64,000 bases of DNA, taken from the IMG/VR virus record IMGVR_UViG_3300037462_000758, positions 7,578-71,577 of that record. The stretch is one strand, 5' to 3'. The notes under the pieces were generated by a model, which was not told where the DNA came from, searched no databases, and was given only the letters and a program-made list of their open reading frames with translations. The translations under genes were made by a program, and so were the position numbers. This stretch comes from a virus. Below, one piece after another: positions 1-64,000 of this stretch. Each line of letters begins with the position of its first letter. Position 1 is the stretch's first letter.

Positions 1-1164
1 GACGGCTGCGTTATTGCTCGGTCCAATGAAGCGAAGGCGTTGGGAATCCCGATGGGCGCTGCCATGTTCGAGTGGAAGCCGCTTTGTGAGCATTACGGCG
101 TGAAAGTCTTTGCTTCAAACTACGAACTGTACGGCGATATGTCGCAGCGCGTTATGAACACGCTTGCGCGGTTTGTGCCGGACGAATGCCTTGAGGAATA
201 CAGCATAGACGAGGCATTTATGGATTTGAGCCACATCCCCGCAGAAACTCTCCTTGAGAAAACCCGCATCATTCGCGCCCAGATTTTGCGCTGGACAGGT
301 ATTCCGGTCAGCATTGGCATTGCACCGACGAAAACACTCGCAAAAATTGCGAACCGTTTTGCAAAGCGTACTCCGGGTTTGAACGGTATTTTGCCGCTCT
401 TGGATGAAAAAATGATAAGTGCGGCACTCCGCAAAACCGATGTGAGCGACGTTTGGGGCGTTGGGCGACAACTCACCAAAGCATACAACGCAAAGGGAAT
501 ACGGTCAGCATTAGACCTCAGCCAAGCCGATGAACTCTGGATAAAACAGCGCGGCACAATCACCGCATGGCGTACACAACGGGAATTGCGCGGCATTCCA
601 GCGATGACCTTCGACACACAGCCACAGGCGCGAAAGACAATTCTTTGCTCTCGGTCATTCAAAGAAGCGGTACGAGAAAAAACCGTGATACAAGAGGCTC
701 TGGCACTGTATGTGAGCAAGGCTGCGGAGCGTCTGAGGGCGCAGCAATCCTACTGCGGCGTACTGTCGGTCTATCTCAGCACAAGTCGTTTTCACGATGA
801 AGAACACCACTACGCCAACGCTTGCCAAATCACACTTCACGGCGAGACAAGCGCCACGCCAAAACTCATCCGTGCCGCGCAGGAGGCACTTGAGCGGATT
901 TTTGTGGAAGGGTATGCCTACAAGCGTGTCGGGGTAACGCTCTTGGAAATTATTCCCCGTGACCGTTTTCAGGAAGACCTATTTACGCGCCCGACAACCG
1001 ATGACGACAAGCTCAGTTCTCTCATGGACGGCATTAACAAGCGCTTTGGGCGCAATACGGTTCGTATTGCTTCTGCGGGAGGCGCACAAATGCTTTCACC
1101 TTCCGAGCAGCGTTCTAAGCGGTTTACAACGGCGTGGAGTGATTTACAGTTAATAACGACATAA
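1..1164 (+). CDS. umuC: Y-family DNA polymerase V subunit UmuC (5'-truncated by window)
   Basis: Frame open from base 1 (DGCVIARSNEAKALG); SNYELYGDMS, YSIDEAF, DVWGVG; C-terminal QEDLF and S.RFTT.W tail. Confidence 0.93.
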   Translation, partial: DGCVIARSNEAKALGIPMGAAMFEWKPLCEHYGVKVFASNYELYGDMSQRVMNTLARFVPDECLEEYSIDEAFMDLSHIPAETLLEKTRIIRAQILRWTGIPVSIGIAPTKTLAKIANRFAKRTPGLNGILPLLDEKMISAALRKTDVSDVWGVGRQLTKAYNAKGIRSALDLSQADELWIKQRGTITAWRTQRELRGIPAMTFDTQPQARKTILCSRSFKEAVREKTVIQEALALYVSKAAERLRAQQSYCGVLSVYLSTSRFHDEEHHYANACQITLHGETSATPKLIRAAQEALERIFVEGYAYKRVGVTLLEIIPRDRFQEDLFTRPTTDDDKLSSLMDGINKRFGRNTVRIASAGGAQMLSPSEQRSKRFTTAWSDLQLITT

Positions 1165-1200
1165 TAACTAGTAACACATTGCAAACACAATAATTGGAGG

Positions 1201-2142
1201 ATGAATATGCTGAGTATTTTTTCTGACCCAGATTCTTTTCTGCTTATCTTTTTACTGGCGATGATTTTAATTATTGTTCTGTTCGTTATGAGTGTATTGC
1301 TCAAGAATAGCACAAAAACGACGATTGATGAAAAAAGCATTGATAAGTTAATAGATGTAACAAAGTGGTTTGTCGGTTCGGTTGCTTTAATAATTATTAC
1401 GCAAATCATTGACAGAGGAATTAAAGACCGTCAGCAAGGAATAGCAGAGCTTGCGGCATACGATAAATACATTACTACAATTACCAATAACCAGAAAACT
1501 AAAGTAATTGAGCGTAAACTGCTGGCAGACTTTTTTGCTTCTGTAACTGCTTCATCGCAGCTAAAGCGTGGATGGCAGGAATATCGTGATTCTGTGAAAG
1601 TTGAGTATGATGCATTTCAGAATACTTTGAAGGAGAAGGAAAAAAAGCGTGAGGAATTTCTTCTTAGGCAAGAGCGAGGTGATAGCTTGAGTAAATCTGA
1701 GCGAAGAGAATTTGCTATGCTCGGTGGAGAAATTCTCAAGTCGTATCAGCAATTAGAAATCTCCTCAATGACTACTGCCGAAGTTTTAATAAAATTGGAT
1801 GGTATTCTTCGCAAATTTATATTCAATTTGAACGGTAAGAAATCACTGGAAATATCTATAGCAAAGGAATTCTTTTGGGAGTTTGACCAACTCTATTGGA
1901 AAGATTTAGCAATGGTTGGAGACTCTAAAGTTTTATCTTCTATGGAAAAAGTGTACAACGGGTTAAATGAAATAAGAGAGCTTTATCAAAAGGCTTTGCT
2001 TGACAAAAATAAAAAGGATGATTATTTTGAACTTCCACCTTCTCAGAACTACCAAAATGGATTACGCGAACAATATCAAATAGCATTTCAAGCAATGCAA
2101 GAACAGATACAACGAGAAAAAAATTTACGGAAGCTAGAATAA
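1201..2142 (+). CDS. Hypothetical membrane-anchored coiled-coil protein (AT-rich moron)
   Basis: 313-aa ORF, two N-terminal hydrophobic segments, GGAGG upstream. Confidence 0.7.
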   Translation: MNMLSIFSDPDSFLLIFLLAMILIIVLFVMSVLLKNSTKTTIDEKSIDKLIDVTKWFVGSVALIIITQIIDRGIKDRQQGIAELAAYDKYITTITNNQKTKVIERKLLADFFASVTASSQLKRGWQEYRDSVKVEYDAFQNTLKEKEKKREEFLLRQERGDSLSKSERREFAMLGGEILKSYQQLEISSMTTAEVLIKLDGILRKFIFNLNGKKSLEISIAKEFFWEFDQLYWKDLAMVGDSKVLSSMEKVYNGLNEIRELYQKALLDKNKKDDYFELPPSQNYQNGLREQYQIAFQAMQEQIQREKNLRKLE

Positions 2143-2149
2143 CCGCACT

Positions 2150-2584
2150 ATGTCAATACACCTCGCACAACCAGATATTACGCCCATTCGAGGCGATTTG
2201 TATAAACTAGATGCTCAGTACGTTTATACATGGAAGCATCAAGGAGCCGAACGCAGAATCACCGTTCCCTTGGGCTTTGAATATGACGGGGCAAGTATCC
2301 CTCGCATTTTATGGACTCTTGTCAATATTACCCCAGATGGATTACATCGCGCTGCAGCGTTGATACACGATTGGATATACCGCAACAGAGGAAATCTTGG
2401 CGATTCGTACCAAAAATTTTTGGAGGACTCGTGGAAAACAATACCCAACGGCAAATGGGAACGCATACACGCAGACAGGATGTTTGCTAGGTTGCTGCGT
2501 GAGGCAGAAGTTCCAAAATTTCGGCGAAGAATTATGTACCTTGCTGTTCGGCTTCTCGGCTGGTTATCTTGGAAAAACACCTGA
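2150..2584 (+). CDS. DUF1353 family protein
   Basis: VP.GF.YDGASIPR, AALIHDWIY, AD.MF, MY.AVR.G motifs. Confidence 0.85.
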   Translation: MSIHLAQPDITPIRGDLYKLDAQYVYTWKHQGAERRITVPLGFEYDGASIPRILWTLVNITPDGLHRAAALIHDWIYRNRGNLGDSYQKFLEDSWKTIPNGKWERIHADRMFARLLREAEVPKFRRRIMYLAVRLLGWLSWKNT

Positions 2585-2976
2585 CATGAATACAATTCTT
2601 ATGGCAAACACGCCAAGATCGCTTTGAATCTCTGAAAAAAGAGGATAAACTTGATATGTTCAGTCTTGTCCAAAACATTATTGGCTTGTTTTGACACAGT
2701 GTTCTATTTAGGTGCCTCAATTTTAGACGACAACCAAATAAACTTTTTCGCTAATTGCAAAGTCTAACCCGTCCTACTTGAAGTGTTTACCGTAAGTCAT
2801 TCTAAAGTCTTTCAGCCAGATTTTACCTAATTAGCGCTTATAGTCTGTTGAAAAATTGGCATAGATTTTAGAATCATTCTCAGTATAAATCACGACGGTT
2901 GAATCAGCGCAAAGGAATATATGACAAATACTTGTACTCTTTAATTCTGTTTGTTTCATTTGATGCAGGAGTTTTT

Positions 2977-3612
2977 ATGAGTACGCAGAATGGTAGTTCG
3001 GATATAGCTATTACCATCAGTAGAAAGATGCTTGGTTGGACAATAGCTAGTGTGTTGGTTGCTATAGTTGGTATCGTAATTAGTATTCTTTACACGAAAG
3101 AGATTGATGTAAATAATGCTTATCACACTCGAGTAGATCAAATAACTAAAACCAAAGGCGATGCTGATGAATACTTGAATGTTATTCATGTTGCTATTGT
3201 TAATGCCGGATTAATGATTGATTTGCTGGAAAAAAATAATACAGCACAAATCATATTAAAATATCCCGAATATCAACGTAGAAGAGACACTGTGTGGACT
3301 ATTGAAGATAAATGTAAAAACTTTCTTTTTCTTCATTACAAAGATAACGATAGCACATTAACAAAAAATGTAGCTGAATTATCAAGACGAATAAGGAAAC
3401 TTCACGGGCAAGAAATATATCAATTATGTGAAAAATCCAAACAAGCCAGAATAAAGAAATCTGACTTGGAAGGTGCGCATAAGAGTTATCAAAAGATTGT
3501 GTTGTTGTGGCATGAGACACAAAATGAATTAAATGACAGGCACAACAAGCAGATAGAAGCAACAAAAAGTAAATATGAGGCGTACTTGCTTCCTTTCATT
3601 GGCAAATTATAG
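2977..3612 (+). CDS. Hypothetical single-TM protein (AT-rich moron)
   Basis: Long ORF with N-terminal TM helix; ATG at 2977 preferred. Confidence 0.6.
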   Translation: MSTQNGSSDIAITISRKMLGWTIASVLVAIVGIVISILYTKEIDVNNAYHTRVDQITKTKGDADEYLNVIHVAIVNAGLMIDLLEKNNTAQIILKYPEYQRRRDTVWTIEDKCKNFLFLHYKDNDSTLTKNVAELSRRIRKLHGQEIYQLCEKSKQARIKKSDLEGAHKSYQKIVLLWHETQNELNDRHNKQIEATKSKYEAYLLPFIGKL

Positions 3613-3615
3613 CCT

Positions 3616-3651
3616 AAAAAGCCGTAGCTGCATAAAGCTACGGCTCTTTTT
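3616..3651. terminator. Bidirectional intrinsic terminator
   Basis: AAAAAGCCGTAGC-tgcataaa-GCTACGGCTCTTTT between convergent genes. Confidence 0.7.
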
Positions 3652-4273
3652 CGTTTTGAGCCGCTCTCACCTTCCTTACCGTGTTCACACTCACATCCGC
3701 AATTTTCGCTGTTTTGCGGAGCGAATAGCCTTGTTTAAGGTTGCGCACGACTGCCGGGTAATCGGCAAGGAGTTGTTCGTTGGATTTGGTTGTGCCTCTG
3801 GGGCGACCGAGCGTCTTTCCGCGCCTTCTCGCTTGTTCTAAGCCGGAGTTTATACGCTCCACCAATGTTTCCCTCTCCAAGCGCGAAAACTCCGCTAAGA
3901 ACGTAAATAAGAGACTTGCAACAGGGTTTCGTTTACCTTGTGGGGTCAGCGTTTCTAAGCCGTAGTTGTGCGCATAGACCGAAACGCCGTTTTCCGTCAA
4001 TTCCTCCAGCACGTGCAGTACGTCACTTGTCTTGCGTCCAAGCCGCGAAACCTCCGTAACAAGAACTTTCTGAATTGCCTTGCTTGCAGCCAAACGCAAG
4101 AGTTCTTGTAAACCCTCTCGGTCTGCATTACGCTTCGCTCCCGAAACCTTTTCTGCGATGACACGCACGACCTCATACCCCTGCTTTTGTGCATAGGCGG
4201 AGAGGTCGGCAACCTGCCGCTCATAATCTTGGCTTTGCTTGGAGACGCGGACGAAGATAGCGATGGGAATCAT
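3638..4273 (-). CDS. Serine recombinase (resolvase/invertase family)
   Basis: FVRVS, EKVSG, TEVSRLGR, ERINSGL..ARRRGK.LGRP and C-terminal HTH. Confidence 0.93.
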   Translation of the reverse strand: MIPIAIFVRVSKQSQDYERQVADLSAYAQKQGYEVVRVIAEKVSGAKRNADREGLQELLRLAASKAIQKVLVTEVSRLGRKTSDVLHVLEELTENGVSVYAHNYGLETLTPQGKRNPVASLLFTFLAEFSRLERETLVERINSGLEQARRRGKTLGRPRGTTKSNEQLLADYPAVVRNLKQGYSLRKTAKIADVSVNTVRKVRAAQNEKEP

Positions 4274-4971
4274 TGATTTAGAGAAGAATTGTTTGCCACT
4301 TCTAACCCTTGTATTCTAGCGCGGATAGATTCACAAGCTTCATCAATGATGGAAGTAATAGCATCCCTATTTTTCAGCGCTGTATCCCAATATCTTTGAA
4401 AATCTTCACCTGGTCTATCATGCCGAAAGTAGGTACTTTCCAAATGCACTAGCTCCCTCAGTCTCGAAAGCTTATCATAGACTACTTTATCGTAGAATGG
4501 TTTGTTGTACTCCATTTCATCACGAAAAGCATTAAAAGCATCGGCGAATTTGCGCCACTTCTCAAGTTTTATCTCGTCGTTGGTTTTGTCGGCTTGAACA
4601 CTTTCATAAATCGGTCGCAACTGTAGTGTAGCACGTCCAACATCAAACAATTTTTTCCAAAGTTCAATATAAATTTGAAATTCCTTCTCAAACTGAATGC
4701 GGCTTACCAACTTTTTCTGTTCCAACTCAGCCTTATATTTCTCAATTCTTTCAGTAAAGCGGCTTTCTACCTCCTTCACTATCTCTGTTAGCTCTTTCAA
4801 ATCCTGTTTCTGTGCAAAGTTTTCGGCTTTCTTTTCAAAGTATTTTGCGGGAGCAGATTGAATTTGTTTCCAAAGCCAAACCCCATAAACCACGATAGCA
4901 GCAAGTAGAAGTGCAGTAACTGGCGAAAAACCTAGCTCCCCAAGGCTTTTGAAAATGTCTGTTGCGTTCAT
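4270..4971 (-). CDS. Hypothetical TM/coiled-coil protein
   Basis: N-terminal TM followed by helical domain; stop overlaps resolvase start. Confidence 0.65.
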   Translation of the reverse strand: MNATDIFKSLGELGFSPVTALLLAAIVVYGVWLWKQIQSAPAKYFEKKAENFAQKQDLKELTEIVKEVESRFTERIEKYKAELEQKKLVSRIQFEKEFQIYIELWKKLFDVGRATLQLRPIYESVQADKTNDEIKLEKWRKFADAFNAFRDEMEYNKPFYDKVVYDKLSRLRELVHLESTYFRHDRPGEDFQRYWDTALKNRDAITSIIDEACESIRARIQGLEVANNSSLNQ

Positions 4972-5057
4972 AAAAATCACCTGTTTTTCGTGATACACTT
5001 TTGTTCAAAAGAAAGCCCCAAAAATACTAAGTTTTTGAGGCATACTTTGGGGAATGA

Positions 5058-5738
5058 TTATTTTGATACACCGTGCCTTTGGGAAGCATAGATTTCTTGG
5101 AGGGTGTGCAGCGCCTTGGGCGTGTAGCGAATTTTCCCTTTGACAACAGTAAAATCAACCTCAGGCTGTAACTTCGCTGGTATATCGTACTGTTTTCCGT
5201 TTCGGTGTTGGGTTTCCCCCTTGGTGAGCTGTCCGAGTCGCTGCTTGGAAATAGAGATATGATACTTTTCGCTCAACTCTTCGAGTAAATCCGTACCACG
5301 CAAAAGTGTATCGGGAGCCGTAATGTTTTCTTGTGCTTGCCATTGCCTGTTACGCTCGGCAGCACGTGTTTTCTGTTCTTGTGTCAGCTTGTACTCGTGA
5401 TACCACACATCAAACCACTCATACCCATTCTTTTTGCGCCATTGTCGGGCAAAATTCGTAATGTCTGCCTTGCCTTCCACAACACCCTCTACACCTATCA
5501 TCTCATCCAAATCATCCCACCAAACAGAGTGTCCGTTTCGGCGTAAAACGTACTTCTGCCGGTCGGATGAGGTTGCCATTGCTAAACGGGGAAACCACCA
5601 GTACGGGATAGCAATCACGCGACCATCTGTCAGGTGTACGCTAAAAAGTTCCTCTGAAAATGATACCGCTTGAATGAGTACAGAGACATCAAGCATTTTT
5701 GCAATGCTCTTTCCATTGTTCGTTGATGGTTTTGCCAT
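5058..5738 (-). CDS. DUF2442 domain protein fused to winged-helix-like domain (antitoxin-like)
   Basis: VHLTDGR.IAIP..WFPRL..AT..R...W.DLDE.I.VEG motif; downstream of DUF4160 gene. Confidence 0.8.
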   Translation of the reverse strand: MAKPSTNNGKSIAKMLDVSVLIQAVSFSEELFSVHLTDGRVIAIPYWWFPRLAMATSSDRQKYVLRRNGHSVWWDDLDEMIGVEGVVEGKADITNFARQWRKKNGYEWFDVWYHEYKLTQEQKTRAAERNRQWQAQENITAPDTLLRGTDLLEELSEKYHISISKQRLGQLTKGETQHRNGKQYDIPAKLQPEVDFTVVKGKIRYTPKALHTLQEIYASQRHGVSK

Positions 5739-5961
5739 ATTTCTGCAAATGTTTGATGATGGAGTTTAGTTCTTTGGTCGAAAAGGTACTATCGTGTATG
5801 CTCAAGGTTGTAGCGTCAGTAGCGGCATCATACTCAACCCACAGTTTTGCGGTATCGTTGTCATGCTCAACGTGAACGTGCATCTTTTCAGCACAATCGT
5901 AAGAATAGAAAAACACTCTGTATTTTGCTACATTCTTATTCGGAATTTTGATATTGGGCAT
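5689..5961 (-). CDS. DUF4160 domain protein (toxin-like partner)
   Basis: YRVFFYSYD..E.MHVHV....AKLW...I.EQW.EH motif. Confidence 0.8.
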   Translation of the reverse strand: MPNIKIPNKNVAKYRVFFYSYDCAEKMHVHVEHDNDTAKLWVEYDAATDATTLSIHDSTFSTKELNSIIKHLQKYGKTINEQWKEHCKNA

Positions 5962-6057
5962 GACGTTGCAAGGGTGAAGTGTGATGTGATACTTGCACAA
6001 ATATACGCTTTTTCTTTACAAAAGTAAAGTAAAAACATCCGCAGCATTTTTGTTTAA

Positions 6058-6756
6058 TCATGCTGCTTTATGCGTATTCAATAAAAGCGGATGCCCTAAT
6101 TTTGAAGCAATGTTCTGCACAAACTCATCTGACATAGTGCCGCGCATGATGTAGAGTACGCATTGTGTTTCCGCGATACGGCGCTGCATACCACGAGGCA
6201 AGTCACTAAAGCACTTGTCTTCGTAGTTTTTGAGGTATTCCAGACCTATCAATTTGAAATTGCCATGGATAAATTCATCCAAAGCAGTAAGACGGCAGCA
6301 ACCGTCAATGATGTTCCAACGCTCATCGTTTCTGCCGTCAATCCAAAAGACTCCTGCCGGGATCTGCATGAGTAGCGATTCGATGTAGCGCGATTCTTTC
6401 ACTCTGTCCCATTCTGCGCAGGTGTAATTTGGAACGATGTTCAGTAGTTTGTTTTTGATTCGCTCCATGACGAGGTGTACTACACTGGAAACTTGTGAGG
6501 TATAACCAATTTTTGTTGTGTCTGTTACGGTGGGTTCTGTGAGAGTATTCATAACTTGTTCCGCTTGTTGAAGCCGCTCCTCAATAGCCGAAAGCGCCCA
6601 GCAGTGGTATTGCTGTATCTTATTGTCACGGATAATATTCGCAAGATGATGACGCTGTATGCCCAGCATCTGCGCAAGGTCTTCCTGACGAAGGTTGTAT
6701 TTCTTCATCATTGCCTTGATGCGTTCTGGTGTCCAGACGGGAGGAGTGGTGTTCAT
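6058..6756 (-). CDS. XRE-type HTH fused to DUF262-like (ParB/Srx-fold) domain
   Basis: IKAMMKKYNLRQEDLAQMLGI HTH; W....SRYIESLL..IP and IIDGCCRLT (canonical DGQQRLT). Confidence 0.75.
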   Translation of the reverse strand: MNTTPPVWTPERIKAMMKKYNLRQEDLAQMLGIQRHHLANIIRDNKIQQYHCWALSAIEERLQQAEQVMNTLTEPTVTDTTKIGYTSQVSSVVHLVMERIKNKLLNIVPNYTCAEWDRVKESRYIESLLMQIPAGVFWIDGRNDERWNIIDGCCRLTALDEFIHGNFKLIGLEYLKNYEDKCFSDLPRGMQRRIAETQCVLYIMRGTMSDEFVQNIASKLGHPLLLNTHKAA

Positions 6757-6896
6757 AGTGAAAGATGTGTTGATTGTTCAGCAGAAGTAAATACCAAGAG
6801 ATTTTGTATTTTTGTCCTGCTCCTACTTTTTTAGTAGTGTGTAAAAGAGTGCCCTGCTTCGGAGTTCTCAGGCTTGAAGCAGGGCGTATTTTTTTC

Positions 6897-7115
6897 CTAT
6901 GCTCTTGCTTGCCGGATGCAATGACTAGCGATTTGGTCGCGTTCTGCATTCCACAAATTATTATGCTTGCTACACTCTTGTTCAAACAGTATTGTAAACT
7001 TACTGAGATTTACAAAGAATGTGCTTGTTTTTGGCAAAGTTTCCCATACATAGACAAAACGATACATATTCAAATCGTTGTCAAATGTTGCAAGTACAGT
7101 TTCTTGCGTTTCCAT
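6897..7115 (-). CDS. Small hypothetical protein, first gene of leftward operon
   Basis: 72 aa, AGGAG upstream, follows promoter and leader hairpin. Confidence 0.45.
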   Translation of the reverse strand: METQETVLATFDNDLNMYRFVYVWETLPKTSTFFVNLSKFTILFEQECSKHNNLWNAERDQIASHCIRQARA

Positions 7116-7203
7116 ACAAGTCTCTCCTATGATTTGTGTGTGTGCCTCTTGGCGGAGTTTCTCAGGCTTACCGTAAGGCGTTGTTTGTTAATTAACTACA
7201 CTA

Positions 7204-7259
7204 CAAATGTACAAAATTTGTACATTCTATACAAGCAAAAAATACAAAAATTGTACATT
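7204..7259 (-). promoter_or_regulatory. Leftward Bacteroidota-type promoter overlapped by two palindromic operators
   Basis: TACATTTG (TAnnTTTG) on minus strand; AATGTACAAA-A-TTTGTACATT at 7206-7226 and degenerate copy at 7239-7259. Confidence 0.65.
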
Positions 7260-7515
7260 TTTTCTTTGCCACATCAAAAAAAATTCCTATCTTCGGCACA
7301 ATTCTTCTTTTGCAGCAAGAAGTATTATTTTAGGTATGCAGCATAAAGACTACAATTTACCACCCTCCTCTTTTCGACAGACCGCACAGAAACTTGCTTC
7401 GTATGCGTTGTGCTATACTGTTCGTTCCGACCTCACGCCGCAAAAGTGGCGCGAAAAGGTGCGTCCGGTGCTTTGGGGAACAAAAACCATTGTTCCAAAG
7501 CAGCTATGATTTATT

Positions 7516-7740
7516 ATGCCGTCTTCGCAGAACTCCGCACGAGGTAACGGAGAAAAAAAAATTACCACGAGTGCAAAAACGCTTGCAAAAGCGCAAACAG
7601 TTGATTATTTTGGCGAAATGCGTTCTATAAGGAACAAAGTTCGCGGTGCAATGGAAAATGCCGACCTCTCCGACCCGGAGACGGTGGCACTCCTCAAAGC
7701 TACCGCTCGAATGTGGAACGTTCAGATTCCCCACGCCTAA
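7516..7740 (+). CDS. Small hypothetical protein
   Basis: 74-aa ATG ORF preceding head operon. Confidence 0.45.
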   Translation: MPSSQNSARGNGEKKITTSAKTLAKAQTVDYFGEMRSIRNKVRGAMENADLSDPETVALLKATARMWNVQIPHA

Positions 7741-7983
7741 GCATTAACGTAGGCACGGAAAACATACATATCTCCCACGCAGGAAGAAAACAGCACGGGC
7801 GATAACACTCAGCAATTCTGAGCGTTATCGCCTGTTTTCGTTTCTACAAGTTGTTTACTTGAGCCGGCAGCACGGGTGATAGTTCGTGAGCATTGCCCTA
7901 GTTGTAGCAGCGACAAAGAGGCAGTTCGGTGGCGACCATGCTTGCGTTCTATTACTTGTGCTGCATTTTTTTTGATACACATT

Positions 7984-9165
7984 ATGCCAAAGCAAACCCT
8001 TGAACAAGCCCTTGAGCGCTACATTAGCCCTGACGGTGCGCAATCTGCCTCTTTTCTACTCGAAAGAAACGGGCAAGCCGCAGGCATCGGCTCTGTCCGC
8101 GAAATGGAACTGGGCGCAATTCGGCTCATGAACGGCACGACCGTTCTTGACAAAGCCGCCGATACTGCCGCGCTCATGGAGTATGCCGCGAAAGTCAAGG
8201 AAGACAAAACGCTCAGTCAGCATCTTATCAATTACACCATCACGACAGAAGTTCTTGACCGCAGCAACGATATTATCAAGGCTGACGGTGTGATGCTTGA
8301 CCAATACAAACGAAATAACGTGCTGTTTTGGAATCACTGGTCGTGGGGTATGCCTGTCGGAAACGGCTATAATCCAAAACTTGAGAACAAGTCTATCAAC
8401 ATGGACTTTCAGTTTCACGGGATGAACGACAGTGAGACGTGGAGTGAAACCGTTGGTTTACTGTGCCTTGCAAAAGTGATTAAAGCCTGTTCCGTTGGTA
8501 TTATTCCTCTCTCATGGGATGACTTAGATATAGACGACAACACCCGCAAACTCTACCCGACTATCTACCCCTCGTGGAGCAACAAAATTCGCATCTACAA
8601 AAAGAGTGAGATGTACGAATGTTCTCCCTGCTCCGTGCCGATGAATCCTGAAGCCGTGCAAGCCTCGTTTGGCAGCGCCGAGTTTGAGGAAGAAGTCAAA
8701 GCAATGGTTTCTAAAGGTGTTCTTAGCTCAGAAAACCCTTTCCTGACGTTTATAGCCCGTGCAATCTCCCGAACACCAAATATCTTCTCCGGCAATCAAG
8801 AAAAAGCCGGGCGCAAGATTAGCGCCGAAAACCTCAGCAAACTTCAGCAGGCAAGCGACCTTTTGGGTGAAGTTATTGCCAGCGCCGCCAGCGAAGAAGG
8901 TGAGGAAGAAAACAAGTCTCAAAGCGGCTCTCAAGGAGGAAAGACAAATGATAGCGGCATTTCACGCAAACAGTATGACCGCGATATGAACGGCATTACT
9001 GCTTCTCTCGCTGAAATCACAACTACGCTGAAACACCTCACCAGCGACGTAGAAGCCTTGCGTAAAGGCACTTCAGCAGACCCGGAGCCTCCCAAACCGA
9101 ACCCTGCACCCACGCTCACAGAAGCCAAGATGCAGGAGTTGTTGGAAAAGATCAATAAGCAATAA
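7984..9165 (+). CDS. HK97-family prohead protease with C-terminal scaffold-like extension
   Basis: DRSNDII, VLFWNH, CSVGIIP, EMYECS.CSVPMNPEA; AGRKISAEN tail. Confidence 0.85.
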   Translation: MPKQTLEQALERYISPDGAQSASFLLERNGQAAGIGSVREMELGAIRLMNGTTVLDKAADTAALMEYAAKVKEDKTLSQHLINYTITTEVLDRSNDIIKADGVMLDQYKRNNVLFWNHWSWGMPVGNGYNPKLENKSINMDFQFHGMNDSETWSETVGLLCLAKVIKACSVGIIPLSWDDLDIDDNTRKLYPTIYPSWSNKIRIYKKSEMYECSPCSVPMNPEAVQASFGSAEFEEEVKAMVSKGVLSSENPFLTFIARAISRTPNIFSGNQEKAGRKISAENLSKLQQASDLLGEVIASAASEEGEEENKSQSGSQGGKTNDSGISRKQYDRDMNGITASLAEITTTLKHLTSDVEALRKGTSADPEPPKPNPAPTLTEAKMQELLEKINKQ

Positions 9166-9200
9166 TAACAATACAAATTTCTCACTCAACAGGAACAACG

Positions 9201-9722
9201 ATGTCTTCAGTACCCGGTTATACCAATTTGAGTTGATAACTGTGCAAAAAAATCCGGCTTCAGTGGCACAGACATTCTTGTCTGTGCGAGTATTTATGCT
9301 GCTTACAGAGAAAAGCATTGAAAAAATAATGCACAATCCTCAGCGTAAATTGGTATTACACTATTCCCTACGGTAAAATTGTTTCTTACCCCGGCTATGT
9401 GAATTACGACGAAAGCCCAAGCATTACCGTTGGGGTATATGCACCTGAGAGTCATCCGTATCATCAATCTGTCAATCCCTTTATTTATGCGGGGGACCAT
9501 TTAGTTGGCACACCTGATATTGGATGGGTTGCCAACGGCAATCGTGCTGGTGATATTGTGTATTTCGGCATTCAACTACCATTTCAGCAGCCTGATACTA
9601 CACGGCAGTACACCATCAACGCAGAAAAGGGCGAGAGTAGCAGTCATGGCTCTTGGGATTCGGTAGAAATTTTTGTTGTTCGCCCTGACCGTACGAGACC
9701 TTCAGGACCGTATCGCCCCTAA
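9201..9722 (+). pseudogene. Probably frameshifted gene between protease and capsid; intact 3' part 9399-9722
   Basis: ATG 9201 (MSSVPGYTNL) hits stops; protein-like text continues in another frame (VDNCAKKSGFSGTDILVC) then returns to the 9399 frame. Confidence 0.4.
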
Positions 9723-9773
9723 ACAGATAATTATTAAAAATTTACAAAACTTACTTTTCAAAGGACTTTCACA

Positions 9774-11048
9774 ATGGAATTTACAGATGAACAACTCATT
9801 GAGTTCGGCGAGAAAGCCGTCAAAGCTGCATTAGACAAGCACCAAGTGGGACTGCCGGAACAAATCCGCGCCGAGATTGAGAAAAATATCCCCGAATTGG
9901 TCAAAGCGGAAATTGCTCGCACGGTAACGCCGGAACTTTTGCGCAAGAACCAAACACCAGATGAGCGTGTAGAGCGCATGAACCTTCTGCGCGGCTTCAT
10001 TCTTGGTGTTGCAAGAAACAATCGCGGGGCGATTGAAGAACTTGCGAAGAACCACGAAAGCCTTTACTTCGGCGTAAATAAAGCCGTTTTCTCTGACCTT
10101 ACCGATGGTCAGGGTGGTTACTTGATGCCTGAGGCTTGGGCAGATGAAATCATGTCTCTTACCAGTAACTTCGGTTTCTTCCGCCGCTTGGCACGTGTTT
10201 ATCCCATGACAACGAAAACCGAAAACATCCCTGTCGGCGGCGATGTGGTCATTTCCTACCCAGACGAAAACACCAGTGCAACCGTAACTGATGCAGCAAA
10301 CTATTTTGCTAACACAAAGCTGACTGTTGCTCTGATGGCTGCTGGTATCATTCTCAAGCAGGATTTTCTCGAAGACATCAATGCTGACCTTTTGGACTTC
10401 TTCACACAAGAAGTAGCAAAAGCCTTCGCAAAAGAAGAGGACTTACAGGGCTTTGCGGGGATTGGAGCGCCATTTACGGGGCTTATCAATACCGGTGGTG
10501 TTAATGTGTCCTACTTCGGTGGTGCCCTAAACTCCGGTAAAACTTCGTTTAATCAAATTTCGTGGCGTGATTTAGTGGATGTTTCCGAAACCATCAATAG
10601 CGACAAGCAGCTTGATGCTGCATACTTCATGTCGCAAGCGGTGTTCAAAGAAGTGCGCAAAGAAGCAGATGCAAACGGTCGTCCGATTCAAGAGATGTTT
10701 TCAATTCTGCACATACTGGCACAAGCCGGAGTTATTCCGAAAACAGGCATTGAAGGCTTGGGAGCCACACAAACCTACGTTGGTCCTGGTAACTATCCAC
10801 TTCACGTTGTCCCCAATGGTGTGCTTCCAACAAATGGTGCCGATAGACCAGCCGTTATTTTCGGTTCGTTGCGCCGCTATGCTATGATGGGCGTTCGCAA
10901 ACAAATCACCCAGAGATTCTACGACCAGCAGTATTCCGGTGTTGATTTGGCAAGCCGCAACCTCATTGCGTTTGCATCTATGCAGCGCAAAGGGTTTGCG
11001 TTCCCAATGCCGAGCGCTTTTGCTGTGCTGAAAACAGCGCAAAGCTAA
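9774..11048 (+). CDS. Major capsid protein, HK97 fold
   Basis: GGYLMPEAWADEI, KEEDLQGFAG, D.NGRPI, IFGSL, P.AF.VL; position after protease. Confidence 0.93.
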   Translation: MEFTDEQLIEFGEKAVKAALDKHQVGLPEQIRAEIEKNIPELVKAEIARTVTPELLRKNQTPDERVERMNLLRGFILGVARNNRGAIEELAKNHESLYFGVNKAVFSDLTDGQGGYLMPEAWADEIMSLTSNFGFFRRLARVYPMTTKTENIPVGGDVVISYPDENTSATVTDAANYFANTKLTVALMAAGIILKQDFLEDINADLLDFFTQEVAKAFAKEEDLQGFAGIGAPFTGLINTGGVNVSYFGGALNSGKTSFNQISWRDLVDVSETINSDKQLDAAYFMSQAVFKEVRKEADANGRPIQEMFSILHILAQAGVIPKTGIEGLGATQTYVGPGNYPLHVVPNGVLPTNGADRPAVIFGSLRRYAMMGVRKQITQRFYDQQYSGVDLASRNLIAFASMQRKGFAFPMPSAFAVLKTAQS

Positions 11049-11090
11049 TCCACGAGATTCAATCACTTTTTATATTCTCTCAAAGCAGTT

Positions 11091-11291
11091 ATGGACACAT
11101 TGAGTCTCTACGTTGTAACCGAAAACAGGCTTGGTTACAGCAAGGACAGCATTGTACAGCTCACAGACAAACAAGCGAAGAACATGAAAGAGTTTGTGAA
11201 GCCATATGAGCCTGACAAAACCAAAACCGAAGCAAAACCTGATGAGCCTGACAAAACCAAAACCGAAGCAAAACCTGATAAGACGAAGTAA
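11091..11291 (+). CDS. Small head-associated protein with duplicated 12-aa tail
   Basis: Y...SIVQL...QA domain; 36-bp tandem duplication EPDKTKTEAKPD x2. Confidence 0.7.
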   Translation: MDTLSLYVVTENRLGYSKDSIVQLTDKQAKNMKEFVKPYEPDKTKTEAKPDEPDKTKTEAKPDKTK

Positions 11292-11294
11292 CGC

Positions 11295-11852
11295 ATGGCT
11301 TTTCCCGACATTACCAGCCTCAAAAGCAGTCTGAAAATTGCTCAGACGGACGCGAATCTTGACACGCTTTTAGAAGAATGGCGTTTGGCAAGTATCAGCA
11401 GCATTGAGGAATTTTGCGGGCAGCCCATAGCGGCACGAAATATCACCTACGGTTTTGAGGCAATCGGCAACAGGCATACGCCAGCGTATTTCCCTATTCG
11501 CACCCTTAGCAATCTGCAGCAATTTGACATTCAAAGCGGCACGTGGTCTAATGTTGTCGGCACGGTACAGCTTGTCAATGGCAGCATTTACTACGCAGAA
11601 GGTTTTACACGTGGCACACCGTACCAAGCCACGTTGCGCGTTGGCTATAACGATATTCCTGAAGAAATTTTGGGAATCTTCCGCGAGATGGTTTTACTGA
11701 GTTACAAGAACTCCGACTATTCATCTGCAGCACGACTTGGATTAAGCTCTGTTACCGAAAATTTTGCCGGAACTTCCAAAACTCTTTCCCTCAGAAACAT
11801 GATGGAAGAATGGCATCAGAAACTAGATAAATACAGGGTTCCGCCTGTTTAA
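11295..11852 (+). CDS. Head-tail connector/adaptor
   Basis: LKSSLKI...D.LL..I.EFCG, VGYNDIPEEI, LDKYR; synteny. Confidence 0.8.
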   Translation: MAFPDITSLKSSLKIAQTDANLDTLLEEWRLASISSIEEFCGQPIAARNITYGFEAIGNRHTPAYFPIRTLSNLQQFDIQSGTWSNVVGTVQLVNGSIYYAEGFTRGTPYQATLRVGYNDIPEEILGIFREMVLLSYKNSDYSSAARLGLSSVTENFAGTSKTLSLRNMMEEWHQKLDKYRVPPV

Positions 11853-11933
11853 GCACTATTACATCTTCCCATTACAGGGACACATAGATAAGCGATAAAG
11901 ACCCAAACGGCTTTATCGAAGTCCCGAAAAACT

Positions 11934-12467
11934 ATGAACGACCTGAATGACCGCATACTCGCTGTGCAAAAGGCATTTGCTGAGTTTATGAAGCAAGCCA
12001 AGCTGGAATTTCCTGCGGTGATGCAAGCATATATCAACGAGAATATGCACACCCGTCCGGCGAATCCGGCTGCATTCAACCTCACCGATAAGCTCTACAC
12101 ACGGAGCGGTAGCCTCGTCAGGTCGTTCATTCCGGGGCAAAAAGGAAATGTATTCATCGTCAAGACCGCTACCGATACTGCTTTGCAGGTCGAATACGGT
12201 ACAGCGCTGCCCTACGCGGCAATCCACGAAAAAGGCGGCGTGATTACAGCAACGCCGAAGATGATTGCCTATTTCTGGGCAATGCACTACAAAACGCAGT
12301 TGAACTTTTTCAAAGTCTTGGCGTTGGCAGCAAAGAAAAACGGTGCAATGAAAATCAAACCGCGCCCCTACTTCGCGCCGGCAGTTAAGAAGTACGAAAA
12401 AGACGGTATTGCGTTCATAGAACGCAATCTTTTTACGACCGTTGAACGCGCTTGGAATGGCAGGTAA
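11934..12467 (+). CDS. Virion morphogenesis / neck protein
   Basis: RSGSL.RS, YGT.LPYAAIHE.GG, I.PRPYF.PA. Confidence 0.8.
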   Translation: MNDLNDRILAVQKAFAEFMKQAKLEFPAVMQAYINENMHTRPANPAAFNLTDKLYTRSGSLVRSFIPGQKGNVFIVKTATDTALQVEYGTALPYAAIHEKGGVITATPKMIAYFWAMHYKTQLNFFKVLALAAKKNGAMKIKPRPYFAPAVKKYEKDGIAFIERNLFTTVERAWNGR

Positions 12468-12469
12468 TC

Positions 12470-12940
12470 ATGGCAGCAAATCCCAGAGACTACTTTTTAG
12501 AGGCTGTACAGACAGCACTTGATACTATGACAGGTTGGACGGTATTACGCACCTTCAACCCAACGGAAACACTCCCGCAGCCGTATGTTTTTGCGGACTT
12601 AGGTGTACAGGAACAGCGCGAAAACACTGATGAGAGTGGTCGGCAAGTTCAAGAGGAAGTACAGGAAATCTTGATACTGTGCGGCTTCACGATTGATGCG
12701 CAAGACACAGCGAGCGAGGGCAAACTCTCGCAAGAAAGCAATAAGCGTATCTATGAGATACAGCAAGCCTTTTACGGCATACTCAATACGCTTGAACCAT
12801 ATGACGATGCTTTCTGCTCAATCTTTGTCAGCAAGATTCGGATTGTCCGCGTTTTGGACGGTTACGACAACCAAAGCCTGTTTGGTCAAGCGCTCATCAA
12901 CGCTGAAATGGTTTATACAATCTATTACAAAAACCAATGA
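12470..12940 (+). CDS. Probable tail terminator
   Basis: Size and position between neck and tube genes; PQPYVF motif. Confidence 0.55.
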   Translation: MAANPRDYFLEAVQTALDTMTGWTVLRTFNPTETLPQPYVFADLGVQEQRENTDESGRQVQEEVQEILILCGFTIDAQDTASEGKLSQESNKRIYEIQQAFYGILNTLEPYDDAFCSIFVSKIRIVRVLDGYDNQSLFGQALINAEMVYTIYYKNQ

Positions 12941-13143
12941 AAGTAATTGCAACATCATCGTTTGTCCTGAACGGTACGCGCTACAACCAAGGCGATGCTG
13001 TTGAAATGGATGAAAAGACATTGGAAACACTACAAAGTCGCGGTATGCGCTTCGCTGCCAGTCATCGCAACAATGAATCGCCAAGCGAAAAGCCTCAGCA
13101 GGACAAACGCCACACGAGCCGCCCTCCAACGGTGGAGAAATAA
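12937..13143 (+). CDS. Small protein with Y..GD.VE head-associated-type domain
   Basis: MKVIA..F..NG.RY.QGD.VE; ATGA overlap with upstream gene. Confidence 0.65.
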   Translation: MKVIATSSFVLNGTRYNQGDAVEMDEKTLETLQSRGMRFAASHRNNESPSEKPQQDKRHTSRPPTVEK

Positions 13144-13193
13144 CGCCCAAAACAACGTAACAACTGATTTCTTCTTATTCTTTCACGACAACA

Positions 13194-13796
13194 ATGGCAA
13201 CAGCACCAGTTTTTTCGCGTGACCCCGCAAATATGCAGGAACTTGGCTCAGGACGCGCCGTCATCCGTGAGGTTAATAGCGACGGCTCACTGTTGAGCGC
13301 AACTCAGCAAACGGCTATGGGCTACGGCGGTACGGGTCCCGCATATGGTTGGATGGAACTTCCCATTATCAAAAGTTCTGTACACAAGGACGAAACAACC
13401 GTCAATAAAAAAGCCGATGAGGGTGGAGATAAGTACCCTATTGAAGGCGAGCGGGATGTGACCTTCGAGATTACGGCTATGCAGCGCGAAAATGACATTT
13501 TTGACAACGTGCTTGTGATGCGCGGTCGTTACTTTGAGATTGTGAAAGAAAACTCGTCGCGGCAGCTGAAAGACGGCTTTGCGTATGTGCATTTTGCTGT
13601 TTCTCAAATCGAACCAAAAGTAGAAGCTGCTTTCCCCGGTGGTGAACCGAAAATGATGTTTAACATCTTGCCCGTTCCTGTTGCTATCGTCAATCGAGAC
13701 CTAAGCGATATTGACGGTATGCGTGCGCCGTTCACGGGCATCACGGTAAGCTACGAGGTTGGCGATTACCACAAACGCTTCTCAATCAAGCCCTAA
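13194..13796 (+). CDS. Probable major tail tube protein
   Basis: 200 aa, beta-rich, followed by terminator, chaperone and tape measure. Confidence 0.65.
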   Translation: MATAPVFSRDPANMQELGSGRAVIREVNSDGSLLSATQQTAMGYGGTGPAYGWMELPIIKSSVHKDETTVNKKADEGGDKYPIEGERDVTFEITAMQRENDIFDNVLVMRGRYFEIVKENSSRQLKDGFAYVHFAVSQIEPKVEAAFPGGEPKMMFNILPVPVAIVNRDLSDIDGMRAPFTGITVSYEVGDYHKRFSIKP

Positions 13797-13864
13797 TTTC
13801 CGCAAATTCCTGTTCTCCATAGCATAGACTATTGCGTGTCCAAGCACGCATGAACTCCTGAAAA

Positions 13865-13900
13865 CGGGCTGGCATTCGTGCGCTAGCCCGTTTTTTATTT
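13865..13900 (+). terminator. Intrinsic terminator
   Basis: CGGGCTGGC...GCTAGCCCG + TTTTTTATTT. Confidence 0.75.
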
Positions 13901-13923
13901 ACTCACATTCTTGAAATACCGCC

Positions 13924-14645
13924 ATGAATACCGCAACTGACATAAATACCGCAACTGAACTTGACTTGCAGAATATTCCGCTCGGCAACCGCACTTACCG
14001 CATTACCGATTTGAAAAAGGACTGGGGAATCGATGATGACGAACTGTTTTTGGATGCCGTTGGACCAATCATTACCAACCTGTTCGCTAAAAGCGAAAAT
14101 TCTGCCCTCAGCATAGACAAAGTTCGGCAAAATCTTTCCATGAACATTGATATTGGCTTGCTCTACGACCTGATTGTACGCCAGAAGAAGCATAGAAACG
14201 TACTTGCGCTAATGTTTCGCCCTGTAAACGGGGATGCGATTGACGAAAGTGTTTCGCTGGAGGAGCGGATGCAGGATGTGGGTAAACTCAAAAACGTGCA
14301 TTTGGTGGAGGGTCTCAAGCGTTTTTTCGCTTTCGTTACGAAATCACCCACGGAACCTTCCCTAACCTCTTCCAACGAGGCGGAAAGCCCTCACAGCGAC
14401 TAAGCGATGAGGATATTGCATGGCTGGAACAGTCACAAGGCTACATCCCAAGCATCCATGAGCGACCTCCGCACTATTGGTATTCTCTTGTGAGTTTTGT
14501 GGCTGACGGCGATGTACTGAAACACAACCACATTCGCAAGCAACCTCTGTATCTCGTTCTTGCTTACGCCGAGCAAAAAGCAAAAGAAGCCTTTTTTGCT
14601 GCCCAGCAGCATAAAGCAACGACCAAACAGCAAATTCCTGATTAA
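13924..14645 (+). CDS. Tail assembly chaperone (13924-14403) with -1 frameshift extension to 14645
   Basis: T TTT TTC at 14322-14328; -1 frame open to TAA 14643-14645 (FPNLF...W.SLV..VADGD.LK). Confidence 0.75.
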
Positions 14646-14659
14646 CTTTGATTTTAGCC

Positions 14660-17600
14660 ATGGCTGCATCATTAACCGTCAGTATCAACATTGATTCGAC
14701 CGCCTTTAGTGACGGTTTGAAACGTGCGCTTGACCAAGGCAAGCAATTTGGCGATGCTATCAAGGATAATCTTGGCAAGCTCAACATCAATCTGAGCGGC
14801 TTGGATGAACCCTTGCGCACGTTGCCCCGCAAGGCGCAAGATGCCAGTGAACAAGCAGCTCGTGCGGTCGAGGGAGCATTTGGGCGCATGGCTACAAATG
14901 GTGCTTTTGCCTTCAACCAAATACAGCAATCGCTCCAGACTATTGCCGGAATTGGTGTAACGCTCTCCGCTCCCTTTGTGGAAATGGATACGGCGCTGCG
15001 GAATGTCGGTGCATTGGGTGTGAAGAACTTCAAAGAGTTTGAGTCGGTTGTTGTTGGTATGTCGAAAACCATTCCTGACAGCGCGGCAATTATCGGCGAT
15101 GCTATTGCGGAGGCGGTCGGCTCGGGAGTTATTGCGGTAGATAATGCAGGGAAAGCCAACATCGAACAGGGTAAGCGCTTTATTGAGCAAGCATCAAAAT
15201 TGGCAATGGCAGGCGGTACCGATATTCAAACCGCCGTCAAAGGTCTTGCTTCTACGCTCAACTCCTATCGCTTGGAAGCATCCGAAGCAGGGCGCGTCTC
15301 GGATGTGATTTTCAATACCTTTAACTACGGTGTTTCCAGCGTTGCGGAACTTTCCAAATACCTCTACGAGATTACCCCGACCGCAGCAAGTTTGGGCATT
15401 TCGATTGAACAAGTCGGCGGGGCGCTTGCAACCATGACCAAACAAGGTATTCGCACAACCGTTGCTACTGACCGCCTTCGTGCTTTTCTTGTTGCACTCC
15501 AAAAACCGAACAAAGAGCTTGCTGCCGTCATGGAACAGGCAGGCGTATCGCTTGCAAAACTGAAAGACGGCTCACTCACGATGCAAGAAGCAGCGCGGCG
15601 CATCGGTGATACAACAAAGTCGCTGGGCTTGGACATAAACCAAGTCTTTGCAGGTGTGGAAGCTGCATCAACAGTCATGTTCTTGGGTGGCAAAAATGCC
15701 ACGCAAGCAATGATAGACCTTAAAAAAGTAAGTGAGCGAAATACCGTCCAAGAGGGCTTCAATGTTCAGGCGCAAGGCGTGGAAGCAAGAATTAAAATTG
15801 CACTCAACAACGTGAACGCGGGCTTTATCGAACTGTTTGGCAAACTCGGAGACGGTGCAACCGTCGCTTTGAACACCGTTGGACGGCTTGCACCAACGCT
15901 CGGCGCACTTGCTTCAGCAAAAATGATTATTCCCGAAGGTGCGTTTACCGCCGCAAAAGAAGGTTTCACCTCGCTTGGAACAAAAATCGCCGGAATTGGT
16001 GCAACGTTTGCAACCTTACCCAATGCCGCAAAAACCGCATTAGAAGGCGCTTCCGCTTCAGCAAGAGCATTTCCGGCGAACCTTGCCGAAACAGTCAAAC
16101 AAGGCTTCATTGCTGCATCGGCTTCTGCGGGAAATCTTCTTGCCTCCTTCTCTGCCGGACTGAGAAACCTTCCTGCCACGACCGCTACATTTTTCACAGG
16201 TCTCGGCGCTCAAATGACCGGCTATGCACAAGCATTTGTCGCGGGCAGTAGAAGCATGATTACAAGCGCTATTGGGGGTATTCAGCAAGCCGGAGGTGCA
16301 ATCATTCGTGGTATGGTTGGCTTATTCACTGCCCCACTTGCGACGTTGCAAGGCGGTTTTGCGGTTGTTACGGCGCAAGCAAGTGCGATGTGGACAGCCA
16401 TCACGGGACCTGTCGGCATTGCCATAGCTGCTTTTGCAGCGCTTGCGGTGATTGCGGTGGCGATGTACGACAATTTTGACGACATCAAAAAAGCCATAGA
16501 CGGCTTCATCAATGGCGCAATAGACGCTTTTAATCAGATGAAACCTGTGTGGGTAGAGTTTCTCGGTATCATTCGCCAAGTGGGCAGTTTCATTTGGGAG
16601 TTTCTGAAAACACCGTTTGAGATTGTTGCCGGGATTATTCGCATCTTCACCGGAGAAGCCACCACCGCAAGCGGCTCCACGAAACAACTTGGTCAAGCAG
16701 CACAGGGCGCGGGTCAGCAAACAAGTTTCTTCAAACAGGCGCTTCAAACTGTTCTTCAGACACTTACCAATATCAAAGGTACTATCGGCGGTGTTACGGC
16801 TGCTTTTCAGACGATTAAGGATGTCATCGGCGATGCTTTCAAAGCGCTTTCACAGTTTAACATCAAAGGCGTGATTGATGCTTTCTCCGGCGCTGGTACA
16901 AAGATTTCTCAGAGCTACGATAAAGGCTGGAACGAAGCAACAGCAATTCAGAAGAAGAGTTTGGAGGAGCAAAAAAAGAACACTGAAGACGCAAACGTGC
17001 AGTTTACCGAAAGCGCTCGAAAGTCCGTAGATGCTCAGGTAGCCGAGTTTAAGCGCCTTGCTTTTACACTTTCACCCGAACAGCTCAAAGGACGGCGTGA
17101 ACTTTTGGAAATTGGTCTCAAGAACGAACTGGATGCGGGGAAATTGAGCCAGAAGCAGTATTATGAGGCACTCAAGCAAATTACTCTTATTGAAAAAGAA
17201 GCAATCAAGCGTTTCAAAGAAGATGGTAGTAGTGGCGGTGCCAAGGGTGGGAGCGATAAAGGGCTTGTATTGCAAGCACAGGCGAGAATCGAAAAACTCA
17301 AGCAACAGCAGGAGTTAGCGGGGATGAACGAAACGCAACGTAAGTTGAAAGAGTTCGACATCAAAGCATCATCAGAGCGAAGCGACTTACAAATCAAGAT
17401 ATTCAAAGCAAAACAGAAAAATCAAAACGAACTGATTAAAGTGCTTCAAGAAGAAGAACAGGAGATGCTCAAGAGTCAAGCGGCACAGAGGAGTATTCTT
17501 GTCGGTGAGCTTGCCGAGCGTGAGTATAACGACATTGACAAACTCGAAGATACCAAACTAAAGCAGCAAATCAAAGCGCTGCAACTCCGCGAAGAAATCT

Positions 17601-19480
17601 TGCGCGGTGCGGATGAAGCGACAATCAAAGCGCGAGGTGAGGTGCGCTTGAAAATTCTCGAATTGCAGTCCAAGCGCGACATTGATAAAATCTTGGAGGT
17701 CAATGAGGAATACCGCAAAGCAGCTATCGAATTTCAAAAGGTCAAAATTGCTGGCGACCCTAACGCTATTTCGGAAGCGCAAGCACAGTTTGACGCAATT
17801 AAGCAGCGCATCATGCAAACGGCTGAAGTGCAGCAGCGCATAGACGCAGAGCGTTCAAAACGCCGTAGTGCGGAAATTCAGATTGAACTGGAAACCGAGG
17901 AAGCACTTGCACAAGCCAAAGTAAACCTCACCGAGCGGGAGTTTGCCTTGCGGCTTGTTGCTGCTAAACGCACCTTCGCAAAAGAATTGGAGTTTGCCGG
18001 AGCGAATGATGCTTTGCGCCTACAGGCAGAGCAGAAATTTCAAGCGGCAAAGTTTCAGATTGAGCAGGAGTACGCCCGGCGCACAAATGTTCTCTACGAT
18101 GCTGCTCTTACGCTTGCCGAATTGCTTCCGAAAAAAATCGGTGATGCTTTTGCGCGAAATGCAAAAGCAAATGCTGAACGCACAAAAACCGCGAGAGAAG
18201 AGCTAGAAGGCGTGAAAAAGCAAGAAGCCGAAATAAGTGCCAAGATGAGCGCTCTTGAGGCTGATATGCAACGACAACGCGGTAAAACCAAACAAACGAG
18301 TGCCACACAGTACAAAGAATTGCAAAAAGACCGTGAAAAGTTACTTACCGAGCAGCGCAAACTTGAAAAAGAGCTTGGTACTTCTGGCGACATCTTCGGT
18401 GATTCCCTCAAAAAAGGTTTGGAGGACAGTTTTGCCGGACTTGCCGAAGCGCTGCAAGCCCGCATACAACGCGCCATGGCTGCCATTACCGAAGTTACCA
18501 GAAACGCTAACGGCAACCTTGCCAATCTTTTCAACGGCGCGACCGAAGCCGGAAAGCAGAACTTTGAAGGGCTGAAGTCGTTTGCGATTGAGTCTGTTGC
18601 GCTTATTGGCGCGAAGCTGGGTGAAATGGCGGCTAAAGGTGAACTGACAGCAGAGAGTTTTGCAAAGACCATTGGCGCAATGGCTATTGAATCGGTGCAA
18701 CAACTCATTCTTGCCTACACCCCGGCGATATTCACAACGGCGATAGGTATGTTGGGACCTGTTGCCGGACCAATAGCCGCCGTCGCTGCTATCGCTACGG
18801 TTATGGGCTTGCTTGGTGCGGCAAAAAGCGCTATCGGCTTCCGTGAAGGGGTGCATAACTTTCAAGGTGAGGGAGCAATCCGTATTCCCGGTGCAACAAC
18901 TGACCCGTATTTGGTACGACTACATCCGGGCGAAGATGTGTTTGCACCGGAGGTTTCGTCAAAAAATCGTGGTCTGTTCAAACATCTGCACGACGGCAAA
19001 TCTGCACAATCATTCTTTGAGCAAAATTATCTCAGCACCTACAAACCCACGATTCATGCGGAAGTCCTTGCGTCGGTCAATGCCCAGATTCACCACCTTA
19101 CCCACGAAGCACTGCAACAAAGGATACAGATTTCGACAGCCGCTATGTTGCTTAACCTAGAGCGCTCTCTTGCAGACACGGCAAAGGCTGTGCAGAGTAC
19201 CGGAATTGTGGATGAACGCTTTCAACGGCAGTTTGCAGCACCGCTGACACCTGCAATCACGGAATACCGTGCTTTCTCGCTCCAACTTGGGCAGCAAGCC
19301 TTTCGTCAAGAGCAGCAGCAAGCGGAAATGCTCAATGAACTACGGTTGCTCCGTCGTGAGTTTGAGCATCATTTGGACATAAGCGTTTCCGGTGAGGCAA
19401 GAATGGACGGTGAAGATGTAGTGATTGCCTTGCACCATAAATCCCAAAAAGTCAAACGCGCAGAACAAGCAAGATACTAG
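14660..19480 (+). CDS. Tape measure protein (TP901-like)
   Basis: About 1600 aa Ala/Gly-rich helical protein; T.AELS, A.SLG.S.EQ..GALA.MT.QG core. Confidence 0.93.
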   Translation: MAASLTVSINIDSTAFSDGLKRALDQGKQFGDAIKDNLGKLNINLSGLDEPLRTLPRKAQDASEQAARAVEGAFGRMATNGAFAFNQIQQSLQTIAGIGVTLSAPFVEMDTALRNVGALGVKNFKEFESVVVGMSKTIPDSAAIIGDAIAEAVGSGVIAVDNAGKANIEQGKRFIEQASKLAMAGGTDIQTAVKGLASTLNSYRLEASEAGRVSDVIFNTFNYGVSSVAELSKYLYEITPTAASLGISIEQVGGALATMTKQGIRTTVATDRLRAFLVALQKPNKELAAVMEQAGVSLAKLKDGSLTMQEAARRIGDTTKSLGLDINQVFAGVEAASTVMFLGGKNATQAMIDLKKVSERNTVQEGFNVQAQGVEARIKIALNNVNAGFIELFGKLGDGATVALNTVGRLAPTLGALASAKMIIPEGAFTAAKEGFTSLGTKIAGIGATFATLPNAAKTALEGASASARAFPANLAETVKQGFIAASASAGNLLASFSAGLRNLPATTATFFTGLGAQMTGYAQAFVAGSRSMITSAIGGIQQAGGAIIRGMVGLFTAPLATLQGGFAVVTAQASAMWTAITGPVGIAIAAFAALAVIAVAMYDNFDDIKKAIDGFINGAIDAFNQMKPVWVEFLGIIRQVGSFIWEFLKTPFEIVAGIIRIFTGEATTASGSTKQLGQAAQGAGQQTSFFKQALQTVLQTLTNIKGTIGGVTAAFQTIKDVIGDAFKALSQFNIKGVIDAFSGAGTKISQSYDKGWNEATAIQKKSLEEQKKNTEDANVQFTESARKSVDAQVAEFKRLAFTLSPEQLKGRRELLEIGLKNELDAGKLSQKQYYEALKQITLIEKEAIKRFKEDGSSGGAKGGSDKGLVLQAQARIEKLKQQQELAGMNETQRKLKEFDIKASSERSDLQIKIFKAKQKNQNELIKVLQEEEQEMLKSQAAQRSILVGELAEREYNDIDKLEDTKLKQQIKALQLREEILRGADEATIKARGEVRLKILELQSKRDIDKILEVNEEYRKAAIEFQKVKIAGDPNAISEAQAQFDAIKQRIMQTAEVQQRIDAERSKRRSAEIQIELETEEALAQAKVNLTEREFALRLVAAKRTFAKELEFAGANDALRLQAEQKFQAAKFQIEQEYARRTNVLYDAALTLAELLPKKIGDAFARNAKANAERTKTAREELEGVKKQEAEISAKMSALEADMQRQRGKTKQTSATQYKELQKDREKLLTEQRKLEKELGTSGDIFGDSLKKGLEDSFAGLAEALQARIQRAMAAITEVTRNANGNLANLFNGATEAGKQNFEGLKSFAIESVALIGAKLGEMAAKGELTAESFAKTIGAMAIESVQQLILAYTPAIFTTAIGMLGPVAGPIAAVAAIATVMGLLGAAKSAIGFREGVHNFQGEGAIRIPGATTDPYLVRLHPGEDVFAPEVSSKNRGLFKHLHDGKSAQSFFEQNYLSTYKPTIHAEVLASVNAQIHHLTHEALQQRIQISTAAMLLNLERSLADTAKAVQSTGIVDERFQRQFAAPLTPAITEYRAFSLQLGQQAFRQEQQQAEMLNELRLLRREFEHHLDISVSGEARMDGEDVVIALHHKSQKVKRAEQARY

Positions 19481-19489
19481 GAGTTTACC

Positions 19490-19960
19490 ATGTCACCATG
19501 GGAAGTAGAATTCAAAGCTGCGGACAAAGCAGACGGTACGGGCAACATTGTTACACAACGCCTCAGAATTTTGGGGCTTGAAACCGACGAAGAACAAGCC
19601 GCCGACGCAGACGAACGCCTTGACGGATACGAAGACCCGCCACACCTTGCACGGATGACGATTGACATTGAGTTTTGGCACTTTTTGGTATTGCCCGACA
19701 AACGCTTTTTGACTGACCGTAGCAATCCTTTACGCCCTCAAGACGGGAAAGATTTTGCGGACTTATTGAAGCTGCTTCGGCGCAAATATACATGGATTAC
19801 TGATTGCACCTTGCCCCGCTATGCAAAAAATGGTCAAGGATATTTCAACGATATGTTTCTTCAGCCGATGCTTGTAGCAAAACGAGACCATTCCAAAAAC
19901 AAAGGTGGCGGCATCCTTGAGTGTACGCTGACCCTTGCAAAACGAAATTTGGAGCAGTAA
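19490..19960 (+). CDS. Tail protein (distal-tail position)
   Basis: Synteny after tape measure. Confidence 0.55.
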   Translation: MSPWEVEFKAADKADGTGNIVTQRLRILGLETDEEQAADADERLDGYEDPPHLARMTIDIEFWHFLVLPDKRFLTDRSNPLRPQDGKDFADLLKLLRRKYTWITDCTLPRYAKNGQGYFNDMFLQPMLVAKRDHSKNKGGGILECTLTLAKRNLEQ

Positions 19961-19963
19961 GAA

Positions 19964-22300
19964 ATGCCACGCGACACCCTCTACGAAGTGCGATTTCGCA
20001 ACAAGCGCGGCAAAAATTTTCGTTTGACTATTATGCCGCCCGACACCGTTCCCATGCCTACGCTGCCGCAGGTAAAGGTGCTACACGTGCAGGCTCCGGC
20101 AGATGCTATTTCGGTTGTTGGTACGCCGTTTCGCCCTGTCCTCTCCGGCAGCAACAAGTACGAAGGTTTGCCGATTGGTTTCCCGCTTATACCGACGCTT
20201 CGGCTGGAGGTGGATTTGGATAAGTTCGATGATTTGGATAATGATTTGCGCGACCTCCGCGATTACCTTATCAATCCGATTGTGGCTTCAACAGACCTTT
20301 TCAAAGGCGACGGGCAACCAGTAGAACTCACGCCGCTTTTTACGCTTTACGACGCTTCCGATAAAATCATCTTTCGCGGAGTTATGCGCCGCGACCCAAA
20401 GAACGAATACACTTTTAACCGCACCAATCTACCCTTTCAAATCAATTTGTCGCACATCTTTCGTGTTGTACTGGAATCTACTCGTATGGATGATGTTGTG
20501 CGCGAGTATGACGTTCTGGCAGCAGCGAACCCACAACTTGCGCCACGCTTGACACAACGAATCTACGAATTTGCATATTCCAGTATGGGCGGTGTTGTAG
20601 CACAGGCACAAATTGGGAAGTACAACAATAGTTCCCTTGAAATGATACCGTATGTCGGTTTTCAGCAAGCGATGTTCACCCATGCACAGCGCATATACAG
20701 AGCCTTTATGAGAAATACTGAAGCAAAGTTTTACGCTGATAACACTGTTTTTGCTGGAGTAGATTTCTTCCAACAACAATACGATGGAACGCAGTTTACC
20801 GCGCAAAATGTACCCCTTACCTACGATGACCTCTTCGCACAAATCAACATTGGTGCTACATGGAAACGTTTGCCTGTCGAATCACTCTATTTTGTGGGTT
20901 ACGAATACATAGGCTTTGGCGGTTCGACTCCGCAGCGTCAAACTGCGACTTCCGGCATGATGACTGAAATGGAGGGCGGTTTTCTTGAGAAAGGCGATGC
21001 GTGGACGGTGCTAACGCGCTTTGTAAACGGTTTGGGGCGAAAAGCGACCGTTGTGCATGGTTACGGTGATGATATGATTGCGGTATTTTATCCTCACGGG
21101 AAAAGCCTTCTTATTACCAAAACCAGCGTTCCGCCCAGCATTGGCGGTGTCAGTACGATAGTAACACGCCACTACAAAAATGAGCCGCCTAAGATTACCG
21201 AAGGTGCAGAGATTGTTGCTGCATCGGAAATTACCACGAAATACATGGAGGAAGACTCGGACGACCGTACCCAACACCGCATAGAACTTGAGGGCAGTGA
21301 AAACGATGAAAATTGGTCTGCGGAGCTAGTCTTGAATAATATGCCGATGGTAGGCAAAGGCGACATGAGCGACCGCGCCAAAGCAGAAACCTTTGACGAT
21401 TTTGTAAACAACGATGTTGCTCTAGTCTTTTGGAAAGGCTACAATCGAACAGGTCTCTACTACTTTGCACAACCGTCGTTTATGAAGCATCTGTGCTGCT
21501 TTCGCGTTAATGATGTTGTCGGTTTAGATGCTGAATTTGTCTCTAAGCGCGATCCAGCCTTCAATCTACCGCTTTATACACCTAACAACTTTGAAAACAC
21601 GCGCCGTGCGCTTCGTGATGCGGCACTTTTGCTACAATCCTCATCTTGTCTTGGCTTATCGGTTTCTTCATTGATTATGAAGAAATTTACTGCCTCGAAT
21701 AATACCGTTTCATCAACCGCCGCAGGAAAATACCCTGTCAAAGTTTCACTTCGTGCCGCATTGCTAGTTGGGATGCCAGGGGTGGTCATTGACGGAGAAA
21801 TCATAAACATTGGAGATAGTGTGCTGTTTGTTGCTGACGGCGACCTTAACCCTGCTTACGTGTACATAATGACGGCGACAGGGTTTCAGATAGACCCTGA
21901 CGCAATGAACGCACAAGAAATTGTTATTACGCATGGTTCAGGTATCAACGAAATTTGGTATTACGGCAGTTCACCGGACGAATACGGCATACCGCGTTAT
22001 CAGTGGTTTTTCTCTGGCATGGCAGAAACTATCGTTACTACGCAACTCATCGCCAAACGTAATTTTCTTCTTACTGCAAAACTTGCGAATGACCAATTAG
22101 AGCGCACGTTCATCGAAGAAGGCAACCCCGTAACCTACACCTATAATCTCGTGGATATGTCGCGGGTTGGGGAGAAGTATATTGTAGAGCGTTTGCGGTC
22201 ATACCTCACACACATTCCGCTGGAAGGCATCTTAACGTCGGTTGATTCGGATTTCATCGAAGATACGAACACGGTGAATATTCTCCTCTTTGAACAATAG
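19964..22300 (+). CDS. Large tail/baseplate protein
   Basis: 778 aa in tail module; includes an IDG....GD.VL repeat-type domain. Confidence 0.6.
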   Translation: MPRDTLYEVRFRNKRGKNFRLTIMPPDTVPMPTLPQVKVLHVQAPADAISVVGTPFRPVLSGSNKYEGLPIGFPLIPTLRLEVDLDKFDDLDNDLRDLRDYLINPIVASTDLFKGDGQPVELTPLFTLYDASDKIIFRGVMRRDPKNEYTFNRTNLPFQINLSHIFRVVLESTRMDDVVREYDVLAAANPQLAPRLTQRIYEFAYSSMGGVVAQAQIGKYNNSSLEMIPYVGFQQAMFTHAQRIYRAFMRNTEAKFYADNTVFAGVDFFQQQYDGTQFTAQNVPLTYDDLFAQINIGATWKRLPVESLYFVGYEYIGFGGSTPQRQTATSGMMTEMEGGFLEKGDAWTVLTRFVNGLGRKATVVHGYGDDMIAVFYPHGKSLLITKTSVPPSIGGVSTIVTRHYKNEPPKITEGAEIVAASEITTKYMEEDSDDRTQHRIELEGSENDENWSAELVLNNMPMVGKGDMSDRAKAETFDDFVNNDVALVFWKGYNRTGLYYFAQPSFMKHLCCFRVNDVVGLDAEFVSKRDPAFNLPLYTPNNFENTRRALRDAALLLQSSSCLGLSVSSLIMKKFTASNNTVSSTAAGKYPVKVSLRAALLVGMPGVVIDGEIINIGDSVLFVADGDLNPAYVYIMTATGFQIDPDAMNAQEIVITHGSGINEIWYYGSSPDEYGIPRYQWFFSGMAETIVTTQLIAKRNFLLTAKLANDQLERTFIEEGNPVTYTYNLVDMSRVGEKYIVERLRSYLTHIPLEGILTSVDSDFIEDTNTVNILLFEQ

Positions 22301-22309
22301 AGGAGCATC

Positions 22310-23533
22310 ATGCGCACAACCACCCAAAGCCTCAGTATTCTTCGGCACCACGTCAATTTTCCTTTGAAAACCAAAGGAGGCACGATTGCAGCCTCTACAA
22401 TGATTCAAGGGTACAATTTGACGGTGCGGCTTGTCGCTACGCAACACATAGATTTGAACGGGCTGCCGATTGTGGATGGTATCAAAACACGTGGCGGAGA
22501 TACGATACTCACCACCGCACAAAATGACCCAAAAGAAAACGGCATCTGGATTATGTTGCCGGGCGATTGGATATTAAACGAAGGCGTTGCGCTCCTACCT
22601 TCGACAATCATTGCTATACGTGAAGGCTGGTATAATGAAGATAGCATCTGGCTTGTCGCAAATGATACGATTGTCTCCTACGGATATTCCAGCAATTCTT
22701 TTGTTCGTAAAGACTACACACCCGTCAAACCCTGCCGATTTGTTCTTACCGATACAAATGCTGCTCTTGACGAAACCACAACTGAGATAGACGGACAAAC
22801 TCCTTCGGACGGCGACCGCATTCTTGTTGCAAAACCGGGTGCTGTGGCGGAAAATGGTATTTGGTTGTATTCCGGTGCTGAAGAGTGGACGCGCTCACGA
22901 GACTTGCTTACAAGCGGGATGCAAGTGTTTGTGCAGGAAGGCGGTCAGCACCAAGACAGCCTTTGGGCGCTGAGTACAGACGGTGCAATACTCTACACGT
23001 TTGCTGCCGTTGGCAACGATATTACACTTACGGTAAACCCTACCGAATGGGTAAAGATAGCCCCGCTTGCGGCGTGTCCGCCTGTGGTTCTGCACTATGA
23101 GCAAACAATGCAGCAATCATTTTCGCTCACAGCGAATGAGTACAAACACTGCACACTCGGCATCGGAACTGCACTTGTTGCCAATAGCGGTGTGAGCAGC
23201 ACATCACCGTTTGCGTGGACTGTACAGGAAACAAGCGGCTATGATGTGGAAATTATCGTTGAAACACCGCTCAATGCTTCGCTGGACAATCGCATCGTGG
23301 CACTCACAGTACGAGATAGTAATGTTGCAAATACGATAGTCAGCGACACAACGCTTGTCAGCGCAATAGCTATGCGGCTTGCAGACGGATGGAAGTATCG
23401 TTTGAAAGGGACGATTCTTGCAGAAGTAGGAGACATTCTTGCTCTGCGATTTCGTGCAAAGAACATAAGTCAAAGCGCACAAACACTCGTGGTGCGAAAA
23501 GTGTCGCTTAAATTGCGGAAACTATGCTACTAA
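22310..23533 (+). CDS. Tail/fibre-associated protein with two IDG-GD-ENGIW domains
   Basis: VDGIKTRGGDTIL...ENGIW and IDGQTPSDGDRILV...ENGIW. Confidence 0.7.
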   Translation: MRTTTQSLSILRHHVNFPLKTKGGTIAASTMIQGYNLTVRLVATQHIDLNGLPIVDGIKTRGGDTILTTAQNDPKENGIWIMLPGDWILNEGVALLPSTIIAIREGWYNEDSIWLVANDTIVSYGYSSNSFVRKDYTPVKPCRFVLTDTNAALDETTTEIDGQTPSDGDRILVAKPGAVAENGIWLYSGAEEWTRSRDLLTSGMQVFVQEGGQHQDSLWALSTDGAILYTFAAVGNDITLTVNPTEWVKIAPLAACPPVVLHYEQTMQQSFSLTANEYKHCTLGIGTALVANSGVSSTSPFAWTVQETSGYDVEIIVETPLNASLDNRIVALTVRDSNVANTIVSDTTLVSAIAMRLADGWKYRLKGTILAEVGDILALRFRAKNISQSAQTLVVRKVSLKLRKLCY

Positions 23534-23565
23534 CCTGCTAGGTAAATGCTAGGAGATTGCGGATT

Positions 23566-23874
23566 ATGACAACACAAAACGCGATACATTGCAGTCTGAC
23601 AGAACCTATCTATGCTGCCGTTCAGAAGCATACAGGCATAACCGCAGACCGCATACGCTCTTCCGAAAAAATTGAGGAAACTACCCACGCACGGTACATT
23701 TTCATTGCCTTGCTCAAAGAAAAAGGTATTGAAAACACAGCTCGTATCGGACGTGAAATCTCAAAGCATCACTCCAGCGTTGCCAATGCCCTTCAGAGCC
23801 ATGCCGATTTACTTGAAACCAACGCAGCATACCGCAAAATGTATTTGAGTACCCTTAACGAGATTCAGGTATAG
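23566..23874 (+). CDS. DnaA C-terminal-like HTH protein
   Basis: AR.IFI.L......IG.EI.K.HSSV..A pattern. Confidence 0.7.
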   Translation: MTTQNAIHCSLTEPIYAAVQKHTGITADRIRSSEKIEETTHARYIFIALLKEKGIENTARIGREISKHHSSVANALQSHADLLETNAAYRKMYLSTLNEIQV

Positions 23875-23877
23875 GCT

Positions 23878-24228
23878 ATGAAAACGGTGCGTTTTCTCAA
23901 TGATAAGAAACTCCCCTATAAAACCAACGCTGTCGTTCAATTTCAGGACGATGTAGCCGATGCTATCATTGCCACAGGTAACGCTGTTCTGTATTCGCCG
24001 TCTCCTTTTACTCCATACGTTCCTCCTGCTGCCGGACAATCCCCTGTTACAAACGCCGGACATGGCTCAGGAAGTGGAAATCCGCTTCTTGATGCGCAAG
24101 TTCAGCAATTGACTTTGCGTTTGAACAGTATTGACTATAACCGAAACGGCACAGCTGATACAACCGATGATATTCAAAACCACGTAACAAATTATGTTTC
24201 ACATTTTACTAACGGATTATTGCCATGA
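23878..24228 (+). CDS. Virion protein: small head-type N-domain plus C-terminal YV..F.NGLLP motif
   Basis: N-terminus resembles the 11091 and 12937 products; C-terminus matches that of next gene. Confidence 0.6.
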   Translation: MKTVRFLNDKKLPYKTNAVVQFQDDVADAIIATGNAVLYSPSPFTPYVPPAAGQSPVTNAGHGSGSGNPLLDAQVQQLTLRLNSIDYNRNGTADTTDDIQNHVTNYVSHFTNGLLP

Positions 24229-24752
24229 CAACACTTATAGCAGCCATTATCGCCCTTGCACAACGCATCCGCGATGAATTTAACGCCCTTTTTGACGGTA
24301 CAAAAGCAGTCGAAAAATCGCGCCGCCTTGACGACGGTGCAACCGGAAAGACCTACGCCAACATTGCCAATGAGATTACCACCGCAGTTGCGGATGCCAT
24401 CACAGCAATTCGCGGCGGTGCTTCTACTGCCGGCGATACGCTGAAAAAGTTGGAAGACCAAATCACCGCGATTGTTGGCGGTTCCTACGCTACGCAGGCA
24501 TTTGTACTGACGGAGATTGGTAAGGTGATTGATACCGCTCCGGCAGTGCTTGACACCTTGAAAGAGCTTGCAGATGCACTTGGTGGAGATGCAAATTTTT
24601 CCGCTACGGTACTCGGGCAGCTTGCAGTAAAAGCAAACATTACCGATGTCTATTCTAAAACCGAATCGGACACGCTGTACTACACTAAAACTGAAATCGG
24701 CGACATCAACCACAATTTTGTCGCTGATTTTGAAAATGGCTTGTTGCCGTAA
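24225..24752 (+). CDS. Fibre-like virion protein
   Basis: DTLKKL and AP..LDTLKELADALG.D.NF repeats typical of phage fibres. Confidence 0.75.
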   Translation: MTTLIAAIIALAQRIRDEFNALFDGTKAVEKSRRLDDGATGKTYANIANEITTAVADAITAIRGGASTAGDTLKKLEDQITAIVGGSYATQAFVLTEIGKVIDTAPAVLDTLKELADALGGDANFSATVLGQLAVKANITDVYSKTESDTLYYTKTEIGDINHNFVADFENGLLP

Positions 24753-24787
24753 TCTGTTGTTGTACCCTTTGTTCTAAAGAGGTTGAG

Positions 24788-25327
24788 ATGAAGAAGCGCG
24801 GTGTTTTAGAACGCATTGTTACATGGTGGACTGAACCACAGCGCAATCTTGCTCGACCTCTTTCTTTTACACTTGAACAAGGTATTACATCGGTTATTCA
24901 GCGCATACAAGGTGAATTTAACACGTGGCGACTACGCATTGGGGCAATCGGTGGAATTGCCCCTCTTAATTCCAATGCTGTCGTACCTGATGCACATTTG
25001 CCACGGTATGTTCGGCGTACCGTACAGCTTGCTTCAACGCTTCCTATCAACTTTGCGGCAGGCTTGTATGTGAACTATGATATGACTTCCACACCTATCA
25101 ATGCGCAAGCATCGCACTTTCAAAATCCGGTTGTCGGCGATAGTCATATCATCATTCTGAGAAACAGTACCGCAGGAAACAAAACCTTCAATCTGCCTCC
25201 CACAGGGCAAGGACACAAAAGCAATACTTATTCAATTACGGTTAATACCAACCAACGCCGCCGTCTTGTCGGCTATTTCGATGGCACGGTTTGGGATTGG
25301 CAAGTGGATGCCGCAAAAACGTTGTAA
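24788..25327 (+). CDS. Fibre-like virion protein
   Basis: IQRIQGEFN motif, GGIAPLN...VP...LP, beta-rich tip. Confidence 0.65.
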   Translation: MKKRGVLERIVTWWTEPQRNLARPLSFTLEQGITSVIQRIQGEFNTWRLRIGAIGGIAPLNSNAVVPDAHLPRYVRRTVQLASTLPINFAAGLYVNYDMTSTPINAQASHFQNPVVGDSHIIILRNSTAGNKTFNLPPTGQGHKSNTYSITVNTNQRRRLVGYFDGTVWDWQVDAAKTL

Positions 25328-25338
25328 TGGAGTAACCA

Positions 25339-25902
25339 ATGGGACTTATAGCAAACATCAGCGCTGCCTTTGTGCGTGTGCGTGATGAAATCAATCTTAT
25401 CAAAACAGCGCTGCAAAATGTGAGTGGCGCTCAAGCGGCTACTTATACCGTTTCCGGTGTTGCTCGTGCGGCTACTACAACTGAAGTCGCAAATAGCAAT
25501 GCCGTCTTGATTGTTACTCCTGAGCGTTTACGAGATTACTTTTCTTCTCAAGCCACACCTCAGATTGTAAATCAAGTAAACGGTGTATTAAGCGGGTATG
25601 CACTGAATTCAACATGGATAAGCACTTTTGTCGGCAATGGAACCCAAACTGATTTTTACCCGAATACTCTAAACGGAAACCTTGCACATGGTTATGGTTC
25701 AATGATTCAGGTATTTCGCAAAGTTGTATTAGGTGCGAATGCTTACGAAACATATTATGAAAAAGTAATGGATAGCGAATTGAATTTTATTCGCGTGTAC
25801 TTTGAAGACCCGAATATAAACCAGCCTTATGCACATATTCAGTTTGTTAGCGCTCCACCGCTCAACCAAGAATTTGTCTTGGTAAACTACTACATAGCTT
25901 AA
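25339..25902 (+). CDS. Fibre-like virion protein
   Basis: FVRVRDEIN motif, AT....GV.R.AT..E, VTP..L, GNG.QT.F, F..APP. Confidence 0.7.
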   Translation: MGLIANISAAFVRVRDEINLIKTALQNVSGAQAATYTVSGVARAATTTEVANSNAVLIVTPERLRDYFSSQATPQIVNQVNGVLSGYALNSTWISTFVGNGTQTDFYPNTLNGNLAHGYGSMIQVFRKVVLGANAYETYYEKVMDSELNFIRVYFEDPNINQPYAHIQFVSAPPLNQEFVLVNYYIA

Positions 25903-25999
25903 TCACCCGTCCGAGGCGCAATGCAAGGCTTTACATCACCTTTAAGGAAAAACATAAAAAAGAGGTCAATGCGATGTATAACCTTTATTGAGGATAGCA

Positions 26000-26524
26000 A
26001 TGAACCAACTTCTCCGACATATTCTCACAATGCTCAGTTTCCGCATCTACACTGTTTGTGTGCGAAATTCGTGGGCTTCTGTGCGCTTTATGTTAGGTGC
26101 AGCAATGGTCTTTATTGCAGCGCCGGAGCAGTTTGCCTTAGCACAAAAAGTCGGCAACATGAGCCTTTATCGGATTATCTACTTCATAGCGGCAGCTGGC
26201 AGCGTCATTTCAGGGGTGTACTACATGATCATTGGCAGTGACCCACAAGAACGCACAGCTCAAGAATTGAAAGTGCGCTACGCGGTCGAGGTTGTCACGT
26301 CTGTTGCATGGCTCTGGGTATTTTCAATTGATGTACAGGCACACGCCTTCGGAGCGCTGACATCGGATGAAGCCGTTTGGATTCACCACATTGGCGTTAA
26401 TATCGTGGTCTCGGCAGGTTTGGCATTGGCAGCATATAATGAGCTCGGAGCCAAAAACAGAGCAGAATTGTACGAAGAAATACCGATTTCAACCATTGCC
26501 ATTAAGGAGCGTTTGTATGGATGA
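26000..26524 (+). CDS. Multi-TM protein, holin candidate
   Basis: About four hydrophobic helices, upstream of endolysin. Confidence 0.5.
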   Translation: MNQLLRHILTMLSFRIYTVCVRNSWASVRFMLGAAMVFIAAPEQFALAQKVGNMSLYRIIYFIAAAGSVISGVYYMIIGSDPQERTAQELKVRYAVEVVTSVAWLWVFSIDVQAHAFGALTSDEAVWIHHIGVNIVVSAGLALAAYNELGAKNRAELYEEIPISTIAIKERLYG

Positions 26525-26960
26525 AAAGATATGGGGTGTCGTAGGAACAACTATTGGCGCGGGCTTGCTTGGAGGATTTAGTCTGTTACGAAGGCAGCAT
26601 AAAGCGATGAAAGCGAATTTGGAGGCAAAAGAAGGCAACGAACTGACAGCAAAGAAAATTACCGAAGCGGCAGGCGATATTGTCAAGCATTTGAAAGAAC
26701 ATAACGAGTGGCTTGACAAGCAGTTAAAACAGGCAAATATTGACATTGACAAAGTTCGGAAAGAGTATATAGAAATCAAGGCAAAATTTGAAGAACTCAA
26801 TAGCGCTGATATTCAGAAAGTTCTTGCCGAAAATGCTTTGCTCAAAGCCGAAATTGAAGAACTCCGCAAAAAATTTGAACAGACAGAACGAGATTTTATG
26901 GCGGTAATGAAGCGTATAGTTCAAGCAGAACCCGAAGTACGGAGAGATTTTAGCGATTAA
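26517..26960 (+). CDS. TM plus coiled-coil lysis-cassette protein
   Basis: N-terminal TM (IWGVVGTTIGAGLLGG) and heptad coil. Confidence 0.6.
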   Translation: MDEKIWGVVGTTIGAGLLGGFSLLRRQHKAMKANLEAKEGNELTAKKITEAAGDIVKHLKEHNEWLDKQLKQANIDIDKVRKEYIEIKAKFEELNSADIQKVLAENALLKAEIEELRKKFEQTERDFMAVMKRIVQAEPEVRRDFSD

Positions 26961-26997
26961 CCAGCAAACGTAATTATCAAATTTTCGGTGATAAACC

Positions 26998-27630
26998 ATG
27001 ATCATTGACACAAAAACTCTTGCTCTTCCACCTTCGCAGTATATCGCGGAATCTACGGTAAAAACAAGGTTGGTACTGCATCATACCGTAGGTGGAACGG
27101 CAAAATCTACGTACGATTTTTGGCGTTCTGACCGTCCGCGTGTTGCAACTGCGTACATGATTGAACGGGACGGCACAGTGTATCAATGTTTCAACCCTAA
27201 GTTTTGGGCATATCACATCGGCACTGGCAGCAATGATGCGGATAACAAAGCCAGCATCGGTATTGAACTTTGCAGCGAAGGTGCGCTAATTGAAAAGCAA
27301 GGGACACTTTTTAAGTTCAATGCTCGGCGTGGCAATGAGGTACGCAGGGCAAATGTCTATGACAATGGCATTCTTTATCGCGGTTTTCGCTGGTTCGATG
27401 CTTACGACGAACTGCAGTTGCAATCACTCATGGCGTTAGTCGAAATGCTGCTTGCACAATTTCCGACAATTCCCCGCCAAACGCCAAAACAGCACACGGA
27501 CTACTTACGGACATGGAAGGCTTTCAAAGGAGTAGTTTCGCACACTCATTTGCGAGCCGATAAAAGCGACGTACATCCGGGTTTTCCATGGGCAAGGCTT
27601 GTTCAACATTGTAATCTCACGCTTGTATGA
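26998..27630 (+). CDS. Endolysin, N-acetylmuramoyl-L-alanine amidase (Amidase_2)
   Basis: LVLHHT, WAYH.G, SIGIE, SH...DKSD.HPG. Confidence 0.9.
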   Translation: MIIDTKTLALPPSQYIAESTVKTRLVLHHTVGGTAKSTYDFWRSDRPRVATAYMIERDGTVYQCFNPKFWAYHIGTGSNDADNKASIGIELCSEGALIEKQGTLFKFNARRGNEVRRANVYDNGILYRGFRWFDAYDELQLQSLMALVEMLLAQFPTIPRQTPKQHTDYLRTWKAFKGVVSHTHLRADKSDVHPGFPWARLVQHCNLTLV

Positions 27631-27962
27631 AAAAACACACTGCATACTGGTTTCTGATTTGGGTACTCGCAATCGTAGTTGTGTCAATGGTACTTTTTTC
27701 TACCCTACAAGGACAAGAGCGCGATACAGTTGTCATTGTGCGTGTTTCCTCGTGTCCTTGCGATTCAGACTTTGTGCGCCGCACAAACTCTCGCATAGAT
27801 AGGCAAACTGACGTAAACGCCATAATTTTTACCTCACTCAAAGACCATGCCCAAGCATATTATTACCAACAACACCAAATAGATTCTTTGCGGTCATTAC
27901 TCAAAACATGGCTGCTTCCTACAGAAATTCAGTTAGTACGACCAAAACGGAGGAAAAAATGA
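27627..27962 (+). CDS. Single-TM protein, inner-membrane spanin candidate
   Basis: N-terminal TM, directly after endolysin with ATGA overlap. Confidence 0.45.
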   Translation: MKKHTAYWFLIWVLAIVVVSMVLFSTLQGQERDTVVIVRVSSCPCDSDFVRRTNSRIDRQTDVNAIIFTSLKDHAQAYYYQQHQIDSLRSLLKTWLLPTEIQLVRPKRRKK

Positions 27963-29338
27963 GATTCTTACTCTTCACCCTTTTTGTTCTTATCACATCT
28001 TGCGCTCCTGTCCGCTTCAGCACACAAGCCGAACGCGAAAAAGCAGCTGACGAGATGTCAGCCAGGCTTGGTATTGCACCAGCGCCCGTTCGTGGTTTAG
28101 GTCTAGTCGGTATAACCGAATCGGCGCAACCATTAGGCACAAACACTCCTCTTGGAATTCCTCCACGACCGCAGACAGTGGTGTTAATTTCATTCGACGG
28201 TTTTCGTTGGGATTATCGGCATCGTGGACTTACTCCGACACTGGACAGTATTGCAGCGCAAGGTGTTTCTGCGTTGTCGTTGCGCCCTGTCTTTCCAAGC
28301 CTGACTTTTCCGAATCATTATGCAATCATCACAGGACAATACCCGCAGCATCACGGCATTTTAAGCAATGGTTTTGTCAATCCCGCTACGGGTGCGTGGT
28401 TCAGGGTAAATAAGGATAGTTTGAAACGTCAATCGGAATGGTACCAAGGCGAAGCACTTTGGGAAACCGCACGAAAGCACGGTGTACGCACTGCCTCACA
28501 CTCTTACCCGGCAAGCGACATCAACGACATTTCACGGCAACCCGATTACGTCGTTCCTTTTTCCCATGCACTACCACTCAATGACCGCATAGATACTATC
28601 CTTGCGTGGTTACGCCTTCCTGAAGAACAGCGACCTCGTTTTGTTTGTGCGTACATCGAAATTGTTGATGCTGCCGGGCATGAAACAGGTGTACATTCTG
28701 AACGCACCAACAGCGCCATTCGCAAAGCAGACAGTCTTGTACAGCGCCTGTGGAGTGGTTTACAGGGCATTTCCGGTGACATCAATCTTATCATTTGCTC
28801 TGACCATGGCATGACCGATGTTTCTCCGGCAAAGACGCTGAATATGAAATCGCTCCTTGCCGACGTGCAGCACCGCTCGTTTGGTAATGGTGAAATCATG
28901 CAGTTTGAAAGCGTAGAGCGCACGGAAGCAGGAAACACGTACCTTTTTGAGATGCTCCGCGCTCGGCAGCACCATTTTCAAGTCTATCGCAAAGAGCATC
29001 TGCCGGGCTGGTATGGTTCGCTCCGGCACGGGTTTGTGCTTCCACTTGTAGCAATAGCTGAACCCGCTTGGTTACTTGATGACGGCTTATATGCAGGGCT
29101 GTTTACCCGATTTCCAAATCTTGGCAAACACGGTTGGGATGCGGATTGGACGGATATGCACGGTATTTTTCTCGGTGTTGGTCCGGCATTCAAAGAAGGT
29201 TATTCCTGCGGTACACTCAGAAATGTAGATATTGCGCCGCTTATCAGCACCATACTTGGCTTTGCACCGCATGAACGCACGGACGGTGATGTACGAAAAA
29301 TTGGTTTTTTGCTCAAGAGCGAAGGGAGCGCGAAGTGA
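27959..29338 (+). CDS. Lipoprotein nucleotide pyrophosphatase/phosphodiesterase (alkaline phosphatase superfamily)
   Basis: Lipobox ITSC; LISFDGFR, PSLTFPNHY, DAAGH, SDHG, HG, MHGIF. Confidence 0.9.
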   Translation: MRFLLFTLFVLITSCAPVRFSTQAEREKAADEMSARLGIAPAPVRGLGLVGITESAQPLGTNTPLGIPPRPQTVVLISFDGFRWDYRHRGLTPTLDSIAAQGVSALSLRPVFPSLTFPNHYAIITGQYPQHHGILSNGFVNPATGAWFRVNKDSLKRQSEWYQGEALWETARKHGVRTASHSYPASDINDISRQPDYVVPFSHALPLNDRIDTILAWLRLPEEQRPRFVCAYIEIVDAAGHETGVHSERTNSAIRKADSLVQRLWSGLQGISGDINLIICSDHGMTDVSPAKTLNMKSLLADVQHRSFGNGEIMQFESVERTEAGNTYLFEMLRARQHHFQVYRKEHLPGWYGSLRHGFVLPLVAIAEPAWLLDDGLYAGLFTRFPNLGKHGWDADWTDMHGIFLGVGPAFKEGYSCGTLRNVDIAPLISTILGFAPHERTDGDVRKIGFLLKSEGSAK

Positions 29339-30067
29339 GTGCGCAGGATTTTTTCTTACAGCTTCTACCGGGAATACTTATTCCTCTTGTCTTTTATGTT
29401 TTTCGTGGTTTGGTGCGGGTTTGGATTAGAGAGCTGCACTCCGATAGCTTCGAGCATGGTAGAAGGTTCGTTGAACGCGGTCTTCCGGGATTCCACCCGC
29501 CTCCGGTACGGTACTCATCAACTCACGGAGGAAATTACAACAACGGCAACACAGAACCTGCACACATACCTGCAAAACAGTCTCAGACCAAGCGTAGAGG
29601 CATCGGTACGTTCTATATCCGACACGCTGGCAAGAAAAACCGTGAGCGCCGTTCATCTTTCGGCAGACCGCATAGACAGTAGCATTAACCACTTTTATGC
29701 GGGCGCAGACCGCACCGTAGAACGTTCTTTAAGACTCACACGCAACGAACTCACCAATCCTGAACTCCTGCGGTTTCTCGCCAAAGCGCGTGATACCGTG
29801 CTTGGTGAACCAGCACAACAGCACGTACAGAAACTTGTACAAGTGGCATTTCAGGAGTTCCGAAGGCAGCAAGATTCAACAATACAAGCGCTTGAAGGGC
29901 GCTCAGAATCATGGCAAACACGCTTGCAGAACTTGGCAACGCCTGTTCTTGCGGTATTGGGCGGTATAGCTCTTGTAGGCGTGTGCATTATTGGCATTTT
30001 GAAACTCATTTTTCTCATTCAATCAAGGAAAAACCATGTCCAAAGCAACAGTAACCATCTCCCGTAA
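29339..30067 (+). CDS. Lipoprotein with C-terminal TM, unimolecular spanin candidate
   Basis: MRR-hydrophobic-LESC signal, helical middle, C-terminal TM. Confidence 0.55.
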   Translation: MRRIFSYSFYREYLFLLSFMFFVVWCGFGLESCTPIASSMVEGSLNAVFRDSTRLRYGTHQLTEEITTTATQNLHTYLQNSLRPSVEASVRSISDTLARKTVSAVHLSADRIDSSINHFYAGADRTVERSLRLTRNELTNPELLRFLAKARDTVLGEPAQQHVQKLVQVAFQEFRRQQDSTIQALEGRSESWQTRLQNLATPVLAVLGGIALVGVCIIGILKLIFLIQSRKNHVQSNSNHLP

Positions 30068-30539
30068 AAACGGCGAGGAAGTCGTTTTTGAAGATGTTGT
30101 AAAAATCAGTGTTGGCGGAAGTAGCGAGTTTGCTACACGTGGCGGCGTTTATGGTGTAGAAGCGTTGAAGTTGGGTATTAGTGCGATTGCCGGAGGAGTG
30201 AAATTGGCAACTAATCCATCTTCTGGCGGCTCAGTTTTTGACCTTCTGCAAAACGGTTGGAGCGCAATTCAGCGCTGGCGCGAAATGTGGAACGAGGTAC
30301 GGGAATTGGATTGGGACGATGCCGTCGCTTTGGGTAAGCACGTTGCAAGTGAACTAATGCCCGTTATCGGCGGTTTGTTTGGTATGAAAGCACCACTTAT
30401 TGCTTCCGACAAATTCCGCGCTTTGGAGCCGTTTTGCAACACTCGTTCTGAAATGGATGATGAAGTGTATGCAAAACTTGGCAATATCGCTTACACCGAG
30501 ATTTTCCCACAATTCGCGGTCGAGGGTTTGGCAGCATGA
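30036..30539 (+). CDS. Hypothetical protein
   Basis: 167 aa, overlaps both neighbours. Confidence 0.65.
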   Translation: MSKATVTISRKNGEEVVFEDVVKISVGGSSEFATRGGVYGVEALKLGISAIAGGVKLATNPSSGGSVFDLLQNGWSAIQRWREMWNEVRELDWDDAVALGKHVASELMPVIGGLFGMKAPLIASDKFRALEPFCNTRSEMDDEVYAKLGNIAYTEIFPQFAVEGLAA

Positions 30540-31378
30540 GCATCTTCATCTTTCGCCGCAAGGGGTACAAAATCCCCATTGACCCCAAGCGGCTGCACAC
30601 ACTTCATTTCGGGCTGAATGCTTACCAGCGCTCTCCCCTGAAATTGTGCGTTAATGACGTGAAAGCAATCATACCACTCTACGAACAATGGGGCGTATTG
30701 CCGCGCAATATGGTCGCTATGTATGACGGTGATTGCGACACGCAGAATATGAAAAAAGCCCTGCAAGACCTTGTGAAACGTGCAAATCCTTACGACTACG
30801 TTGCTATTCAGTATAGCGGTCACGCTTCTAACTTGCCTTGTCTGGATGAGATTGACGGAAAAATGGAAATCCTCTGTCCGATTGATATTCACAAGGATTT
30901 TGAGAAGTATAACGTCAGCGATGACTTTATCTGCGAGATTCTTACACAACTTTCGCAAAAGTACGTTACCACTGCACTGATTCCTATGGACTGCTGCCAT
31001 ACAGGCGGTATGACAAGAACTCTGAGCGGCATCATTACACCACCTTCCCACGCACGCTATCTCCCTGCTCCTGCCGAAGCGGTATACCGCGACACGCGGC
31101 ATTATCGCTCTGTGCGTGAGACGTTCAAAGAATCTAATCGAGCATTTATGATTGGAGGCTGCGAAGGGCATCAGGTAAGCTACGAATATGCAAAAGCTGG
31201 TCATGGTGCCTTAACGTGGGCAATGCTTGAGGCTTGGAAAAAAGGTGCAAGCATGACACCACGCAAATTGCACCAGAGCGTTTACAAGCAAGTAACGACT
31301 GTCTTTCCTGAGCAGCATCCGGTGTTAGAAGGTAATGAGACGCTTTTTGATTTGCCGTTTTTTACTCCGCTAACGTAA
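30536..31378 (+). CDS. Caspase-family (C14, metacaspase-like) protease
   Basis: GLNAY...L..CVND, YSGH, DE.DG..E.LCP.D, DCCHTG, HGALT, Q.P.L.G. Confidence 0.9.
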   Translation: MSIFIFRRKGYKIPIDPKRLHTLHFGLNAYQRSPLKLCVNDVKAIIPLYEQWGVLPRNMVAMYDGDCDTQNMKKALQDLVKRANPYDYVAIQYSGHASNLPCLDEIDGKMEILCPIDIHKDFEKYNVSDDFICEILTQLSQKYVTTALIPMDCCHTGGMTRTLSGIITPPSHARYLPAPAEAVYRDTRHYRSVRETFKESNRAFMIGGCEGHQVSYEYAKAGHGALTWAMLEAWKKGASMTPRKLHQSVYKQVTTVFPEQHPVLEGNETLFDLPFFTPLT

Positions 31379-31443
31379 CTCTGAGCTACTTGAATTCACT
31401 TTAATTATTTACTCAATTTTCTCAACTTAATTCTGTTTTTATT

Positions 31444-31884
31444 ATGGATAACTTAACACTAACAACTTCAAGCACTAACATCGCGCTTCCGGCAGATGGA
31501 TCGCCGATAAATGTCCCTTTGTATACTGGCATTCCATCTGGTAGAAATGATGGTCAAGTATATCTAAAATTTGGGAATGATGATGACCCAAGTACTACTG
31601 ATGGTTCTAATAATACATTTTTCAGCATCAATGGAAATTTTCAGTGGCCGGGAATGATGATTTTTGTTAATCAAGACCCTGACAATGAAACTACCGTGAA
31701 TACTATTACCGTTGCACGAAATACCAATAGTTTTTGGAATACAAGCAATAAAAATGTGAGAGTTCGCTTAAGTGACGAAGGAGGTTATACAGACCTTGTA
31801 CTTACTTTTAATTCGCCCACCAGCAATCCTCCTGTAGATGATGAAGATTGGCGGCCAAGTGGACCTAATCGGTATAATCCTTAA
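31444..31884 (+). CDS. Hypothetical beta-rich protein
   Basis: 146 aa, lower GC, ends RPSGPNRYNP. Confidence 0.6.
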   Translation: MDNLTLTTSSTNIALPADGSPINVPLYTGIPSGRNDGQVYLKFGNDDDPSTTDGSNNTFFSINGNFQWPGMMIFVNQDPDNETTVNTITVARNTNSFWNTSNKNVRVRLSDEGGYTDLVLTFNSPTSNPPVDDEDWRPSGPNRYNP

Positions 31885-31899
31885 TAGAAAAAATCTATT

Positions 31900-32229
31900 A
31901 TGACCGTCGAAGAACTCTTGATGATTTTCCGTACCGAACCGCACACGACCAAGCGTCGTGTGCTGGTTGCGGAATTGCACCGTGTCAAGCGGGGTATCAG
32001 ACTCCGTACCCCGCCTGACGGTGTTGTTTCCCGCATTGTCTTTGAGTTTGACACGGGCAAATACCGAACCGTCGAAGAGTTTATCGAATCGCTCCACCTT
32101 GTTGAACGCTCTACCACGCTGCACCTTCTTGATAATCGTACTTGGTACGACGTTGCCGATATAAAGGTCGAAAACCAACAGTATTACAATCTCATTTTAC
32201 AGCGCAATGAAACTCGAAATGATACTTGA
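31900..32229 (+). CDS. Hypothetical protein
   Basis: ATG ORF in operon order. Confidence 0.55.
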   Translation: MTVEELLMIFRTEPHTTKRRVLVAELHRVKRGIRLRTPPDGVVSRIVFEFDTGKYRTVEEFIESLHLVERSTTLHLLDNRTWYDVADIKVENQQYYNLILQRNETRNDT

Positions 32230-32515
32230 TTTCGCAAAGAAGCATCTTTCCACAGTGAATGAAACCCCTACATTCACGCCGATTCGGGTACAAGTTGGCA
32301 ATGGAGATGATGCCGACGCGGAAATACTCGCAATCGCAGACAACACAATTATTCTTGGCACTCGTGGAACAGTACGCCTCCCTTTTCACCGCTTAGGTAC
32401 CCGCTCTGAAACGGAAATTGTTATACAAATGCCTGACGGTAGCCCAAAGTCTGCATTTAGTCTTGCGCGTGGGGTGCTGGAAGGCACAACAAAAACGCTA
32501 TTGATTCAGGTATAA
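32207..32515 (+). CDS. Hypothetical protein
   Basis: ATG ORF overlapping previous gene. Confidence 0.55.
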   Translation: MKLEMILDFAKKHLSTVNETPTFTPIRVQVGNGDDADAEILAIADNTIILGTRGTVRLPFHRLGTRSETEIVIQMPDGSPKSAFSLARGVLEGTTKTLLIQV

Positions 32516-32526
32516 GAACAGAACAC

Positions 32527-34161
32527 ATGGGAACATTGTTCAATACCACCCAAAAAGAGCCGGACGGCAGTGAATTTGCCCTACCCCGACACTTGGAAGA
32601 AATTTACCCAGGCGATCTTGGTGATGTTCTGACGCTTACAGCACAAGGGTACGCGGCAAAGCCGCTCGGAACTTTTACAGGTACGAATGGGCAACAGTAT
32701 TTTGCCGAAGTGCTTACCATTGCTACACCGAACATCATTCCCCCGCTATCCTTTCGACCGAAGTTTTCAACGCGGGATGTGATGATGATTATTGGCGACG
32801 GATGGCTCTGTCCGCGTGTTGAGCAAGGCGGGTTTACGGTCAATGCCTCAACAGGTGTTGTTACCATTACGCCCGGTGCAGAATATACGTTGTATGCGGG
32901 ATTGGAAGTAACATTTGTCTATGCAACCGATGATAATATTGCTCCGCCCACAATTACCGCAATTTCTCCGAACAGTGTCAGTGTTGGTGATACGCTGATA
33001 ATTACAGGAACAGGTTTCACCGCAAATGCTCTGGTTCAGCTTGCCGGACAGACCGTTACAGCAACCTATATCAGTTCTACCGAATTGCGTGTCGTCATTC
33101 CCGCGCAGAACTTTAGCGGAAATACGGTGTATGTCCGAACGGTAACAGGTGATGCAACGGTGAACGGGTTTAATTTCGTTGCTCCTGTGCCGACTATAAG
33201 CAGCTTCACACCGACATCGCAGCAGGCAGGAAATACCGTAGTCATTACGGGAACAAACTTTGTGGGTATTACCGCCGTTCGTTTCGGAGGTGTAAATGCG
33301 CAATCTTTTGTTGTAAACTCCCCAACGCAAATAACGGCAACAGTAGGTGGTGGTGCAAATGGCGCTGTAACGGTAGAGAACTTATACGGTACAGGCTCAC
33401 GGAATGGGTTCACGTACATAGAAACCGTTCCTACAATTACCGGGTTCTTCCCGACTTTGGCGGCGCAAGGTGCAGCAGTTGTTATTACCGGAACAAACCT
33501 TAGTGCAGTGACACAAGTACAATTTGGCGACGTTAATGCGCAATCCTTTACGATTGATTCAATAACGCAGATAACGGCAATAGTTGGTACAGGAGCAAGC
33601 GGCAGTGTTTCGGTAACAAATCCTTCAGGTACAGCATCGTTGGCAGGGTTTAAGCATGGGGTAATACTTCCTTTTCCAAACGCTCCAAACCGCTTGGCTA
33701 CAGGGTTTACAGGGACGCTTGCAAATGGTGTGAGCTACACCGTGCGAGCCTCAAAAGACTGGAACACTAATGGTTGGACAGCCTTTGATAACCCCATAAA
33801 CGTATTTCCAAGCATTTCGTACTGGTACGCAACGGGTGTCACGGGAATCAACGAATGGATTGAAATAGAGTTTTCCGATGCAATAACAATAGGCTCCGTA
33901 GATATAATCCCATTTCCCTTAGGTTATCAGCCAACAGATTTTAGTTTCCTGCTTGCCGATACGCACAATGCTGCGGGTACAGGATACAGCACTGTTTTTA
34001 CGCGTATAAATGAAACATGGGCAGGTACAAATGACGAAACTAAAAACTATGTCATTCCAGTTGCTAACCGCGCAGCGCGGAAAATTTTTCGCATGGCTGT
34101 TAGTGCAACAGTTTCATTTGGCAATTATCCCGCAATTTATTCCATAATTTTGAAACCGTAG
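32527..34161 (+). CDS. Virion surface protein with three IPT/TIG repeats and discoidin-like C-terminal domain
   Basis: P.IT..SP......G..V.ITGTNF x3; W.AFD...EWIEI.F. Confidence 0.8.
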   Translation: MGTLFNTTQKEPDGSEFALPRHLEEIYPGDLGDVLTLTAQGYAAKPLGTFTGTNGQQYFAEVLTIATPNIIPPLSFRPKFSTRDVMMIIGDGWLCPRVEQGGFTVNASTGVVTITPGAEYTLYAGLEVTFVYATDDNIAPPTITAISPNSVSVGDTLIITGTGFTANALVQLAGQTVTATYISSTELRVVIPAQNFSGNTVYVRTVTGDATVNGFNFVAPVPTISSFTPTSQQAGNTVVITGTNFVGITAVRFGGVNAQSFVVNSPTQITATVGGGANGAVTVENLYGTGSRNGFTYIETVPTITGFFPTLAAQGAAVVITGTNLSAVTQVQFGDVNAQSFTIDSITQITAIVGTGASGSVSVTNPSGTASLAGFKHGVILPFPNAPNRLATGFTGTLANGVSYTVRASKDWNTNGWTAFDNPINVFPSISYWYATGVTGINEWIEIEFSDAITIGSVDIIPFPLGYQPTDFSFLLADTHNAAGTGYSTVFTRINETWAGTNDETKNYVIPVANRAARKIFRMAVSATVSFGNYPAIYSIILKP

Positions 34162-34165
34162 GTTT

Positions 34166-36235
34166 ATGGGCGCTCTCAAACGCATACCTCTCGAATTCAT
34201 CCAGAAGTTCGGTCCCCGCAACCTCCTTCAACAAGGGGCGCAGGACGGAGCAAGCATCATTTGGAGTAATACTTTGGGTGAGTATGCGCCGGGAAATCCT
34301 GTAGCTGTGTTCGGAAACAACACGTTTTTAGGTCGTGTTTCGGAGGTAAACGTGCAAGGAAGCGCAACGACAAGCGTTGTCGGAAACCGCGCAACAATCA
34401 ATGTCAGTGCTGGTGCAATTTCAGTTAATGGTCAAAGTGCCTCGCAAATAATCACGGGAACAAACATAACCGCAAGTGTTTCGGGCGGAGTAGCAACGCT
34501 GAATGTCTCAAGCGGCAGCGCAGGTGTATCGCTGTTCAATACTCTTGGAACAAACGGTTTAGTCGCTACTCCCGGGTTTTCAACCTCGCACAACATCAAA
34601 AGTCTTGTTCAAGGAAGCGGCATCACCATAACAGATTTCGGAACGTACTTGCAAATCGGAGCTACCGCAAGCAGTGGCGGCGGCTTAATTGGTACAACCG
34701 GAAATGGGCTTACCGTTAGTTCTAATCAAGTATCACTGTCGCTTGCAACAACAAGTAGCCCGGGTGCAATGCCTGCGTTTTCGGGTAGTTCTGCTCATTT
34801 CTTGCGCGGCGATGGTTTTTGGGGCATACTTGGAGCATCGGCGGTTACTTCGTTCAATGGCGCTACGGGCGCGATAAATTGGGTAAATGGCACAAATTCT
34901 ACGGTTGTCAATTTGGGTGGAGGAAACTTTCGCTTAGATGTTACCGGAGGTGGTGGTACGAGCGGTCACACTATCGGCAACGGTGCGCTTGGTGCGGGTA
35001 TTGTCAGCATACCGGGATTTTCTACTTCACATACACTGAAAGGCTTGCTGGGTACAGGCGGGACAACTGTAACCGACATGGGTTCGCATATTGTTATTAA
35101 CTCAACATTGGGTGGCGGCTCAAACAGCATTGAAGTGCGTCAAAACAGCATGATTGTAAACTCGCTCACGTCAATCCTGAATTTTACAGGTGCGGGGGTA
35201 ACAGCGACAAACAATGCCGGAATCGTGGATATTCACATCCCGGGCGGCTCCGGTGGCGGCATCACAGGCATTTCGCTGAACGGTGTTGGTAATTACAGCA
35301 ACATCATTTTTTCGGGCGCTGGTGTTTCGGTGAGTGGCAACATCATTACCATTCTTGGTGGCTCAGGCGGTGGTTCACTTATTGGCTTCTCCGGTAATGG
35401 ATTAAGCGTAACAAGCAATTCGGTTTCGCTTGCAATGGCTTCGGGTGCGAATGCAGGTGCAATGCCGCTTTTGTCAATGAATGGTACGCAATACCTCAAT
35501 GGTTTGGGGCAATGGGTAACGCCGAGCGTCGGCGTTGCGGGTGTAACGGCAATAAACAGCACCACAGGCGCAATCACCCTCCAAAGCGGCACAAACACGA
35601 ACATTGTGGCGCTGGGCGGTGGAGTTTTTCGATTTGACGCTACGGCTGGATCGGGCGGTGTAACAAGTGTAGTGAGCAATAGCCCTTTCCTCAATGCAAC
35701 TATCGGCGGTTCACTGTTGACACTTGACACAGGAGGCATTACACAGATGCTTACCAATAGCTGGGATGCTGTAACTCGGACACTAACATTGCAAGAATAC
35801 ATCACTAGCAAAGGCATTACAACTGGCGTAACCACACGGGGTTTTACACTGCCAACGCTCCCCGTTTCTGCTACTTTTGCAGACTTGTTGTTTTGGAACG
35901 GCACAACTTGGCAGCCGACCAGCGACATCCAAAACAACCCCAACAGTTTTGCACGGATGCGAATCAATTCAGGCGTAACGAACAATCAAGTTACGGTAAC
36001 AAACACAACAGTTTCTATACTTGCTGGTAATGCACCCGTTTCAATTGGTTCTAGTTCATATATTCATATTGGACACGACCCTTCGCTTAACGCTACGGCT
36101 ATAAGAATAGGCACAGCAACAAACACACTAGGTTTTTTTGGGTCTTTAGGCATAAACAAACCAAACGTGTTAACAGGAGACTTAGCATCAACACAGACAG
36201 CTCTCAAAAATCTTGGACTAATCAATCTTGTTTAA
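34166..36235 (+). CDS. Gly/Ser/Thr-rich tail fibre
   Basis: Repeats PGFSTSH.., VTS.NG.TGA, FLRGDG.W and YLNG.GQW. Confidence 0.8.
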   Translation: MGALKRIPLEFIQKFGPRNLLQQGAQDGASIIWSNTLGEYAPGNPVAVFGNNTFLGRVSEVNVQGSATTSVVGNRATINVSAGAISVNGQSASQIITGTNITASVSGGVATLNVSSGSAGVSLFNTLGTNGLVATPGFSTSHNIKSLVQGSGITITDFGTYLQIGATASSGGGLIGTTGNGLTVSSNQVSLSLATTSSPGAMPAFSGSSAHFLRGDGFWGILGASAVTSFNGATGAINWVNGTNSTVVNLGGGNFRLDVTGGGGTSGHTIGNGALGAGIVSIPGFSTSHTLKGLLGTGGTTVTDMGSHIVINSTLGGGSNSIEVRQNSMIVNSLTSILNFTGAGVTATNNAGIVDIHIPGGSGGGITGISLNGVGNYSNIIFSGAGVSVSGNIITILGGSGGGSLIGFSGNGLSVTSNSVSLAMASGANAGAMPLLSMNGTQYLNGLGQWVTPSVGVAGVTAINSTTGAITLQSGTNTNIVALGGGVFRFDATAGSGGVTSVVSNSPFLNATIGGSLLTLDTGGITQMLTNSWDAVTRTLTLQEYITSKGITTGVTTRGFTLPTLPVSATFADLLFWNGTTWQPTSDIQNNPNSFARMRINSGVTNNQVTVTNTTVSILAGNAPVSIGSSSYIHIGHDPSLNATAIRIGTATNTLGFFGSLGINKPNVLTGDLASTQTALKNLGLINLV

Positions 36236-36251
36236 TTTTTACACAAAAGTC

Positions 36252-36719
36252 ATGGAAATTATTGCATACCGAAAATTGCGAAAAGCAAACCAAGTGAGCC
36301 TGCGCCCTATACTCGGCTCAGACGGAAAATTTACTGTTGAACTGAAGCAAACTATTGGGCTGGACGACAAAACCGAGCGCGAGAATATCGTTCAGGGGCT
36401 GACTCCTGCTGTGATTGAGGACAACATTGTTATTATCAAGCAGCAACTTCAAAACGGCATCGTCCAAAATGGACAGGTTGTTCGTCAAGGATTGGTGAGT
36501 ATTGACCAACAAATTGAAAATCTTGAAAACAGCATCCGCAACCTGAAAACAACACGGGAGCAAATGTTAGAAGATAATGAGAGCGTTATCAAAGACTTAG
36601 AATCCCTGAAAAGTGATGTGGAAGTTGAACTCAATCTAGCAAAAGAAAAGTATGAGAAAGAATTAGATGCTGTTGTCACTAACGTGAAGCGTTCTGTGGA
36701 AAGTCCAACAAATAAGTAA
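36252..36719 (+). CDS. Coiled-coil protein (possible fibre chaperone)
   Basis: Heptad-rich, last gene of the late operon. Confidence 0.55.
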   Translation: MEIIAYRKLRKANQVSLRPILGSDGKFTVELKQTIGLDDKTERENIVQGLTPAVIEDNIVIIKQQLQNGIVQNGQVVRQGLVSIDQQIENLENSIRNLKTTREQMLEDNESVIKDLESLKSDVEVELNLAKEKYEKELDAVVTNVKRSVESPTNK

Positions 36720-36764
36720 GTTCCCCTAACGCTCTACGCACACAAGAGCGTTTCTTGCGGTATC

Positions 36765-36805
36765 GCCGCTTGCTACATTTTTGGGGAGCAAGCGGCTTCC
36801 TTTTT
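36765..36805. terminator. Terminator between convergent transcripts
   Basis: GCCGCTTGCT...AGCAAGCGGC + TTCCTTTTT. Confidence 0.65.
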
Positions 36806-37358
36806 ATTGGGATTGTGGTATTGTTTGTGCTTCATCAATCGCAACAACCCTAGAAAATGAGCGCTCTTCGGGCGGCACAAAGTCTAACTGTAAAAGTGCA
36901 AACAAGTCCTCTTCTTCAAACACGGCAACACGCTCCCCATCTCGCGTTAAGTACCCTCCTTCTGACCTATAACCGTTCTTCACCCATGCGGCACCCAGCA
37001 CGTATGCCGAAAAGTCGGCGCTGCCTGTCCGTACGGCATAAATCAAGCCCCAATTTTCGCGGGTACACATAAATATATCTGCTTTTATACCTTCCGGCAA
37101 CACGCGCTGCGTATAGCGCCCTGTTGGCTCACCTTTGACCTTTTCAAGTGCATTGACAATGCGGCAAAACTCAGGGTGCGCCTCTGTTGCAGAGCCGAAC
37201 ATATCTACAACTACTTGTTTCGGGATGCAGACAATTTCAATGTCTTTAACCTCCGGTTTTTGACGGCGAATAGAGCCGGCAATTTCGATGCGGTCGCAAA
37301 ATGGCGCAAGAACATCCTTGAGACGTTGTGCAAGTGGTAAGGCTTCGTGTAAGGTCAT
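36804..37358 (-). CDS. Minimal X-family DNA polymerase / nucleotidyltransferase
   Basis: AGSIRR.K..V.DIE, RTGSA.F, EE..F..L.L.F.PPE.R. Confidence 0.85.
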   Translation of the reverse strand: MTLHEALPLAQRLKDVLAPFCDRIEIAGSIRRQKPEVKDIEIVCIPKQVVVDMFGSATEAHPEFCRIVNALEKVKGEPTGRYTQRVLPEGIKADIFMCTRENWGLIYAVRTGSADFSAYVLGAAWVKNGYRSEGGYLTRDGERVAVFEEEDLFALLQLDFVPPEERSFSRVVAIDEAQTIPQSQ

Positions 37359-37395
37359 TTGTTACGTGGTTGGTGGATTACCTTAGTGGATTGTA

Positions 37396-37848
37396 TCATT
37401 TTGCACGGTACTTCACCGGAATATGGTCAGCTATGTTTTTTCCTTCAAACTCCACACCGCGTAGCACCCTGTTGAACGAGAACTGTTTGACAATCGTTGT
37501 TTGGTCTTCGTACCTACGCAAAAGAACGGTTTTATCGCCTAAGAGAGCCTCGACAAACCGCGTTGCCTCCGCAGCAAGTGTTTGTACCGAATCAACGGAA
37601 ATACCGTGTTGTAGCGCCTGCTTTCGTGCTTGCTTGAGGTTTGTATCAAAGGTGTCCAATGTGTCTTTGGGGTTCGGCATACGCACACGGACGGAAAACA
37701 CGTGCTTTTTACGATAGACAACTTCGTAAGTGTCGCCGTCAATCACGCGCCGTACCTTGACTTTGAGGCTGTCTTTGGTCAAGTAAGGCTGTGCTTGGGT
37801 TTGGAAAAACGGAAATAACAGCAGGAAAAATGTAAAAAATAGTTTCAT
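37396..37848 (-). CDS. Thermonuclease (SNase)-family protein with signal peptide
   Basis: V.RVIDGDT, VR....DT, F.R.L. Confidence 0.7.
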   Translation of the reverse strand: MKLFFTFFLLLFPFFQTQAQPYLTKDSLKVKVRRVIDGDTYEVVYRKKHVFSVRVRMPNPKDTLDTFDTNLKQARKQALQHGISVDSVQTLAAEATRFVEALLGDKTVLLRRYEDQTTIVKQFSFNRVLRGVEFEGKNIADHIPVKYRAK

Positions 37849-38162
37849 AGTGCTTTGAGTATTAGCCAAACAAAATCTGTATCTTCTTCAAAGATGACTT
37901 CAGACACCTTCACGCAATCCTCAAACGAAATTTGCTTTAGTTTGCCGTTTTCGTACCTTTTCCCATATTTACCATCATCAAATTTTATGTTTTTTTCTAT
38001 CGCAATTTTTTCAAGATGTGTCAGACCTTTGCTCAACCAAACCATATCATCTACTCGTGGCAGAGATGGTAATGTGCATTCGTAATAACATTCTCTGAAG
38101 TCTCCTCCTGTAATTCCAATTCTTACTTTAACCATAGTGTTACTCCTGCTCATAAACATCAT
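37845..38162 (-). CDS. Hypothetical protein
   Basis: ORF in leftward early operon. Confidence 0.5.
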   Translation of the reverse strand: MMFMSRSNTMVKVRIGITGGDFRECYYECTLPSLPRVDDMVWLSKGLTHLEKIAIEKNIKFDDGKYGKRYENGKLKQISFEDCVKVSEVIFEEDTDFVWLILKAL

Positions 38163-38529
38163 ATTCTAATGGCTCATCTTTTAATTGGTAAACACCAAAA
38201 AACGCTTTCAACCCTTGTTCACCATTACCATCAAGATAAGCGCGATGTAGTATTTTCAGATTTGACAAAAACTCTTCTTGAATATAGGCGTAAAGAGCGG
38301 GTTGATGCTCATACAATGCCATGTCAAACGTTTCATTTTGCCAATCCTCACTAAATTCATATTGCTCAGGCACATTATTAAAGTATCTTAATGCCCTTGC
38401 GGTATTATGAATCATACCACTTAAACTCACGGTCATACCTTGTTGCTGCGTTTCCGCTTTTTCTTTCGGTTGAGTTGAATTCTGTATTTGCTCTCGTAGA
38501 GCAACATCACGAATTTGTGGAATTTGCAT
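38140..38529 (-). CDS. Hypothetical protein
   Basis: ORF in leftward early operon. Confidence 0.55.
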   Translation of the reverse strand: MQIPQIRDVALREQIQNSTQPKEKAETQQQGMTVSLSGMIHNTARALRYFNNVPEQYEFSEDWQNETFDMALYEHQPALYAYIQEEFLSNLKILHRAYLDGNGEQGLKAFFGVYQLKDEPLEYDVYEQE

Positions 38530-39034
38530 TTTCTTTATTCCTTGATGTTTTTGAAGTTTTAGGAATTAAGCGCCTGAGCGCGTTTCTACTGATTATTTCT
38601 TCTTGTCCGTTGTCCAAAAACCGCACCATTGCACTGTTCTGTTTACCACGCGCAACAACAATGCAGATTCTATCAAACATCTGTGAGCGTTTTTCGTTGT
38701 TTTTCCACTTGTACACATAGAGCGTTCCTAGATCTTGCTGAAGTTTTTGCATGAAACTCCACATTGCACCTTCTACACTCTCAACAATCTCCGTCAATGC
38801 AGGTTGTAGGGCTTTCAGTGTAGTTTTTCCGCTCTGCGAAAAGTTCTGAAAAACTGCGCCTAATTCTTGTAAGGTCTTTTCGTCAATCTGAATATTTGGC
38901 ATCGCATCAAGCAATCGCTCAATAAACCCCAGACTGTTGAAAGCGCTCGTATTCTCGGACGGCATCGGGTAACTCCTTTCTGTATCGTTCTTGCCACTGT
39001 TGGCGTTGTTCATCGTTGCAAAACAGCACATCAA
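38507..39034 (-). CDS. Hypothetical protein (start uncertain)
   Basis: C-terminal Y.W.NN.KR...RG..NS....F..G...I.SRNALR small domain. Confidence 0.5.
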   Translation of the reverse strand: MMCCFATMNNANSGKNDTERSYPMPSENTSAFNSLGFIERLLDAMPNIQIDEKTLQELGAVFQNFSQSGKTTLKALQPALTEIVESVEGAMWSFMQKLQQDLGTLYVYKWKNNEKRSQMFDRICIVVARGKQNSAMVRFLDNGQEEIISRNALRRLIPKTSKTSRNKENANSTNS

Positions 39035-39536
39035 TTAAGTGTCGGCGCATGGCTGCAAGGGTGTCGTCCCGTTCAAGTTCCAATTCCGCAACCCGCTCGT
39101 GTTGCAGCATTACTTTTTCATGCAAAGCATCATTGCAAGTTTGCGCTTCTGCAAGTTGTCTGTGAAGAGTTTGAATCTGTTGTATGAGTTCAAGACGCTC
39201 CTGCTCTTGATTCGCGATAAGTAAGTTATTTTGCGTGTCATGGTCTGCATCCAAAGAATTCATCACCGAGCGACCTGTGAAGATACACTCTAGTTTTTCG
39301 TTGATGTAGGAGATTTGGGTGTCGTGCAATGGAAGCTCATTGCCGGAGTGCGTGTTGCAATCGGTGAAATCAATTCCTGCGCGATGTGCATACTCGCAAG
39401 CGTTGATATACTCGTTGATAAGCCCGTTAAATTCGATAAAAGGGTGATTACCTATGTAAAAAGCGTGTTTGTAAAACACATTAGAAGCCTCACGCATTTG
39501 CTGAAGCATTTGTTCTCGTTCTTGAGCGTTTGCCAT
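38919..39536 (-). CDS. Hypothetical phage protein with coiled coil
   Basis: HPFIEF.GL.NEYI..C motif; GGAGG upstream. Confidence 0.65.
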   Translation of the reverse strand: MANAQEREQMLQQMREASNVFYKHAFYIGNHPFIEFNGLINEYINACEYAHRAGIDFTDCNTHSGNELPLHDTQISYINEKLECIFTGRSVMNSLDADHDTQNNLLIANQEQERLELIQQIQTLHRQLAEAQTCNDALHEKVMLQHERVAELELERDDTLAAMRRHLIDVLFCNDEQRQQWQERYRKELPDAVREYERFQQSGVY

Positions 39537-39538
39537 GG

Positions 39539-40351
39539 TTATTCCTCCGTTTTTGCCGGACGTTGGCGTTTGTCTGAACCGTTGTAGCGCAGGTGATATA
39601 CCCAATCACGCTGGTTGAGCCTTGAGGCAATGCGCTCGTAGCCGTCTATCATTGCTAATTCCTCGACCGCATAATTTGAGGTAAAAAACGTCGGTTTGAA
39701 ATTGGCGTAACGGTGTTCTATGATTGATGTAAAGCCGCTCATCGAAAAAGCAGAGCCGTACTCTGTACCCAAGTCATCAAGAAACAAGACATCACAGCTT
39801 TTCACGAGGTTGATTTCTTCTTTTTTGCGTGGACTGGAAATTTTATCAAAAAATACTTCCTCCAACATTCCAGCGCTATAAAACCGCACATTTGCGGCAA
39901 ATTGCCGCATGATGTACCGTGCGCATAAGCCCATAAGCATACTTTTTCCCACACCGACAACGCCGTTAATGAAGAATCCTCGCGGCTCTTTGTGGATATT
40001 TCCGCAAAATTCTTCCAGCAAGATTTCTTGCACTTTGCGGTACATCTGCTCCGGCATATACTCCCATTCCCCTGTTGTGTAGCGGGGATAGAATCCTGCA
40101 ATTTCCATGCGTCGCCGTGCTTCTTCGATTCCCAAAGCGGGGATATGCGCACGAACTGACTTATGAAATCTCGATAGACTCTTCGGGCGGCTCTGAACCT
40201 GTGTTGGTGATAGGTTTTGGTTTTCCTCGGTTGTTACCGTTGTTCTTGCCTGAAGGTCTTGAAGCAGCTTCTGACCTGCTTCCGTAGGTATTCTTAGTTC
40301 CATTCCAGAACTCCTTGCGCTGGTTACGAATTGCGGTTTGAAGGATTTCAA
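39539..40351 (-). CDS. DnaC/IstB-like AAA+ helicase loader (start uncertain)
   Basis: G.VGVGKS Walker A, LFLDDLG.E, RY....PT..TSN, RI.SRL. Confidence 0.9.
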   Translation of the reverse strand: MKSFKPQFVTSARSSGMELRIPTEAGQKLLQDLQARTTVTTEENQNLSPTQVQSRPKSLSRFHKSVRAHIPALGIEEARRRMEIAGFYPRYTTGEWEYMPEQMYRKVQEILLEEFCGNIHKEPRGFFINGVVGVGKSMLMGLCARYIMRQFAANVRFYSAGMLEEVFFDKISSPRKKEEINLVKSCDVLFLDDLGTEYGSAFSMSGFTSIIEHRYANFKPTFFTSNYAVEELAMIDGYERIASRLNQRDWVYHLRYNGSDKRQRPAKTEE

Positions 40352-41498
40352 GCGGTTTGTCTCCTGCTTTTAAGCGCTCTGTCAGATAGTCAAGGGCGTA
40401 AAGAGCGCTTGTGCGGTCGTGTGGTCGGTCGTTTTGTGTGCATTGGTCAAGGTAGTCAGACCAGACATCATTGAAATTTCCAATGCCTCGTAGTAGTGTG
40501 GGAATGTCGTTCACATTCAGGCTGTATGCGGGTTTTCGGCTTGCGCTACCTCGCTCGTTCATTTCCCAGTCACGGAATTGTTTTTGCCAATTTGAAACCG
40601 GGTATGGAGTTCCGTTTTTGGGAACAATGTGCCATGGTGGGTTGGTGTGTTGGTAGTATTCCCAAAACTTTTCAGCAAGTAAACTGGTTGCAAAAGCTTT
40701 TCCTGCCATTGTGCGAAGATGCTCTGCGTAGGCTTGTACCTCCGCAAGAGAAGTTGGGCGGTTGACTGTTCGGAGAGGTTGTGATGTGGCAGCAATCGAA
40801 GTTTGCTCCTCGCGCACGTGCGCGTGTAGAGGTAGTAGTTTATCCTCTTCTTCTTCCTTCTCCTTATTCCCCCCCTGTTTTTGGGGTGAAAATTCGCTTG
40901 TTTTTTGTGAGGGTATCATTTCGTCAAAGCCGCCATTTTCTGCCGTTTCTTCATCCAAAAGGGGAGCGGAAAAGGGGGTAGAAAACCCCTGCGAAAAGGG
41001 TGGTGAAAAGTCCTGTGAAAAGGGTGTATTTTTTACCCCTTTTAATTCTCCTTTTAGTTCCCCTTTTTTGCCCCCTTTTAGCTCCCCTTTTTCACCCCCC
41101 TTTTGGTTGGGGTTTTCTTCGGAAGAAAAAGAATGAAGGTTTGGCAAGGTTTCTGGGGAATTTTGAGTAATCGGGTACAAAATGTTGTACAGTGCTTCGC
41201 ATCCGTTTTGCACCGGAAAACACAGAAGGTGAAAAATGTATGGCTTTCCACGCCCAAGCTGGTGCGTGGCATGAATAACCTTCGCATCCATAAGCGCTTG
41301 ACGTGCTTTTTGGAAACAGTCTTCGGAGATTTGGAGGGGGGTAATAATATCAACAATGCGTAGCTCGAAGGGATTTTTTTCCCATTCCGCTTCGTTGCAA
41401 TGTTGAAGGAGAAACCAGAACATAGCGATTGCATCGGCATCAAGGCTGTATGCACGTGCTTTTCGCCAAAACCAGTTCATTGTGTCGAACAGTTTCAT
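40161..41498 (-). CDS. Replication initiator (lambda O-like organisation)
   Basis: N-terminal wHTH-like region, internal repeat tract, P.L.EV..Y / F..YY...W...NW motif; upstream of loader. Confidence 0.75.
   Translation of the reverse strand: MKLFDTMNWFWRKARAYSLDADAIAMFWFLLQHCNEAEWEKNPFELRIVDIITPLQISEDCFQKARQALMDAKVIHATHQLGRGKPYIFHLLCFPVQNGCEALYNILYPITQNSPETLPNLHSFSSEENPNQKGGEKGELKGGKKGELKGELKGVKNTPFSQDFSPPFSQGFSTPFSAPLLDEETAENGGFDEMIPSQKTSEFSPQKQGGNKEKEEEEDKLLPLHAHVREEQTSIAATSQPLRTVNRPTSLAEVQAYAEHLRTMAGKAFATSLLAEKFWEYYQHTNPPWHIVPKNGTPYPVSNWQKQFRDWEMNERGSASRKPAYSLNVNDIPTLLRGIGNFNDVWSDYLDQCTQNDRPHDRTSALYALDYLTERLKAGDKPLEILQTAIRNQRKEFWNGTKNTYGSRSEAASRPSGKNNGNNRGKPKPITNTGSEPPEESIEIS
40957..41104. 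repeat. Putative origin: 12-bp-periodic iterons in two opposed arrays inside the initiator gene
   Basis: GAAAAG/C units at about 40970, 40982, 40994, 41006, 41018, then CCTTTT units in mirror orientation. Confidence 0.65.
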
Positions 41499-41550
41499 GC
41501 GAACTCCTGAATGTGAAACCACATTAGCGAAGCGGTTTTCGTGCAGACCT

Positions 41551-41591
41551 TGAAATATGCGGCTCTTGTAGGCGCAAGAGCCGCTATTTCA
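41551..41591. promoter_or_regulatory. Strong hairpin upstream of initiator gene
   Basis: TGAAATA-t-GCGGCTCTTG / CAAGAGCCGC-TATTTCA. Confidence 0.55.
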
Positions 41592-41738
41592 GCTTCGTAT
41601 GTGATTGTTCTTTGGGGACGGCAAAATACAATAACCATACAGGCTTAACAATATGTGAAGTGCAAATATGGGTGTTTAGTTTCCCAATAGTGTTTTTGGG
41701 TGTGCAAACGGTGTTATTTTGTTTTCCAAAACTCGTTC

Positions 41739-42536
41739 CTACGACGGAGCAACAATTTCTGAATTTTGCGGCAATCGAGGAGCATCATAGCGCAGTTGTT
41801 CTATTTTTTCAGCAGTTATCATACCGCGAATGTTCTGCCCTGCCTCGTAAAACTCTGCCAGCATAGCAATATTCTCCGGCGACAGCACAGGTATTAACTT
41901 GACCACAGGAAAGGTGTTATTGCTGTCCGGTTTGTTACTTTTTACTTTTTCAACCGACAGTTCAAACGGAATGTTCTGAACATAGCCTACTTCAGATAAC
42001 ACTTTATCAAACATTGCCGTAATTTGTGGAATTGTGCTGTGCCGAGCGCGAGAGGTAAACTTCCACAAACCGTAAATGTTATTCACTCGCGGCATGAGGA
42101 ACTTTAAGCGGAGTTCGATACTATCGGTAGCATCGGGGAAACGCTCTTTGATAATGTCGTAGCTCCATGGACCAAAAACGTACTCACCTTTTTGCCGTGA
42201 CCAAACTTTCCAAGACTGACCGTCGCCTTCAGCCAGCAATCTTCCGCCGCGGTCTCGAAAAGTGTAAGCACAGTTGCAGTACTCACGAACTTCGTTGCCG
42301 GGAAAGATTATCTGAATTGATGACGGAGTAGGTCCGTACACGTCGGTAAAATAGGAAGCATACCGTCCTGTTGCCCGAAAGAAATCCAGCGAAACGGGAT
42401 ACTCTTTTCCGGCAGCCGTTGTGCGCTTATCACCGACGCTGATAGTGCCGATAATTGGTATTGTCGCTTGCATTTGTGCCGTTTCAGGCAGAGCGCTGTT
42501 GAGTAAGCGCCCAGAAGGTTGATGTTCTTGGCTCAT
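41739..42536 (-). CDS. Gp3-like (recombination-associated) phage protein
   Basis: IG.I.VG.K......YP..LD.FR, GDG, L.F..P....G.W...S pattern; next to exonuclease. Confidence 0.6.
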   Translation of the reverse strand: MSQEHQPSGRLLNSALPETAQMQATIPIIGTISVGDKRTTAAGKEYPVSLDFFRATGRYASYFTDVYGPTPSSIQIIFPGNEVREYCNCAYTFRDRGGRLLAEGDGQSWKVWSRQKGEYVFGPWSYDIIKERFPDATDSIELRLKFLMPRVNNIYGLWKFTSRARHSTIPQITAMFDKVLSEVGYVQNIPFELSVEKVKSNKPDSNNTFPVVKLIPVLSPENIAMLAEFYEAGQNIRGMITAEKIEQLRYDAPRLPQNSEIVAPS

Positions 42537-42835
42537 ACTCCACCTCGTTCCGCTTGGTGTTGTGCTGCAGTAAAACGTGCAAGAATGTTTTTCCCTGCCT
42601 CACTTGCCATATCTAACGTTTCTGATACCGCAAAATGCTTGAGAAGATGCTCTGTTGCTGCTTCAAACATAGGTAGAGCGCTAATGCGCCTTGCCAAAAA
42701 CAGGTTTTCAACGTTGCTCTTTGAACAGCAAAGAACAAGAACCGTTTGCGTCTCAGCTTCAAGCACTGCAATATGCGACTTGATAGCAAGAAATTGGGGC
42801 GTTACGTGAAAAACGCCCGTTGTTAAATTCATCAT
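42533..42835 (-). CDS. Hypothetical protein
   Basis: AGGAGG upstream of ATG. Confidence 0.55.
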   Translation of the reverse strand: MMNLTTGVFHVTPQFLAIKSHIAVLEAETQTVLVLCCSKSNVENLFLARRISALPMFEAATEHLLKHFAVSETLDMASEAGKNILARFTAAQHQAERGGV

Positions 42836-42845
42836 TTGTTCCTCC

Positions 42846-43964
42846 TTAATTTTGTGTAAATAAAGAGGACGTTTCGATTTTTTCAGCCTCGTCCTGTTGA
42901 GGTGTTTCATTTTCCAACACCATATTGGCACTCTGAAATGAAGTTGCAAAGCGCTGTTCTCGCGGGGTCATAATGCCTTGCGATTCCCATTCCCGGCGCA
43001 GTTCATTCAAAACCGAATGTTTGCGAATAACGTTCTCCGGAGCGGGCTTACCAAGTTCCAACAATCCAGCAAATTCGGTGTTCTGTACAGGTGGTTTGGC
43101 ATAGCGCAACGAAAATTTCTGGCAATGCAGAAACATTTCTTCGGTCGAGGATTTTCCTGTCTGTTCGGTAAAAAGGTATCCGGGTTCTGAAACCCAATTT
43201 TTTGGGGACCAGTTAAAGCAGCGTTTCACAGGCAGTTCGGGAAAATTCTCATTCCACAATGTTTTGTAGAATGCATCTACCTGTAATTCATGCTCCTCAT
43301 AAAAACCGTGTCTGCCTGACTTAAAGTCAATCAAGCAGACTTCGCGGCGCTCTTGCTTGCTTTCCTTTGGTTCGCCTTTCCTGTCACCTGTTTTATAGAC
43401 CTCACCAAAAAAGCCTTTTTCTGTAAAGGTTGCTTCACAAACAAGGTCTATTGCTCCGCCAAACTTGTACATATTCGACACGAGCGGCATTTCGATTGCG
43501 ATTGGTTCAATTTGGTAGTCTGTTGCAAAAGTGTGAAAAGCCAACAAATCTTGCCACAGGCGCATTTGCCATGTATCAGTATTGTAGGTGATGCGGTGTT
43601 CAGTACGGTACTGCTCTATGAGCATTGGTACTGCACTCAGATTAAGTTTCCGCGAAGTGAGGTAGGTTGCAACAGCAATGTGCATCAATGTTCCGTAGTC
43701 CGCAGCTTCCGTTTTTATCTCTTCGGCACGTTCCCAACCATGTTCCACGTACCATTTGAGCAAATGATACGGCATTTTACTGGTGTTTTTTATGATTGTC
43801 GTAACAGAGGGAACATAGACAAGATCAGTGCGGTCGTTACTGAGCGAGATGTAATAGCGCCCGTCGTTTGTTTCAACACGGCGTACAGGCATAGGCTGAG
43901 TACGGAGCGCCTTGTCGTTGAAATACAGCGCCATTACTTGTTCGGCAGTTAGAGTGTTCATCAT
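42846..43964 (-). CDS. PD-(D/E)XK exonuclease-like protein
   Basis: PSVTTI, GT.MH, E.P, GG.ID, IDFKSG, LQ..Y. Confidence 0.8.
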   Translation of the reverse strand: MMNTLTAEQVMALYFNDKALRTQPMPVRRVETNDGRYYISLSNDRTDLVYVPSVTTIIKNTSKMPYHLLKWYVEHGWERAEEIKTEAADYGTLMHIAVATYLTSRKLNLSAVPMLIEQYRTEHRITYNTDTWQMRLWQDLLAFHTFATDYQIEPIAIEMPLVSNMYKFGGAIDLVCEATFTEKGFFGEVYKTGDRKGEPKESKQERREVCLIDFKSGRHGFYEEHELQVDAFYKTLWNENFPELPVKRCFNWSPKNWVSEPGYLFTEQTGKSSTEEMFLHCQKFSLRYAKPPVQNTEFAGLLELGKPAPENVIRKHSVLNELRREWESQGIMTPREQRFATSFQSANMVLENETPQQDEAEKIETSSLFTQN

Positions 43965-44572
43965 GCCACACCTCCTGCCTGAATAAGTGCTATTTGCCGA
44001 TTTTGCAATTCCGCAAAACCGTTTAGAACGCGGTTTTGTTGAATGGTAATATAGCCGGTGTGAATTGCCTCGACAAACTCCAATACGATAGCCTCAATGG
44101 CTTGTCGTGTTCCAGCAATGGCGCAAAACTCTAAGTTCAGTTTACTAAGATCATAATCAACGACCATGTGGGAAACAGTACGATGAACGGAGATAACAAC
44201 AGCACCATACACACCAAAGCTAACAGCCATTGTGCTGTGTTGAATCGAAGAAGTATTTTGGGAAGAAAGTGTAGAAGGGCTGGGCAAAGCGGGTATCATT
44301 TCTTGAATATCCTCAATCATGGAATTCAAGAAACTGTCAAGTTGGCGCTGAAGGTACGGGTTGGAGGTGCGGTTACGCTGGGAAAGCGCGTTTTGGTAGA
44401 TGTGAAGTTTGCGAAGAACGTCCTCAAAGGGTTCAGGAGAGGAGTTTTCCACAGGTGGGAGTTTTTGGGCTTGTTTTGCGGGTAAAGGGACAAGCCGTAA
44501 GCGCTTGTTATTGCGCAGCTTGCGGGAACGGTGTTGCATAACACCGCCGCAATGGTTAAATTGCGTTTGCAT
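43961..44572 (-). CDS. Hypothetical protein, first gene of early operon
   Basis: 203-aa ORF overlapping exonuclease start. Confidence 0.55.
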   Translation of the reverse strand: MQTQFNHCGGVMQHRSRKLRNNKRLRLVPLPAKQAQKLPPVENSSPEPFEDVLRKLHIYQNALSQRNRTSNPYLQRQLDSFLNSMIEDIQEMIPALPSPSTLSSQNTSSIQHSTMAVSFGVYGAVVISVHRTVSHMVVDYDLSKLNLEFCAIAGTRQAIEAIVLEFVEAIHTGYITIQQNRVLNGFAELQNRQIALIQAGGVA

Positions 44573-44666
44573 TTGAATACGCCTTTCTCGTTTAGAAGGT
44601 TTTTCATTCGCCGCTGCTTGGAGTACCAGTCCAACCGCGGCTTTTTTTTTGTCGTTTACAACTTAC

Positions 44667-44698
44667 AAAAAAGTATTTGAAACTTCAAATACTTTTTT
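44667..44698. promoter_or_regulatory. Palindromic operator-like site, copy 1
   Basis: AAAAAGTATTTGA-aact-TCAAATACTTTTT. Confidence 0.65.
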
Positions 44699-44943
44699 TA
44701 GCTGTCCTGAATTTTTTTTCTTGGTCTCCCTGTTACGTTATTTGCAGCTGTTTTTTTGTACTCAAGAATTTTCAATAAGGATGAGTGTGTGTACATAGTC
44801 GTTTTTCCCTCATAATACCAATCCTGCCCTTTCACACCAGCAATTCCCTTCAATCGAAGTTGACTGAGTCTTCCGAGCGTGTAATTGGTCTTTTCGGCTA
44901 TTTCTGAAGCGCGATATAGTATTTGTTGTGTCGTCGGTTGCAT
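44698..44943 (-). CDS. Small winged-helix (MerR/Xis-like) DNA-binding protein
   Basis: YRASEIAEKT...GRLSQLR..G...G.DW......Y...L; GRPRK AT-hook-like tail. Confidence 0.65.
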   Translation of the reverse strand: MQPTTQQILYRASEIAEKTNYTLGRLSQLRLKGIAGVKGQDWYYEGKTTMYTHSSLLKILEYKKTAANNVTGRPRKKIQDS

Positions 44944-44958
44944 AGTAATTTTCGTGTG

Positions 44959-45393
44959 TTATCGAAAATGTTTGTGAAGAATCACAAGAGAATCAACATT
45001 TTTGAAAAAGGTCATAACTTTGCGAGGCTCTTTTTTTTTGGGTGGAATCAAGAGTGGAACAAGCATTACTGAATCTCTACCAAATAACCCAGTAACATAA
45101 AAAGCAATCCGCAAACTATCTACGGTGAACGGGGTTTGATTGTCAATTGAAAAATGAATCTCATCACCTTCTCTACTTCTGCGAAAACGAACAATCGAAT
45201 CAAGTTTTACAGTGAAGTATTTTTCGGGGTTCAGCCGTGCCAAACTGTCGTGCTGCTCAACTTTCCTCTGTTCTGCCCGTTCCCATGCTGTGCGTAGGAT
45301 GTCTTGACGTTGTTGCTCCTCTTTGGAAGGCGAGCAGCAAAGAAGGAAACAACCAAAACAGTAACCCAAAATCCACGCTCTTAACGCTTTCAT
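44959..45393 (-). CDS. Predicted lipoprotein
   Basis: LLCC lipobox-like signal; Ig-like beta C-terminal domain. Confidence 0.6.
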   Translation of the reverse strand: MKALRAWILGYCFGCFLLCCSPSKEEQQRQDILRTAWERAEQRKVEQHDSLARLNPEKYFTVKLDSIVRFRRSREGDEIHFSIDNQTPFTVDSLRIAFYVTGLFGRDSVMLVPLLIPPKKKEPRKVMTFFKNVDSLVILHKHFR

Positions 45394-45794
45394 GGTCTCA
45401 CCACCTCACCATCACTCACCCTGCCCCATCCAACAGATTGTACTACTGTGCCAGAGGGGTTGATGAGATACAACGAGTCACCGTCATTGTTCAGCCAAGC
45501 GCGGTCGAAGGGAAAGGTTGTGGTTTGCCATGTTGCTTTAGCACCAATGCTGGTTGCTGTCGTAGTTACAGCAAACGGCATACCGATACCACGAGAGCGA
45601 AATTGCCAGCCTGTGAGCGAAATTCCTGCGTTGCTGGTGTTTTCAAGGGTTATTGCTTCCTTGTATTTATCCTCTCCAACTGGGTTAGGGAGAACTTCGG
45701 CAATGCGTAATCCTCCTTGCGGCTGAACACCATTGGTATCGGTAGAATTACTGCAACCTAAAAAGAGAAATAATATCGGTAGAAAGCGTCTCAT
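45390..45794 (-). CDS. Lamin-tail-domain lipoprotein
   Basis: FLGC lipobox; I.EV.PNP.G.D...E.I.L.N.....L.GW, LNN.GD...L....G..V. Confidence 0.85.
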   Translation of the reverse strand: MRRFLPILFLFLGCSNSTDTNGVQPQGGLRIAEVLPNPVGEDKYKEAITLENTSNAGISLTGWQFRSRGIGMPFAVTTTATSIGAKATWQTTTFPFDRAWLNNDGDSLYLINPSGTVVQSVGWGRVSDGEVVRP

Positions 45795-45956
45795 AGTTGG
45801 CTTATTTCGGTTTATAGTCTTTTCGCTTAAAATACTCACTCAAAAACGATGTAAGGCTTTCGAGCGAGGTAAATACTAATTCTTCCGGGTGTTCACTTTT
45901 GGGTGACGTAATTGTAACGAGAAAGCCGTTTTGTACCTCGCGGATAAGTATTTCCT

Positions 45957-46736
45957 TCATACTGAAAATTCCTCAGGCATGGTTTCTTCGTCTGTATTTA
46001 TGACTTCAATGAGATCTTCGGAAAGAATAGGAACATAGAGGTCAATTTCCGACGATGCTTTTCCTGTCCTGTAAAAATTTAGCGCCTCTTCTCTTGAATG
46101 AGCAACATTTCCTCGTATAGTTGTTTTAGCAGTTTCGCCGAGCAGTTGCTTCAATAAAACCTCTCTGCGTTGAATAAGAATTGGTTCAACAGCAACACCA
46201 AATTCGTCAATGGCATTATAGAAAAAGCAGTTTTTGCTGCTAATACTACACTTCAAGGTGGTAGATGAACATCTACTATATCGAATATGTAACTCAGTAT
46301 CTGATTTATGCCTCATACTGCGAAAAATTGCTGAGACATAAGGCAAAATCATGCACGATGGAATAAATTCCGCAGGAACATCATCTAAGGCAATACTGTA
46401 TTTGACCATAATGTTTTTGGTGTTCCGAACTTCATGCACCATTAAATGAAGAGCAGCTTGCAATAGCTGGAAATCATTTTCAATTGTCGTTTCAAAGCGT
46501 CGTATTGCTCTGTGGGCAAGATTGATATACCTTCCCATCAATTCAATTTCTTGAGAAATTTCACCATCTTTTTCTCGTAATAATTCACCATAAGCAGTTG
46601 AGAAGTGCGAAACAATTTTTTGTGGTGGCAACGTTAGTTCCAGATTGCCTAAGCGCCACTCCATGAGAATATTTTTCCGCTCCAGAGTTTCAAGAATCGC
46701 CCCGATTGGTGTGCCATAAAAAACAGAGTTTCCCAT
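45957..46736 (-). CDS. Degenerate LytS/YehU-type histidine kinase cytoplasmic domain (pseudokinase)
   Basis: Follows the LytS template (Y.I..D, IP..MI.P.V, L.C.I, R..LL) but lacks H-box His, N-box and G1 residues; no TM. Confidence 0.6.
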   Translation of the reverse strand: MGNSVFYGTPIGAILETLERKNILMEWRLGNLELTLPPQKIVSHFSTAYGELLREKDGEISQEIELMGRYINLAHRAIRRFETTIENDFQLLQAALHLMVHEVRNTKNIMVKYSIALDDVPAEFIPSCMILPYVSAIFRSMRHKSDTELHIRYSRCSSTTLKCSISSKNCFFYNAIDEFGVAVEPILIQRREVLLKQLLGETAKTTIRGNVAHSREEALNFYRTGKASSEIDLYVPILSEDLIEVINTDEETMPEEFSV

Positions 46737-46806
46737 AGAAATAGTGCCTGATTGCGGTATTGGGATGTGGTATATCGCAAAGATACACTTTTTTCTGAAT
46801 GAGCAA

Positions 46807-46836
46807 AAAAAGTATTTGAAATATCAAATACTTTTT
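46807..46836. promoter_or_regulatory. Palindromic operator-like site, copy 2, in leftward promoter
   Basis: AAAAAGTATTTGA-aata-TCAAATACTTTTT; TATCTTTG on minus strand near 46778-46785. Confidence 0.65.
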
Positions 46837-46894
46837 GCTTTCCCTTGAAGAGTTGTTTATTTTTGTCGCAGCAGCATGGTTTTTCCTTCAACAT

Positions 46895-46923
46895 AAAAAC
46901 ATGAGACATTGTCTCTAGTTTTT
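46895..46923. repeat. parS-like palindrome, copy 1 (upstream of parA)
   Basis: AAAAACATGAGACA-T-TGTCTCTAGTTTTT. Confidence 0.7.
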
Positions 46924-47062
46924 CTCACTTCGTACCGCAATTTATACCAATACTTTTTCTATTGTAATTCTTTTGTCTTCGTGGCAAAAGAACGTGCAGG
47001 GGTATGTTTCCTCCCAACTCAGTAGCTAAATTTCACTACTTATCACAATCCATCCTCGAACT

Positions 47063-47791
47063 ATGGCAAAACGTTCCACAACGGCAGTCAGCACGAAAAT
47101 CGTTGCGATTGTCAATAACAAAGGCGGTGTTGGGAAGACGACTGCGACGGTACACATCGGTCACGCACTCGCGCAACTTGGTCATTCTGTCCTCTGCGTG
47201 GACATGGACGAGCAAGCAAATTTGGTGCAGTATTTTTTTAGCCGACGCAAAGTCAATCAACTGAAACAGGCACAAAATGGTGTACCACTGCCCGTTGAAA
47301 AACATGAAGGTACTAATGTTGATGTATTGATGCTGTCATCCTATATCGGCGTAAAGGACGATTATGTTGCAGCTATTAAACAATATGAAGGGAAGTATGA
47401 CTACATACTTTTAGATTCGCCTCCTGCGTTGGATGAGCGTACACACGCTTGTCTTGCTGCTTCAACAGGTATGCTTATCCCTACTGAAGCAGGAGCGCTG
47501 GCATTCTCCGGCACAGCGACACTCATAGCACTTGCGGAAGAGTACGGTACAGCTCTTTACGGTATTTTTCTGAATCTCTACGATGATAGAGTTTCAACGC
47601 AACGAGCATTTTACAGCACATATCAGACAAATTTTGCGGAGCAATTTCTTCCTATTGTCGTTAATCGAAATGCAATTTTCCCTAATTCTGCTATGCGTAG
47701 TATCACAGGTTTTGATTACAAAAAGAATGGGCATAAAGATTTGAGCGCCTACAAAACCATTGCTGAAATTGTTGTGAAAGGGGGAGTATAA
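47063..47791 (+). CDS. parA: ParA partition ATPase
   Basis: NNKGGVGKTT, VDMD.QAN, YDYILLDSPP. Confidence 0.95.
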   Translation: MAKRSTTAVSTKIVAIVNNKGGVGKTTATVHIGHALAQLGHSVLCVDMDEQANLVQYFFSRRKVNQLKQAQNGVPLPVEKHEGTNVDVLMLSSYIGVKDDYVAAIKQYEGKYDYILLDSPPALDERTHACLAASTGMLIPTEAGALAFSGTATLIALAEEYGTALYGIFLNLYDDRVSTQRAFYSTYQTNFAEQFLPIVVNRNAIFPNSAMRSITGFDYKKNGHKDLSAYKTIAEIVVKGGV

Positions 47792-48594
47792 TGGCTAGAA
47801 AATTTGTCCCCGACGTTTCGGCAGATTTAGAAGTGTTGCCGAGCGCCAAGCGCCGTACTATAGCAATGAGTGAAATCAAGCAAATAAAGCCTGAGGAACT
47901 AAGAAGCAATAAGTTAAACGAAACGTTGTTCGATGCTGAAGATAGTGCGCACTTGCAAATGCTGCAGGAGGATGTTCGCAAGCGGGGTATCCTTGTACCG
48001 CTTATTGCAAAACGTGACGGAACGCTTCTTGCAGGACATAACCGTTTGCAAATTGCCCTTGCGCTCAAACTGCACTTAGTGCCAGTTCAATACGTGCAGG
48101 AAACACTTTCGGAAGAAGCAGAGCGCGAGTTTATCATCAAAGATAATCTTTTGCGTCGGCAACTTTCCAGCGAAAAAAAGATGAGCCTTTACAAGCAATT
48201 GTACCCTGATTTTGAAGAAACGTTTTTGAGTAGTACAAACAAGGGTGGCAGGACAAAGAAAGACGACATAAATCGTCTCACTATTGCAAAAGTTGCTGAA
48301 GATACCGGGCAAAAGGAAACTGCAGTACGAAAGCAAATTCAGAGGCATAAAGAGATTGAGAAAAACAAAACTAACGGTGTAAAAACTAGAGACAATGTCT
48401 CTGGTTTTTCGGATGATGAAAACAAGCATTCTATAAAAACTAGAGACAATGTCTCTAGTTTTTCAGAACAAGAAATGAGTAGCGAATCACAATTGATTAC
48501 AACCACAAAACAACTCTTGGCAATGTTCAAAGAAGCCAGCGAACAAGAGCGTGAACAGGCGAGGGAAATGCTTCGTAAAGCGGCTATTGCGTAA
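47791..48594 (+). CDS. parB: ParB partition protein
   Basis: GILVPL, LAGHNR, DNL.RRQLS, HTH (IAKVAEDTG..E.AVR). Confidence 0.85.
   Translation: MARKFVPDVSADLEVLPSAKRRTIAMSEIKQIKPEELRSNKLNETLFDAEDSAHLQMLQEDVRKRGILVPLIAKRDGTLLAGHNRLQIALALKLHLVPVQYVQETLSEEAEREFIIKDNLLRRQLSSEKKMSLYKQLYPDFEETFLSSTNKGGRTKKDDINRLTIAKVAEDTGQKETAVRKQIQRHKEIEKNKTNGVKTRDNVSGFSDDENKHSIKTRDNVSSFSEQEMSSESQLITTTKQLLAMFKEASEQEREQAREMLRKAAIA
48381..48463. repeat. parS-like palindromes, copies 2 and 3, inside parB
   Basis: AAAAACTAGAGACA-A-TGTCTCT(G/A)GTTTTT at 48381-48409 and 48435-48463. Confidence 0.75.
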
Positions 48595-48690
48595 AGCGGT
48601 AGCAAGTTGTTAGTGCATGAGGAAATGTTGTAAAAAGTGAGGAATAATGAGTAAGTTTGCGCTTCTTATTCCTTCTTTTTACACTATTTT

Positions 48691-49398
48691 TTGAGGTTCT
48701 CTGTGAATATTCTCGCTGCCATGTATTTGGCAATCGTATTTTGTGTCGCCCCGATGTTTGCTCAAAGTGCTGCTACACTTGAGCGCCCAAATAAGGCAAC
48801 GTATCACATCATTTCTCAAGTTGAGGCGAAAGAGATGATTGCTCGGTATCAGTCTATCAACCCGTTCAAATCATGGGCGTTCCACGCAGGAACACTTCCT
48901 GCCCCAATGCTGCAAACCCTGCTTTCACAGCCTGCTGCGGCATCGCTAGGGTACTACTATGCTTTGACAAGCGAAGGAAAACCGCAAATGATTTTTGTTG
49001 CAAGAACAGAGGAAGGAAACGATATTTTCTCCTCTAACGGCATCTTTACAGCGAACTATAATAATTCACCGCAAGAAGTTACTCCAGAGAACTTTCTTAC
49101 TGTGGAACAGGCGAAGCAGATGATAAAAAATTACCAAGCAAGTGCTGCCTTCAAAATACTTGGAAAACGCTCCGGTGGGGCGATGTTCAAGGAATCGGTG
49201 TTGAGTCTTTTACAACAGAGAGACGTTGCCGCTGCACGGTTTTACTTTGCGCTCGGTGCTGACAATGAACCCCGTATGGTAATGCTAGGTACGAACTCAA
49301 CAGGCACGATTGAGAACTCAGAAATGCTTTTAGATCGCGATTTTTGCCCGCCTTTTTGTAGTGGCGGTGGAAGCAGTTTGCAAACACTTGACCGATAG
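48691..49398 (+). CDS. Secreted tandem-domain protein with C-terminal CPPFC motif
   Basis: Signal peptide (..PMFA/Q); two copies of I/L...AK.MI..YQ...LL.Q..AA...Y.AL...G.P.M; TAAGTTTG promoter box at 48652. Confidence 0.8.
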   Translation: MRFSVNILAAMYLAIVFCVAPMFAQSAATLERPNKATYHIISQVEAKEMIARYQSINPFKSWAFHAGTLPAPMLQTLLSQPAAASLGYYYALTSEGKPQMIFVARTEEGNDIFSSNGIFTANYNNSPQEVTPENFLTVEQAKQMIKNYQASAAFKILGKRSGGAMFKESVLSLLQQRDVAAARFYFALGADNEPRMVMLGTNSTGTIENSEMLLDRDFCPPFCSGGGSSLQTLDR

Positions 49399-49402
49399 TT
49401 AT

Positions 49403-50044
49403 ATGGCTTTTACCTTTCCATTAGTTATTGCATTATGCGCTCTTGCTGTGCATGGTGTAGCAACTCTTGTCATTGTTCGGCGTTTGGCGGCTTCACGGCT
49501 GCCAAACGCTGCTTTGTATATCGCCGCGTTGATGGTTGTGGGGATGCTTAATGACACGCTTTCTCTTGTCGGCGGGCTTTTGAAATTTGTAACGTATGGC
49601 TATTTTCGAGCGCACCTCTATACTGTTATTGAACTTTGGCTATTTGCAATGTTTTCATTCAGCGCTGTGGCGGGAAAAATAGCGCGGCGGAGCATCATCT
49701 GTCTCGCTGTGGTTCTAACTGTTGTAAATGCTACGTTTCATTGGTACGGTTTGGATACGTGGAAAATGTTTGATAGTTATTCAAGCGGGGTTTCCGCGTT
49801 GGCAATTATTGCTTTTTGTTACATTGTTCTCTGGCAAAATTCACGCGATATTGTGCGTAGGGAAGAAAAACGCTGGTTGGGAATACTGTGCATAACGCTC
49901 ATTGGAACGTCGTTGGTTGATTTTCTTATCTTTTTCTATGTGAACTTGGCTCAAGTTGAAGAAAAAAATATCTGGTTTATTCACAATCTCGCCTCGATTG
50001 TTAAGTACTCAATTACCATCTACTGTTTTTGGAAAAAGCTATGA
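49403..50044 (+). CDS. Polytopic (about 7 TM) membrane protein, receptor candidate
   Basis: About seven hydrophobic segments; HLYT..E motif. Confidence 0.8.
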   Translation: MAFTFPLVIALCALAVHGVATLVIVRRLAASRLPNAALYIAALMVVGMLNDTLSLVGGLLKFVTYGYFRAHLYTVIELWLFAMFSFSAVAGKIARRSIICLAVVLTVVNATFHWYGLDTWKMFDSYSSGVSALAIIAFCYIVLWQNSRDIVRREEKRWLGILCITLIGTSLVDFLIFFYVNLAQVEEKNIWFIHNLASIVKYSITIYCFWKKL

Positions 50045-50256
50045 CACAAACTGAGTTTGCTATTGTTCTGGGAGTGGTCGTGTATGTTGTAAGTTTCATT
50101 GCAGGGGTTTGTCTGGCTTTGAAATTCCAGCGTGAAGTGCTTGAGCAGGAACTGGAAAAACGTATCGCATTGGTTCGCTCACAAATTCAACACGCGAATA
50201 CAAGTATTGATAACTATGAAGCGACACAAGCATCATCGAAAAATTGCAATAATTAG
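50041..50256 (+). CDS. Single-TM plus coiled-coil protein resembling a sensor-kinase N-terminal stub
   Basis: ATGA-coupled to membrane gene; ELEKRIALVRSQIQH resembles LytS E.E..ALRSQ.NPH. Confidence 0.6.
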   Translation: MTQTEFAIVLGVVVYVVSFIAGVCLALKFQREVLEQELEKRIALVRSQIQHANTSIDNYEATQASSKNCNN

Positions 50257-50295
50257 AAAATGCTATACGAAATTTTCCTGAATTTTGCAATAGCT

Positions 50296-50368
50296 CCCGG
50301 TCATTAGAATGGGGGTCTCGGTCATTACTTTTTTACTCTCGGTCATTAGAATGGGGGTCTCGGTCATC
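50296..50368 (+). promoter_or_regulatory. Four direct repeats at exact 21-bp period (LytTR-type boxes)
   Basis: CGGTCAT at 50298, 50319, 50340, 50361. Confidence 0.75.
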
Positions 50369-50490
50369 GGATTTGCATAAAAGAACCTTGTTCTAGAAAT
50401 TTGCAGTTTGAATTTTTTGCTTGAAATAATTTGGAAAGAGTTTCCTGAAAAATCAACAATGCTTCAAAAAAATGAATAGCTATGATGTGC

Positions 50491-50535
50491 AACCCAAGAA
50501 CCCAAGAACCCAAGAACCCAAGAACCCAAGAACCC
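50491..50535 (+). repeat. Tandem repeat (AACCCAAG)5.6
   Basis: Directly visible, 13 bp before regulator ATG. Confidence 0.95.
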
Positions 50536-50548
50536 TTCTTCTCAGATT

Positions 50549-51289
50549 ATGAACATTCTTTCAGCTGTCATCATTGATGACGAAGAACACATAAGAAACT
50601 TTCTTCGCAATCAGCTTGGTCAGCTTTTTCCCCAAAATGTACTTGTTGTAGGGGAAGCATACAGTGTAGATACCGCTGTGGGTTTAATTGCTGAGAAAAA
50701 TCCTGACATAGCATTTATAGATATAGATTTAGGTATGGGAACCGGGTTTGAGGTTCTAAGGATTCTTGAAGAGATGTTCGTACGTTTGCCCGCAATTGTG
50801 TTTATTTCCGGTTATACGGCATTTACCCAAAAAGCTTTTGACGTTGGCGCACGTGACTACATTGTCAAACCAATAACGCCAACTGTTTTGAAGATAAAAG
50901 TCGAACGATTAGTTGAAAGTATCAATGCTAAAGTTGTAAAGCACAAAGCAGAGCTACAAAAACTTCCTTTTGCGATTTTTCAAGACCGTATTCTTATTCC
51001 TGTGGGCAACCGTAAAGACTTTGTACATATAGATTCGATTAAGTTTATCGAAGGTGAGCGGTCGCAGAGTAAAATCATCTGCAAAGAAGAGAAGGAATAC
51101 ATCATGTCGCATACACTACAAGATTTCGAGCTTGCATTTGCCGAGCGACATTTCGTGCGTGTGCATAAGTCATATGTGGTCAATTTTGCGTGTGTTGAAT
51201 CGGTGTTTACCCGCGAGCGGCAGATGTTCCTAAAAATCGGAGATAAGGATATTCCGGTGGGTGATGCGTATCGGAAGAAATTGCCGTGA
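50549..51289 (+). CDS. LytR/AlgR (LytTR) family response regulator
   Basis: IIDDE, PD..FIDI.L, GFE, DYIVKP; I.FIE, F.RVHKSY.VN, IPVG..Y. Confidence 0.95.
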   Translation: MNILSAVIIDDEEHIRNFLRNQLGQLFPQNVLVVGEAYSVDTAVGLIAEKNPDIAFIDIDLGMGTGFEVLRILEEMFVRLPAIVFISGYTAFTQKAFDVGARDYIVKPITPTVLKIKVERLVESINAKVVKHKAELQKLPFAIFQDRILIPVGNRKDFVHIDSIKFIEGERSQSKIICKEEKEYIMSHTLQDFELAFAERHFVRVHKSYVVNFACVESVFTRERQMFLKIGDKDIPVGDAYRKKLP

Positions 51290-51338
51290 GAGTGTGAATC
51301 TTATTTCAATCATTTCATAAAAACTTGTTGCTTTTCCT

Positions 51339-52517
51339 ATGTCAAAATATATCTACTTAGGGAACCCTCTTTCTGGAATCGAAGAACTTGATGCTTTTAT
51401 TGCCATAAACGATTTCGCAGCTAAGGTCAATAGTATGAAAATAGATAACCTAGGTGAGTTAGATTTAGAGCGTTATCGACAATTACAATTTTTGACAAAT
51501 TATTGTAAAGAAGCACTCTCTTCATTCAACCTTGATTTTTTAGGTGGAACCGCGAGTACAGTTCTTGATTACAAAATTCAAAGTATTGCCAGTGCGATAA
51601 GAAATACAAATAACTCACTTGCGCAATCGACAGTAGAGTTTGCTATACAAAGTGGTTTACAGAATATCCGTAATAATGTTATTCCAATTGTCGTTGCCTT
51701 GCCAAGTGGTATTATAGGAGAACAAACAAACGCACTAAAGGCATCCATGCAAACGTTGGAGCATTTTTTACAGCACAGTCAAAGTGTTATTGATAAAGCA
51801 AGACAGTTTGAAAATACAGCAAATTCCTTGCGGGAAAAAATTGATCAATATGATGTAAGGATTGAAGGTAAGTTGCGCGAAATTTCTGATTATGCCACAC
51901 AAAGATTGAATCAACTTGAAGGGAATTATACGGAAAGTCAAAAAGCTATACTTACGGAGGCAAAAAGCAAAATTGATACAGCAAAAAGTGATTTGGACAA
52001 AGAAGTGGAGGAAGTAAGAAAAATAGCACAGGTATTGGCTGTAAACGGTATTGCTGGCGGATATTCACAACAAGCGCTTGACCAAGATAAAGCATATAAG
52101 CGATGGCGCTGTGGAGCAATCGGTTTATTTTCATGTAGTGCCGTGATAGCTGCTTTGGTCTTAATTTTCATCAACAATAAACTGGAATTAAACGAGTACG
52201 GACCAAAACTCTTAAGCTCACTTGTAGTGTTGTTGCCTGGGTTTTATGCCGCAAGGGAGGCAGAAAAACACCGAAAACTAGCCGAGCATTACCAAAAAAT
52301 GGAATTGGAATTTGTGACACTTAACCCGTACCTGAATGACTTAGAAGTAGAGACAAAGCAAAAAATTAAACAAGACCTGATTGGTCAGTATTTTACTGGT
52401 GCAAAAACATTAGGGCAGGGAGAAAGTTTAGATTCTAATGAGTTGGACATACTCAAGAAATTGATTGAGGCAGTAAGAGAGGTTCCTTCAAAAGTTCTTG
52501 ATAAGTTTTTGAAATAA
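51339..52517 (+). CDS. Coiled-coil protein with two C-terminal TM helices (AT-rich moron)
   Basis: 392 aa; GY...A, two TM segments, Y.AREA.KHR...ELE...L.PY. Confidence 0.75.
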   Translation: MSKYIYLGNPLSGIEELDAFIAINDFAAKVNSMKIDNLGELDLERYRQLQFLTNYCKEALSSFNLDFLGGTASTVLDYKIQSIASAIRNTNNSLAQSTVEFAIQSGLQNIRNNVIPIVVALPSGIIGEQTNALKASMQTLEHFLQHSQSVIDKARQFENTANSLREKIDQYDVRIEGKLREISDYATQRLNQLEGNYTESQKAILTEAKSKIDTAKSDLDKEVEEVRKIAQVLAVNGIAGGYSQQALDQDKAYKRWRCGAIGLFSCSAVIAALVLIFINNKLELNEYGPKLLSSLVVLLPGFYAAREAEKHRKLAEHYQKMELEFVTLNPYLNDLEVETKQKIKQDLIGQYFTGAKTLGQGESLDSNELDILKKLIEAVREVPSKVLDKFLK

Positions 52518-52519
52518 GC

Positions 52520-52552
52520 AAAAGCCCCGCCAGAACACCACTGACGGGGCTT
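52520..52552. terminator. Hairpin/terminator between convergent genes
   Basis: AAAAGCCCCG...CGGGGCTT. Confidence 0.55.
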
Positions 52553-52560
52553 GTTCATTC

Positions 52561-52980
52561 TTAATCCTCCCGCACAAGTTCAGGCGCTTGTATCTCCCAC
52601 GCTGCCTCATCATACCCGGGCAACCTTCGGCCGCAACTGTGAACGATGGTATCTATTACCTCCCGTGCAAGGGAAGTCTCCCATGTTGGGGATTCGATTG
52701 CTTGGTATTCGTAACAATGTGCTGCCTTAATCACCTGAACCGGCGCATACACTCTTGTTTGAGATTTATACACAAAGGGCGGGGTAGTCATCTCTTCGCT
52801 GTACCGACTGCAATATGAACGGTAATTCTCATCCAACAACGCCTGACCGATACACTGCATATCTGCGGCATTGTCTGGGTCAAAGTAGAGTTCTCCAATC
52901 CAAATTCCATCCCGCTTTAAGCGGCGAAGAGTTGTTACAAGAACGTTGATGTGATGCTGGTTTACGATGAAAACACTCAT
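52561..52980 (-). CDS. Hypothetical mobile-element protein
   Basis: MS.F.V...HI..L, L..EN.RS...RY, KA..CY.YQ..E...W..S.A. Confidence 0.7.
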   Translation of the reverse strand: MSVFIVNQHHINVLVTTLRRLKRDGIWIGELYFDPDNAADMQCIGQALLDENYRSYCSRYSEEMTTPPFVYKSQTRVYAPVQVIKAAHCYEYQAIESPTWETSLAREVIDTIVHSCGRRLPGYDEAAWEIQAPELVRED

Positions 52981-53387
52981 GCTATTTCCTCCACTTGTGA
53001 GCGATGAAAAAGGTGATAAACTTTGGGATAAATACGCTCTGCTTCAGCGCTTGGTGCATCGGCAGCGTTTTTCGTTTCGGCACGGAGCCAGGTTAAGCCT
53101 TTGAGGCGTGATTGTTCACCGCGCCTAACGTGAAAGCCGCTTCGTTTCCAGCCTTCAAAGGTTTTGCAATCAACGTAAGGAATACCTGTCAGACCTTGTT
53201 CTTTCATTTGTGCAAAGACAAAAGCAAAAGAAGCCTGACTGATATTCTCAAGCCCTGCTCGCGCTGCTTCTGCATACAACTCCAGCAACAACGGGTCTTG
53301 TAAATCAACTGTTTCAGAAGCACGTTTCCATTGTTCGCGGAGGCTGCGGTAAAAAGCGCTGCGGTCTTCTTTGGTGTAGGTTTTCAT
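52977..53387 (-). CDS. ArdC-like N-terminal ssDNA-binding domain protein
   Basis: TF.GWK..G..VR.GE, Y.LF..SQVE. Confidence 0.75.
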   Translation of the reverse strand: MKTYTKEDRSAFYRSLREQWKRASETVDLQDPLLLELYAEAARAGLENISQASFAFVFAQMKEQGLTGIPYVDCKTFEGWKRSGFHVRRGEQSRLKGLTWLRAETKNAADAPSAEAERIYPKVYHLFHRSQVEEIA

Positions 53388-53399
53388 AGCGGCACCTCC

Positions 53400-53690
53400 T
53401 TAGTATTCTGCCGGAAGGCAAATGGTGGTAAAACTGCGGTCGTGAACGGTAATAATCCAAATGCGCCCTTGGGGAGTGTTGAAGGCAGAAAATAGCCTAT
53501 CGTCGCCGTCAAGCAGGGCAACAGTATTGGCAAGATTATCACCAAGCGAAACGTCGCCCCAATCCCCTCGCGCATGGCGCTCCAAATAGGGCAGGGGATT
53601 CAACCCTTTTGTGTGCAGTGCTTTGATGCCGCTTGTTATGGTAACAATACCAAGCGGGAAAAGCGTTTGGAAATGTTGCGGTAGAGACAT
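53400..53690 (-). CDS. Conserved plasmid/ICE-type small protein
   Basis: F.LG....T.G, L.RH.RGDWGD, RL.S, IWIIT..DRS.TTI.LP.EY. Confidence 0.75.
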   Translation of the reverse strand: MSLPQHFQTLFPLGIVTITSGIKALHTKGLNPLPYLERHARGDWGDVSLGDNLANTVALLDGDDRLFSAFNTPQGRIWIITVHDRSFTTICLPAEY

Positions 53691-53854
53691 AGCTTTGTAC
53701 CTCTCGAATAACTGGTATGGTAGATTTACGCCCCGCAGAAACGGCAATTTCTGCGGGGCGTTGTTATTTGTACAATGTCTGTAAGGTGTTGTTTTACAGA
53801 CACTTGAACAAATGTACCAAAGCTATTTCACAGCACAAAGAGAAATTTTACAAA

Positions 53855-53982
53855 AAGTGGGAACGATACATAAAAAGTCTCAAAATTAGCTGGTTAAGTG
53901 GGAAATATAGAATAATTATATGGGAAAATTTTAGAAAAGTGGGAAATTATTTGCAATTATGCGTAAAAATACTGTATCTTTG
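53855..53982 (+). promoter_or_regulatory. Rightward promoter with phased TGGGAA repeats
   Basis: TGGGAA at 53858, 53899, 53921, 53940; TATCTTTG at 53975. Confidence 0.55.
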
Positions 53983-54271
53983 CACTGCACAAATCCCCCT
54001 TGTTATTCTTGTTCTTTCAGAAAATGTTCGGTCGTGAGATGTTGCGGTACGTCATGCCATGCTGCTACGTGAAATGAGGAAACACAACGGCTCAGGACAG
54101 AATATTAGAAGAATAGCACTCTTGAAACAGTGTTATTGCAAAAAGAACTCTTTCAGCATATCAGCGTCAGGTTTCCGGCTTATAGAAACGCCGGAGGGCG
54201 ACGAATTGCCGCGTGTTTTGCATTTTGTGGAACACGAAGCAACGGGGAGCCTGTGCAACCCCTGACGCTTT

Positions 54272-54547
54272 ATGAACTCCTCCGGCTCAATTACATACCA
54301 CCTTGAAGCCTCTGCAATAGAGGCAACTTCGCTAGAGACTTCGGCGAAGCACTCCCGCACAACAACTCCGCAATCGGGTCGCCACCCCAAAATGCTCCGA
54401 ATCCATCGGCAGCACTCCGACGTTTTGCTTGAGGTTTATGCCGTTCAACAAGACGGCTTAACCGCAGCAAACGCGGAGGTTCTGTACAGCATTCCGCGTG
54501 AGACCTTTGAAGAGTTCCTCAAAACCTACTTACTCTCGCCTCGCTAA
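54272..54547 (+). CDS. Hypothetical protein
   Basis: 91-aa ATG ORF after structured leader. Confidence 0.5.
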   Translation: MNSSGSITYHLEASAIEATSLETSAKHSRTTTPQSGRHPKMLRIHRQHSDVLLEVYAVQQDGLTAANAEVLYSIPRETFEEFLKTYLLSPR

Positions 54548-54653
54548 CGCGCCGTAAACTGCCTGTACTTCCTGCCATGCACGAGCTATGTTCTCCCGCT
54601 TGGAGAACCTCCATTATGTAAACTATTCTAAAACAACATCTTACAAGACGTGT

Positions 54654-55193
54654 ATGCTTACTGTTGTCAAGCACTACCGTTTCCATGCTGCGCACCGAAA
54701 CCGCGAATTGCGGAATAAGTGCAGCAACATTCACGGTCATACCTATCACATCACCTGCACGTTCAAGGTTGAAGAGCCAAATCCGGAAACGGGCGTAACA
54801 ATAGAATTTGCGCACTTGGATAGCATAGCTAATGATGTGTTCAACCAATACGACCACGCGCTTTTACTGCACGACCAAGACCCGCTTTTGAAGCATCTAC
54901 GCGGCTTTTCAGAGCCGCTCAAGATTGTTACATTTCCCTTTCCGACAAGCGCAGAAAACCTTGCCCGTGAGATTCATATTGAGTTATTGGAACTAGGTTT
55001 GCCGATACACGCTATTGCACTCTACGAAACGCCTAGTTCCGGCGTTCACTATGAGCCTCAAAAGCCGACTACAACGCTTTCGTTTGCTGATGTCGAAGAA
55101 GATCTCCCCGAAATGCCCCACAAAAGCCTTGAGCGTGAATACAAACGATTAGAGCAGGAAAAACTACAAACAGAACCAATCACTCCGTTTTGA
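54654..55193 (+). CDS. queD: 6-carboxytetrahydropterin synthase
   Basis: FHAAHR, C.NIHGHTY, DHA, TSAENLA, ET..S. Confidence 0.92.
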   Translation: MLTVVKHYRFHAAHRNRELRNKCSNIHGHTYHITCTFKVEEPNPETGVTIEFAHLDSIANDVFNQYDHALLLHDQDPLLKHLRGFSEPLKIVTFPFPTSAENLAREIHIELLELGLPIHAIALYETPSSGVHYEPQKPTTTLSFADVEEDLPEMPHKSLEREYKRLEQEKLQTEPITPF

Positions 55194-55205
55194 TATTCTA
55201 ACATC

Positions 55206-55826
55206 ATGGAACCGGAAATAACACACCTCTACATCTCAGAAATTTTCTACTCCCTGCAAGGCGAAGGCGGTCGAGCGGGAGAAGCCTCGCTGTTCGTGCG
55301 TTTGCAAAGCTGCAAAGCAAAAAACGCTTGCTATGCCTCCGGTGTGCGCTGTGATACTGAGTTTGAAAGTGGGCAGCCGATGTCGCTTTTGCAGATTCAT
55401 TCCTATCTCAATGCCCTCGCTCCGTCCTGCAAATGGATTGTTTGGACCGGAGGAGAACCGACAATGCAGCTCACCAGTGAAATTGTTGAATACTTCTCCT
55501 CGCTTGGCTACAAACAAGCTATTGAAACAAGTGGCTTGAATCCTGTACCGGAGGGACTTGATTACGTCTGCGTTTCGCCCAAGGTTGCTGAACACGTGAT
55601 AGATAAAAACTTCCCGGACGGCTACGTACACGAACTACGCTACGTCCGCCATGCCGGACAATCTCTCCCTGCACCAACGCTGGAGGCGGAGTATTACTAC
55701 CTTTCCCCGCACTTTGACGGCGCAGAAATCAACGCCGAAAACCTTCGGCACTGTATTCACCTTTGCTTGCAACACCCGCAATGGCGCTTGTCTGTGCAGC
55801 AACATAAAATCTGGAATATTCTATGA
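55206..55826 (+). CDS. queE: 7-carboxy-7-deazaguanine synthase (radical SAM)
   Basis: EIFYSLQGEG, FVRL..C...CDT, TGGEP, IETSG, VSPK, WRLS.Q.HK. Confidence 0.92.
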   Translation: MEPEITHLYISEIFYSLQGEGGRAGEASLFVRLQSCKAKNACYASGVRCDTEFESGQPMSLLQIHSYLNALAPSCKWIVWTGGEPTMQLTSEIVEYFSSLGYKQAIETSGLNPVPEGLDYVCVSPKVAEHVIDKNFPDGYVHELRYVRHAGQSLPAPTLEAEYYYLSPHFDGAEINAENLRHCIHLCLQHPQWRLSVQQHKIWNIL

Positions 55827-56479
55827 ACAATCCAACGCCGACAAGCGATTTTCTGCAAAAGGAGATAGATGCACTTGCAAATGCCGTTTCCTTGCACGGT
55901 GAGAACCCTCCTCAAAAGGTTCTCTCTTGGTTGGAGGAAGTAGATTTGCCGAAACTGACCGAACACGCTGCGGCAATGCTCACAACACTTGGCGAAGACC
56001 TTACCGAGGAAGGCAAACAGCGCACACCGGAGCGATATGCACGGTTTTTGGCTGATTTTCTCAATCCCGATCCGGTAGAAATGACCGTCTTTGCCGCGCC
56101 GGAAAAACCCGTCATGGTATTAGAGAAAAACATACCGTTTTATAGCCTGTGTGAGCATCATCTTTTACCGTTTTTTGGTACAGTTGCGATTGCGTATATG
56201 CCCAGTAGAAAAGTTCTTGGTCTCTCAAAACTGGCACGGCTCGTGGAACTTTGTTCGCGTCGGTTACAAATGCAAGAGCGCTTGACAACAGATATTGCAC
56301 ATATTCTGGATGGACATCTTGCCCCGCGAGGTATTGCTGTTCATATCAAAGCACGGCACCTCTGTCAGGAAATGCGCGGGATAAAAGCCTACGGTGCTGA
56401 AACTGAAACGACCTACTTTTCAGGAGTTTTTGAAACGGCAACAATGAAAACCGAATTTTTACAACGAATTGCAACGTAA
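55823..56479 (+). CDS. folE: GTP cyclohydrolase I
   Basis: TP.R, SLCEHHLLPF.G, GLSKLAR, RLQ.QERLT, HLC..MRG. Confidence 0.95.
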   Translation: MNNPTPTSDFLQKEIDALANAVSLHGENPPQKVLSWLEEVDLPKLTEHAAAMLTTLGEDLTEEGKQRTPERYARFLADFLNPDPVEMTVFAAPEKPVMVLEKNIPFYSLCEHHLLPFFGTVAIAYMPSRKVLGLSKLARLVELCSRRLQMQERLTTDIAHILDGHLAPRGIAVHIKARHLCQEMRGIKAYGAETETTYFSGVFETATMKTEFLQRIAT

Positions 56480-56748
56480 TGAACGAGCGTTTTTACTACG
56501 CCACCATTTACGAATATGCTGCTATGAACTCTACACGCCTTTCCAAAGACCGTGCAAACGCGCTTGGAAGAAAGGCTGCGGAACTTTCGCGTGAACGCGA
56601 GATTCCGATTGGAAAAGCGAAAAATAACTACTTCGGTACGGTCAATGCTTATCGCAACGACATTCTCAGCGAATGTTTTTTCTCCACTGAACCACTGACA
56701 AAACGCCATGGCAAAAACAAAAACAAAGGACAAGAAAGCCTCTTCTGA
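56479..56748 (+). CDS. Small protein resembling antirepressor C-terminal domain
   Basis: A..LGRKA..LS..R.I.I......FG.VN.Y; ends QESLF. Confidence 0.55.
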   Translation: MNERFYYATIYEYAAMNSTRLSKDRANALGRKAAELSREREIPIGKAKNNYFGTVNAYRNDILSECFFSTEPLTKRHGKNKNKGQESLF

Positions 56749-57247
56749 CCAGCGTTTGCGTATTCGCAAGGTCAAGTTCGTAACCGGAAAAACGCTCATT
56801 GACTACGAGGTACTGAGTAAGTATAATGATACCATGTGGGATAAACACTCGCTGGTCAGTGCCGATGAACCCTTACCCGAAATGAAGATTGCTCTCAAAT
56901 CACTTGCCCCGTTTGTTTGTGAAATTTGCGAATTGCCAAAAGAGTGGGATGCAAATGTTGTCGTCTATGCTGCCTCTCTCAGCTATCACGGCGAAGACTC
57001 CATCTTTTCGGGAGCAATTATCAGCGCTCGGAAAATACCTACAAACGGCGGTTCTCCCTTCGGTTTTAACACGCCGCACCGCCCTACAACCTCGAAGAAT
57101 CCTGACGCTATGCTCCCACCCGAAGCGGTCAATTTGCTCAACGAAGTATGTGACCACGCCGAAGATTTTATCAAAGGTAAGCGCCAGCAACAAGACCTCT
57201 TTCCCAGCGAAGAAGAAGCCGCAGAAGACCTTTTTGCAAACCAATAA
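56708..57247 (+). CDS. Hypothetical phage protein
   Basis: NTP...A..FI.GKR.Q..LF C-terminal pattern. Confidence 0.7.
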   Translation: MAKTKTKDKKASSDQRLRIRKVKFVTGKTLIDYEVLSKYNDTMWDKHSLVSADEPLPEMKIALKSLAPFVCEICELPKEWDANVVVYAASLSYHGEDSIFSGAIISARKIPTNGGSPFGFNTPHRPTTSKNPDAMLPPEAVNLLNEVCDHAEDFIKGKRQQQDLFPSEEEAAEDLFANQ

Positions 57248-57259
57248 CTCACCAACACC

Positions 57260-57940
57260 ATGGAACAAAACCCCTTTCCCGCTTTGGTACTGCTTTCGGG
57301 CGGTCAAGATTCGACAACGTGCCTGTATTGGGCGTTACAAAATTTTTCTTCTGTAAAGGCACTTATCTTCGATTACGGACAACGGCACAGGGTTGAAGTC
57401 CAGTGCGCTGAAAACATAGCCGGAAGAGCAAACGTGCGTTATCGCATCATGGATATTGCGGGTTTACTTTCGGATTCCGCTTTAATTGACGCTGAAGCAG
57501 AAATCACTGCTTCTCACGAACTAAATTCAAACCTCCCTGCCTCTTTTGTTCCGGGACGCAACGCTCTATTTCTTACACTTGCTTGCTCTTACGCTTACAC
57601 TCTGGGTATTCGTGATGTGGTGATGGGTGTGTGCCAAACAGATTACTCCGGTTATCCTGACTGCCGCGAGAGCTTTATCAAATGCCAAGCAAAAGCAATA
57701 TCGTTGGCACTTGACACGGAAATTCGCATCCATACGCCGCTCATGCACCTCACCAAAGCCGAGACGTGGAAAATGGCTGCTAAACTTGGTTGCTTGGAGG
57801 TTATCCGCAACAACACGCATACGGACTACAACGGCGACCATACTACGTTCAACGAATGGGGCTATGGCAAGTTGGATAATCCCGCAAGTGTTCTCCGCGC
57901 ACAAGGCTACGAAGAAGCAAAAGCGAAAGGATGGGTGTAA
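57260..57940 (+). CDS. queC: 7-cyano-7-deazaguanine synthase
   Basis: LSGGQDSTTC, DYGQRH..E, FVPGRN, D.SGYPDCR, TPL..L.K. Confidence 0.93.
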   Translation: MEQNPFPALVLLSGGQDSTTCLYWALQNFSSVKALIFDYGQRHRVEVQCAENIAGRANVRYRIMDIAGLLSDSALIDAEAEITASHELNSNLPASFVPGRNALFLTLACSYAYTLGIRDVVMGVCQTDYSGYPDCRESFIKCQAKAISLALDTEIRIHTPLMHLTKAETWKMAAKLGCLEVIRNNTHTDYNGDHTTFNEWGYGKLDNPASVLRAQGYEEAKAKGWV

Positions 57941-57941
57941 A

Positions 57942-58457
57942 ATGGAACAGCACATCAAAGCAGACGGTGAAGTTTTCTCCTTCCTTCCCCAAAGCGAAAT
58001 CAAGCCTGAATATCTCAAAACCTTCGATTTTGAGTCGCGCGAGCAGCAAGTAAATATCACGTACCCGGAGTTTTCCGCCGTGTGTCCCTTCTCCGGCTTA
58101 CCGGATATTGCGACGCTGAATGTATCGTACTATCCTGACGGTGGCAAAGCTATTGAACTCAAATCGCTCAAGTATTACCTGACCTCGTTTCGCCCTGTTG
58201 GTATCTACCAAGAGGCAGTAACAGCCCGTATTTACGAGGACTTGAAAGCGGTACTCAATACTAAGCGCCTTCAAGTAATAACCAACTACAACGTGCGTGG
58301 CGGTATGGGGGTAATTTGTTCAGAAGGTACGTTGTATAATCCGTACAGTGTCACAAGCACAGGTAAGAGCATTTCCATCAATACAGGGTCAGGATACACT
58401 ACCACAGGCGGTGTAACCATTTACCCAAGCGGTTTGCAAGCAACAGAATACCAATGA
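57942..58457 (+). CDS. queF: preQ0 reductase (unimodular QueF)
   Basis: PEF...CP.SG.PD, QueF motif ELKSLKYY, E, RGG. Confidence 0.9.
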   Translation: MEQHIKADGEVFSFLPQSEIKPEYLKTFDFESREQQVNITYPEFSAVCPFSGLPDIATLNVSYYPDGGKAIELKSLKYYLTSFRPVGIYQEAVTARIYEDLKAVLNTKRLQVITNYNVRGGMGVICSEGTLYNPYSVTSTGKSISINTGSGYTTTGGVTIYPSGLQATEYQ

Positions 58458-59158
58458 AATACTTCTTTTCTTCCCCGCTCCGAACCTTGCAACTGCTCCG
58501 CGAATACGGCGCTCAAAACTACTTATGGTCGTTTGCAGTGGACGGAAAAGAAGTGCAGAAACACGCTCAGGAAAGCGATAGCATCATCATTGATTCGGGA
58601 GCATTTTCGCTGTGGAACAAGGGCAAAGGCACGATTGATATTGATGAGTACATCGCTTTTTGCCAAGGTTTACCGCAGTCGTGGACGTTCATTAACTTGG
58701 ATGTAATACCGGAGACAGGCAGCAGCAAGGCAGATATTGAGCGGTGTTGCGGGGAAAGCTACGAAAACTTTCAGTATATCCGCAAGCGCCTTCCTGAATC
58801 AACGGTGATGCCTGTTTATCACTACGGCGAAGATATGCGCTGGCTGCGGAGGTATGAGGAAGAAGCGGAGTTTATCGGTATCAGTCCCGCAAACGACACA
58901 TCGGAGAAGGTTAAACGCCGCTTTCTTGCGGAGGTATTTACAACATGGGACAAGCAAAAACGCTTTCATGCTCTTGGGTACAGCAGCGCTACGGGTTTGG
59001 AGATATTCCCGTTTTACAGCGTTGATTCTATCTCCTACAAGCGGCAGAACATCCGCTCTCACAGCCCGGAACGCACCATCAAAACGAACATTTTTCTTTC
59101 CGGCAGCAAACTGAGTTACTTGCAGCAAGAGCGCATTAAATCTATGCTGGCAATGTAA
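58454..59158 (+). CDS. dpdA: DNA 7-deazaguanine transglycosylase (TGT-like), possibly C-terminally truncated
   Basis: IIDSGAFS, NLDVIP, PVYH.GE, H.LG, FYSVDS. Confidence 0.85.
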   Translation: MKYFFSSPLRTLQLLREYGAQNYLWSFAVDGKEVQKHAQESDSIIIDSGAFSLWNKGKGTIDIDEYIAFCQGLPQSWTFINLDVIPETGSSKADIERCCGESYENFQYIRKRLPESTVMPVYHYGEDMRWLRRYEEEAEFIGISPANDTSEKVKRRFLAEVFTTWDKQKRFHALGYSSATGLEIFPFYSVDSISYKRQNIRSHSPERTIKTNIFLSGSKLSYLQQERIKSMLAM

Positions 59159-59196
59159 CAGCATCTTACAAAACTGTGGGCAAAACGAGGCATACA

Positions 59197-59901
59197 ATGG
59201 CAAAACAAGTGAAATCAAAACCTGTGAAATCAAAACCTGTGCAGACAAAGCACGGATACTGTTCTTTGCCGCTTGAAAGGCTGGTTAAAGCAGCGTGGAA
59301 CTACAAAATGGAAGATGAAGCACTTTCGGCGAAACTTGCGGCAAACATCAAGCGCAACGGGCAGGTAGAAAACCTTGTTGTGCGAGAGCTGCCAACAGGC
59401 TTCTACGAAATTGTCAATGGCAATCACCGTTTTGACGTGTTGCAGATCCTTTCTGAACAAACAGGTAACACGGAAGTAATGTGCTACAACCTTGGTGCAA
59501 TCGGCGAGGCAGCAGCACAGCGCATTGCGATTGAACTCAATGAAACTCGCTTCCAGACTGACACACTTCGCCTTTCGGAACTTCTCAAAGAAATAAGCGA
59601 GAGCTTTAGTTTGGATGACTTACAAGCGTCTATGCCTTATTCTGCGGAGGAGATTGAGCGCCTCTTGAAGTTAAATGACTATGATTGGAACAAATTTAAT
59701 GAGTTAAAAAGTGCTGAAGCGAGTGATGAAGAGCAGAGCGATAGTCAAGACGGGATTCTCACAATTCGCCTCACCCCCGAAACACTGCGGTTATGGAACG
59801 ATTGGAGACAATACTGCCGAGCAACATATCACGACGATAGCGATGATGCTGTGTTGAACAGCGCTTGTACAGCCGCATTGCGATACCATAACCAAGGGTA
59901 A
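59197..59901 (+). CDS. ParB/Srx N-terminal domain protein
   Basis: WN, L...I..NG, YEIVNGNHR, I.LN..R. Confidence 0.8.
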   Translation: MAKQVKSKPVKSKPVQTKHGYCSLPLERLVKAAWNYKMEDEALSAKLAANIKRNGQVENLVVRELPTGFYEIVNGNHRFDVLQILSEQTGNTEVMCYNLGAIGEAAAQRIAIELNETRFQTDTLRLSELLKEISESFSLDDLQASMPYSAEEIERLLKLNDYDWNKFNELKSAEASDEEQSDSQDGILTIRLTPETLRLWNDWRQYCRATYHDDSDDAVLNSACTAALRYHNQG

Positions 59902-59906
59902 TCCAT

Positions 59907-60695
59907 GTGGCACAAACGGCAAAACAGAACGGACAACCGAAAACACGTTCAAAGGTTAGTACGAAGGCACAACCACAGAAGAAACCTCGTGCTACGGCGA
60001 GTGCTGCACTTGCTCATCAAGAGGCAAACGCTCCGGCGTGGCATCGCAGAACGGATGAAGGCGAAAAGGCATATCACGCATTCTGCCATTACTACGCGCT
60101 TCCGCCAACAGGACGCAGCGTAGATGCTGCCTACAAAGACGCTTGGCACGGTGAGCAGGAAGAAAAAAAGCGTCGTTTCTTTGAGCAGCAACGGCAGGAA
60201 TTTGAAGACAAGCAAAATGCCGCGCAACAAGCAAAAAAGCGCTCTTCAGCAAAAAATACGAGTAGCAAACGAGGAGCAAGCGAGCAGCAAAAAACCTTCA
60301 CTCCGCGCCCCTACGTGCAGCCGCCCGAACCGAAGCGAGCAAGCGGGCGCTGGTTTGAGTGGTGCAGTAAGTTTCAGTGGGTTGAACGGGCAATCAAGCA
60401 CGACCAGCACCAAGCCGAGCAACGCGCAAAAAAGAACTTCGACCGCGTGTTCAAGCGGCTTGAAAAGCAGCAGTTGGATATTGAAGCCGTGCAGCAACTT
60501 GGCGCTTCGTGGATTTACAACCTGATTTTAGACAAACGTTTTACAGGTCTTGAGTACGAGCGGCAAATAGAGTATTCCCTTGCCTTCATGCGGCTTTTAC
60601 CGCAGTTGCAGCAGGCAGAGCGCGACCTTGCAGGTGTTGTACAAACCATTTTGAACAACAACGCAAAAATGATTTTCACCGAACAACAGCAATAA
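59907..60695 (+). CDS. Probable terminase small subunit
   Basis: W.R...E..KAY.AF..Y......RS and W..K..WVERA..D; upstream of TerL. Confidence 0.6.
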   Translation: MAQTAKQNGQPKTRSKVSTKAQPQKKPRATASAALAHQEANAPAWHRRTDEGEKAYHAFCHYYALPPTGRSVDAAYKDAWHGEQEEKKRRFFEQQRQEFEDKQNAAQQAKKRSSAKNTSSKRGASEQQKTFTPRPYVQPPEPKRASGRWFEWCSKFQWVERAIKHDQHQAEQRAKKNFDRVFKRLEKQQLDIEAVQQLGASWIYNLILDKRFTGLEYERQIEYSLAFMRLLPQLQQAERDLAGVVQTILNNNAKMIFTEQQQ

Positions 60696-60714
60696 CCGCA
60701 CGAAGAGGAACATC

Positions 60715-60954
60715 ATGGCAGCCAGCACAACAAACGGTACAGCACCACGCACAAAAGTAGCGCTGGAGGCAATGCGCCTCAGCGATACGGAAGAGTTCGT
60801 ACCTTCTCGTCCTGTTACGCTGGAGATTGAGGGTGAGTATGTTTTTGTCGGAGCGGGACACGGCAAACGTGCGGTGAAGTGTCAAGAGTTTATCCATGCC
60901 CTGCGTCTTGTTGAAGCACACTATCAATCGTATTCGCGTGGGATTGCGGTATGA
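60715..60954 (+). CDS. Hypothetical protein
   Basis: GAGG upstream; ATGA overlap with TerL. Confidence 0.6.
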   Translation: MAASTTNGTAPRTKVALEAMRLSDTEEFVPSRPVTLEIEGEYVFVGAGHGKRAVKCQEFIHALRLVEAHYQSYSRGIAV

Positions 60955-62366
60955 ATTTGTCCGCATTTACCCTGCCCTCTTCGCGCTCGGTGAATCTCGC
61001 TTCGACGCTGTGGGAATCGCAGACGCTCGGCATGGAGCGTGAGGAAAACAATGCTCTGCACGGACTGAGTTTGATGCAGTTTATTCCTCAAATATCACCG
61101 AGATTTCGAGCGCCGGAGCATTTAGCGCCCGCTATTCACTACTTGGAGCGGTGTTTGTATGAGCCGCATTTTCTTATCATTGAACTGCCACCGCGCCATT
61201 ACAAGACCGAAACGATTCTACATTTCTTGGCGTGGTACTTGATGAAACGCCCCGAAAACACGCTTGGTTACGTCAGTTATGCCCAAAGGCAAGCAGGCTC
61301 AAAGGTTGTGAAAGCGCATCGGTACTCACTTGCTTGCGGTGTTTCGCCAAACCCGAAAATGCAAAACCGTGAGGAATGGCGTACGGCACAAGACGGCGGT
61401 ATTCTTTCTACCGGTATCGGTGGAGCGCTCACAGGGCAAGGCGTTCACGGTTTGGTGATTGACGACCCCATTAAAAACCGCGAGGAAGCCGAAAGCCCGA
61501 CCTTCCGGGCAAAGCATTGGGATTGGTTCTTAGACGTAGCAGAAACGCGGCTTGAGCCGTCGGCGTTTATGGTGGTGCTGATGACACGCTGGCATCCTGA
61601 CGACCTTGCGGGACGCTTAATCAAAGAGCGTAAACAGGAATGGACGGTGATTCGTATTCCGGCACTTGCTGACGGCTTGGATGCTTACGGAAAGAAGCCT
61701 GCGCGGGACTTGCTGGGGCGCAAAGAAGGTGACGCACTGCTGCCGGAGCGGTACAACAAACAGTATTTGGAGCGTGTTAAACAGCGCAACCCGCGTGGCT
61801 TTGCTTCGCTTTACCAAGGGCTGCCTCGACCGAAGGACGATTATGTTTTCGGCAAACCGACCTTCTACACGCAGCTTCCGACAGAAGGCTTGCAATTCAG
61901 TTTTGGTGCGGACTTGGCTTATACGAGCAGTTCCAATGCCGATTACAGCGTTCTTGTGCTTGGTGCGCGGAAAGATGATGTGTTCTACATTATTGATGTT
62001 CAGCGCTGGCGCGAGCGAATTGGCAAGACGATTCAGATTTTGAATGAAGCCCAAAAGCCGCACCGTTACACGGCTATCGGTGTGGAGAGCAATGGTCCGC
62101 AGTCGGCAGTGTGCGATATGTTGGAAGAGGGCGGCGTGTACATTGAGCGCATAAACCCTGTCGGAGACAAGTATATACGGGCGCTGTCATTCTCAGAAGC
62201 ATGGAACACAGGGCGCGTCCAAGTTCCAACCGATGCACCGTGGCTAAGTGAGTATTTGGAGGAGTTGCAACGATTCACAGGTGTAGGTGATGATACTGAC
62301 GACCAAGTAGATGCAAGCGTTTATGCGTTCATGCTTTCGGAATCACGCTTTTCATTCCATACATAG
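60951..62366 (+). CDS. Terminase large subunit
   Basis: PPRHYKT Walker A, LVIDDP.K, TRWH.DDL.G, LYQG.P, DLA, DDQVDA. Confidence 0.95.
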   Translation: MNLSAFTLPSSRSVNLASTLWESQTLGMEREENNALHGLSLMQFIPQISPRFRAPEHLAPAIHYLERCLYEPHFLIIELPPRHYKTETILHFLAWYLMKRPENTLGYVSYAQRQAGSKVVKAHRYSLACGVSPNPKMQNREEWRTAQDGGILSTGIGGALTGQGVHGLVIDDPIKNREEAESPTFRAKHWDWFLDVAETRLEPSAFMVVLMTRWHPDDLAGRLIKERKQEWTVIRIPALADGLDAYGKKPARDLLGRKEGDALLPERYNKQYLERVKQRNPRGFASLYQGLPRPKDDYVFGKPTFYTQLPTEGLQFSFGADLAYTSSSNADYSVLVLGARKDDVFYIIDVQRWRERIGKTIQILNEAQKPHRYTAIGVESNGPQSAVCDMLEEGGVYIERINPVGDKYIRALSFSEAWNTGRVQVPTDAPWLSEYLEELQRFTGVGDDTDDQVDASVYAFMLSESRFSFHT

Positions 62367-62494
62367 CAAACAGCCTTTCACCCCTCTTCCCTGCTGCGTC
62401 TGGGGCGCTGCCATACGCCCTGCCCCTTGCGTTTGTCGCAAGGGGTTAAACGCAGTGGGGGTGTTTTTACTTTTGAGATGAGGAGTAGTGCTTA

Positions 62495-63202
62495 ATGTTT
62501 TCCTATTACGGCAGTAAAAGCAAAATTATTCACTGGTATCCTAGACCAGCGTATAACAAGATAATTGAGCCTTTTGCTGGCTCTGCGCAATACTCTTTGA
62601 AATACTGGGATAAGGAGATATTGCTTATTGATAAGTATGATGTGATTGTTTCTATTTGGAAATGGCTACAACAGTGTTCAGAGAATGATATTCTAAAATT
62701 ACCCCTATTAAAACAGGGCATGGATATTCGGCAATTACTTCTAAGTAGAGAAGAGCTCTTGTTTCTTTCTTTTCTCACAAATGTTGGCACAAAATCCCCT
62801 GTCTGGAAAGTTTCACCGTATGCTGGAAAACAGTTTGAACAGTATGGTGCAAATCGGTATAAGAAGATTGCAAGTAACTTGTACAAAATTCGGCATTGGA
62901 AAATTACTCACAGCAGCTATGAGAAAATACAAAATCAAGAAGCTACTTGGTTTGTTGATGCACCATATTATTATGGGGGACAGTATTATAGATACAACAG
63001 TAAAAAAATTGACTATAAGCATTTAGCAGCATGGGTGCAATCAAGGAAAGGTCAAGTGCTTGTGTGTGAAAATGAGAAAGCAGATTGGTTGCCATTTAAG
63101 CCAATGCACCCTTTTAAGGGGCAATCAAATCGAACTAGTATTGAATGTATATGGAGTAATAGAACGAGCGTTTACGATTATATGCAGATAAATCTGTTTT
63201 AG
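62495..63202 (+). CDS. Dam-like DNA adenine methyltransferase
   Basis: YYGSK, EPFAGS, FVDAPY (DPPY variant). Confidence 0.75.
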   Translation: MFSYYGSKSKIIHWYPRPAYNKIIEPFAGSAQYSLKYWDKEILLIDKYDVIVSIWKWLQQCSENDILKLPLLKQGMDIRQLLLSREELLFLSFLTNVGTKSPVWKVSPYAGKQFEQYGANRYKKIASNLYKIRHWKITHSSYEKIQNQEATWFVDAPYYYGGQYYRYNSKKIDYKHLAAWVQSRKGQVLVCENEKADWLPFKPMHPFKGQSNRTSIECIWSNRTSVYDYMQINLF

Positions 63203-63243
63203 AACTAATCAGACGCAGGTACAATCACATTTTTTTTAGTACC

Positions 63244-63714
63244 ATGAAAACATTTATTCTCAAAAAACCGCAAATGTTCACTGCAAAACATTTAGTGGAG
63301 ATTTTTATTGAAATCCACGATGATTGGTTTACAAATCCTCTGAACACCTTTTATGCACGAAGAGAATATATGCTCTCATACCTTTACGCATGGGCAGATA
63401 GTGTAGATGAGCTTGGGAGTGAGGATTTTCCTGATACACTGTCTGATTCGTCGCTCATCTATATTCAGGGTAAGTTTGAAGAGTGGTTACAATCTGAATT
63501 TATAGAGATTGCAGACATTGATACTTTGCGAACAAAAGGTGAGGACATTACTACATTTATAGCAAAAGGTCTTTTCTATCGCCTTGGCTTACAAAAAAAT
63601 AGCCAACTGTTTTTTATGGATGCTTTCAGTGTCATCCGGGAACATCTAGAATGGCATTACTCAGCGATGGAGCAAGATAAACGCCTCAACGCAGAAAACC
63701 TTCTTGCGGATTAA
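63244..63714 (+). CDS. Hypothetical protein
   Basis: 156-aa AT-rich ORF. Confidence 0.55.
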   Translation: MKTFILKKPQMFTAKHLVEIFIEIHDDWFTNPLNTFYARREYMLSYLYAWADSVDELGSEDFPDTLSDSSLIYIQGKFEEWLQSEFIEIADIDTLRTKGEDITTFIAKGLFYRLGLQKNSQLFFMDAFSVIREHLEWHYSAMEQDKRLNAENLLAD

Positions 63715-63875
63715 ATAATAAGTACCCTGTCGTATGGACGCTCCCCGCTTCTGCTACTGCAAACCACACTACCGCAACACGCGGCACGGGAGAATCTACG
63801 TTCTGGGCTATTACCGTCAGAAACCACAGAAAACCAACCTTGAGCAGCAAGGCAGCCTCTTTGAAGAAAACTATG

Positions 63876-64000
63876 TGAGCTGCTCCCCAAAATTCGGACA
63901 GGTAGCTTAGGTAAAAACTAAGCGTTATATTTGCCGAAAACGAGGAGTCAATCATGGCGAAAAAACGTATCAACCATAGCGCAGAATTCAAAGCGAAAGT
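63876..64000 (+). mobile_element. Left end of IS3-family insertion sequence (transposase OrfA from 63954, truncated by window)
   Basis: Terminal TGAGCTGCTCCCCAAAATTCGGACA; MAKKRINHSAEFKAKV. Confidence 0.8.

What the first reader, a model, noticed from the sequence alone, without database searches (positions are those of the whole stretch)
48652..51289. Phage-encoded extracellular signalling module: secreted CPPFC protein, 7TM protein, kinase stub and LytTR regulator
Seen: one co-oriented cluster with its own TAAGTTTG promoter box. It encodes a signal-peptide protein with two copies of one domain ending DRDFCPPFC, a roughly 7-TM protein, an ATGA-coupled 71-aa TM/coiled-coil ending in a LytS-like RSQIQH, then 21-bp-phased boxes and an intact LytTR regulator. 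Established: LytTR regulators (AgrA, ComE) run peptide quorum-sensing circuits, whereas known phage communication (arbitrium) is RRNPP-based. Inference: this may be an agr-like communication or host-eavesdropping system of a Gram-negative phage, with the CPPFC disulfide loop or the whole protein as signal or signal-making enzyme. From memory, similar CPPxC / membrane protein / kinase / regulator neighbourhoods occur uncharacterised in Bacteroidota chromosomes; I could not verify this.
Basis: partly seen in the sequence, partly recalled or inferred. Interest (0 to 1): 0.88.

Follow-up and report, generated by a model that had tools for sequence, protein, structure and literature searches.

The report
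Kinase-less signalling cassettes in a phage
A phage of Bacteroidota-type bacteria carries the sensing half of a common but unnamed bacterial signalling operon, next to a stand-alone gene regulator with its own binding sites; neither part has a kinase, so the phage probably plugs into its host's sensing pathways rather than running a communication system of its own.

Summary
The sequence features are real: an exported two-domain protein ending in CPPFC, a 7TM protein, an ATGA-coupled 71-aa membrane/coil ORF, four CGGTCAT boxes in exact 21-bp phase, and an intact REC-LytTR regulator.

The cluster is two cassettes, not one agr-like circuit.

Cassette A (48691-50256) is the input half of an unnamed Bacteroidota operon: CPPxC protein, 7TM protein, single-TM histidine kinase, NarL-type regulator.
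- The CPPxC profile matched 48 of 401 Bacteroidota genomes and 0 of 602 genomes in two other phyla.
- Of 61 chromosomal loci, 60 have the 7TM gene directly downstream, 54 have a kinase, 39 have a REC+GerE regulator and 0 have LytTR.
- The phage keeps only a stub at the kinase position.

Cassette B (50285-51289) is the box array plus the LytTR regulator.
- Homologous arrays lie beside LytTR regulator genes in two bacterial metagenome contigs, one with a LytS-type kinase.
- Another lies in a second phage near a CI-like repressor gene.

No kinase domain was found in the 71.6-kb record. The "LytS-like RSQIQH" reading and the promoter box are not statistically supported.

Earlier notes of this scan describe kinase-less phage copies of cassette A on other DNA. 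The LytTR unit and the shared operator array appeared in none of the earlier notes my look-ups returned.

The parts
48652..48659 (+). TAAGTTTG, a candidate Bacteroidota -7 promoter box 32 nt before the TTG start
   Evidence: The box is present. The motif class occurs at chance frequency in the window, 52 against 54.6 expected. The promoter consensus is recalled, not tested.
48691..49398 (+). Exported two-domain CPPxC-family protein (235 aa): signal-peptide-like N-terminus, two alpha/beta repeats, C-terminal LDRDFCPPFCSGGG tail
   Evidence: ORF. Hydrophobic N-terminus. One close homologue at 53% identity keeps LDRDxCPPxCxGGG. 181 representative proteins match at E <= 1e-3, with no Pfam or NCBIfam family. 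AF2 model has pLDDT 87.4 and pTM 0.81.
49403..50044 (+). Stand-alone 7TM protein (213 aa), a distant member of the 7TM partner family of the chromosomal cassette
   Evidence: About 7 hydrophobic segments. hhalign against 21 chromosomal partners: probability 85.8%, E 5.4e-6, 168 columns. hmmsearch scores 17.7 bits against 4.4 for the best of 200 shuffles. The Atlas model has TM 0.82-0.85 to ~210-aa Bacteroidota proteins.
50041..50256 (+). 71-aa ORF (one TM helix plus charged coil) at the position of the cassette's single-TM histidine kinase; read as a kinase stub
   Evidence: ATGA overlap. TM at residues 1-31. Chromosomal kinases start with the same layout. The sequence support is weak: hhalign E 1.3e-3, probability 18%, TM helix only. 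No catalytic domain follows.
50285..50384 (+). Operator-like array: TTGCAATAGC, four (C/T)CGGTCAT(T/C) boxes at 50297, 50318, 50339 and 50360, then GGATTTGCAT
   Evidence: Homologous arrays with conserved boxes and phase occur in L169 (a phage) and in L187 and L192 (bacterial contigs with LytTR regulators).
50491..50535 (+). Tandem 8-bp repeat AACCCAAG, five copies, ending 13 bp before the regulator's ATG
   Evidence: family D1. Function unknown.
50549..51289 (+). Intact REC-LytTR response regulator (246 aa), with no kinase of its own in the record
   Evidence: Pfam Response_reg 2.5e-17 and LytTR 1.1e-14. PHROG 8810 at 5.8e-28. Closest cellular relatives are about 30% identical, in Bacteroidota MAGs, next to His_kinase-type kinases.

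Best explanation
The region is a composite of two kinase-less pieces of Bacteroidota two-component systems. They are carried as accessory genes by a ParA/ParB-bearing phage.

Piece A (48691-50256) is the input half of a widespread, unnamed four-gene operon: CPPxC protein, 7TM protein, single-TM histidine kinase, NarL-type regulator. The phage keeps three things: an exported, tandemly duplicated CPPxC protein, the 7TM protein, and the first 71 codons (membrane helix plus coil) at the kinase position.

Piece B (50285-51289) is a four-box operator array plus an intact REC-LytTR regulator, of the kind found in bacterial LytS/LytTR loci.

Shown:
- the homologies and the gene order;
- the lack of kinase domains in the record;
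- the link between this array family and LytTR regulator genes.

Inferred:
- The regulator is phosphorylated by a host LytS-type kinase.
- It binds the array as two dimers and controls its own promoter.
- The piece A proteins sit in the host inner membrane and couple to, or jam, the host's homologous sensor-less kinase, with the stub acting as an adaptor or a dominant-negative partner.
- The phage thereby reads or rewires host envelope or population signals instead of making a signal of its own.
For: Phage context:
- Tape measure, major head protein and large terminase are present, as are ParA and ParB. The record is an IMG/VR virus record of 71,577 bp.

Piece A:
- The CPPxC profile finds 181 representative proteins.
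- It matches 48 of 401 genomes of the phylum of a Saprospiraceae MAG. It matches 0 of 301 genomes in the phylum of a Proteiniclasticum genome and 0 of 301 in the phylum of a Colwellia genome.
- Of 61 chromosomal loci, 60 have a 7TM gene within 500 bp downstream on the same strand. 54 have a histidine kinase, 39 a REC+GerE regulator, 38 all four genes, and 0 a LytTR or LytS-type gene.
- Pfam on the third genes: 14 of 18 have HATPase_c, 8 HisKA, 6 HisKA_3. Pfam on the fourth genes: 9 of 13 have REC+GerE.
- The phage 7TM matches the partner-family profile.
- The chromosomal kinases begin with one TM helix and a coil, as the stub does.

Piece B:
- The regulator's domains are intact.
- L187 reads LytS-type kinase (Y_Y_Y, His_kinase, HATPase_c), then REC-LytTR regulator, then array.
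- L192 reads array, then REC-REC-LytTR gene.
- The boxes and the 21-bp phase are conserved while the spacers diverge.

Kinase and maintenance:
- PF06580 and PF02518 give no match at E <= 10 in the whole record.
- The one close CPPFC homologue keeps the C-terminal motif.
- A 95-99% identical relative in a freshwater run shows 4 synonymous and 2 conservative changes in 383 bases of the 7TM gene.

Earlier notes of this scan (unchecked here) describe kinase-less phage copies of the same cassette, one with an 87-residue stub.
Against: - The stub's relation to the kinases rests on position and layout. Profile comparison aligns only the TM helix (probability 18%).
- No function is known for any CPPxC or 7TM partner protein.
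- Some chromosomal CPPxC proteins have no N-terminal hydrophobic segment, so the family's compartment is not uniform.
- The second phage with the array has no LytTR regulator in its 37 kb, which is 46% complete. The array need not work with a phage-borne regulator.
- The two pieces are adjacent and co-oriented, so a functional link between them is not excluded.
- The record is only about 70% complete; a kinase could lie in the missing part.
- The host is unknown.
- Binding of the regulator to the boxes is untested.
Confidence: 0.55

Rival explanations
1. One integrated agr-like circuit: the exported CPPFC protein, or a peptide cut from it, is the signal. The 7TM protein and the stub receive it. 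The LytTR regulator answers and feeds back through the boxes, giving phage-phage communication.
For: - The genes are co-oriented, with tight coupling of the first three.
- The first protein looks exported.
- The boxes have LytTR-like architecture directly upstream of the regulator.
- A phage with agrB/agrD/agrC is on record (PMC4124054, passages read).
Against: - The record has no kinase catalytic domain to pass a signal to the REC domain.
- In 61 chromosomal loci the CPPxC-7TM pair goes with HisKA or HisKA_3 kinases and NarL-type regulators, never LytTR.
- The array family occurs with LytTR regulators in contigs that hold no CPPxC or 7TM gene.
- The CPPFC protein is a confidently folded two-domain protein, not a short precursor.
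- The 7TM protein gives no AgrB-type Pfam match at E <= 0.1.
Confidence: 0.1
2. Decaying host cargo. Both pieces are non-functional remnants of host operons picked up by illegitimate recombination and on their way to loss.
For: - The kinase position is reduced to 71 codons, and neither system has a kinase.
- The nearby ORF 45957-46736 looks, weakly, like a degenerate LytS-type kinase (BLASTP E 0.014).
- The 7TM protein is very divergent from its chromosomal relatives, at 10-20% identity.
Against: - All four ORFs are open, with close coupling.
- The regulator keeps both domains and the receiver residues.
- The 53%-identical CPPFC homologue conserves the motif.
- Changes in a related phage are mostly synonymous: 4 of 6 in the 7TM gene, at low depth.
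- The array is the best-conserved non-coding stretch between two phages whose terminases are only 55% identical.
- Earlier notes of this scan report repeated, independent phage captures of the sensor half (unchecked).
Confidence: 0.2
3. The four 21-bp phased repeats are iterons or a partition site of a plasmid-like prophage. They would be bound by a replication or ParB-type protein, not by the LytTR regulator.
For: - parA and parB lie 1.7 kb upstream.
- Directly repeated ~21-bp units are typical of iteron origins and some centromeres (recalled).
- The second phage has the array without a LytTR gene in the part known.
- A weaker box pair lies inside parA (47158-47185, 2 mismatches).
Against: - In L187 and L192 the homologous arrays lie in bacterial contexts beside LytTR regulator genes. 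L187 has a LytS-type kinase. L192 has Lon and a SusC-like receptor. Among the 9 ORFs of at least 90 aa scanned there, no Pfam rep or par match appeared.
- In the window the array lies 182 bp before the LytTR gene, which is comparable with L192.
Confidence: 0.1

Closest known systems
Unnamed Bacteroidota four-gene cassette (CPPxC protein / 7TM protein / single-TM HisKA_3 or PAS-HisKA kinase / NarL-type regulator), defined here from 61 loci and noted earlier in this scan
   Same: The first two genes are homologous and in the same order and spacing. The third position starts with the same TM-plus-coil layout and overlaps the 7TM gene.
   Different: The phage CPPxC protein is a tandem two-domain, exported form. 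The kinase is cut to 71 aa. The NarL-type regulator is missing, and a LytTR regulator with its own operator follows instead.
Accessory-protein-dependent sensor kinases such as LiaFSR, BceRS-AB and UhpABC (recalled from the literature, not read here)
   Same: A kinase with almost no extracytoplasmic part is encoded beside a polytopic membrane protein that presumably does the sensing.
   Different: No sequence relation was tested or found. The 7TM and CPPxC families have no Pfam model. The phage copy lacks the kinase altogether.
agr quorum sensing (AgrBDCA) and the agr3 cassette of Clostridioides difficile phage phiCDHM1 (PMC4124054, passages read)
   Same: A phage carries part of a host-type signalling operon and is thought to hand the signal to host components. 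A LytTR regulator with direct-repeat operators is involved.
   Different: phiCDHM1 has agrB, agrD and agrC but no regulator. This phage has a regulator but no kinase, no AgrB-like or AgrD-like gene, and a Bacteroidota-type host.
LytTR operators of AgrA, ComE and PlnC-type regulators (9-10 bp direct repeats with 12-13 bp spacers; recalled)
   Same: Short direct repeats 21 bp centre to centre, in pairs, upstream of the regulator's own gene.
   Different: The box sequence (CGGTCAT, or GGTAAT in the bacterial arrays) is unlike the recalled Firmicute boxes. Binding is untested.
HdrRM / BrsRM LytTR regulatory systems of streptococci (recalled)
   Same: A LytTR regulator is controlled by a small membrane protein without any kinase. 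This would be a way for the 7TM or stub proteins to act on the regulator.
   Different: Those regulators have no receiver domain. This one has an intact one.

Membership tests
LytTR-type response regulator (AgrA/ComE/LytT class) | N-terminal receiver domain with phospho-acceptor Asp | tested here: met
   Response_reg 2.5e-17, residues 7-118. D10, D11, D58, S87 and K107 read from the sequence against a recalled consensus.
LytTR-type response regulator (AgrA/ComE/LytT class) | C-terminal LytTR DNA-binding domain | tested here: met
   PF04397 at 1.1e-14, residues 158-245.
LytTR-type response regulator (AgrA/ComE/LytT class) | Cognate LytS/AgrC-type kinase encoded with it | tested here: not met
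   PF06580 and PF02518 give no match at E <= 10 in the 71.6-kb record. The record is about 70% complete.
agr-type peptide quorum sensing | Short AgrD-like precursor peptide | tested here: not met
   The exported protein is 235 aa and folds as two alpha/beta domains, pLDDT 87.4.
agr-type peptide quorum sensing | AgrB-type membrane peptidase | tested here: not met
   The 7TM protein has no AgrB Pfam match at E <= 0.1. It belongs to the 7TM partner family of the chromosomal cassette.
agr-type peptide quorum sensing | Membrane histidine kinase receptor | tested here: not met
   Only a 71-aa TM/coil ORF is present, and no HATPase_c domain. PF14501 was not searched on its own.
Bacteroidota CPPxC-7TM-kinase-regulator cassette (unnamed) | First gene encodes a CPPxC-domain protein | tested here: met
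   Profile search gives 181 hits. Single-domain and two-domain forms end at the CPPxC motif.
Bacteroidota CPPxC-7TM-kinase-regulator cassette (unnamed) | 7TM partner gene directly downstream on the same strand | tested here: met
   A 4-nt gap in the window. hhalign probability 85.8%, E 5.4e-6. 60 of 61 chromosomal loci have it.
Bacteroidota CPPxC-7TM-kinase-regulator cassette (unnamed) | Single-TM histidine kinase with HisKA or HisKA_3 plus HATPase_c as third gene | tested here: not met
   The third ORF has the TM-plus-coil start only. Catalytic domains are absent. 54 of 61 chromosomal loci have the kinase.
Bacteroidota CPPxC-7TM-kinase-regulator cassette (unnamed) | REC+GerE (NarL-type) regulator as fourth gene | tested here: not met
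   The phage regulator is REC+LytTR. 39 of 61 chromosomal loci have REC+GerE and 0 of 61 have LytTR.
LytS-type histidine kinase (PF06580), as proposed for the stub's RSQIQH | H-box region matching the His_kinase model | tested here: inconclusive
   No Pfam match at E <= 0.1. hhalign aligns 9 columns, E 0.042, probability 1.2%. The stretch is too short to decide.

The most novel reading that the evidence does not exclude
Phages of Bacteroidota repeatedly take the sensing half of a host envelope-sensing operon in kinase-less form. Some also take operator arrays of a host LytS/LytTR pathway, and this phage takes a regulator as well. The stub and 7TM protein would dock onto the host's own sensor-less kinase. 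The LytTR boxes would put phage promoters under host signal control: here the regulator's own gene, and in a second phage a promoter that points into the 3' end of the CI-like repressor gene. Host two-component signalling would then be a regular input into phage maintenance or induction decisions in this phylum. This would be a kinase-free eavesdropping mode distinct from arbitrium and from the agr cassette of phiCDHM1.
Probability: 0.2. Interest if true: 0.8.

Novelty: new variant of a known kind. Interest (0 to 1): 0.62.

Why it matters
- The bacterial cassette behind piece A occurs in about one in eight sampled Bacteroidota genomes. It has no Pfam or NCBIfam model for its two leading proteins, and I found no description in print with three searches.
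- Phage copies that keep only the sensor side are natural separation-of-function variants. They say which parts act together.
- Finding the same LytTR-type operator array in bacterial LytS/LytTR loci and in two distantly related phages gives a concrete, testable link between a host signalling pathway and phage gene control. Temperate-phage decision making is almost unstudied in this phylum.

Tried and rejected
- Close relatives of the CPPFC, 7TM and regulator proteins in IMG/VR: none confirmed. JGI metagenome contigs with alignment A5: none.
- INPHARED phages: no DNA match to 48600-52600. No tblastn match to the phage CPPFC protein or to a chromosomal member. LytTR-regulator-like matches occur in 26 of 50,697 records, many of them fragments.
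- Word-based protein search: only the window's own 7TM protein and ORF 45957-46736 were found.
- ESM Atlas for the CPPFC protein: best score 0.84, a lead only.
- Fold of the CPPFC protein: Foldseek against the PDB gave nothing at E <= 0.001. VIA-align gave sliding clamps at Z 5-6.5 (139 aligned, rmsd 4.0 for the best). That is below the level where it means more than a shared two-repeat arrangement. I do not read it as a clamp.
- Complex prediction of the 7TM protein with the mature CPPFC protein: no verdict, score 0.00 against a mark of 0.32. This is not evidence either way.
- ORF 45957-46736 as a dead LytS-type kinase: pairwise BLASTP is collinear at E 0.014. hhalign against six LytS kinases gives E 0.35. 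There is no PDB sequence match. The single-sequence AF2 model has pLDDT 38.5 and was not searched. Left open.
- A loose three-box pattern in IMG/VR returned 13 unrelated 21-bp tandem repeats and no regulator nearby. Uninformative.
- Twenty chromosomal loci searched with the phage proteins alone missed the 7TM partners. They were found only by position and TM count, then by profile.
- The closest cellular relatives of the regulator (57 loci) hold no CPPFC or 7TM homologue.
- Sequencing runs: no RNA holder listed. X1 is probably the source sample.
- Supplementary files of papers were not consulted.
The contigs of P0002 and P0004-P0011, the nearest CPPFC relatives, could therefore not be seen.


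Full report
WHAT IS THERE. The window is bases 7578-71577 of a 71,577-bp IMG/VR virus record, rated linear and about 70% complete. It carries a tape measure protein, a major head protein and a large terminase. ParA and ParB genes lie directly upstream of the finding.

Four co-oriented ORFs sit at the reported coordinates:
- 48691-49398, 235 aa, TTG start.
- 49403-50044, 213 aa, starting 4 nt after the previous stop.
- 50041-50256, 71 aa, with an ATGA overlap.
- 50549-51289, 246 aa, after a 292-bp spacer.

The spacer holds four (C/T)CGGTCAT boxes at 50297, 50318, 50339 and 50360, exactly 21 bp apart. It also holds five copies of an 8-bp repeat just before the last gene. The paired-box pattern occurs without mismatch nowhere else in the window. 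The TAAGTTTG box at 48652 is present, but its motif class occurs at chance frequency, 52 against 54.6 expected.

THE FIRST PROTEIN. It has a hydrophobic N-terminus and two homologous alpha/beta repeats. Only the second repeat ends in the CPPFC motif. Only one close homologue exists, at 53% identity, and it keeps LDRDxCPPxCxGGG. A full HMMER search found 181 representative proteins at E <= 1e-3. They are ~100-aa single-domain and ~220-aa two-domain forms that end at CPPxC. Neither Pfam nor NCBIfam has a model for them. The AF2 model is confident, with pLDDT 87.4 and pTM 0.81. It has no convincing structural relative.

THE CHROMOSOMAL CASSETTE. The single-domain profile matched 48 of 401 genomes drawn from the phylum of a Saprospiraceae MAG. 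It matched 0 of 301 genomes in the phylum of a Proteiniclasticum genome and 0 of 301 in the phylum of a Colwellia genome. I fetched 61 loci from those 48 genomes. Two things were left out: hits whose E-value in the list was weaker than that of G099:C10, and further copies in G129. The loci were annotated with local profiles. Counts:
- 60 of 61 have a 207-254-aa multi-TM gene within 500 bp downstream on the same strand. The exception is a 1,092-bp contig.
- 54 of 61 then have a histidine kinase.
- 39 of 61 have a REC+GerE regulator.
- 9 of 61 have a hybrid kinase.
- 38 of 61 have all four genes.
- 0 of 61 have a LytTR or LytS-type gene.

Pfam agrees on a subset. Of 18 third genes, 14 have HATPase_c, 8 HisKA and 6 HisKA_3, often with PAS. 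Of 13 fourth genes, 9 have REC+GerE. The kinases begin with a single TM helix and a coil and have almost no outside part. Among the chromosomal CPPxC proteins, some have an N-terminal hydrophobic segment and others none.

HOW THE PHAGE GENES RELATE TO THE CASSETTE. The phage 7TM protein is a distant but detectable member of the partner family. hhalign gives probability 85.8%, E 5.4e-6, over 168 columns. hmmsearch gives 17.7 bits against 4.4 for the best of 200 shuffles. The ESM Atlas model has TM 0.82-0.85 to stand-alone ~210-aa Bacteroidota proteins, and 0.67-0.71 to the 7TM input modules of GGDEF, AraC and GerE proteins.

The 71-aa ORF sits where the kinase should be, overlaps the 7TM gene as the kinases do, and has the same TM-plus-coil start. 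Profile comparison, however, aligns only the helix (E 1.3e-3, probability 18%). I call it a kinase stub by position. That is an inference. Its supposed LytS-like H-box is not supported.

THE REGULATOR AND ITS BOXES. The regulator has intact REC and LytTR domains. Its nearest cellular relatives are about 30% identical, in Bacteroidota MAGs. In two of the three best loci (L002, L003) a kinase with PF06580 and HATPase_c lies within 1 kb downstream; the third (L004) has one two genes on.

A specific pattern from the array found homologous arrays in three other places:
- A second phage record (G1008, 37 kb, 46% complete). There the array is 84% identical over 99 bp, while the terminases are 55% identical and most genes are unrelated.
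- Metagenome contig L187. It reads LytS-type kinase (Y_Y_Y, His_kinase, HATPase_c), then REC-LytTR regulator, then array, then a 109-aa ORF.
- Metagenome contig L192. It reads Lon C-terminus, then array, then a REC-REC-LytTR gene, and further on a SusC-like receptor.

In all four arrays the flanking TTGCAATAGC and GGATTTGCAT, the four boxes and the 21-bp phase are kept, while the spacers vary. The bacterial arrays use GGTAAT where the phage arrays use GGTCAT. The array therefore goes with a LytTR regulator gene in 3 of 4 contexts, which is what an operator would show.

In G1008 no LytTR gene was found. There the array lies about 200 bp beyond the 3' end of an S24-peptidase (CI-like) gene and points towards it.

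NO KINASE. PF06580 and PF02518 give no match at E <= 10 anywhere in the record. ORF 45957-46736, on the other side of parAB, aligns collinearly but weakly with a LytS-type kinase, with changed H-box and N-box residues (E 0.014). The profile test fails (E 0.35), and the single-sequence model is unusable (pLDDT 38.5). I leave it open.

POPULATION DATA. One wetland run holds the region without differences and is probably the source. A freshwater run from another study holds 95-99% identical pieces of the CPPFC, 7TM and regulator genes. The 7TM piece has 6 changes in 383 bases, 4 synonymous and 2 conservative, at depth 2-3. In the wetland run the assembly breaks at the array, and other contigs carry array-like copies with unlike flanks.

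READING. The cluster is two cassettes. Piece A is the sensing half of the CPPxC-7TM-kinase-NarL operon with the kinase cut to a stub. Piece B is a LytTR regulator with an operator array of a kind used in bacterial LytS/LytTR loci. The most likely working has two parts, and both are inferred:
- The regulator is phosphorylated by a host kinase and controls its own promoter through the boxes.
- The exported CPPxC protein, the 7TM protein and the stub engage or block the host's homologous kinase.

I put this at 0.55. The rivals are decaying cargo (0.2), an integrated agr-like circuit (0.1) and iterons or a centromere (0.1).

COMPARISON AND NOVELTY.
- Phage-borne parts of host signalling systems are known. 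The phiCDHM1 agr cassette and LytTR homologues in Pseudomonas phages are mentioned in passages of PMC4124054.
- PHROGs already holds a LytTR-regulator family.
- Earlier notes of this scan, which I did not check, describe the four-gene cassette in soil Bacteroidota and three other phages with kinase-less copies, one with an 87-residue stub. My independent derivation agrees with them.
- None of the earlier notes returned by my three look-ups mentions three features seen here: the tandem exported CPPxC form, the LytTR unit in place of the NarL regulator, and the operator array shared between bacterial LytS/LytTR loci and two phages.
- I found no description of the cassette in print. The searches were CPPxC (0 papers) and Bacteroidetes / HisKA_3 / seven transmembrane / NarL (2 papers, neither on it by title and abstract). 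The LytTR-phage search gave listings only, apart from the one paper read in passages.

Noticed in passing
window 50491-50535: Five tandem copies of the 8-bp unit AACCCAAG end 13 bp before the regulator's start codon. A repeat of this kind could change copy number by slippage and alter expression.
   Followed up: no
window 45957-46736 (- strand): A 259-aa ORF without TM segments aligns collinearly but weakly with LytS-type kinases, with altered H-box and N-box positions (BLASTP E 0.014, hhalign E 0.35). It has no homologue in the 5.8-billion protein set, and its AF2 model has pLDDT 38.5. It may be a pseudokinase. Unresolved.
   Followed up: partly
window 47158-47185: A weaker pair of CGGTCA-type boxes at the same 21-bp spacing (2 mismatches) lies inside the parA coding sequence. 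It is the only other pair in the window below 3 mismatches.
   Followed up: partly
L169 4050-4140 (phage record G1008): A homologous four-box array sits about 200 bp past the 3' end of an S24-peptidase (CI-like) gene and points towards it, ahead of a 65-aa ORF that converges on that gene. If a LytTR regulator activates it, transcription would run antisense into the repressor gene.
   Followed up: partly
window 50261-50418, runs X1-X3: Public assemblies break at the array. Several other contigs in wetland and freshwater metagenomes carry array-like copies with unrelated flanks, so the element is repeated across genomes in these habitats.
   Followed up: partly
window 48691-49398: The two repeats of the CPPFC protein pack into a pseudo-dimer whose nearest solved arrangements are sliding-clamp domains (Z 5-6.5). 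Single-domain relatives may form the same shape as homodimers.
   Followed up: partly
L091, L130, L133, L135: Some chromosomal cassettes carry two or three tandem 7TM paralogues between the CPPxC gene and the kinase.
   Followed up: no
window 51339-52517: A 392-aa protein rich in charged, repetitive sequence, with one TM segment (residues 256-282), follows the regulator after 50 bp on the same strand. It has no family match above threshold.
   Followed up: no
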